Shown here: positions 1 through 64,000 of the stretch, one piece after another
Numbering within the stretch: position 1 is the stretch's first letter
Layout of the letters: every line of letters begins with the position of its first letter
NCBI GenBank assembly: GCA_033442325.1
Contig: JAWQFM010000005.1
Location: 1,372,542-1,436,541, forward strand
Direction: 5' to 3'
Source: Salpingoeca rosetta
Taxonomy: Eukaryota; Protista; Choanoflagellata
DNA: 64,000 nt
Made by a program: the position numbers and the translations under genes
Notes under the pieces: generated by a model
The model's database searches: none
The model's input: only the letters and a program-made list of their open reading frames with translations
Told to the model about the DNA's origin: nothing

Positions 1-3000
1 TCTGCTGCACCAGCAGGTTCACAGCCGCCTTGAAGTCGGGCGACACAGGCGGCGTCAACAGGGAGTCAGGGCCGTCGCTCTTCTTTGTGTGGACTCCATC
101 GGCGTTGACATTGCGGCTGCTCCGGCTGCTGCGGCTGCTGCGGCTGTTGCGGGGGGCCTCGTTTGGGTCCGTGCTGGCGAGTGGCGTCACAACAACGCCT
201 TCTTCGCCTGGGCGGGCCTCAATGTAGTTAATGTCAAACAGCTCGCATCGGCCAGAGGCAAAGGCGGTGGTGTGGCGGAAGGTGGTGGAGGCAGAGGCAG
301 ACAAGCCCGCCTCAAAGTTGGCGCTGAAGGCAAAGTCCAGCAGGCCCGGGAAGCCGAAGAAAAGCTCAGCACTCATCCAGGCGCTGGCTGCAACCTGGGC
401 ATCCACTTCGTCCTGGATGAGACCCGTCTCTGTTTGGAAGGAGCAGCGGCGCAGCGAGCGCACGTCCAAGGCGTTGGGCACGCTCTGGTTGTCGTGTGTT
501 TTGTGAAGCCAGAAGCAGCTCTTGCAGTCTGGCTCAAACACGCGCGCTGGCACCACCTTGCCCGTCACCGTGGACACGCCCATCCCAGGCAACGATGCAC
601 CGGGATGAAGCGGTGGCGATGCAGCACCAGCACTGGTCACGCGGGCTTGCTTTGAGGTCTGGGAGCTGGTGGAGCCAGCGCTGGTGCGAGGTGCCCTGCT
701 GTTGTTGCTGCTGCTGCTGCTGTCACTGCTACTGCTAGCGCTGTTGGCACTGGTGCCGCTGGCGGTGTTGCTGTTGGCGCCAAAGGTAGTAGGAACTGCG
801 GTTTGCGAGCACTGGATTGTTGCGCCTGGCGCAATGGTGTATGTCTGCACGCTGGAGACGACGCCCTTGCATTGGCTGTCCTTGCAGCCGCCAGCAACGA
901 CAACGTCCACACCTCCGGGTGCACTCACCGAGGGCATGGTGACTGCCGGGGCAAACGCGGTGCCCTCGGGAAGGCCGCAGCCAGGGATCCATTCCGCAGT
1001 CGCTCCCTTGACAGGGAGCTGCAGGATGCGCACGTCACTGAGGCTGGCCACGGCGTTCGTGTCTGGTGAGCGGGCTGCGAGGCCAGTTGCATCGCGGCCA
1101 CCCATGATGAGGATGTCGTTGCCCACAACGACGGCGGCGTGCCCCATGCGTGGAGTGTCAGCGCCTCCCATGGGCGGGACATGGGCGTCGCTCCACAGGT
1201 CTGTGTCCACGTTGTACAACAGCACCTTTGCATTTAGCGTGCCGTCCGGCAGCACGCCGCCGACGACGTATACGAGCGAGTCGTTCACCACCGTGCACGA
1301 CATGCCGGACAGGGTGAGGGGCATGGGCTGAACTGTGGACCACGAGTCGGTTTCCGGGTCATACACCTCCGTCACAGGCGTGCCACCGCCAGTAACATGC
1401 AGCGCCCCGCAGGCGACAAACGTGCAGTGCAACTGGCGGCGCGTCTGCATGGGCTCCACGTTGATCCACTCGTTCTTCTGGGGCGAGAAGGAGATGACGG
1501 TGGTGCGGCCACTGGTGTTGGTGAAGGGCGGCCCGGCGCCACCGGTGACATACACGCGATCGTTGAGCACGGCGGCGGAGGCGTTGGCCACGTTGGCGCG
1601 CGGGTCCTGCGAGAGCAGCGTCCATGGCGCCACCCCCTGCAATGCAGCGGATGGGTCCTGGGCGGCTTTGGTTGGGGTTGGCGCCGTTTTTGGCGGCATG
1701 GCTGCGGGGACGTAGCGCTGCACGGCGGGCACATCGGGCAGGGACGCTTGGCTCGCTGTTCCACTGAAGAACAGCACGGCGTTGGCGTTGGCGTTGGCGT
1801 TGGCGGTGGAGATGGAGACGTTGGCAAACACGGCAGCATGGCCTGCCATGGGCTGGAAGGACGTGATGCCCGTGTCTGTGGTGGTCCAGCGAGCAGAGCG
1901 TGGGGGGAGCTTGGGGCAGCCACCCGCACGCGTCTTGCAGAAGTCATTGTTGAGGAAGCGCTGGTAGAGCTGTGCGCGCGTGCCGATAGCTGGGTCGTTT
2001 GGGAAGAAGGCTGGCGTGAGGACGGCGGTGAGGTTCTGCAGGGTGTATGCGACAACGCCCGGGTCCTTCTCGACAGCGAGAGCCCACGCGTTTGCGCCGC
2101 GCGTGAGCTGACCGTGGACGGGCGGGAAGGGGATGTAACTTGTCTGCACGGAGATTTTGCTGGAGTTGAAGGCCTCCTGTTCGTTCCAGCCAGGGGTGCG
2201 GTTGTTGCAGAGCACGTCGTCACCAATGGAGCAGATGTGGTTGAGGGTGGCTGAGGAGTGCAGGTCGCCCGACGTCTTGCGGAGATGCTCGAAGCTTTCC
2301 TGGCTGAATGCGGTTACGCGGACCGACTTGCCGCCAAACTCAGCGTCGGCAACAACGGAGTCGCCGTAGGCGTTGGCAAACTGCAGCATGTCGTTAAGCT
2401 TATCGTTGTACTCGCTCTCGTCGCGCGGGAGCAGCTCGGCCACGTTGGACTTGAAGCCCGCGGTGAGCACGGCGCTGTTGTCGAACGTGTTGCGCTGAAC
2501 ATGATAGCTTGTGCAGGCAATGCTGTGGCGAACGACCACGTTGTTCTTGTTGACCGTGAGCGAGTTGACGGCAGAGAACCAGTGCGTCTCTGAGGATGAG
2601 TGGAAGAGGCCGTGGTGCTCCGAGTGCGTGTACGCGTTCACCACAGACTTGTAGTCAAACCAGTCGTGCATGGCCTTGACTGAATCCGTGAGTCGACACT
2701 GTGTGAGTGCGAAGGGGGCGGGCGGGGAAGGTGAGACAAGAGTTGTCGTTTGGGTGCTGGGCATTCAGACATTTATAGAGATGCAGACACAGATACAAAC
2801 ACACACAAAATACAAACACACACGCATACACACACGCATACACACACGCATACACACACACATACACGCATACACACATACACACATACACGCATACACA
2901 CATACACACATACACGCATACACACACATACACACACATGCACGCATACACACACATACACACATGCACACATGCACGCACATGCACACATCAGGACGCA

Positions 3001-3182
3001 AACAGCACACCTTGAAGTTTGGGAGGTAGGTCCAGCCATCGGGAACGGCAACTGTGCCTTCATAGTGCTGGCCTTGTTCGAAGGAAGACAGGTTGAAGAC
3101 GGCGCTACTCATGAACCCAGGCGTGTTGCACCGTGACGAAGAGCATTGCGGATCGCCATCAATAGATGACTGCAGGGAGATG

Positions 3183-3218
<36 letters not shown>

Positions 3219-3582
3219 ACGGAGTCGTAGCGTATGGGATCATCGCTACAAGTCATTGTGGAACTGCTTCAGCACAGCACCACGGAGAATCACAGGAACG
3301 CTCAACAACAACCCAGCATTCACTCTTGCTTGCAGGCAACCTCGAACAGCCAGCCAAAACGTTTTGGTGGTGCATTCGTTCCATATTGGGTGGTGCCATT
3401 TTGTTGTGTCACCCATGCTAACACAGCATTTGTGACGCGCTTCTTGGGGACTGACATGAATAACTGACCTGGAAAGTGAGCACGCCTTTGCCAACGATGT
3501 CCACGTTGTTTGGGGGCGACAGGGCATGACCTTCAGTGCCAAGGAGGGCGAGGACGAGCACAGCGGCAAAAAGGCCGTGCAT
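1..3582 (-). CDS. Secreted MACPF (perforin-like) domain + Kelch-repeat propeller + probable second MACPF-like domain protein; 3' end lies outside the window
   Basis: Manual model: 3582-3469 (MHGLFAAVLVLALLGTEGHALSPPNNVDIVGKG..., signal peptide-like), 3169-3011 (SSIDGDPQC...PGFMSSAVF...VPDGWTYLPNFK), 2698-<1 (899 codons with no stop). MACPF-like motifs: IACTSY, LTAGFKSNVAELLP, FANAYGDSVVADAEFGG (about 2330-2380), WALAVEKDPGVVAYTLQNL. Kelch repeats: VLNDRVYVTGG...EW, LHVTGG..EVYDPETDSW, VYVVGG..LYNVDTDLW, RMGHAAVVVGNDILIMGG. The 5' exon junctions are uncertain. Confidence 0.8.
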
Positions 3583-4411
3583 CTTGGCATTTAGGGGGGG
3601 GGGGGAGGCAGAGATAGTGGAGTGGAATTGCTTGGAACGAAAGGAAATGGACTCAGTGGCAGTGACAAACGGACGGAACAAGGAAAATGGCTGCTTCTGC
3701 TTGTGAAGGATTGCGACTGATTGCGTGCGAGAGCGTGTGTGTGTGTCACGCCATGACTCATCGCAGTGCTCACCGGTGTTGGAGCAGCATTGCATGGTTC
3801 GAGGACTTCTGCTTCTTGTGCAAACGAAGAAAGCGTGTTGTGTGGAGCGTGGCTGGGATCACATCGGTGGTGGGAGGAGATGTGCTGAGCTGTCGTTGTT
3901 GGCAGCACACTGGTTTGGCCTCGTTATCTCGCTCAACGGCCTCGCGCTCCTGTCGCAGTGCCGTTGTCATCGATTCTTGTTGGCTGTCGCCTGCATTGCA
4001 GCGGCCCGCCGTGGCGTGCATCCGTGTATCAGGGTCGGTTGCTCACACCGTCACCACGTAGAACGAACCAGAAAGGAAGCAAGCAACAATCACAGCTTCC
4101 CTCACATCCAACAAATGTAGGATGTGTGTGGGCCGTGAAGGTCAGGCAAAGAAAGGCGTGGGAAGGGTCAAAATGGGAAACAAGGAAGACACACGTGTCA
4201 TTCAAGGGCACGGTGGAACCAGCGGAATGCTCGTGGAAAAGTTAGGGAGAAGACAAACCGCGCGGAGAATGGGATAGGGGAGCGACGAGCACACCGACAG
4301 TTAATCCGAGGGTCAAGGGACAGACACAAGGCCACACCTTTGTACACACAAAGGTAAACATAGACAGAGAGACAGACAGGCACAGACAGGCAGAGAGCGA
4401 CAGGCAGATAA

Positions 4412-4480
<69 letters not shown>

Positions 4481-4552
4481 AGCACACACACACAGACAGA
4501 GGCACGGGTACGGGTACGACATATGAACGCAGAGGGCCTCATCAAGAGGGAA

Positions 4553-8701
<4,149 letters not shown>

Positions 8702-9025
8702 GCCGATCTGCGAGCTTGTACACTTGTGCACCACGACTTGCTTGTATGCTCTGCGTCTCCTCGCCTCAACCACAACGATCAACGACGGCAGCGGCGATCA
8801 CGGCCTTGCCGATCACCGACAGCCCAAGCACCACAACCAAACAAACGTTGAAGCAGACCCAGGCGTGCGGAGAGGCAAACAGCAGGCAGCAGTCCTCTTC
8901 GTTGTCTAGTAGGGTGCTGGTTCGGTTGGCGAAATCAGTCGTTTTTTGCTGTTGTTGTCAACGACGACAAACAACGACGGAGCTGTTGTGCTTGGTGTGC
9001 TTGGCGCGAGCACAACAACGGTAGC

Positions 9026-10318
<1,293 letters not shown>

Positions 10319-10899
10319 CACCCATGATGTGACATGTGAAATGATGCCAAACGGCTCCATGCGTTGCGTTGACGCCTATCATACTTATTTGAGGATGTAC
10401 CTCCCGCAGGCGCGCGGCACTGCAACCAGCGCAACACGTTTGATTGATAAACGAACCACCAACCAACGGTGCACTGTTGATACGAGAGCACACACACACA
10501 CACACACACACACACTCTCTCTCTCTCTCTCTTTCCCTGACACCATCCACCTATCCTCGTTGCTGGGGAGAGGACCGTGTACTCGGGGGGAGTGGACTGC
10601 AACATTGGCACAACCATGTCAAACAAACCAGCTGGCTATATGGTCGAGAGACAAAAGGAGGACACATCGTCTGGAGTAGGTTCAGAGACGGAGAGAGCGA
10701 GGAAAGAAACACACGAAGAGACAGGCTGCAGGGCCAGGGGGAAAGAAGGTAGCATGATGGGGACAAAAGGGAGTTGGCTTTGTGGCCGTGCAACAGAAAA
10801 CATCAGACGAGAGGGCAGGAAGGCACAAAGCACACAACGACAACAGAGGCGATTTGACAAGAAAGGCAACATCAAGAAGAGCTCGATGGTTTCCTGTGT

Positions 10900-11865
10900 T
10901 TACTCGTCGCCGTGGCGGATGGCAATGTAGTACTCCTTGACCTTGTCGAAGCCAGCGAGCACACCAGCACCAGCGATACCACGAAGAATGTTGGCACCGG
11001 CACCCTTGAAGAAGGAGCCAGCACCCTCGGCCTTCATGATCTGGACGGCGCAGTCAAGGGAGTTCTTGTACTTGACGGCCTCGCCAGAGGTCATCATCAT
11101 ACGACGGCGGATGGTGTCAACGGGGTAGGAGGCGAGGCCGGCGAGGACGGTCACACCGTAGCCGAGCGCAAACGTGGCCATGAAGTTCTTCTGGAGGGAC
11201 TCGCTGAGGAGGGGCTTGAGGGAATCGTACAGACCAAAGTAGAAGCCGCGGTACACAATGATACCAACGCAGGAGATGACAAAGCCACGGTAGAGGCCGG
11301 CAACACCGTCAGAGGCGATGGTCTTGCGGTACACGTCGACGAGGCCGTTGAACTGGCGGGCGCCGCCCTTCTTCTCGTTCTTGTTGTCGTTGGCAAGGCG
11401 GGTACGGGCGTAGTCGAGGGAGTAGACGAAGAGCAGGGAGAAGGCACCGGCGAGACCACCAGAGATCATGTTGCCGACGAACCACATGGCGTAGCCGTCC
11501 TTGTCCTTCTTGAAGTTGATGAGGGCCTTGATCTTGTCCTTGAAGGCAAAGTTGAGGGCCTGTGTGGGGAAGTAGCGCAGCACGTTGGCTGCGTTGCCAC
11601 GCCAGAGAGAGCCAACGCCCTCAGACTTGATGACACGGCCGAAGCAGTCCATCACGCCAGAGTAGGGGCGGTCCAGGGAGCCGGTCTTGAGCATCTCACC
11701 CTGGTTCTGGAGGAGCAGCTTGATGCGCTCAATGGGGGCGGCAGCCGTCTTGGACACGGCGGCGGCAACACCACCAAGCATGAAGTCCTCGAAGAAGGCG
11801 AGCTTCTTCTTGCCAGCGGGCGCGGCGGCGAGGCGCTCGCGGATGTTGACCTGGTTGTACAGCAT
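10900..11865 (-). CDS. ANT: Mitochondrial ADP/ATP carrier (adenine nucleotide translocase, SLC25 family), intronless
   Basis: 321-aa ORF with [57 protein letters not shown] and the RRRMMM signature. Confidence 0.98.
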
Positions 11866-13722
11866 CGTGGTTGTTGTTGTTGTCTGTCGGAGGAGAGGGG
11901 AGGAGGCAGAGAGAACGAATTGTGAGCTGTTCGTTCGTATCGATGAAGGATGTGTTTGTTGGCTTTCAGGAAAATGGTGTCAAGGAACAAAGAGAAAAAG
12001 CAGTTGCTGTTGTTGTTGGAGGAGGAGGAGGGACAAGACATCAAATGCTTTGGTGTGCGGGCAACCGCTTTCCCCAACTTGCGCTGTCACACCTCACCAC
12101 CAAACCAACCGACCAAGCCCCTCCTTGACTCACGCACGGTCTCGAGCAACCCCGACACGGAACCAGCTCGGCACCAACACAAACACCCGCCGCACAAAAT
12201 GCGGTTGGTTGTTGGTTTGTGGAGGAAGCGCGCGCCGCACTGACACCTTGCTGCACACCGCTGTTGTGGTCTTCTTCTCATCTCATCTCTTTCACGCTGT
12301 TGCAGGGGCGGACGCAGAGTCAACTTGCTCGCGCGCGCGCGCCCACACCGCTCCACTGCGCGCCCCTCTCCCATCTGCGAATGCTGTGGTCGCCTCCTCC
12401 TCCTCCTCCTCCTTTGAGGGGAAGGGGAGGAGGTGCGCTGCCTCGCTGCCTCGCCCCAAACCACACCCATCCCTCACCTGCCCCCACCTGAGCAAGAGAG
12501 CACGCGTGGCCAACCACACTTACCAGGGAGACGACAAGAGGCAGGAGGCGGGCTTCTGGACGTGGCAGCGAAAAGTGGAAAAAGGCACGGCAGCGCAAGT
12601 GCCTGAAACTCAAGCAGGGAGCAAAGCACAAGCGAAGCACAGCAAAGCACAAGCAAAGCAAACACAGCACACACACCAGAGAGGAAAAACCAGGCGGAAG
12701 CAAAAAGTGTGCCACGTGCTCCGGGTTGTTGTGAGCGCGGGTGCGCAGTTTGACAACCCCAAGCGCTGTGGTGGATACACGAGCGAACCTTGCACTTCCA
12801 AGCATTTTTCGCTTGCCACTCTGTGCGCTGGTCAGCATCTACGATTCGTTTCCCTGACTCAGCAATAAAATACCATATTGTGTGTCCTGACGTGGAACTG
12901 AATTCAGTCCAGACTATCTGAAGGCGTCTTTCTTTCGATACCCCGTCAAGGCGCGGTGGCGTTTGTCCGCCTAGTTGTGGCGTTGTGCCAAGTCCTTCCG
13001 CCCTTCGAGACGACATACATGCATGCCAGTGCCAGAGATGGTTGTGCTGTTGGGTTGTGCGGCTGCTGTGTGTTTGGCTGCGCATCAGCGCGAAGGATCA
13101 AAGGGTGTCATGTGTCAAAGTCACATCTCATGCCGCAAACACCGATTGCTCAGCTCTTTGCTTGCTTGCTTTGCTTCACTCACCTGCTTGCTTGCTGATC
13201 GGCAAACATTGTTCACAATCCACCCCACCCTTTGGCGACGGCAACTTCCGAATACCCACAGCAACAGCAACAGCAACTTGCGAACACAAACACACACACA
13301 CACACACACACACGCACACTGCAAGTTCTTCGCCACACTGCCGTGGAAAGAAGGCAAGGCACGCCAGGCATCCCATCCATCAAACAAAGCAGCAGCACCA
13401 CCTGCCACACCAGCAGCAAGCCACGGAACAACAGCAGCACCATCCGCTCACAACAGCCATACCTACCGCATCTGCTGCACACCACACACCAATCCGGCGT
13501 TCTGTTCATCTCGGCAACCAGGCAGGCATTCATTCTCCGATCCAACCAACACCAAACCACAGATACACCAGATCCCTCGAGCGGATCAACACAGCAACCC
13601 TGCATAATTTGTGAGACGGCCTTGACTGCCTGAGCACAAACAAGAAACTTGCATCAACTACCTCCGAGCATCGAATACTGAGCAACAGCAACAACTGAAA
13701 GGGTGTGCAACGCGACCTCACC

Positions 13723-16700
13723 ATGGCTGCACTCGGCGTCACGGACAACCTGGCCTCGCTGGAAAACCTGGACGAGGCCACTTTGCTCAAGGAGCTTCAA
13801 ACTCGCTTCGACAACGATGTCATCTACACCTACGTGGGCGAGATTCTCGTCTCAGGTGCGTGTGTGTGCGTGTGTGCTTATGTGTGCTTGTGTGTGCGTG
13901 TGTGTGCTTGTGTGTGCGTGTGCGTGCGTGTGCGTGTGCGTGTGTGCTTGTGTGTGCTTGTGTGTTTGTCATGTGCGTGAATGCGTGTGCTTGTGTGCGC
14001 TTGTGTATGCGTGTGTGTTTTTGTCATGTGTGTGAATGCGTGCGACTTGACACGTGTATGTGATTCGCTCACTCAAACCACACACGCATACACGCACGCG
14101 CACACGCACACACACACGCACACACACACACGCGATCCTTTTAAACAAACACACGTTGCCTCCCCTCGAACTTGCGCATGCAGTGAACCCGTTCAAGCAG
14201 ATTGACGGCCTGTACAGCGATGAGCAAGCGCGCAAATACGCTGTTGTTGGGGACAAGGGCGCCGTCAAGCCTCACCTCTTTGCCATTGCAGACATCGCCT
14301 TCCAGGTGTGTGTGTGTGTGTGTAGTGCGTGTTTGTTTGTGTGGTGGTTTGTCTGTGTGTGTGTATGTGTCTGTGTTCGATTGCCTGGGCTGCTTACACA
14401 CACACACGCACGCACATGCACTCATATTCATACACACACAACACTCGCACACACATACACTCACATTCATACACAAACACTCGCACGCACATGTACATGC
14501 ACTCACTCGCACACATACCCCCTCCCAACATTCGCATGTGCAGAACATGGTGCAAGGCGGCAAGGACCAGGCGTGTGTCATCTCTGGCGAGTCTGGCGCA
14601 GGAAAGACAGAGGCCGCAAAGCTGTTTGTGAAGCACCTCATCCACGTGAGCCACGGCTCGGAGGTACAGGGCCTGCACACCAAGCTGGTGCAGGTCAACC
14701 CGCTCTTGGAGGCGTTTGGCAACGCGCAGACGCTCATGAACGACAACAGCAGCCGCTTCGGCAAGTTCACGGAGATTGTGTTCAGCAAGGACGGCAGCAT
14801 CCGCGGCGCCGTCATGAGCCAGTACCTCCTGGAGAAGTCTCGCGTCGTGCACCAGAACCCGGGCGAGCAGACCTTCCACGTGTTCTACCTGCTGCTTGCC
14901 GGCGCGACCGACGACGACCGCATCACATATGCGCTACGCCAGCCAGAGGAGTACGGCTACATTGCCAGCAACCCAGATGCCCTGGAGGCCATTGGCACCC
15001 CCGCGCTCGCCGCAGCAAGCAGAGAGCTGCACGAGTGCATCCGCACCATCGGCTTCACCGACGACGAGAAGGCCAACCTGTGGGCCCTCCTCTCGGGCGT
15101 GCTGCTGCTGGGCAACCTGGACTTCACAGACGTGGGCGATGCAGCGGAGGTGGCCGCCGACAAAGCGCTCCTGCAGGACTGCTGTGCGCAGCTTGGCTTG
15201 GACGAGCACACGCTCAAGCTCGCCCTCACCCGCAGCGTGAACGTGATCCGCGGCGAGGAGACGGAGCGCGCGTACAAGCTACACGAGGCCGTGGACTGCC
15301 GCAACGCAACAGCAAAGGCGCTGTACAACCGCGCGTTCTCGTGGATCTTCGAGCGGTGCAACCAGCTCCTCGGCCCGCACAAGCGCAACCCTTCCGACCA
15401 CAGCATCGGCATCCTGGACATCTTTGGGTTTGAGTGCTTCGACACCAACAGCTTTGAGCAGCTGTGCATCAACCTCGCCAACGAGCAGCTGCAGTTCTTC
15501 TTCAACGAGCACATCTTCCGCATGGAGCTTGTGGAGTACGAACGCGAGGGCATTGACGGTGCCGCCATCACCTACACAGACAACAAGCCCCTGCTTGACC
15601 TGTTTCTCAAGTCAAAGACGGGGCTCATCGCCGTCCTAGACGAAGAGGTGTGTGTGTATATGGGTGTGTATACGTGTGTGCATGTGTGTGTATATGTGTG
15701 TGTATATGTGTGTGTGTGTGCGTGACTGCTTTTCTAGAAGTGTGATTGGCCACAGTTGTGAATGATGAGTCGCTGTCATACCACTCACACGCACATACGC
15801 ACGCACACACACACACACGCACGCGCACACACACTCACACACTCACACTCACACACTCACACTCACTCACACTCACTCACACTCACTCACACTCACACAC
15901 GAACGCATGCATGCACGACAGAGCAACTTCCCGCGCGCAACAGACGACACGCTTGTGGAAAAGCTGCATGGACGCTTCACGGAGCACAACGACTACACCC
16001 GGCCGCGCGGAAACGAGTGCCAGTTCACCTTGCGTCATTACGCTGGACACGTGGAGTATGACGCCGACGGCTTCCTCTACAAGAACAGAGACACACTCGC
16101 AGTTGATGTCATTGGCGCCCTCCGCGTCAGGCAAGTTTCTGTGGTTTGCACGTGTGTGCATGTGAAAATGCACAAGATGCTCTTGTGTGCTTGTATGAAT
16201 GCGTGAATGTTCATGCATGTGCGTGTGCTTGTATTTGCATTTGTTAGGGTGACGACAAGTGTTGACTTGGAGGGAAATTCACCCACGCTTTCACTTCTTC
16301 CCCTATGTCACGTTCTCACCCCACCCACACATCCTCATACATACGCATGCATGCATACACACGCCCGCACATCCACTGTCTGTCCCCACTCCAACAGTGA
16401 GAACGAGCTTGTACGCAAGTTGTTTGGTGCTGAACCCGCAAAAGCGGTCAAGGGCAATCGCAAACACGGCCCCAAGGGCAAGCTGCTCAACCTGAAGGAA
16501 TCCAAGGCCCTCATGCGTGCAAGCACACGTCAGGCACGCGCCGATCTCGCCCGCAAGCAGCGCGCCTCCGTTGCCACGACATTCAAGGTGGGAGTTTGGT
16601 GGGATGGTTGGGATGGGGAGTGGGTTGTCAGCGTTAGCAGGGACGAGGGAAACGGGAAGCCGTGCCGGAGTGGTACTGTGTTCTTGCCAACAACACAACC

Positions 16701-16767
16701 GCGCGTGGCTGCAAGCATCATTATGCACTTGAACACGAAGTGTACGCATCGATGCTCACTCACATCG

Positions 16768-16845
<78 letters not shown>

Positions 16846-18713
16846 AGAAATCGCTGTCCGAGCTGATGGGGCGGCTAAACGTTGCGTCGCCGCACTTCAT
16901 TCGCTGCGTGAAACCAAACCTGGACAAGCAGTGTGAGCTGTTTGATGAAGACTTGGTGTCGAAGCAACTCAAGTACACAGGCATGCTCGAGACAACACGC
17001 ATTCGTCGCGAAGGCTTTGCATACAGGCCCCTCTTTGCAGACTTTGTCTCAAGGTAAAGCACAGCTGCTTCTGCGTGCGTGCGTGTGTGCGTGTGTGCGT
17101 GTGCTTGTGTGCGTGCGTGTGTGTGTGTATGTGCGTGTGTGCGTGTGTGTGTGTATGTGAGGGCGTGCATGTGTTGTTGAATTTGTGTGATTCGTGTTGC
17201 ATGTGTGTACGTGTTTTTGTGTCGCGCGCAACATCCATGTACGTTCCACCATGCATGTGGTTCTTTGAGCTCACCACTATCACTCGACTGCACCGCTGTT
17301 CATGATTCGGGTTCTGCAGGTACAAAGTGCTGGCGTGGAACGTTGGAGAGAGCGCGTCTGCCCAGGCCACGTGCCGCCGCATCCTTGACAACGCCGGCAT
17401 CGATGGGTGAGAACATGTAACAGAACTGGCAGCGTTGGTGGTGGTGTGAATGATGATATGAGCGTTCGTGTTGCTGTGCTCACGTTTGTGTTGGCGCTGA
17501 TTGATTACGTCACAATCACACACGTGTACGCACACACGTGCACACGCTCACACTCACACACAAATTCACACACACACACACACGCGCGCACATCCCCGTT
17601 GTGCTGTGTATTCTGGCGCCATCCACAGGTACTTTGTTGGCAAGACCAAGGTGTTCCTGCGCTACTGGCACGTGGACCATCTCAGCGCCGCCGTGCGACC
17701 CGTACAGCTGGCTGCTTCCAGGCTGCAGAGCGCCGTGCGCGGGTTCTTTGCGCGCCGGCGTGTGCGCACCATCATGGCTGCTGCTGCCGAGGAGAAGAAG
17801 CAGGCCGAGCGCTTCCTGATTGGCGCTGAAAGGGCCGGTCTGGGCGTCCGTGATGTCCTATTGCACATGTGCGAGTTGGACGAACGCCGCTTCCAGGCCG
17901 CACAGCTGAGCGACGACAACATGCTTGGTGCCGATGATGATGACGATGAGGAGGACGATGAGGAGGAAGAGGTGTATCCGCCACACAACCCGAACCCACC
18001 ACTGCCGCCGCGCACGCCTGCCGGCAACAGCCCGTCACTGCAGCAACGGCGACGCACAGACCAGCGGGCGAAGAGCGTCAAGTGGTTCCGTGATGTGGAG
18101 AAGCAAAAGGGCGCAGGCATGGCCGAAAACTCGTTTGCACAGTGGTTCCACGGCGTCATCTCCCGCAGGGTGCGTGCATGGGTATCGCGCGCGCGCGTGT
18201 GTGTATCGTGTGTGTGTGTGTGTGTGTGTATGTGTGTCGCATGCTTGTTTGTTGGTTGTTCGTGCGTATCGTTTGTGTGTGTGTGCATAGTTTTGTCTGT
18301 GGCATTGGCTCTGCGCGTGCATCTCTGGCTCTGTTCCCTCAAGCAGTCACAACAGTCGCTCACCTGCAACACACTCCCAACACACACACACACGCACACA
18401 CGCACGCACACGCACCGTCACACCAACAGGAGGCCGAACACATGCTGCGTGACAAGGAGAGCGGAACGTTCCTGGTGCGTGTGGCGGAGAGTCGATTTGG
18501 ATACTCTCTCTCGCTCATCCACGAGGGCCGCGTGAAGCACTTTATGATCAACGTCAACGGCGATGAGGAATATCAAGTGGGTCGAGTGTGTGTATGTGTG
18601 TGTGTGCGTGCGTGCTTGTGCGTGCGTGCGTGCTTGCTTGCTTGCTTGCTTGTGCGTGCGTGTGTGTGCGTGCGTGCGTGCTGCGTGCTTATGTGTGTGC
18701 GTGTGCGCATGTG

Positions 18714-18780
<67 letters not shown>

Positions 18781-19035
18781 CGTCTCGCAAGTTTCCCCGT
18801 GCTTCCCACTTTCCCCCCAGCGCCTCGCTCACTCGCCCTCGTCACCATCCGTATTGCGCTTTCCTCACCTCGCACACCACCCGTCCTCCTGCAGCTTGTT
18901 GGCAACGACCGCCGCTTCCCAAGTTTGAATGCCATTGTCAACTACCACGAAACACACTCCGTCACCAGCGCACATGACAGGCTCAAGCGCCCCTGCCCAC
19001 GCCCAGACTCGGCAAACCTTGTCGAGCTGTCGTGA
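13723..19035 (+). CDS. Unconventional myosin with motor, IQ and C-terminal SH2 domain (class XXVIII-like)
   Basis: Exons 13723-13855, 14184-14305, 14544-15647, 15922-16130, 16398-16587, 16848-17053, 17320-17406, 17629-18169, 18430-18576, 18895-19035. Motifs: P-loop GESGAGKT, switch I NDNSSRFGK, switch II DIFGFE, PHFIRCVKPN, IQ LQSAVRGFFARR, SH2 WFHGVISRREAE...GTFLVRVAES...VKHF. Confidence 0.93.
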
Positions 19036-19746
19036 CATGACATGACACCTGCTAAGCTTTGCTTTTGTTTGTTTGTTTGTTTCGTTTCGTTTCGTTTCGT
19101 TTGTGTTTGCTCGTGTTCAGATGTTACAAGCGTGAACGCCACAGATGTGAAAAGCGAGTGAGCGGGCGTAGTTAAACACCGCTTGCGTCAATTTCATTCT
19201 TCCCTTCCCTTCACCTTCACCTCTTTCCTTTCCTTCGCCTATGCTGACTGACTGTTAATGATTCTGTTGCCAAAGCGCACGGTGCTCGGTTCTCGGCCGT
19301 GTGTGCTTTTGTTCTTTCATGGCCGCGTCCAGGCGTCCCTGCCAGCCACCACGCTGGACACACGCGCTCCACAATTGAAAAACACGCGAAAGCATGATTT
19401 GATGACACCGAACTGCACCATGCGGGCACGCACACAACACAATACAACACAACACAATACAACACAACACACACAATACAACACAAAACACACACACACA
19501 CAGAGACCAAGGTGCATTCACATATGAAGACAAATGTTTTCACTCACTCACTCACCCAATGCGTGTTTACCACTCTCAAAGAAGCAAGCGGGTTCGTTTA
19601 CGTTACAGGCACCACGATAAACTGATGATTAAGTCAAGCCAGAGACAGGGAGACATCCCGTGACAATAGGATGAAGGCACAACGGCATGATAACAAGTCC
19701 GGACAAGAAAGAGACGGGTCACATCAGGTGCGTTGCATCGCGGCAG

Positions 19747-21589
19747 TCAGTAGCGGCCGGTGGTGGTATGCGACCTGTGCCGCGCGTGGGGAACATCAAC
19801 ATCGTCGCTGGCGTGCACGACAGAATCAGCTGAAGAGTCAGCCCATCCCCCTCCACGTCCTCGTCCTCGGCGGTCCGGCTGTTGTTGTTGTTGACGGCGA
19901 CGGGTGCGCTGCGACGATGATGATGATGGTGGCGGTGCTGTGGGTGTGGCTGTTGCTGAGGGTGCAGGCTGTACGCGAAGAAATTGGGGGGGGGGGATGT
20001 GGTTGGTGGGGGTGAGGTGGAAAAGTAGGGGGAATGGAGGGGAGGGTGGAAGGAAAATGTCAAAGGGGAAGTATGAACCAATGCGACAGAGGCAGGGCAA
20101 TTCACAATGCCAAACCCTCAGCAGCCAGGAAGGGAGGGAGTGGCGACGAAGAAGCAAACACACAGACAACGTGTGCATGTTTGTACCTGGGTAAGAGAGG
20201 CCATGATGGACACGAAAGCTGAGTGCCCCTTGTGCATGGCTGTCGTGGACCACCGTCTCAAGCACTGCAGTACACCCTGGCGTGGCCGTCGTAACGCACG
20301 TGGTACACGTGTGAGCAACACAAGGAAGGACAGCGAATTGTGTGTGGTGTGGGCGCAACCCGGAAAGCACGCACACGCGCACGCACACACACACAGACAC
20401 ACACACACACACACGCACACACACGTACACACACGCACGCACACGCACACATGCACGTATACAGACACCTACCTACCTGTCTGAGTTCGTTGACGAGGGA
20501 GTCAATCTCTGGTTCACCGGCAACCAAGGTGGGGTGGATCACGCGCGTGTACGCACTGTCGGCCGCCTAATGTGGCACACAGACCCAGGGGGCGTTCAGC
20601 AGCAAGAGGGGAGAGGGCCGGGTGAGCGCTAGTTGAAGCAACACAAAGCAGTCGATCAGCAAAGCAAGCCGCCGCCAAGCACAGCCTGGGGGTATGCTCG
20701 TACCTCTTTGCTGAAGACGAGCGCCAACAAACACACTGTCTTTCCCACATAATAAAACGGCACCCTGCACAGAGGTGTGTGTGTGTGTGTGTGCGTGTGT
20801 GTTGTATGTTGTGTGCGTGTGGTGCACGTGAGCGCATGGAGAAATTCGCACAGGCGCACATGTCTGCGTGTGAAGTATGCGTGTTCACGCGCGTGATTTT
20901 GTTGCTGTTGTGCTCCGTGGTGTGATCAAGGGTCATGCCGTGAGATGGAAGATAAATGTGCAATGCCATGAGATGGAAGATAAATGTGCAACAGATACAC
21001 ACATGTGTCACAGATACACACGGCCCCTTACCAAGAAAGAAGGATGTCTGCGACTGCAAACACGGCAAAGGACACGGCGTAGCAAACCCAGTACTTCATC
21101 CATCGCATCTGTTGTCGTGCATTTCCCAGACACAAGCAGAAGCAGACAGGTGTGTGTGCGTGTGCGTGTGTGTGCGTGTGTGTGTGTGTGTGCGTGTGGG
21201 TGTCATCAGAAGCACAGATGGTCAGGAGCGTTCCATAACCACATGCACATAAACAAACGACATGGTGCACGCAGCGCGTTTTCAACATGTCGCTCACTCC
21301 TCAACGGCCCATGCACAGCGCGTACGTATTCATCGTTGTTGCGGGTTTGGATGGCTTTGAAGGAAGCATCTATGGAGGAGGAGCAAGCAGCATTGGGCCG
21401 TTGCGTCAACATCCCGGTCGTCAACAAGCCAATGTGAGTCATCACCATCAACGCCATGTCAGACATCATCAACACCACACATCGGGTGGATCAGATCAAC
21501 ATAACATAATGTAACGTGCAAACGCTTTCTTCAGGCCACCCACCTCAAGTATGAGCACACACACACACACATACACACACACATACACA

Positions 21590-21634
<45 letters not shown>

Positions 21635-21741
21635 ACACACGCATGCATACATACACGCGCGCACAGGCAGGGGTGGAACGTACATGCAGGCCACAGCACC
21701 GCGACAACCTCAGCCGCGGAACCCAAGAACCACCCAGTCAT
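19747..21741 (-). CDS. REEP: REEP1-4-like ER membrane-shaping protein (TB2/DP1/HVA22 family)
   Basis: Phase-consistent exons 21741-21684, 21369-21326, 21108-21032, 20764-20704, 20566-20477, 20276-20187, 19968-19747. Translation: MTGWFLGSAAEVVAVLWPAYASFKAIQTRNNDEYMRWMKYWVCYA...WVPFYY...YTRVIHPTLVAGEPEIDSLV. Confidence 0.9.
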
Positions 21742-21992
21742 CACGACTTGTTGCTCGTTGGTTGGTGTTGGTGGAATTTGTAGGCACTACACTATATGCT
21801 GTTGTACAAGAAATGATGACTCATCACATCGGTCGGCCCAAACAACAAAAGGCGCCCAAACTGCTGCTCGCGTCATCTGTTGCGTCAAACGCAAGTCTTT
21901 CGCATCATCACACGCACACGACTTTGTGCTCCTATTCCCAGCCACACACACGGGCGCACGCATTCACACGCCCCCTCGCCTCCCTCGCAAAG

Positions 21993-24395
21993 ATGCGCGC
22001 AAGCAAAGCGACGCAGCTGCGGCTGTTGCTGTGGAAGAACTGGCTGTTGCTGGTGAGCGTGAGCGTGTGTTTGATCGTAGCGGTGTGTGTGTGTGTGCTT
22101 GTGCTTGTGTGCTTATGTGCTGTGTGTGCTCTGTGTGTGTGTGTGCTTGTGTGTGTGCGCGTGCTTGTGTGCTGTGTGCTGTGTGTGTGTGTGTGTGCGC
22201 GTGTGCGTGTGTGTGTGTGTGTGTGTGTTGTGTGCTGTGTGTGACAGTCCCGCTCCCCGTCCCTCACAGCACCTCCTCCTCCTCCTCCTGTTCCCCTGGG
22301 CGTACTGTCACTTTTCAGAAACGCCGCCCTCTTGGCACCTGTGCGGAAATCTTCGTGCCTGTGCTGCTCTTCTTGCTGTTGTGGAGCCTCCGCTCCATCA
22401 TCGACACCGAAAAGTTCTCAGACAGTAAGTACAATCCCATGCGTGTGATGTGTGCTGGGTGTGTGTGTGTGTGTGCGTGCGTGCGTGTGTGTGTGTGTGT
22501 GTATGAGAAGGGTTCAGGCACGCGCACACACAGACACACACACACACACACACACGCACACACATTCTCTCTCTTTTTACAATGCACACCCATGCACACA
22601 TCCCTGCATACGCGCTCACTGCTGCATTTATGCACACTTTTCCTTGTTGCTGCAGCCACGTTTTGTTCCCGGGCCGTGTCTGGACTGGACTACCCGCGGT
22701 TTTACCACAACGAGCAGTTTGGCGAATTCTCGCAGCTCTTTGACGACTTCAACTGCGAGCCAGATCGGCCCGTCCTCTTCACCGTGTTTGGGACGCCCAA
22801 CAGCTTCCCCATCAAGTTTGAGGATGACTCCGACACCATTTACCCCGTCATCGCATACGCACCAAATGATGTTCCTCAAGGTACACCGTCGTCGCTGTGT
22901 GCAACGTGTGTGTGTGTGTGTGTGCAACATGTGTGCAACATGTGTGTGTGTGTGTGTGTGCGGATGAAAGCTTGTGAGTGGGAAATAATTTCATGCCCGT
23001 TGCAGCGGCACGCACACTTTGCATGTGGAAACGACACCAGGCTGATCCCAAATGCACGCATACATGCATTCAGACATACATCAACTCATGTCGCCCCTCC
23101 CCCTTTTCCACACATACACACATACACACACATACACACATGCACACATTCGCACGTTCAGTGAACGAGGTGATGGAGCGGTTCCAGCAGCTGCTGACGA
23201 CGTTCTTCGCGTTTGACTTTGTCAACGGGCCGCACAACATGACGGGATATGCAACAGAGGAAGACCTGCTCACCGGCTACGACCAAAGCAGCGGCAACAG
23301 CTTTGGCCTTGGTACGCTGTAGCACTGCGTCGTACATCTAGCATCTGGCGCTCGTGTCTGTTGCGCAATGGCTGCAGCAACCACCGTCGCCTCCTCGCTG
23401 GCCAGTGTCACCAGCATCACGTCATTGTTTGTGTCTGCTTGTGGTGTCGTGTAGCCACGTTCATTGTACCTTTCACGTCACCTCCTCGTTCCTAACACAC
23501 GACCTCTCGTGCACACCTTCATGCCTTGTGTCCATGTGCTGTCACACTGCACGCATCACGTCACGCCGTCCTGAACAGCCGTCATCTTCCACGAGGATGA
23601 CGGCAGCGGCGGGCGAGGTCCACTGGGGTTCACGCCAGACCACGTGCATTACGTCATGCGCATGCCAGAGGGCCTGCCCTCAAACAGCTTTGAGGGTTGG
23701 GCTACGGAGCGCTCCTATCCAGAATTTGAAGCCCTGGTCAGTCCACGCAGGAGCTGGATGCGTGCATGGATGGATGGATGGATGGATGGATGGATGGATG
23801 GATGGATGGATGGTGTTTGGTGATGTGTGGACGTGTGTTCTTGTTTTTTTGTGTGTGTGTATGTTACATCACGTTACCTCTGACCGATGGTCTTTTGCCT
23901 TCGACGCAATTCTGCGCTGCATAATGTTGCCTGCACTTCTATTTTCACACACACACACACACACCATTTCCAACGACCGCCCCTCCCTACCCCCATTCAT
24001 CACAGGGCCCCGATGTGCGGTCGACGTACTTTGACGAGAGCCACTTCCTGTCACTGCAGAGCACTCTCGACACCGCCATCATCGCAGCCATCAACGGCTC
24101 CATTCCCCCCGTCGTTCCGGTGTGTGTGTGTATGTGTGCGTGTGTGTGATTCGAAATGCGTGACGAATGTACCAATCGTCGCTTATTCCCTCTCCGCCTC
24201 CCACGCCTCTCGTGCCACTCAAATCCCTCATGTCACCATCACCATCGTCACTGTTCCAGCGGCTGTCTCCGCTGCCGTGGCCGGCGTACTCGTCCGACGG
24301 CTTTATCTACGCCCTCCGCGACACGCTGCCGTTTGTCCTCGTCATCTCCTTCCTCTTCACCGTCACATCGTACGTGTCGCGCCTTTGTGTGTGTT

Positions 24396-24462
<67 letters not shown>

Positions 24463-25671
24463 ACGTGCTGGTAACGTTTGCCCAAGAGCACAGGGGCCGT
24501 CCAAATAGCACACACACACACACGTTTTCTACGCTCTCTCAACGTTCGCTCGCCTTTGACATGGCTTCCTCCTCATTGATTTTTGGTCTGCCTGCAGACT
24601 CGTGCGCCAGATTGTGCAGGAGAAGGAAAAGCGGTTGAAAGAAGCAATGACGATGATGGGCCTTGATCCAAAGGTCAGCGAGTGCATGTGTGTGTGTGTG
24701 TGACGGTGCAATTTGTGGCAAGTCGGTGACTTGTTGCTTCTTCGCCCTGTCTTTACCTGCTTCGCTTGCATTCATTTGCACGCTCGTACGTTCCTCCCAC
24801 AACACCTCTACGACTCACACCATGTTACACCTACACACACACATACACATACACACATGCACACACACATACACATGCACGACTGCATGACAGATCCATT
24901 GGGTTGCGTGGTTCATCCGCGCCATTGTTCTTCTCTTTATCAGCATCGTCCTCATGATCCTCATCTTCGAGGTGCGTCGCACGCGTGGTGTGGCGTGGCG
25001 TATGTACACGTACATCGACTTTGCTCGCTTGCGTGTGTGTGCACGTCTTTGGGTGGTTGGAATGTGTGCGTGTTGTGCACATGCGTGTCGTATTGTGCAT
25101 TGACCTTGCAAGCGCGTCTCTGCCTTTTGCCTTTGTATTCCACCGTGCATGCTCGCTCACGTGGATGCTCGTGTCTGTTACATCCGCTGCACCCAAACGG
25201 TTCCACACGATGGTGTCTTGTAGGCTGGAAAGTTTACGCAGTATTCAGAGACGGGTGTTGTGTTCATTTTCCTTCTCCTCTTCTCCCTCTCCACCATTTG
25301 TTTCTGCTTCCTCGTCAGGTACGCACCACACTTGCGCAACAGTGTGTCCGTGTTTGTTCACTGCACCCCGAGCTGAACCGCACCGAGGTCGTGTGTGTTC
25401 AAAAGCAACCTCTCACCCTTCACCTCAACACCAACTCCTCCTACACTTATTTCTACAGCACGTTCTTCTCGAAAGCGAGCACGGGTGCGGCTGCGGCAGG
25501 GCTGCTGTTCTTCATCGCCTTCACCCCAAATTATTACATCGGCCCACGCTTTGAGTCCGTCTCCGCCAGCGACAAGACCGGGTTCTGTCTCCTCTCCCCA
25601 ACATGTGTTGGTATCGGCACATACATCCTCAGCGTCTTCGAGTCCAGCGGTGCGTGCGTGAGCGTGTGTAT

Positions 25672-25713
<42 letters not shown>

Positions 25714-26237
25714 TGTGTGTGGTGTGTGTGTGTGTGTGTGTGTGCATACACCCCCGCCCCACACGTATTGCATTTGATATTTATCAACCTACACAGTCCT
25801 CACACACTTAACAACTCGCATACAACGCCTATATTCAAACCCGCCCCCCCCCCAACCACCACCACCACCACCACTCACCACGATCACCACTACCACGACG
25901 ACGTTGGGCAGGCGAGGGCCTTTCGTTTGCGAATCTCGACAGCGGATCGACGGAGAAGGACAGCTTCTCCATGGCGGACGTGTTTGGTATGCTGATCGCC
26001 GACAGCGTCATCTACCTCGTGCTCGCTTGGTACGTCACCAACGTGCTGCCGGGCACATACGGCATCCCCCGCCCATTCTACTTCTTTCTCCAGCCCTCAT
26101 ATTGGCGCGGTGTCCACAAGGGCCCCGTGTACTCCAACAAGAACGCAAGTCAGTTCCACGATACTGTTGTTGCTTTTGTTTCGTTGTTTGGTGTTTTCGT
26201 TGTTGTTGCTCTTGTCGCTCCTCTTGCTGACTTTCTA

Positions 26238-26320
<83 letters not shown>

Positions 26321-28181
26321 CGGGACATGTATCATACGCCTTTTACTGTGTTTCTGTGTTGTTTGCCCCCACTGTGTCCTCTAACGCCACGCCTCAACTG
26401 CAAACTGACGTGTTGTTCCTGGCACCAGACGATGATCCCAATCTCTTTGAGCCGCTGCCCCAGGTAACCACACGTCTCCACAACACAACACAGCAGTTCA
26501 CATCACCACACATCACCACACATCACATCACCACTCATCACATCACAGCAGTTCACATCCCACCATGTTGTTTCCCGCCACGCTTCCGTGTGGCAGCAAC
26601 AACCATCACAACTGTGTGTCGCAGGCGTATTGCTTCACACGCATGCAGTGGCAACTCACCCTTGTCAACTGCCCACCAGCCACGTCACAACAACACGTTC
26701 ACCTGTCCACACAACTAGCACGATCCTCACCACCAACCACCAATCGCCATCATGCCATCTGTTGCCATTGTCGCTGTTGCTCACTACAGGGCACACCGAT
26801 TGGGGTGCATGTTGAGAACCTGTGCAAAGTGTTCAAGGCGGAGACGGGCGGGAAGAAGGTAGCCCTGGACGGGTTCACATTTGATTGCGCCGAGAACCAG
26901 ATTACAGCGCTCCTGGGCCACAACGGTGCGTAGTTTGTGACAACAAGGATCACTGTATTGTTGACCACAGCGTCGGGCAACTGTTTTGCTGCTTGGTTGT
27001 GTGTGTGTGTGTACATGTGTGCGCGTGTGTCGTCTAACAATCACATCCAATTACCAGCCCATCCACCCTTTCATCCTTTCATCTACACATCCATTCACAA
27101 TCCCCCATTCAACACGCTTGCTGAATTTATTTGCATACACACACGCATACACACCTCAGGCGCGGGCAAGACGACGGCCATGTCGATTCTCGTCGGGCTG
27201 TTTCCGCCAACATCCGGCACCGCCGTTGTCAACGGACACGACATCACCACAGATATGGCCGGGGTACGTGCTGTCGGCTGCATCTCTGTTGTGGTTTCTC
27301 ACGTTCAATGAATCAAGGAGCACGTGCACTTTCCTACTCACGCATACGACACACGCACACACACACACACACACACACTCACTCACGCACTCACTCACTC
27401 ACACACACACGCACACGCACATCGTTACCTTCATGTGCGCGTGTTCGTGGTGTGGCCACGGTTCCCTTTTTCCAGGTCCGCTCGTCGCTCGGGCTGTGTC
27501 CGCAGTTTGATGTTCTGTTTGACGCGCTGACCTTTGCAGAGCACATTGTGTTCTTCAGCCGCCTCAAGGGCCTCACAGGTGCGTATTCACATGCAACCCC
27601 CACATACACACGTGTTTGGTGCGTGAGTGTGTACGAGAATTTGTGTGTGTATGTGTACAAGAATTTGTGTGTTGTGTGTGTGTGTGTGTGCTCTGCAGAG
27701 TGCACACGTGCACGCGTTGCCATCAGCACATCACGCCACCTTACGAAATTGCATGTCTGCCGTTCAATCTCTTCATTGTGCAGTGGAAGAGGCAAAGCAG
27801 GAGGTGCTGAAGTATGCCAAGGACTTGGATTTGGAGGTCCGTGGTGCCATCAGTCAGTGCAGCTGTGATGAACATGCGACAGAGGCATTCTCGTACCTGC
27901 TGGCACTGTTGATGCTCCTTTTCACTCGCATGCTTTACGCAATTGACATTTTCGCCACCTCACCCAAACCGCACCCACACATACACGCACACGCACCGCC
28001 TTGCAACATGCTGTTGTACCTTCTCATGCGCAACACTGCATATGTCGACGACAGGAGAAGACGAATGACCGGGTGGACACGCTCTCTGGCGGGCAGCGAC
28101 GCGCTGTCTCCGTCAGCATTGCGCTGTGTGGCGATTCAAAGGGTGCGCACATGACAGTCTTGCAAGGCGACACGCATTGGC

Positions 28182-28214
<33 letters not shown>

Positions 28215-30279
28215 GTGTGTGTGTGTGTATGCGTGGATATGTGTGTACACGTGTATGCGTGTGTGTATACGTACGTATGTGTGGACGTGTTTGCGTCGAC
28301 ACCTTGCGACCGCTTAACCTAACGAATCCTCAACCCCTACCCCCTGACCCCAACCCAACCGCTCCACTTCTACACCTGTTTCCTTCCTTCCCCCCCCCCC
28401 CCCCACCGGCCACCATTCGAACAGTCGTGCTCCTGGATGAACCAAGCAGTGGCATGGATCCGTACAAGAGACGACACACGTGGGATCTGCTGCTCAAGCA
28501 CAAGCAAGGCCGCACCATTCTGCTCACGACGCATTTCATGGAGGAAGCAGACCTCCTTGGCGATCGCATCGCCATCATGGCTGCGGGCAAGCTGCGAACC
28601 ATGGGGTCCTCGTTCTTCCTCAAGAGCAAGTTCGGTGTCGGCTACCACATGAACGTCACCAAGACGCCTGTGTGCGACGTTGGCGCCATTGCCTCCACCA
28701 TCGCCGAGCACGTGGAGGACTCTGAGCTGGTGTCCAACGTGGGCACGGAGCTCACGTTCATCCTGCCGCATTCCCAAGTCGACAAGTTCCCAGCCATGTT
28801 TGACACGCTTGACGCGCAGAAGGAGAAGCTTGGCTTTGAGGCGTACAACGTCTCTGTGACCACCATGGAGGAGGTGTTTCTGAAGGTGGGCGAGGGCAAC
28901 GAAAAGGCACTTGTACTCAGCAACGACGCATCACACGACCACGACAACCACGCACACAGTGATGGTGTTGAGCAGAAGGTGCTTGTGGATGCAGAGCACA
29001 AGCACAGCGCGAAGGTGGTTGATGCCGGAACCCCGCTTGTCGGTGCACAGCTGCTGTGGTCGCAGATGCGCGCCATGCTTACCAAGCGCGCGCTCTACTC
29101 TTCTCGCAACAAGTGGGCCATCATCACGCAGGTGCGTGCTGGCATGTGTGTGCGTGTGTTCACGCATATGTGTGTGTGTGTGTGCGGCGACAAGTTTTAT
29201 ATCACGCGGGCTATAGAGCCACCATGTATGCTCACAATTGCGCACATGTACACACATACATGCACACTCACAACCACACACACTCACAACCACACGCACA
29301 CAACCACACACGCACACGCGTATGCATAAGCAGCTTGTGATTCCGCTGTTCTTTGCCGTCGCAGCTCTGGCGATTGCGCGGCTTGGCGAAACGACAAACG
29401 ACACGCCCTTGCTCGCCCTGGACATGACGACATATCCAAACCCGGTCACCGTTTTTGCATCCCCGAACGATCTCGCAGGCGACTACCGCTCATGTGCGTT
29501 GGCTGTGTGTGTGTGTGTGTGTGTCTGTCTGTCTGTGTGCCTGTGTCTGTGTGTGTGTGTGTCTGTGTGTCTGTGTGTGTATTGTGTCAGTGTTTGTGTA
29601 TTGTGCGAGTTTAACATGATGTGTGTCATGCTTTGCTCGCATTCCTCGCTCGTTTCACCATCAGCACCACCACCACCACCATCACAACCACCATGCTTTT
29701 ATCACCGCCACTGTGCCTGTGAGCAGTCTTGGATCGTGCGCCAGCGCGGCGCGTGGCGGACATGGGCGTCCGCACGTCTCCGCTGCAGGCATCGCTCTTC
29801 TCGCATCTCACCGACCACATCAGTAGCCTGAGCGGTGTCGTTGGCGACGTCGCCTCTGCCCCAATTAACACGTCAGGCACGCTATTGGGCCGACAAGACC
29901 TGCAGGACTACGAGCAGTCCAACTTTTTCGAGTCACATGTGGCGGCGTTCACCATGGAGCCTGGCGCGTTCTATGTCACCTACAACAGCAGCAGCAACCA
30001 GTGTGGGCTGCTGCACCCAGACCTCAGTGTCGACGCCGGCCCGCTCTCGCTCGCCTTTAATGAGACCTACACCATCACCGTGCTTGATCCGGCGTTTAGC
30101 CAGATTTTCTTTTCCAACGGCAGCACGGGCGCAACGCAGTTTCGCCCAAGTGACTACAAGCAGTTGTTTGTCACGGCACAGTCACTGCCGCTGATGGCCA
30201 TCACGCTCGATGTCACCCAGCAGCTCATCGACACGCTCGCAAACGAGGTCGTGGTTGTGTATGTATGCGTGCGTGCGTG

Positions 30280-30315
<36 letters not shown>

Positions 30316-32436
30316 GCACGTGTATGTGTACGAATGTGTACGAATGTGCACATGTGTTGCGTGTGTATGTGTGTGCTTATGTGTGTTCTTTGGGTTAACG
30401 CTGGCCCGGTCGACAGCTGCCTAAATGCATTCGGTCATGCCTGCTGCTTTTTAACTTTTTCACCCAAACTGCTCCCTCACCCATCATCGCACATGCATAC
30501 ACACACATTCACACGTGCGGTGCCCCCTTATGTAGAACAACACGCTGTATCTGTTCTGCGGCAACACGACAATGGCCCCATTGCCACTGCCAATCAGCTT
30601 GGCAGCAGCACAGGCCACAATCCCCGATTTCGTCAATGCCTATCTTGGCTTCTCGCCCCGCGCTCTCCACAGCCCTCCACGTACGCTGAAGTACAACCCT
30701 ACACGTGATCATTGATGACATCTCGGTTGCCATCAGCTCATGTTCGCAGCACACGCACATTCACTCGCTCACCCACCGTCCCGCACTCACACACTCACCC
30801 TCCCTCACAAACACAAACACACAAACACACACATACACACGCAACACATGCACACACGCTCAACCCCACACGGTTCTTCCCGCCCCGCCCCCCCCCCCCA
30901 CACACACACGCGCGCGCACTCAAACAACAGAATCGCTGAATGTGCTGGGGAATGCGATGGCGCGGGAGTATTTGGGCCCGTCAGCGTCCATCCACGCATA
31001 CAATCACCCGCTGCCTGCGTCTGCAACAGAGGCTGTGGACTCGATTCTCTCTGATCCCATTGGCGTGAACCTGGCCGTGTTCCTCATCTTTGCCTCGGGC
31101 TTCCTCATGGCCAGCTACGTGCTGTTTGTGCTGCTGGAACGCGTCAACAAGGCGAAGCATGTACAGTTTGTGAGCGGCACCAACGCCTACGTGTTCTGGA
31201 CAGCAAGCTTTCTCTGGGAGTGGTTCACCATGCTCGTGCCCGCTGTTGGGCTGGTCATCATCATCGCCGCCTTCAACATTGACGCGTACAACTCGCACCT
31301 GGGCCTCATCTTCTTCCTCTTTATGATGTTCACCTTTGCGTCCATCCCCTTTGCCTACTGCCTGTCCTTCCTCTTCTCCTCGCCCTCGAGCGCATACGCC
31401 GCCGTGTCGATCGCCTTTGTCTTTGTGGGCATTGGCGGCCTCATTGGCGTGTTTGTCGCCACCATCCTCGACGAGAACCAGGTTGCATACGACCTGCGCC
31501 ACGTGTTCCTGCTCATCCCCAACTACGCATTTGGCCAGTCCCTCTACGACATCTGGCTCAACTCCAAGTTTGGCGAGCTCTACACCCGCTTTGCGGACGT
31601 GTGCGAGCAATTCAATGACGTGGATGCTGTGCGACAGCTCTGCAACTCGCACAAGTCCAACTACCTCGCATGGGACAACCCCGGTGTTGGGCAGCCGCTG
31701 CTGTACATGTTCCTGTCGGGCGCGTTTTGGTTCACGCTGCTGCTGCTCATTGACCTCGGTGTCATCCACCGCCCGTCCGTTCCTGCCGCCAAATTTGAAA
31801 ACCGCGACGAGGACGAGGACGTGCTTGCTGAGCGGCGGCGTGTGGAGGCCGGTGGCGCCGACAACGACGTCGTTGCCGTGCGCGACCTGAGCAAGGCCTT
31901 CAAGAAGAAGGGGAACCGCAGTTTCATCGCTGTAGACTCCATCACGCTTGGCGTTCCCAAGGGCCAGTGCTTTGGCCTGCTTGGCGTGTAAGTACAATTG
32001 AATTGCTGTGACGGTGATGGGACAGGGGCGTGTGTGTGTGATTTGTTTGTGTAAGGGGAGGAGTGTTGGTATCGTCCCTGCTGTTTTATGCTGGTGTGAG
32101 CCGAGGGTTGTGTGTGTGTGTGCTTGTGGGATTGTATGCAGCTGTACATTGTCAGATGTTGCGCCGCCTTGTTGCTTTGTTCGCGTCTCATCCACGTCCA
32201 ATCCCCATCACCGTCACCGTTCTCATCACCATCAACACCACGCTCTTTCCCCTCCTCTCTTGTGCAACTGATAGCAATGGCGCTGGCAAGACGACCATGT
32301 TCCGAATGCTGACAGGAGAGATCCGCCCCAGCAGCGGCGTTGCTCGCATCGCGGGCTTCGACTTGGCCTCAAACATGACCAAGGCCCGGCAGCACCTCGG
32401 CTACTGCCCCCAGTTTGACGGGCTCATCGGGCTTTT

Positions 32437-32521
<85 letters not shown>

Positions 32522-34740
32522 AGGGGGTTGTTGTTGATGGGTCGACCACATGCGTTTGGGTGTCATGGCGTGTGTGTAGTACCCACATAACGTTTTTCTT
32601 AAAGCAAGAAACTATGTACCGACTTACCAAAGCACGCTCGCTCACTGACTCACTCACCCACACGCACACATGCAAATGCACGTGCACTCGCAAACGACTA
32701 CATGTACATACATGCATAAACACACAACACCTCCAATGCTAGACTGGCCGCGAGCATTTGCAGATGTACGCGCGACTGCGCGGTGTTCCTGAAGACCGCA
32801 TCACTGCTGTTGTTGACGATCTCACATCCCGCCTCTCCCTCACCCAATATGCGGACAAGCCAGCGTACACATACTCTGGCGGCAACAAGCGCAAGCTCTC
32901 AACAGGTGTGTGTGTGTGTGTGTGTGAGTGTGTGTGAGGCATGTGGGCATGTGAGCATGTGTGTTTTACCTGCCATGTGTGTGTGCGCGTATGTGAGCAG
33001 CTTGCATGGTGTGAAAATATCCAGGTCGACATGCACTTGACATGCGCTTGCACTACACCATTGTGTATGCCTGCTCAACACAATACTTACATCGAGAGAC
33101 ACACATGCATACGCACGTATATGCACATCTCGCAGCCATTGCGCTCGTTGGCTCGCCGAGCATCGTGATGCTTGATGAACCAAGCACGGGCATTGACCCT
33201 GCATCAAGAAGGTTTCTCTGGTCTGTGTTGGAGCAAGTGACTGCGCAAGGGCAGTCCATCATTCTCACTTCCCACAGCATGGAGGTACGACAACTTACGT
33301 GCGCTTGTGATGGATGTAAACCTGATTGCTGTACACTGTGATTCTTGGTGGTGTGCATGCATGTGTGTGTTTGCAGTGACCTTGCGACCGCTCTTTGAGA
33401 AGGGCAAGCGTTGACATCCACACACCCTTGCACACACGCGCGCACTGTCACACACACACACATACGCTCACACACACACACACACCTTTGCACATACACC
33501 CTTGCACACACACACGCGCACTGTCACGCACACTCCCCCCCCCCCACACACACACACACACATACGCTAACCCACACTGCATTTGCAGGAGTGTGAGGCG
33601 CTGTGCCAGCGTCTGGCCATCATGGTGAACGGCCGGTTCAAGTGCATTGGCGGTGTGGGCCACCTCAAACAAAGGTCAACAGTGCCGTTCATGCGACACC
33701 ACGCAAGAGCTTGTCTGCGGCTGAGATGGTTGAGGGATCACAAGAGTGTTGTCGTCACTGCACTCTTTCTCATGCTTGACTTGTGCATTGCACCGTGTAG
33801 GTTTGGGCGCGGGTATTCCCTGCAGGCGCGGGCGAAACCAAACGAGGACGGGACCGCTGGCGACACGACAGCCCTGAAGCTGTTCGTCGAGGCCAACTTC
33901 AACGGGGCTGTGCTGAAGGAAGAATACAACGGCACCATCACATATCATGTGCGTTTTGTGGCGAACACGTGTGTGAGGGCGGATTTTTTGGGAAAGGGGA
34001 CAAGACGGGACAACAAGCGACAAGAGAATGTCCTCAACTGCACTTGCTCACACTTGTCCGAACACACAAACAAGTACACTCACTCACAAACAATCATACT
34101 CACTCACAACCTCTCACACACTCACAAACAATCACAACCACACACACACACGCACACAGATTGAGAACGAGACGCGGTCATGGTCGTACATGTTCTCCAA
34201 GTTGGCGGAGGCCAAAACGCGCTTCTCACTGGACGACTACAGCTTGAGTCAAGTCTCGCTTGAACGGGTAAGTCATGCTGCATGGTGCTGCTGGCTTTCC
34301 TCGAAATGCCACGTGTGTGACGTGTGTGACGTGTGTGACGTACTCCCAAACACTCCACACCGTTGTTGCCGTCGTGGCATCTGCTGTGTGTGAATCGCAA
34401 CATGTATGTTGACTCCACCACCGCCTGTTGTCTTCGGTGCATTGTCACATCATGGAATTCACGTTGACCCCTGCACTGCGTGCGCGTGTTCTTGTGCATA
34501 CATGTGTTCTTGCACGTGCAGGTGTTCCTCCACTTTGCTGCCGAACAGCGTGAGGACGCGGCAGAGCGCAACGGCCTTCTCTCGTCCCACAAGAGCCAAA
34601 GCCAAAGCCAAAACCAGAGTCAGACCCAGAGCCAAAGCCAGAGCCGCAGTCAAACTCGCCAGGCAGGCGGTGCCGTGCACTCACTGCAAGAACCACTCCG
34701 AGACCATCACAACAACGACACGGAAACAATCATCATCTAG
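21993..34740 (+). CDS. ABCA: Full-length ABC transporter subfamily A (ABCA3-like), multi-exon
   Basis: N-terminal [16 protein letters not shown]; [17 protein letters not shown]; [13 protein letters not shown]; NBD1 [29 protein letters not shown]; [14 protein letters not shown]; NBD2 [46 protein letters not shown]; [13 protein letters not shown]; stop TAG 34738-34740. Confidence 0.95.
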
Positions 34741-34844
34741 TGCGCGTATGTGCATGCGCATCAGGCTACTTGTCAGTGATCCGTGCTCAAGCGCGGTCTG
34801 GACTTGTGTGAGCACCATTCTTTCTCGTCCTCTCTTTGTTGTCG

Positions 34845-34872
34845 ATTGTTGTTGTTGTTGTTGTTGTTGTCG

Positions 34873-34950
<78 letters not shown>
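34845..34950. repeat. (GTT)n trinucleotide microsatellite between the convergent ABCA and peptidase genes
   Basis: Visible run of more than 30 gtt units with one interruption. Confidence 0.95.
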
Positions 34951-35260
34951 CTTTCAGCTGTCGTTTAAGTTGTTGTTTCAGTTGTTGTTGTTTGTGTGCT
35001 GGCTTGTCTCATGTGGCGGGATGCTGTTGTGACTCCGTATCCATGAGAAAGTCGTCAAAAGGAAGAGGAGTAGGCATGTCTACTTGGTGCGAACACGAAC
35101 GTCTCAAGGGAAGGGGAAGAGAAACAGAGTGGCAACACAACCAACAACCAAACCAACAAAGAATCTATCGAACAAACAAACCAACAAACGAACAAAACAA
35201 CCGAGACAGTTGAGCAAACCAAACCATCAACCAACTCGTCAAACAGAATGTTGGGCTGGC

Positions 35261-35613
35261 CTACTTGTTCTTGGTCTTCTTACCCTTGTGCTTGCGCTGT
35301 TGCTGTTGCTGCTGCTGCTGTTTCTTCTTCTTCTTCTTCTGCTCCTGCTGCTTCTTCTGCTGCTGCTTCTGATTTGGGGCCTTCTTGTTCGTGCCGTTGG
35401 CGGGCTTGCAGACTGGAGCATCAGGTGCAGGCCACACCGCATACTCCCCGCGCTCTCGCAGCTGCTTCGACGTCACGCTGTCGTGCGTCTTCTCCAGCGG
35501 CACAACTGCAGCGTCGCCACGTTGTGGTGGACAAGATGGTGAGGAGACAAGGGGTAGGAGGGGGTGAGTTGAACAAGGCTGCCTGGACCTCACTTGTCAG
35601 TGCTCGGAGCAAG

Positions 35614-35664
<51 letters not shown>

Positions 35665-38600
35665 CCAAAGGCAACACGCTTGCCCTGCCCCTGCATCCAC
35701 GCACGTACCTGTTTCCTGCGTGCTGTTGACGGCGATGACGAGCACTGCGCGCTCTTTGCTGGACGGGTGGAGGTAGCGCATGTACATGTCAACCACCTGC
35801 AACGTACAGCGGTGATGGACGTTGGAAGCAGCACACGGGTTGCAGTGAGATTGCTCGATTGCAAACGACACGATGGTGCAACAGCTATTCAAAACATCCG
35901 CAAACGCACGCACACATGCACACACATGCTCAAGCTGAAAGCAAAGCCGCTGCAGATCACACAACGCAGCGAAGGCGCCCACCTCTTTCTTGGTGATGGT
36001 CTTGAGATGTTCGGCTTCGACGCTGTGGGAAAACGTGAAAATGCGTGCTGGCAGTCGTGTGGAGGTTGGAGAAACGTGTGGTGTGGTGTTGTGTATTATG
36101 TGAGTGGAGAAGGCGCGAAGAAAAGCAATTGTTGAGGCCGTTCACACACTCTCTTGTACATGACAGCTGAAGCAGCAATTCAGCCAAAACAAAAAATCAC
36201 TTGACGCATGTACCCCTTCTTTCACGCACCGCGAATTGAGAACCAAAACTTGCTGATGCGGCGGTCCTGGTTGGCATCGGGCGCCAGCAGTGCATGGCGC
36301 AGACTCTCCTTGTGGCTGATGAACATTGCAGCGACGCAGCGTGGTGTGTGGGTGTGTGTATGTGTGCGTGCGTGCGTGCATGAGTGCGTGTGTTTGCGCG
36401 TGCTTGCGCGTGTGGCAAGGTGACAAGCGCAGCTATCGGTGCGGCAATTGCGCAAGACCACATGAGAGCAGCTCCCATCAGCTCACTCTTCGAAATCGCG
36501 GCTGGACATCTTGCGGAGTTTCTTTCCGAAACGGCTCAGAAACGCTTCCACACGCTCAATCATCGTGTTGGTTGAGAACTTGTCGCTCTGCCATGTGAGT
36601 GTGCCACAATGAGTGGGTGCAAGTGGTGAGTACAAGACAAACAGAGAGTGTGTTGGTGAGTATGAATGTGAGTGAATGTGAGACTTGCATTGAATGTGTG
36701 CATGAACATGGCTCACGCACATCAGAACAGCACGAAAAGAGAGAGTGTGTGCATGTGTGCGTTGTGTATGAGTTCGCACCGGGGAGGAGAGCTCTGCGAC
36801 AAATCCGGGTTTGTTGTACGTGTTTCGCTTCGAGAGACTCACAGAGTAGCCCAGCTGCTGTCTCGTCCGAAGGTCCTGTGTATGCACATGTGTTGATGTC
36901 AATCCGTCACAAACACACACACACACACACACTCACACTCACACACTCGCACATGACCAAAACAACAGGGCATTGCACCAAAGCGATCGGGCCTGCTGCT
37001 CAAAGAAAGCCACACACGCATCCACCAATCTCTCACATGCAAGCGAGTGAAGCGTACGCACACACGCACGCACACACACCTGAAAGAACGGCTCTTCAAC
37101 CATGTTGGAGAGGAGGCGGTGAGTGGCCTGTGCGCGCTTGTCTGTTTCCTGTACCTGAAAGTACATCTGTAGCGCATTGTTCACATCCTGCTCGTTCCTG
37201 TTCTCCGCCCGGCACAACAGAAATCCTGTGCGTGTGCGTGTGTGTGCGTGTGTGTGTTAATGTGTGTGTGTGTGTGTGTGATGGTTTGAAATACGTGGCA
37301 GGGCCATGTTTCCCAGCGTGGCCTCCTCCAAGGTGGCAGCATCATCTGCGAGCCACCTCACCTGGCGTCAGCTTGAGCACGTGCTGCTCGGAAAACTGGG
37401 AATACGGCGTGGACGGCCGGCGCTGCTGCAACTCGCTGTACACACACACGCATACACACACGCATACACACACGCATACACACACGCATACACACACGCG
37501 CACACACATGCATACGTACACATCAATACACACATAAAACACATGTGAGGCAATGAAAATGAGAGAGGTGCCCATGGGCGACTTCTGAGGAAAGAATGAC
37601 ATGCTATGAAACAACAAAAGGCGGAGCAGCGCGCATCAGCACGCATCAGCGCCAAGAGCAATCGATACACCTGATGAAATAAAGGACGTCAGCAGACACA
37701 TGAACGTAAGAACGCTCGCGGGTGCGGTGACACACCTGAGGGCGGACATTGCGTCCTCCTTCGTTGCGTTGCCATGGACATAGAGCACCGCCCTGTTTGC
37801 GCGCATGAGCTGCGAATACAGCGATTGCATGTCCTGCAAGCGTGTTGTGAAGCAGTGCACCCAAACATGGGCAGGTGGTGGAAATCAGTTGATGGTGGGC
37901 GGTATCATCGTACAGCACCAAGACAGCAGCACGTTCTCACACGACACCAACACCCTCACGCGCAAAGCAGAAGCACACGCAGTGTTCTGCCAGCTGCCGT
38001 CCCACACGCGATCACACACCTTTAATGACATGCTCTTGAGAGCGGTGTACATGTCCTCAATCTCAAAGATGCGGGGGCACAGACACGTCAGCCGAAGCTC
38101 CCTGCGTGAGTGAGTGAGTGAGTGAGTGAGTGATTTACAGGGGTGTGTTTGCGTGTTCCACAATGAAAACGTTTCGACACCTGGCGACGTTGGATGGGTC
38201 GAGGGATTGATTGTACAGCGAGCGAAGCAGCTTCTCCTGCACACACCAGAGCAGATTCGTGTATGCCCACGTGCGTGTGAGTGAACTGCACATGACAGCA
38301 GCATCAGGAGCAACGGACAGAGCAAGACTGTGCCGTCGACAGCTGCAAGTGCAGCAACACACGAACATACAAACACCACGCACACACACACACACATGCA
38401 CTTCCTCCCCAACCAACCAACAACGCACGCACCTTTGACATTGCAAACACGCCAGCATCAAACGTGAGGTGGAAAATGCGAGAGCAAAGAATGCGGAACA
38501 CGAGGTCGACTTTGCTCGAGTAGCCCGTGACGGAGAACGAAATCCCAAGCTGCAGATGTGAGTTGTGATGCGGTGTGCGTGAAATAGTGCGTGAGAAGGA

Positions 38601-39918
38601 GGATGGGCGACACTTGTACGTGCATGTGCGTGTGTGTGCGTACAAATGCGCTTTCAGTGTGCGAGTGTGTCATGCATGCATGTTGTGCGCCGGGCCGCGC
38701 ATCAGTAAGCGAGGTGCCTTGCCAGAGAGTATTACATGAACCAAACCTCGTCGCTGCGAATGTCGTACTCGAGGTCCGCAATCTCTGCCTGGTACAGCTC
38801 CTCCTGTTGCCGCACGACAACGACACACACACACGTGCGCGCGTGCAAACCCAACCCCTGTGAGAAGCACAACCATTCACACATACACAACAGGCGCACA
38901 CCCTCCTGCTCATCGCACAAGACCAGCCCAGCACCTGGCATGCAAAGGGTGCACCACTTTCGTTCTGGCCAGACCTTGAGTTCACGGCGAAGAATGGTGA
39001 CGAGGAGCTGTCCTGCGATGCGGCCGCGCGCCGTTTCGGTCATGACCGAATTGCACAACTGCACCATTCTAAACGTTTGGAAGCACACATCGCGGTGGCA
39101 TGTGAGCACAGGCCACACACACGCACGCACACTCACGCACAAATCAAATGCAACCATGCAAACACAGAAAATATGCGTACACGGCGCCACGTGCAAGCGT
39201 GTGCATACACAAATGTGAAACGATGTGCCCACTGCTCACTGTGTGCGCACCACACGAAACACACACGCACACACACACGCACACGCACGCACGCGCACAC
39301 ACGCACGCATGCACACACACACGCGCGCACACACACACACGCACGCACGCGCACACACGCACGCATGCACACACACACACACACGCACACACACACGCTA
39401 TTGACCGACCCAACTGCAATTGTGCACTCACATGCCGGTTCGTGGCACGTGATGCGTGTTGTCGTGCAGATGCCAGCACTCAATGTCCTTGGTGGAGAAG
39501 ATGACAACGGGCTCCTGGTTGCACACGTGTGTTGGTATGCATGAGAGATTGCTGTCCCAGCAATTGCAGTCGTGGTGCGACAAAATCAAAGGGAAGATGT
39601 GTTCACACACACACACATGTGAGTAGCCCGCACCTTGTTGGCGTCCGTCTTCTCCTTAAACTCAAAGTCGGAGGCAACAAAAGGGTTTGGAGGCGGCATG
39701 TGCAGGAATGCAGGGCAGGGCGCTGCTGGTGGTGGTGGTGGTAGTGACAGTTGATTGGTGGGTGAGTGACAATGCGTTTCCTTGTTGTGAATGTTGAAAT
39801 CATGGTACTTCAGTCAACGTGCAGTCTGTACAGCCAAGTGCAGACTCGCAACCCACATGACGCACATCCTCATGCTCAAGCAAGCCACAATGGCACCATA
39901 AATGGCACACACACACAC

Positions 39919-39963
<45 letters not shown>

Positions 39964-40196
39964 ACAGAACCACCTGGGCAACGTACTGTCTCCGGCCTCG
40001 ATAGCGAGGGCTTCATCCGTCCAATCGGGCGGGAACGACTGCTTGGCGTACTTTGTGCCAAACCACCGCTCCTCCAGCGTACACATGTCCGCAACACTCT
40101 TGCTCGACACCACAGCCAGCATGTTCCCAAACGTCAGCCGCCCTGCAGTAACGGCGGGGACGGAGTGTGAAGGTGTGATGTGCGTGTGTGATTTGC

Positions 40197-40262
<66 letters not shown>

Positions 40263-41735
40263 TTGTGTGTCTTTGTGATTTGTGAGTGGACGAGCGGAGT
40301 AGAAACCCCTTCAGTCACCTCCTGTCATCACCGCGTATCCTCCTCATCACCACCGCTACCAGTCGGGTACCGATGAGTTTAGTGATGGTGTCTGCGTCGT
40401 AGTCCATGATGACGACGTCGCCGTTGAAAATGTTGGCGTCCGGATAATACGGCATCTCGCACGCCGCGCCCTCAACAAAGTCAATCGATTCGCTGTCTTG
40501 CTGGAACCTGCAGCCAACCACATCCACAGCGTGCACAGATAGGAGTTGAGGGACTGAACGTGCTCACAACACATGCCAACATACACCCGTGTATGTGTGT
40601 GTGTGTCTGTGCGTGCGTGCGTGTGTGTGCATGTATGTGTGTTCGTGTTCACCTGACCACGTGTAGCTGTGCATGTGCGCGCATGCTGCAAAGAGAAAGA
40701 CACTACCACGCCTGCAATTGCAGCTACACGGACGCTTACGCGCAGGCGCATACCTGAAGTGGTTCTCGGAGATTTGCTTGCACTCGTCGAAGAAGTGGCG
40801 CTGTGGACCGGCTGTCCGGATCATTGTCAGGTATTGCATCACGATCATCACAATCTCTCGCACGTGGCGCAGGCCCTCATCCGTGAGCGTCAGCACAATC
40901 TGTGGTGCATTGCACAAAGGCACAGCATGAGACCCGTGAGAATAGGATTGTAGTCGAGACCATCACAGAACAACAACAACTTAAACAACAACTTAAACAA
41001 CAACTTAAACAACAACTTAAACAGCAGCAGCGGCAGCACCTGGAAGAAGCAGTGTCTGCTCGACGCCTCGGCGCCATCGCCGGAATTTCCCGCCGTGAGT
41101 CCAGTGCACCACCGCAACTCTTGCAGGCGGTGGAGAATGGATCCTTTTCCCTCGTGGCCAACAAGCTCAGACACGTACATCATCGGCTTGACACGCCATG
41201 TCTCAAACAGCGATTCAAAGTTCCAGATGAGAACTGGCACGTGCGGTGTTGCCATGACGTGTAAAAGCAAATCGGCAAGAAGTGGGGCGCATGTACGCAT
41301 GTACGTGCATTATGTGAGGGCAGTGAAACATGCCATCACCATGTGTGCACGTGTGCGTATGTGCATGTGGATTTGTGCTTTCATTCCCAAAGTCATCGTC
41401 AAAGGTGGACAACAAACACGTGGTTCAAGCAACACGTCCCCCCCCACCCACCCCAGATGCCAATTCCTCAACAAACGCACACAAAACAAAGGCGCTTGAG
41501 TGGATGACACTGCCACTTACAGAGCTCGTGGTCGTCCTTGATTGGGGCAACAAAGAAGAGCTGGTGGAAATCTGCTGTGTTCCACGCGTGCTCCCAAGTC
41601 GCCGGAAAGGTTGTCCCGTCGTTGCGCAGAGGACCTCGGCCGCGCGGAATTGCGGACAGCGACGCCTCTGCCATCGCCTAGGGGGGTGTCATCGTGGAAC
41701 GCGGGCGTGTGTGTATGTGTGATGTGCGTGTGCGC

Positions 41736-41799
<64 letters not shown>

Positions 41800-44086
41800 C
41801 AGAGAGATTGAAAGAAAAGAGGACAGTCTTGTGATAAGCACGTTGCAAAATCACACAGTCACACACCCACACAAGCTAGCAGACGCAACGCAACGCAAGG
41901 CCGCTCAAGTCCACCGCCACAGGCTCCACGAACCAGAATCAACCCCATCGACCCTAAATCATTCCACGGCAGGCACATCCAACCCACTTGCAGCTCATCC
42001 AGGGACTGTGGACCGCGGACAACGGCACACATGTTCTCCGCATTGTAGTGCTTTGCGTGGAAGTCAAACAGCAACTTGCGGATGTCTTTGCCAGCCTGGT
42101 GTCAGAGCCGACAGCAGCACCCGTAACGGTGGGGGCACGGGCAGAGGGTGCAGCGCACAGGCGCGCGAGTGACTCAGGTGACATGACAGCAACCATCCAC
42201 ACATCCACATACACAGATAAACACGCACACATTTTCTCACGCATCGGTATCCTGCAGGACCGACAAGCACACATGTATGTGGTGCAGGGTGGGAATGTGA
42301 CCTGCAAGCCACATGCAAAGCGAAGGTTTTGTTGGGATGTGACAAACACACCTTCTTTGGGAGGTCCTTCAGGGATTCATCATTCCCCCACGTAAAGTGC
42401 GCCAACACGGAATCTGGACAACAGACAATACATGTGAACGAGCGAGTGCTGTGAGAAAGGGAGAGAGCGTGCGTTTGTGTGTGTGTGTGTGTGTGTGTGT
42501 TGCGATACGAAATCTCTTGTGTCTTTACTCACACGCACACACACGCGCGCGCGCCAGCATCGAATTATATGCTTCGTCATGAAGCGTGTGTGCGTGGTGC
42601 ACGAGCAGACCTTTCCTGGCGTGCGCGAACACGACTTGCTGCGTGCGGCTGTAGTCATCCTGCAGCGCAAGTTTGAACTCGCTGTCCACAGCCTGCCGCT
42701 CACGATCAACACTGCACGCAGAGCAAAGTTGGGATGATGTGGATGGGAGGGATCACGCAGGGTTGGCACGGGGGATGAGGAGGGGCTCGTATAGCAGTCG
42801 TGAGCACAATCACACCAGTCTCGCAGTTACAGCCTCCTTGCAGAATGCAAATTGCAGTGGCAAACGTGACGTGATACGCACAAACAGCACAAATGCAAAC
42901 ACACATGCACACACACATACAACACAACACAACACAACACAACACAACACAACACAACACAACACAACACAACGCACACGCACGCCACGTACGCGTCGGC
43001 CAAGAGGAGGGGATCGACAAAGAACTGGGCAAAGATATCGAGGGCCTTGGAGAGGTGTGGCGGATCGATGTCAAAGTAGAAGCAAGTCTGCTCCGCCTCC
43101 GTATGTGCGTTGGAGTAGCCGCTGTGGCTCTGCAAGAAGTCTTCCAGGGCGTCCTCTTCTGGATACTTGCTCGACCCCATAAACACCTGAGGCCGCAAGC
43201 GAAGGTGTCGCGGTTGTTGCAAGGCAGTCAGTGCGCAAAGGCGACACGTGCCGCAACGCGGATGTGAGGCAAGGTAATTGGAGCGACTGACAACCATGCA
43301 CATGGCCTACGAGAGACAACCATCGCAGCTCCACGGATCACACAGCACACACACACACACCATGTGTTCGAGGAAGTGGGCAAGGCCTGGTGCCTCTGGT
43401 GGGTCTTCAAAAGAGCTGAAATCGCCGTGGTTGCAACAAATGGGGGCGGGGTGACATGTCTGACACAAGCAACTGGTTGCAGACGAGCACAGCAATGCGC
43501 AACAGGTTCACGCACGCACGAACGCGCGCACGCACGCACGCATATGAGCGTCCTCTTACCCTGCGGCGATGGACAGGGCGACCGCGGCATGGCGCTCGGC
43601 AACGTCATCGTCTCCTTCATCCTCGTCACTGCTGTCCTCGGCATCAGTTGTGTCATCTTCAGCGCTGGATTCCGTGGCGCTCTCTGCATCGTTGTAACAC
43701 AAGTGAATGATCAAGGTGACTCAAGGCCATCCATGATGGTGAATTGAAAAAAACAATGACAGGACGAGGACACAGATTGCAGCACAATGTCGCCACAGCC
43801 TAGCGACCTCCTCCCGGCCCCCATGCGCACCACATCCTTGGAGGCGATGAGGACCACACGCTTCCACGGGCTCGTCTTGGACCAGAAGAACTCGGAGATC
43901 ATTCTTGAGCCTGCACAAGCGAGGTTATTGTTTGCAGTGGCATCGTGAACGCATGTGAAAACGCACCGCTCCCCCACTGAGCAAGCACGCCACGGCGCAG
44001 TTTGAGGAAGACAAGTGCGCGCTGCCACACCTCTCTGCCACCTACCTCACGATGCGGTACTGCTTTCGGTCAACTTGCGGCACCAT
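35261..44086 (-). CDS. NRDC: M16A metallopeptidase, nardilysin-like (insulinase family), many exons
   Basis: [21 protein letters not shown], acidic insert [58 protein letters not shown] (HXXEH), [46 protein letters not shown]. The last exon ends in a K/Q-rich tail with stop at 35261. The start is uncertain (ATG 44086, or upstream in-frame ATG 44344). Confidence 0.88.
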
Positions 44087-44575
44087 GGGTGCAACTGGGG
44101 AGACACGCGTGCCAGCATCGCCGCTAACGCGTTGAACGCGATCATGCAGCCATAACCGCCCAGCCCACCACGCTTCCGCCAGCCCCCACACCACGCACAG
44201 CCCAAACATCTCCTCTCGACAGTTCTCGACACCACAAAAAAATAGGCAACCCCCAACTGTACAGCGCAGGTTTGACATAAGAGAGGAGACTTGACCTTCT
44301 TGTAGCCTCGTGACTTGTTGATGCTTCCGTCCAACTCCAAGCATCCCACCGCCTCAGCATCCCACCAGCGAAGCGAAAGCAGCTGACTCAGTGTGCTTCA
44401 ATTGCACCGTACAACTGCAACTCTGTGCTGTTGATTCATCGTCATAGTTAATATTTGGCACAAGAATCACTGGCCTCCTTTTATCGCCTCCCTTGTTCTC
44501 TTGTCCGTCGCACACCACTGCTTTCTGTTTGCTCGTCTTTCAGAATGTGTGAATGTTGTTGCTTTAATCTTCTCA

Positions 44576-46797
44576 TTACGCCAGCAGTGGCGTGGTGGTA
44601 GCATCAACAACAGCCCGAGGCAGACCACGCACAAAGGAAGAAGCATCCATCTCCCCCTTGTGAAATGCCACGCACTGCTTCACGCAACCACCAAGCACAG
44701 CCTCAGCGCTGTCTCCTCCATGCAGCTCTTCCAGGCACTCGAGCACACGCAGGGACACATTGCATGATGTCTGCGCAACGCATACGGAGTCACCCATCAC
44801 CTCATCAAAGCCAGCCCCCAACAGCTCCTTCACATATGCCACACAGCCTGCACGCCCATCCTCAAAGTCGAACGTGCGCTCTTCTGCATCGCTGTCGCTG
44901 CTGTCGTGTGCAAGGAGCTGCACAGCTTGCGTGTCCTGTTGGGCCGCCAAGGCGTGCACGATGCTGGCGCTGAGCAGGCGTGCGCCAAGGTAGGCGCGGC
45001 CTCGCTGCAGGTTGCGCACGGCCTGCTCCTCCAACTGCTGCTGTTGCTCTGACGTGCGGCAGCCGTCAAAGTGCGGGAAAATGAGTGCTGGGTTGTGTGC
45101 AGGAAGCCGAAGAGCCCCAGTTGCCCGCCAACGCGCATCAGTCAAAAAAGCAGAAGTCGTTTACTCTCCAGGCACTCGAGCACACGCAGGGACACATTGC
45201 ATGATGTCTGCGCAACGCATACGGAGTCACCCATCACCTCATCAAAGCCAGCCCCCAACAGCTCCTTCACATATGCCACACAGCCTGCACGCCCATCCTC
45301 AAAGTCGAACGTGCGCTCTTCTGCATCGCTGTCGCTGCTGTCGTGTGCAAGGAGCTGCACAGCTTGCGTGTCCTGTTGGGCCGCCAAGGCGTGCACGATG
45401 CTGGCGCTGAGCAGGCGTGCGCCAAGGTAGGCGCGGCCTCGCTGCAGGTTGCGCACGGCCTGCTCCTCCAACTGCTGCTGTTGCTCTGACGTGCGGCAGC
45501 CGTCAAAGTGCGGGAAAATGAGTGCTGGGTTGTGTTGCAGGAAGCCGAAGAAGCCCCAGTTGCCCGCCAACGCCGCCATCCAGTCCTGGACGGCGATCGC
45601 CTTGGTGTCGCGCAGGGCGGGGTTGAGCTCAGGCAGCAGCTTCCACGTGTTGGCCAGGAATCCGCGCGTGTCTGCATACGCGAAGTTGCCCACGTCGCGG
45701 GCAGCCATCTGGCACGCGCTGTGCATCATGCGGCGCGCTGCCAAGGCAGCATGCGCAGGGGCAAGGAGCAGGTCCTCTGTTGCCACGGCCACGCACCGGG
45801 TGTACAGCATGTCGACGCTGTGCTGAGTGCGGAAGGGAATGGTCGCCTCAATGCACACGCACAGGTGCAGCAGCTGCATCTCGTTCAGGAAGGGCGCAAG
45901 CATGTCCACAGCAATGACGCAGCTCAGGAACTCGTTGAGCCCCTGCGCGCCAATCTCGAACGGCAGTGTCTCGCCGGGCACGTGCCCAAACACCTTGTAG
46001 CAGGTGCGGTGCGCAGCCGTGCGTCGTCGTGCAGGCACTGCTGCAACGTCACCGCTGCTGTCATCCTGGCTCCACCAAGACTGTGTTGTCTGCAGGGCGC
46101 TGCTCATCGTGTCCGTTGGTGCGAGCGTGGCCGCATCCTGGTTGTCGCTTGTTGTTGTGGTTGTTGTAGTGGTTGTGGTTGCAGTTGCGTGAGAGCACAT
46201 GCTGTCCAAGCTGCTGGTGCTCCGTGCCCTGCCCATGCCTGATTGCGCTGGGAGAAGCGCCAAGTTGTCTTTGTGTTGGTGTTCGCTAATGACCTCGCCT
46301 GCCATGAGGGCGAGCTCGGCGGGGTTGCTCAGGGCAAATGCACGCTGCAGCGCACCAGCAGGCGAGCTCGCAACTAGCTGTGGAGATGACACAATGGCCT
46401 GCACACTGGAGTTGTCGCTGCCCTGTGCCTGCGCCGCCGCTGCTGCTGTTGTTGTGGTCTCGTTGGTGGTGAAGGGGAGGTTGTGGGCGTGGGGCACGAG
46501 CAGGAGGCGTGCGCGCTGGAGGATGGGCAGGAAGAAGGGCGCAATGCCGCCGTCCAGCTGCAGGTAGACGACGTCGTGAAAGATGGCGGCGAGGTAAGCC
46601 ACAGGGTCTTGTGCGATGTCCTTGGGTGCGACGTCAAAGACGTGTGCGACGGCGTGGTACACGCGGTGTGGGCCCGTCATTGAAGTCACCACGAGGTGGG
46701 CGATGTTGTCGATGGCGTTCGAGGGCACACAGACGTCGAGCGCATCAAAGGCGCACTTGATGCCTGCGATGAGGCGCTGATGTTGCTGGGAAGGCAT
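44576..46797 (-). CDS. Intronless HD-domain (metal-dependent phosphohydrolase-like) protein of bacterial type; frame interrupted by an internal tandem duplication
   Basis: ORF 46797-45142 has MTGPHRVYHAVAH, LAAIFHDVVY, NEFLS, CIEATIPFR, RDVGNF and FLANTWKLLPELN. The natural C-terminus (...LECLEELHGG...PLLA*) continues in the second copy of the duplication down to 44576. Confidence 0.7.
44731..45585. repeat. Direct tandem duplication of about 410 bp (copies about 44731-45143 and 45168-45585; offset 437 bp)
   Basis: Both copies start ccaggcactcgagcacacgc and the ORF track shows identical translated blocks. The end of the left copy has single-base deletions and is followed by a ~20-bp spacer. 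Confidence 0.95.
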
Positions 46798-47648
46798 TGT
46801 CGTTGATCACTACTTGGGAGAAGACGGTGGTCGTCAGCTCTGAGTTGTATCTTGAGCGGTGTTCCAAACGCAGTTGAGAAAAATGAACGCATTGACACTC
46901 TCTTCTCGGGCAAAGCATGGTGGGCAGCTTGCTCTTGAGGTGCGAGCGAGAAGGGCAACTTCATGCGCGCGTGTGTGTGATGAGGTGGGGGGGGGGGCTC
47001 GAACAGTGGTGATTCGGCGAATCGCCAGCTTCTTGGAATTTGCAATGTGCACGAAAGCGTTTGCAATGCATATCATCGTCACACTATGACGTCACTTTCA
47101 TTTGAATTGCTGAAGATATCACCCAATTGTCCCGTCATGACGCACATTCTCGGAAGTGGTCCCTGCCTTCGTTGTTTGGTTCGTTCTGCGCAAACGTATG
47201 ATGTGTTGATTCTTGGAATCGGGAAGCCTGCTCGTGACTTGAATTTGAACCGCAGCGCGTCGTTGGCGACTTGAATTTGGACGAAGGAAGATGTCAACTC
47301 GGGGGAACAGCTTTGCAGCGCAGCACGTCGTACACTGTGCATCGGTGACTTAAACGCAAAACAACCCCGATTCCCGGAATCCTCCTGCAATCTTGCGAAA
47401 GCACTGCAACTAACTAACCACAGATCCGAGATGATGCACACCCTCTCATTCGCTCATTCGCGTGAGCTTCCCGCTTGACAAGGTCATTTTCACGACGAGT
47501 TTGAACAACTACACGCTCACACCAACAGCACCGAGAAAGCATCAGCCCAACAGCTCGCCCAAGCGCCCACGCAAGAACATCGACACACACAAACACACAA
47601 GTGCAAGACCACAACGACCACAGCGAACACAGCGAACACAACAGCAAC

Positions 47649-48527
47649 ATGTGTGCAAATGCGATCTTCTGGCCCGTTTGGACCCACACCAGCACCGACG
47701 CGCTGTGCAGCGTGCACGATCTTGCTGCGGAGCACGCAAAGCCCTGGCGTTCAAAGACGATCCTGCCACGAAGCACAGATAGCATGAGCTCCATCTCCAC
47801 GGCTGTTCACAGCGACAGCGACGTGGACGAGGATTTGGCCGACGAGGACATCTTCCAGGCTGTGTACGGCACTGTGGGCAATGCGGCTTACAGCCCTCCA
47901 GACGACACATCGGATGCTTCAGCCACGATGCACGCACTTCCACGCACTAGCTGTGTCGCAGGCAACTCTCTGGATGCTGAGAAGAGTGACTGCGCCAGCC
48001 ATGCTGTGCATCCTGTTCCATCTTGCAGCCTGCCACGAAGGAGAAAGGCCGCAACTGCATGGTCCAGCCTGCGCACGGTGTGGGAGCGGGTGCGCAACAC
48101 TCTGCCAGCCAACCTCTCCCTCAACAAGAACAAGTGCCACGACACCAGCAAGAGCAGCACGCACAACCACCAGAACAAGAAGACCAACACGACCAACAAG
48201 AATGCCAAGAGCAGGAAGAACAGCGACGCCACCAGCGTGCGACCAGCACAAGACATCACAGCATGTGCAGCAAGGTCAACCAGCACGTCCTCGTCTTTCT
48301 CGACAGCGCAGGATGCCGCTTTGGTCTACTACAGCAGCAATGACTTGAGGGCACATGCTGCAGGCAGCAGAAGCTTCTGCTATACGGTTCCCCGAGACTT
48401 GGAAGAGCAAGCCCAAGAGTACATGGAGGTGTCGGACGTCGAGCTGAGGAGACCATCCACTGTCTCGTTGCCGCTGTTCGTCTCGCACGTGTGGGTGCTT
48501 GAGCACTGCGACTGCGACAATGCGTGA
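47649..48527 (+). CDS. Hypothetical intronless protein (~292 aa), low complexity or disordered
   Basis: Microsatellite-free open frame with coding-like codon usage from ATG 47649 to TGA 48527; no recognisable domain. Confidence 0.5.
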   Translation: MCANAIFWPVWTHTSTDALCSVHDLAAEHAKPWRSKTILPRSTDSMSSISTAVHSDSDVDEDLADEDIFQAVYGTVGNAAYSPPDDTSDASATMHALPRTSCVAGNSLDAEKSDCASHAVHPVPSCSLPRRRKAATAWSSLRTVWERVRNTLPANLSLNKNKCHDTSKSSTHNHQNKKTNTTNKNAKSRKNSDATSVRPAQDITACAARSTSTSSSFSTAQDAALVYYSSNDLRAHAAGSRSFCYTVPRDLEEQAQEYMEVSDVELRRPSTVSLPLFVSHVWVLEHCDCDNA

Positions 48528-48811
48528 TTGTGCGAGGTGCTGTGGAGTTTATATGCGTTTGTCTCGCTTCTTCGTGCTTTCATGGCTACAATTGAACCCA
48601 GATGCTTGTATGTGTGTGTGTGTGTGTGTGTTTACTTTAAGCGACCATTACATCTCATCATCGTGAGCCATCGTCACGCCTCGTTCAAAATTCGTTTAGA
48701 AGAGCGTTTGCCCAAGGGAATGATTGGAGAAGGCACGAAGCGAATAAGAAGTGCAACAAGGAAGAGTGGAGGGGCTACGCTTGTGCATCGAGGAGAAGAA
48801 GGGTTACACGG

Positions 48812-48862
<51 letters not shown>

Positions 48863-49179
48863 CACATACATACATACACAAGCACACACGCACATGCACA
48901 CATACATACACATAAGGTTCTGGCCCGTGGGCCGTAAGGCAGTCAAGACAATGGCACCCGCACATCCATCGCGAGGCCCAGCACGCATGCACCACAAACA
49001 AGGAGGATGACGCAGGGGAAACCTTTAGCTTTTCCCTTTGGCATGGCGTTGTGCGGTGCGGTGCACAAAACCGGGGACGAAGGTCTTGTCCGCTCCGAGG
49101 CAGCGCCTAGGTGGCAGCATGAGAGTGGAACAGCACAGAGTGCTCAGCAAACAAACATCGCATGCGTGCCTGTGTGTGA

Positions 49180-49279
49180 NNNNNNNNNNNNNNNNNNNNN
49201 NNNNNNNNNNNNNNNNNNNNNNNNNNNNNNNNNNNNNNNNNNNNNNNNNNNNNNNNNNNNNNNNNNNNNNNNNNNNNNN
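49180..49279. other. Assembly gap (100 N)
   Basis: N run. Confidence 0.99.
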
Positions 49280-49530
49280 TGTGGTGGTCTAGCCAGGTGC
49301 CTTCTCCCTGATCTTCGTCTACTCCCTTGACTACGGCCGTACTCGCCTTTCCCAACGACAAACGAGAACGAGAAGAAGGGACGGCACCCGCACAGTTCAC
49401 CGGCCTCGTCGACGTGTACCGCAAGACCATCGCCTCTGACGGTGTTGCCGGCCTCTACCGTGGCTTTTGTCATCTCCTGCGTTGGTATCATTGTGTACCG
49501 CGGCTTTCTAATTTGGTCTGTACGATTCCC
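49280..49530 (+). pseudogene. Frameshifted ~250-bp fragment of the ADP/ATP carrier gene (possible assembly artefact)
   Basis: Matches the reverse complement of about 11219-11464, with an exact core ggcctcgtcgacgtgtaccgcaagaccatcgcctctgacggtgttgccggcctctaccgtggc; indels elsewhere; abuts the gap. Confidence 0.75.
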
Positions 49531-49820
49531 TCTGTGAGTTTGTGTGTGTGTGTGTGTGGTAGCGCAAGGTGGTCGAGGCACATCCACACACAAAGCGGCA
49601 GGTACTGGGCGCCCAACCCATGTTCCACAGGCATATGGAAGCATAGAAGCACGGAAGCACAGAAGCAACACACCCTGAAGGCTGTTGAGGCCTGTTTGGG
49701 TGCCTTCATTGCAAAGTCCCGGCGAAGAGCGGAAGCATATGAGCGCACTGAACGCATCATGATTTGCTGCAAGCTACTCAGGTGGCCCCTTCATCCTCAG
49801 CTGTGGAATCTTCGCAATTG

Positions 49821-51281
<1,461 letters not shown>

Positions 51282-52145
51282 GGCTCTCTTGTGCCCTAGC
51301 CGTGCCTGAGCAGTGCCCTGCCATTCGGCCCGCACAGCATCAAATCATGTTCGCTTGTTTGGGGGTGCCTGCGCCTCTTTGCATTTGTTTGCTACTCCCC
51401 TTCTTTCGCTCTTCTTCTCACTGTCACACGCAATTTAATTTCACATCGTCGAAAACCACTGATTGACAGTCCTCCTTGCATATGCATTTTCGCTTTGTGC
51501 GGTTTGTCCGTGTCAGAGCATGTCACCCTATCTATCATGTCACCCCATAAACCCCGCACACATACGTCCTTACGTCCCCCCCCCCTGTCAGGAAGGAGAA
51601 GCCCGTGTCAGCCGCACGTGGTGCCAGTACGCACTTGTTTCACGCGATGACACACAGTGGGCACCTGCTTCCATGAAAGTGGGCCACTTGCCACTGTGTT
51701 GAACTTTGACTCTCTCCTCTTTCTCGGAAGCACGCAGCAAAGTGCACGAATCAAACTTGCCACCTGCGTCATGAATTAGCCTGTGAGCGAGGGTAATCGC
51801 TAGCAAGCCCAACAGGCTCACCAGCAAACTGACATGCAACAGTGCCTTGTCCCCACGCCAAGCCAAGTGGCAAAGTGCAATGGCCTGCCAAGCCCAGCAC
51901 TTGCACAGTATGTAGCAGAACTGCAACGATACAGCACAGGCGTGCATTTACACAGCAATAACAGCACCCCCAACAACCACGACAGACCAACAGACCAACG
52001 CCCTCCCCACTCATCGTACTCATTCAAGTGCTCACCACCGCAGTAGCCCCACAGTGTTCTTTTGACCGCCTCCTTTCAGCCACATCACACATCACACAGC
52101 ACGTCCGTTTTGCAAGGGTGCCTTAGCTTCCTGTCCCTCTCCGCC

Positions 52146-53912
<1,767 letters not shown>

Positions 53913-54642
53913 TACGGTGATTGCGTCTTGATTCCCTGTAGTTGCGCTGAGATGTTGGGTGCAAAAGACCTTGACAGCTGTTCGATTCCTCTATGCATGC
54001 AACACAATGACCCACAGAAGCACGTGCTGGCTGGGTGTTCCTTGATTGGTTGGTGTCTCTCACTACGCGCTTCATCTCAACGATTAAATTGCTAACATCG
54101 ACTTGAGGCAGTACCACCACTGAGCGCCGCGCAATCACACATCCAGACAAGCGAATACAGCAACAACAATGAACCACACTGCTTGGGCCTTCGTGTTGGT
54201 GTGCGGGGGGGGGGTCTGTAAAGAATAATGATGCTTTCGCCATGGATACAATGGAACACTTGACGACTCCCCTGTGCTCTGGTTGAACGCTCGTCCACCT
54301 CATACCCATGCTTTTCCTCTCCTCACGCGCTCCTAACGCCCATCATGCTCAATGTTCACTTTGGGTGAAGTTGAGAGCGTGTGATATTGCCACGCTGGAG
54401 GAAGCATGCGCGTGTGCAGGAGAGAGGGTTCGAGAAGAAGGCAAGCAAGGGAGTCGTGTAAAACCGACATAGTGAAACCATGAACATCATCACAAGCTCA
54501 CGAGGAGCCACATACACGCATGCAAGTCGTTGTTGGTGGGTTGGCTGGGATGCGAGAAACAAAGCAGAGGCAAACAAGGGAAGCGAGTCGGTGTGCATGA
54601 GTATAGGGTCGCATTGTAGTGGACGTGTTAGAGCTGCGGTGT

Positions 54643-55247
54643 TCACCGCTTGCCGGGAGTGGCTGCCGCAGTTGTTGCAGCTGTCGTCGAGAGGCTGTCC
54701 TTCTTTGACTTGTCGTCGTTGCTGTTTGGGTTGGTGCCGCCATTGCCTTCGTTGTCGTTCTTGTCCTTGTACCGGTTGTTGTCGTTCGTGTTTGGTTCGT
54801 TGCCTGTGGCTGTGGTGGGGTTGGTTGTGGTGGTGGTGGTGGTTGTGGTTGCAGCTGTGGCTGTTGCAGTCGTCGAGAGGCTGTCCTTCTTTGACTTGTC
54901 GTCGTTGCTGTTTGGGTTGGTGCCGCCATTGCCTTCGTTGTCGTTCTTGTCCTTGTACCGGTTGTTGTCGTTCGTGTTTGTCGCGTTGCCTGTGGCTGTG
55001 GTCGTGCCTGTTGTGAGTGTTGTCGAAGGGACAGACGTTGCTGTGGTGGAGCTTGCAGTTGTCGATGCGGTGCTGTTGTTGGAGCAGGCATCGATACTGT
55101 CTTTCTTTGACTTGTCGTCGTTGCTGTTTGGGTTAGTGCCACCATTACCATTGTTGCTGTTCTTGTCTTTGCAACGGTTGTTTGTGTTGCTCTTCGTGCT
55201 ACCACCAGTGGCAGTTGCTGCAGCAGGCGTCGTGGTAGTGGTAGTGG

Positions 55248-55293
<46 letters not shown>

Positions 55294-55452
55294 CGTAGTA
55301 CTCGTGGTTGTTGTCGTAGTACTCGTGGTTGTCGTCGTAGTACTCGTCGTGGTACTCGTCGTGGTACTCGTTGTTGTTGTTGTTGTTGTTGTTGTTGTAG
55401 TAGATGTTGTAGATGTTGTTGTTGTTGTTGTTGTTGTAGATGTTGTTGTAGA

Positions 55453-55509
<57 letters not shown>

Positions 55510-56869
55510 ACTCCTTGTTGCTGTTGTTGTTGTACTCCTTGTTGCTGTTGTTGTTGTTGAACTCGCTGTTGTTGTTGTTGTTGTTGTTGGTGAACTCGCT
55601 GTTGTTGTTGTAGTAGTAGTTGTTGTTGTTGTTGTGGTTGTTGTACCCATTGTTGCTGCACTCGTGGTTGACGTTGTAGCCGCTTCACTGGTCGTCGCCT
55701 TCTTTGTTGGCGTTGCTGTCGCAGTGGGCGTGCTTGTGGTACTGGTGCTTGTGCTTGTGAAGGTACTGGAGCTGCTTGTGCTGCTGAACGTTGTCGTGGA
55801 TGCCGCACCCTTTCCATCGTGTGCAGTGGATGTTGAAGACATTGCGGACCCAGTCGCCTTCGTTGCGTTTGTGAGATCACAGTTCACGTCCGCGGTTGCA
55901 AACGCACAGCGCTCCCTGCAAGTGTGTGCGAGCACCATCGCACAGCATTATCGTGAGCGACATGTGATTCACCGGAGCAAAGCAGTGTAGGCAAACTATC
56001 CTCCTGACTGATCGAGGAGTGTTCACTCTCATAGCAGAAGACACATGGCATTTCGAGTCCAATGCAAGCAGAGCAACCAAGCCAGGAATCGATTCGTACC
56101 AGCACTGTAGCTTGTACAGTTCTTCGACAGGGCCGGTAACACTGCCGCATGGGCCATCCTCGCAGCTTGACATGCACGCGCCCAGTGAGAGCAGCGCGAC
56201 CGTCGTATGGTGTTCGTCCCGTGTGAGGCATGAAACAAAGTCATCCAGGGAGACACCACCAACGCTCTGGAAGCGATGTCACACATAAAGGGAACAAGGG
56301 TATCAGGTGAGGTGGGTGTAGAGAAGAGTGAGGTGCAGACAAAGGCCTGTGGACTCTGGGAGCGAGTGCGTGTGTCAAGAGTGACAAAGAAGCAAAGGGC
56401 CTAAAGGCGTGTCTACACTCAACAAGAGCAGCTAGAAGCAGCTGAGCAGAGCTGAATGAATGCATGGGCTACATGCATGCATCAGTGAACAAATGAATGA
56501 GGAGCACACAACAGTGAGCAAGACCATCTTTCCTCTGCTGTTTTCACTTACCATGCCCACACACTCATGTATGTGCTCCTCGCAGGTTTGCGTGCACCCG
56601 GCCTCTGTCTGAATGGCTGCTTCCGTGTCCGTATTGGACGTGCTATCTTGAGACGCATCGTTGTCGTTTTCCTTCGCTGGCGGGCGTGAAACGTAGATGA
56701 TGGGCACCGCACAGATTGCCGCAACGGCGATGATGCCAACGCAGAAGAAGAGGCCACAACGGCGCCGCTTCCTGCGCCGCTCGCGCTCCAGCTGCAGTTC
56801 TTTCAGCTGACGCTGACGTTCCTCGTCAATCAGATATGGCTCAGTGTCAAACTCGTACGTCTGCGGCAT
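54643..56869 (-). CDS. Type II membrane mucin-like protein: cytoplasmic charged head, TM helix, Cys-rich domain, poly-Thr stalk, Asn/Asp/Lys repeats
   Basis: Phase-consistent exons 56869-56552, 56266-56100, 55915-54643. RRRKRRR precedes CGLFFCVGIIAVAAICAVPIIYV; about 9 Cys follow, then a long Thr tract and three NNRxKDKN..GNGGTNPNSNDDKSKKDS repeats. Further 3' splicing cannot be excluded. Confidence 0.7.
54683..55190. repeat. Three ~95-112-bp coding repeats (about 54683-54794, 54869-54980, 55097-55190)
   Basis: The first two copies are near-identical (offset 186 bp); the third is diverged. Confidence 0.85.
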
Positions 56870-57313
56870 GATGCACTGTGATGCCCAGTGGCGCAACGCT
56901 GTGCTGGCTGAGGTTGCGGTGTGTATCTTGTAATGATGTGCGTTCGTCGATGACTTGGCCAGTTGGCTGGGATGGTGGAATTGCTGGTGCTTGTTTGAAA
57001 ATGAACGCGCACACCACACGAGCAAACCAGCAAACCAGCAAACTCTATGGGCGTGATGGGCAAGCTGCAATCTCGCCGCTCTTGGCTATGCGCAATGCAG
57101 CGCAAGGTGCAGCTCATCTGTCTTTGTCACTTCACATCGTCATCAGATGATAAGAGGCTGATCACTTCCCAGAAAAGTCAGCAAGGGAAAGAAAGGCTTG
57201 GCTTGCATTGCCTTGCACGGTCACGACGGCCAAAAGTGATCGCAATTCAAACGCGCCTGTTTCGTGGAATTGAGGCCCAGGTCCTACATTAAACGGGAAG
57301 TGATTCGGGCCGC

Positions 57314-63820
<6,507 letters not shown>

Positions 63821-64000
63821 GTGATGTGACGACGATGCAGGTGGACACGTGCTGCCGCTTCTCGGCAGCCATTGGCACACTGCCTGCTTGTGCTTGCCAG
63901 TCCCACGCACACACACACACACACACTGACACACGCACTCTCTCTGACACACACACACGCACACACACACACGCACACACACACACACACACACTCACAC

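Follow-up and report, generated by a model that had tools for sequence, protein, structure and literature searches.

At the start of the window, by which we mean the whole 64,000-nucleotide stretch of Salpingoeca rosetta DNA that was analysed, there is a minus-strand gene of three exons, the 5' third of which lies within positions 1-3582 (Table 1). The encoded chain of 2,292 amino acids (about 240 kDa) consists of a signal peptide followed by three MACPF-Kelch modules, here called m1, m2 and m3. The coding letters of exon 1, MHGLFAAVLVLALLGTEGHA/LSPPNNVDIVGKGVLTFQ, end at a GT donor. Exon 2, which is flanked by AG and GT, encodes SSIDGDP...PGFMSSAVF...VPDGW.... The MACPF entry segment proposed in an earlier note on this DNA is divided between these two exons, with VGKG in exon 1 and GDP, PGF and VPDG in exon 2, and the family consensus retains the motifs of exon 2. 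Exon 3 is preceded by an AG, starts at 2698 and extends about 3.9 kb (3,905 bases) beyond the start of the window, with the stop codon at G000:C5:1368634-1368636. The earlier note described an exon of 899 codons and a MACPF-Kelch-MACPF protein. The frame is indeed open for 899 codons on the minus strand from 2698 to 2, but this is only a part of an exon 3 frame of 2,201 codons. Likewise a MACPF domain, a six-bladed Kelch propeller and a second MACPF domain occur in the order described, the second one continuing off the window, but the full chain is [MACPF-Kelch] x3.

As the note had observed, the gene is missing from the list of open reading frames; the frame runs off the window, and such frames are not listed. 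It was missed by that list alone, since an unnamed public gene model of 2,292 amino acids is identical to the model built here, and so the gene cannot be called unannotated. The splice joins rest on GT-AG boundaries in phase 0, on homology to transcript-derived homologues that is free of gaps across both junctions, and on the identical public model.

Table 1. Features of the MACPF-Kelch gene within positions 1-3582 of the window
Feature	Position	Strand	Details
Exon 1	3469..3582	-	Start codon, signal peptide MHGLFAAVLVLALLGTEGHA, first conserved MACPF strand motif VDIVGKG
Intron 1	3170..3468	-	299 nt, GT...AG, phase 0, (CA)n tract inside
Exon 2	3011..3169	-	53 codons, MACPF N-terminal segment (IDGDP, PGF, VF, VPDGW)
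Intron 2	2699..3010	-	312 nt, GT...AG, phase 0, largely imperfect (TG)n microsatellite
MACPF domain 1 core	1916..2698	-	Protein residues 92-352; family-invariant Cys at its start; Pfam, AF2, Foldseek
TMH1 helical cluster of MACPF-1	2543..2668	-	42 aa, 6 His; conserved in m1 clade, not beta-amphipathic
MACPF-1 signature YGDSVVADAEFGG	2330..2368	-	Y-G-x9-G-G spacing
TMH2 helical cluster of MACPF-1	2153..2302	-	50 aa, clade-conserved Cys pair (C-x8-C)
Kelch propeller 1	767..1834	-	Six blades; low-complexity Pro/Thr-rich insert breaks first blade
Linker module 1-module 2	605..766	-	Ser/Thr-rich, disordered; module-model end pLDDT <50
MACPF domain 2, N-terminal half	1..604	-	Start about 604, continues off window
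Low-complexity insert in MACPF-2	71-217	-	Lineage-specific, about 49 aa

The MACPF identity of the first domain, which had been suggested from motifs, was confirmed by the Pfam model (Pfam: PF01823) with E = 1e-9 and 39.3 bits against a cut-off of 21.5, over residues 36-231 of exon 3. MACPF-3 also exceeds this cut-off with 33.3 bits. MACPF-2 alone is divergent and stays under it with 14.3 bits; a profile of the m2 clade matches perforin-1 (E = 7e-7), and in the S. kvevrii orthologue m2 is the best Pfam MACPF stretch. The best match of the family profile is Toxoplasma gondii perforin-like protein 1 (TgPLP1) with 1.4e-47, and MPEG1 (1.5e-27), perforin (5e-25) and the complement components C6, C7, C8 alpha/beta and C9 (about 1e-17 to 1e-20) are matched as well. 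We folded the MACPF-1 domain alone and examined the MACPF fold on this m1 model. The AF2 model (pLDDT 87.9, pTM 0.86) has four long strands at model residues 63-80, 123-139, 184-202 and 253-259 and two helical clusters at 83-118 and 203-250. All top Foldseek matches of the model are MACPF structures, the best one being TgPLP1 (PDB: 5oup/5own; E = 6.5e-15, TM 0.72), and MPEG1 (TM 0.67), perforin and C8 are also among them. The neighbours found in a protein atlas are MACPF+PAN proteins, MPEG1, perforin and C6-C8, and an atlas search with residues 1-760 gave no usable match.

Behind the MACPF core the earlier note had described about five to six Kelch-type blades, and Pfam, AF2 and Foldseek agree on a six-bladed propeller. 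Module 1 is matched by Kelch_6 (E = 6.6e-21, 74 bits), Kelch_1 (E = 1.9e-19, 69 bits) and Kelch_3, Kelch_4 and Kelch_2 (46-56 bits), with several Kelch families matching residues 370-570 at E = 1e-12 to 7e-21. Kelch profiles match in modules 2 and 3 as well, more weakly in module 2. In a PDB sequence search the module 1 propeller matches Kelch domains. The closed six-bladed fold was examined for module 1, where the AF2 model has six blades of four strands each; over model residues 450-680 its pLDDT is largely 82-97 except for one dip. Foldseek with the whole-module model returned Kelch structures only, with KLHL12 and KLHL20 at a TM of about 0.8 and E of about 1e-19. Pfam also matches Beta-prop_ATRN-LZTR1 weakly.

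In structure, the propeller comes closest to the BTB-Kelch proteins KLHL12, KLHL20 and KEAP1, which have the same six-bladed Kelch fold. These are cytosolic ubiquitin-ligase adaptors with BTB/BACK domains, whereas the S. rosetta propeller sits behind a signal peptide. A cytosolic adaptor of the KLHL type is excluded because of this signal peptide and because Pfam detects no BTB (nor BACK) domain. Some sources label some of the homologues as NanM mutarotase; this label is unsupported since the NANM matches fall under the cut-off. We know of no established membrane-binding role of Kelch propellers, and this counts against a pore-forming function.

In Kyte-Doolittle windows of 19 residues across the entire protein, a value above 1.6 is reached nowhere but in the signal-peptide-like N-terminus described in the earlier note, which aligns with the N-termini of the homologues. 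Besides the signal peptide, the Kyte-Doolittle scan of the whole protein found no hydrophobic segment that could serve as a membrane anchor. Moreover, 30 N-x-S/T sequons were observed, compared to 19 +/- 3.8 in shuffled sequences. The protein is clearly predicted to be soluble and to enter the secretory pathway, without a membrane anchor. Its modules are joined by long disordered linkers, which are rich in Ser/Thr or in Gln and basic residues.

The protein does not stand alone: its family has members in no fewer than five choanoflagellates, in a diplonemid transcriptome and on many contigs from metagenomes. The family was found through an exhaustive profile search; a word-based homologue search with the whole of exon 3 retrieved only the protein itself and one with residues 1-760 retrieved nothing. 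Three-module proteins were detected in Salpingoeca kvevrii, in metagenomes and in the diplonemid transcriptome, and shorter family members in S. urceolata, Diaphanoeca and Bicosta. A complete S. kvevrii transcriptome ORF (EukProt) bears all three modules, and a genomic contig carries m1-m2-m3 in unchanged order. On this contig the single-module P0010 adjoins P0005, which could be taken for a gene fission. The m1, Kelch, m2-m3 and Kelch pieces follow each other there in a row on one strand, so that they most likely belong to a single three-module gene that a prokaryotic gene caller broke up.

In the phylogeny the modules form m1, m2 and m3 clades with a support of 100/100, 100/99 and 100/100, and S. 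rosetta contributes one module to each of them. Each clade has its own specific motifs. The three modules are 18-25% identical to one another, and each is 31-37% identical to its positional orthologues over about 480-610 columns. Since the modules cluster by position, the triplication must be old and the order retained: on this phylogeny, m1, m2 and m3 are evidently old paralogues whose m1-m2-m3 order has been kept across craspedid choanoflagellates.

The spacing Y-G ... G-G of the MACPF core, pointed out in the earlier note, is present in YGDSVVADAEFGG. Compared with the reference MACPF signature, Y/W-G-T-H-F/Y-x6-G-G, the modules read YGDSV-x6-GG (m1), FGDAY-x6-GA (m2) and YGLYL-x6-GS (m3). 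The TH is thus replaced in all three, while the wider family consensus retains FGTH. The spacing, the G behind the Y/F and the first of the two paired Gs do not vary among 36 modules; the second Gly of the pair is kept in m1 and lost in m2 and m3. We further compared the maximum beta hydrophobic moment of the TMH segments with that of shuffled sequences, a crude statistic of beta-amphipathicity. Amphipathic TMH segments are required of a MACPF protein that forms pores, but a protein can belong to the family without them. It gives P = 0.04 and 0.003 for the two segments of m2 and P = 0.69 and 0.43 for those of m1; in m3, TMH2 reaches P = 0.054 and TMH1 P = 0.57. The segments of the orthologues follow the same trend, with several P-values of only 0.05-0.2. 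By this measure TMH1 and TMH2 of m2 appear strongly beta-amphipathic across orthologues and TMH2 of m3 moderately so. The degenerate signature of all modules and the non-amphipathic TMH segments of m1 are observations that speak against a pore-forming protein.

TgPLP1 and the S. rosetta protein are both secreted protist MACPF proteins in which a C-terminal beta-rich accessory domain lies behind the MACPF domain. However, TgPLP1 combines a single MACPF domain with a beta-rich membrane-binding domain specific to apicomplexans, and it lacks both a Kelch propeller and tandem modules. MPEG1 is an ancient bactericidal MACPF protein of animals, which is active in acidified phagosomes. A pH trigger would be in keeping with the His-rich TMH1 that is conserved in m1. 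MPEG1/perforin-2 (PDB: 6u2j, 6sb3) differs in that it combines one MACPF domain with a P2 beta-hairpin domain and is anchored by a transmembrane segment, whereas the S. rosetta protein has three MACPF domains, Kelch propellers and no anchor. The accessory position after the MACPF domain, which is taken by C2 in perforin, by P2 in MPEG1 and by the beta-rich C-terminal domain in TgPLP1, is here occupied by the Kelch propeller.

In the complement membrane attack complex (MAC), paralogous MACPF proteins assemble into a hetero-oligomer; its barrel is formed by the later components, and insertion of the early ones is slight. A comparable division of labour (C6/C7 versus C8/C9) is suggested by the specialised modules m1, m2 and m3, here on one chain. 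The paralogues of the MAC are individual polypeptides that contain TSP1, LDLa, EGF and Sushi modules, whereas here the paralogues share one chain and each has its own Kelch propeller; no TSP1, LDL-receptor A, EGF or Sushi module was found by Pfam at E <= 1. The MAC and the choanoflagellate protein represent two independent duplication series.

On balance, we regard the protein as a probable pore-former that is directed at prey or microbes, in which the modules are specialised and the propellers provide the targeting. It would be secreted, or delivered to the food vacuoles of the bacterivorous choanoflagellate, and its Kelch propellers could dock the chain on the target surface, probably on a glycan or a lipid head group. 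The MACPF domains would align side by side and their TMH1/TMH2 helical clusters unfurl into beta-hairpins that breach the membrane. We consider m2 and m3 the likely inserting units because of the strong beta-amphipathicity of the m2 segments and the moderate one of m3 TMH2. By comparison, m1 resembles an initiator or regulator that does not insert or that responds to pH, because its TMH segments are non-amphipathic, its TMH1 is rich in His and its TMH2 has a Cys pair, while the GG hinge is kept. A more specific version, which we think rather unlikely, would see a hetero-oligomeric membrane-attack unit on one chain, with MACPF paralogues at 1:1:1, m1, with its His-rich TMH1 and a TMH2 stapled by Cys, as the pH-sensing, non-inserting initiator and m2 and m3 inserting. 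Each MACPF domain would have its own Kelch propeller to aim it, acting as an extracellular glycan- or lipid-binding domain, and the whole would be a counterpart, independent and in unicellular holozoans, to the sequential logic of C6-C9, for prey killing or defence. A complex prediction for MACPF-1 with MACPF-2 scored 0.26 against a mark of 0.34, a result that weighs neither way.

Many MACPF proteins are non-lytic, among them the astrotactins, the BRINPs, Torso-like and plant CAD1. With these as a model, the S. rosetta protein could be a large secreted glycoprotein whose MACPF and Kelch domains serve in adhesion, in matrix or theca building, in cell-cell or cell-bacterium recognition, or in signalling without pores. 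We think this rather unlikely, but it would agree with the signature being degenerate in every module, with the loss of the GG hinge in m2 and m3 and with the TMH segments of m1 being without amphipathicity. Furthermore, mucin-like Ser/Thr linkers and surplus N-glycosylation sequons are typical of matrix glycoproteins, and extracellular Kelch propellers such as that of attractin are recognition modules, to which the weak Beta-prop_ATRN-LZTR1 match may be added. Against a non-lytic role stand the strong beta-amphipathicity of m2 TMH1 and TMH2 in the orthologues, the amphipathic TMH2 of m3, and the retention of TMH lengths of 42-50 amino acids and of the fold with two helical clusters. Moreover, the closest relatives in sequence and structure, TgPLP1, MPEG1 and perforin, are proven pore-formers.

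A different question is whether the chain stays intact. It might be a polyprotein precursor which a kexin/furin-type convertase cuts in the secretory pathway, at least between m2 and m3. The freed MACPF-Kelch subunits would assemble as a hetero-oligomer, so that the single chain would merely ensure equal subunit amounts, and this is compatible with pore formation. The lone R-x-R-R site (RIRR, protein residues 1592-1595) lies in the disordered linker 2, about 10 residues before MACPF-3, and multibasic motifs recur in this linker: RQRR in S. kvevrii, RFKRR in the diplonemid and KRRSR in a Bicosta-like metagenome protein. However, linker 1 of the S. rosetta protein lacks a dibasic site, R-x-[KR]-R is found nowhere in two metagenome orthologues, and disordered linkers commonly carry basic residues, which makes processing seem improbable to us. 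Finally, the divergence of MACPF-2, which alone fails the Pfam cut-off, and the low-complexity insert within it would be expected if three adjacent genes were joined by a chance open frame or if the locus were a decaying pseudogene. We consider such an artefact extremely improbable, given 2,201 codons without a stop in a genome of 63% G+C, the same three modules on one message in the transcriptome-derived ORFs of S. kvevrii and Namystynia, and the identity of each module to its positional orthologues given above.

MACPF proteins such as perforin, the complement MAC and MPEG1 are core pore-formers of animal immunity, and to our knowledge they have been little studied in the unicellular organisms most closely related to animals. 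The protein could therefore reveal how these relatives build membrane-attack machinery. If it forms pores, it would offer a tractable model for the evolution of hetero-oligomeric MACPF assemblies with initiating and inserting subunits, a new extracellular role for Kelch propellers, and a candidate effector with which a bacterivorous relative of animals may kill prey or defend itself against bacteria; S. rosetta can be cultured and is genetically tractable. If it is non-lytic, it would be a large and unusual addition to the non-lytic MACPF proteins.

In agreement with the earlier note, which knew of no characterised protein of such a layout, we found none in the literature that could be searched. 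Absent from this literature are both a Kelch propeller in the accessory-domain position of a MACPF protein and three specialised MACPF paralogues on one chain whose order is retained from one choanoflagellate species to another. Among known proteins, the nearest example of a MACPF domain aimed by a propeller is perivitellin-2 of apple snails (PmPV2/PcPV2), in which a lectin with a six-bladed beta-propeller brings a MACPF pore-former to target membranes (bioRxiv 10.1101/2019.12.23.880021). Its propeller is of the tachylectin/tectonin type and sits on a separate, disulfide-linked chain, with one MACPF domain per protomer. The Bacteroidales secreted antimicrobial proteins (BSAPs) are also secreted MACPF toxins, and their C-terminal domain decides the target specificity, but these bacterial proteins contain only one MACPF domain and carry a propeller of a different family from the Kelch propellers found here.

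The full protein consists of a signal peptide followed by three MACPF-Kelch modules, here called m1, m2 and m3 from the N- to the C-terminus, with MACPF-1 to MACPF-3 as their MACPF domains. The MACPF-Kelch-MACPF layout described in the earlier note is correct for the portion inside the window and incomplete for the whole protein. The Pfam MACPF model matches exon-3 residues 36-231 (E=1e-9, 39.3 bits, cut-off 21.5) and strong Kelch matches are found at exon-3 residues 370-570. The middle third of the protein has a weak MACPF match (14.3 bits, cut-off 21.5) and the last third one of 33.3 bits, both with Kelch. The three MACPF regions share 21-25% pairwise identity and a set of motifs from the first-strand G-x-G through to the C-terminal Y-C...P-G-C, and in BLASTP comparisons between modules, alignments of about 400 residues covering MACPF and Kelch reach E=1e-4 to 7e-8.

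The long open frame of exon 3 exits the window and is absent from the ORF listing because the listing skips ORFs running off an end, so it was indeed missed by the ORF track, as had been remarked. Including the flanking DNA, this frame has 2,201 open codons in total and its stop lies 3,905 bases past the window start (the window is G000:C5:1372542-1436541 in an assembly of 55.4 Mb and 68 contigs). The introns of 299 and 312 nt are both GT-AG and phase 0, and CA/TG microsatellite is abundant in both. The spliced product of 2,292 aa matches the public gene model of the same locus at every residue, which is the sole full-length match in a collection of 5.8 billion proteins; the gene is therefore already annotated, though unnamed. 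The N-terminus aligns with its homologues free of gaps over both splice junctions, including the transcript-derived protein of Diaphanoeca grandis, in support of both joins. The signal peptide suspected from the sequence lies at the same alignment position as those of the homologues and is the only hydrophobic window in the whole chain, which indicates that there is no membrane anchor. N-x-S/T sequons number 30, against 19 +/- 3.8 expected.

Profile matches and fold both place the protein in the MACPF and Kelch families. An AF2 model of m1, built from a 36-module alignment (pLDDT 77, pTM 0.70), is confident for the MACPF domain and, after about 90 residues of disordered insert, for a propeller of six blades, which Foldseek matches to the Kelch domains of KLHL12, KLHL20 and KEAP1 at TM about 0.8. 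MACPF-1 alone, modelled with AF2 on a 68-domain alignment (pLDDT 87.9, pTM 0.86), shows the element order expected for MACPF: long strand, helical cluster TMH1, long strand, helices, long strand, helical cluster TMH2 and strand. Its best PDB matches are without exception MACPF proteins, with TgPLP1 (E=6.5e-15, TM 0.72) and the MPEG1 pre-pore (TM 0.67), as well as C8 beta, perforin, Mpf2Ba1, C6, GNIP1Aa, Plu-MACPF, C9 and pleurotolysin B. The family profile matches TgPLP1 at 1.4e-47, MPEG1 at 1.5e-27, perforin-1 at 5e-25 and C6-C9 near 1e-18 by sequence, and a profile of the m2 clade only matches perforin-1 at 7e-7. Thus both the MACPF domain proposed at 2698-1930 and the Kelch-type blades after it are borne out by Pfam and by the models.

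An exhaustive HMMER search with a three-domain profile against 1.84 billion representatives gave 190 matches at E<=1e-3; among the best 150 of these, at least 27 have Kelch repeats C-terminal to MACPF. The three-module protein is thus a member of a family and not a singleton. Three modules are present in P0002 of Salpingoeca kvevrii (1,946 aa, a complete ORF from a EukProt transcriptome), in the metagenome proteins P0003, P0004 and P0014 (2,044, 2,108 and 2,520 aa) and in P0007, a Trinity transcript of the diplonemid Namystynia karyoxenos (2,111 aa); Pfam finds three MACPF stretches and Kelch in each of the S. kvevrii and Namystynia proteins. P0017 of S. urceolata (1,058 aa) has an m1 fragment and m2, P0012 of D. 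grandis (703 aa) has one module, and P0153 of Bicosta minor (679 aa) is identical to module 3 of the metagenome protein P0160 (2,258 aa). A genomic contig from a sequencing run has m1, m2 and m3 pieces consecutively on the same strand. Either the family extends past the choanoflagellates or the Namystynia transcript is a contaminant.

In a whole-module maximum-likelihood tree, the m1, m2 and m3 sets each form their own clade (support 100/100, 100/99 and 100/100), with m2 and m3 as sisters (93/93), and a quick 40-row tree is concordant. The modules are positional orthologues: two duplications are therefore older than the split of these choanoflagellates, and the order of the modules has not changed since then. 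A second lineage, with P0007, P0014 and the Bicosta-like P0160, groups partially by position in the 40-row tree, with weaker support and long branches.

The modules also differ in conserved features. The F-G-G motif is retained in m1, and the GG is replaced by G-A or G-S in m2 and m3. TMH1 of m1 is a highly conserved, His-rich stretch of 42 residues (consensus HDW-DY....TEHH-LFHHSSHTDWFSAIN), with six His in the window protein, and TMH2 of m1 carries a conserved Cys pair. Strand 4 is followed by Y-IPFPP in m1 and by N-T-C-P-CPP in m2 and m3. Beta-amphipathicity, measured by the highest moment of any 11-residue segment at 180 degrees and compared with shuffles, gave P values for TMH1 and TMH2 of 0.69 and 0.43 in m1, 0.04 and 0.003 in m2, and 0.57 and 0.054 in m3, in a simple statistic for which several values are merely suggestive; by the same simple measure the orthologues show a similar tendency. 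A low-complexity insert after strand 2 of MACPF-2 is missing from all six aligned m2 orthologues.

The window protein lacks the extra domains or the anchor that define the MPEG1, complement and KLHL types, and so belongs to none of the three. No MACPF-Kelch fusion, tandem multi-MACPF protein or choanoflagellate MACPF protein is described in the literature searched, in agreement with the earlier note, which knew of no characterised protein with such a layout; the S. rosetta pore-former already described, SaroL-1, is an unrelated lectin (PMC9468336). In the ESM Atlas, the structural neighbours of MACPF-1 among clusters of at least 50 members combine MACPF with PAN, ApeC, C2, LDLa/Sushi, BACON or Vps62, but in no case with Kelch.

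By position, the propellers take the place that target-binding accessory domains have elsewhere among MACPF proteins. A propeller that aims a MACPF has precedents: in apple-snail PV2 it is the tachylectin chain (bioRxiv 10.1101/2019.12.23.880021), and in some BSAPs a C-terminal domain with three blades (PMC12853789). On the basis of this position and these precedents, the window protein is most likely a secreted or vacuolar membrane-attack protein. The propellers would dock it on the target and the MACPF domains would insert. In the presumed cooperation between modules, insertion would fall to m2 and m3, and m1 would initiate or regulate, perhaps in response to acid.

Three other readings compete with this one: that the protein is not lytic, that it is a polyprotein which is cleaved, and that it is an artefact. 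Cleavage of the chain by a convertase in linker 2 is possible: both linkers are disordered, linker 1 being Ser/Thr-rich and linker 2 Gln/His/basic-rich, and the only R-x-R-R of the protein, RIRR at residues 1592-1595, lies in linker 2. Multibasic motifs occur there in several orthologues, but not in all. The membrane-attack reading is preferred.

Coordinates of the MACPF-Kelch gene and of other features (window positions unless a stretch label, L or G000, is given)
Feature	Position	Strand	Description
Exon 1	ATG at 3582	-	codes MHGLFAAVLVLALLGTEGHA/LSPPNNVDIVGKGVLTFQ, then GTCAGT
Exon 2	3169-3011	-	53 codons after CCCTGCAG; SSIDGDP...PGFMSSAVF...VPDGW...NFK, then GTGTGC
Exon 3	from 2698	-	directly after TCACACAG; 899 open codons to base 2
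MACPF-2 insert	71-217	-	about 49 residues incl. RNSRSSRSSRSSRN
CA/TG microsatellites	2765-3256, 4240-4700, 5700-6000		many, long, intronic and intergenic around the gene
Low-G+C tract	7501-8000		500 bases; G+C 0.22 (surroundings 0.45-0.66), GC skew +0.62, AT skew -0.52
Mitochondrial carrier	10900-11865	-	321-aa ORF, three repeats, Pfam E=8.7e-69
SUEL-type lectin	L004:2871-3848 = G000:C5:1366870-1367847	+	open frame, D-galactoside/L-rhamnose-binding domain, Pfam E=1.5e-17
Second MACPF gene	L007:655-2886 (G000:C16, match at 684340-684735)	+	743-aa open frame, Pfam MACPF E=2e-10
Metagenome gene pair	L009:419-7396		one-module (709 aa) and two-module (1,496 aa) MACPF-Kelch genes, head to head

The second MACPF gene of the same genome looks unrelated to the MACPF-Kelch gene; its frame has an N-terminal hydrophobic segment, no Kelch and a C-terminal region of about 300 aa without an assigned domain. 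The gene pair lies on a 23.6-kb JGI metagenome contig, whose remaining genes have no Pfam matches. The SUEL-type lectin frame is convergent and lies about 0.8 kb past the MACPF-Kelch stop codon, and a secreted lectin beside a putative pore-former may be a coincidence. The mitochondrial carrier is an ordinary neighbour gene, and the low-G+C stretch looks like a low-complexity tract with a strong strand bias.
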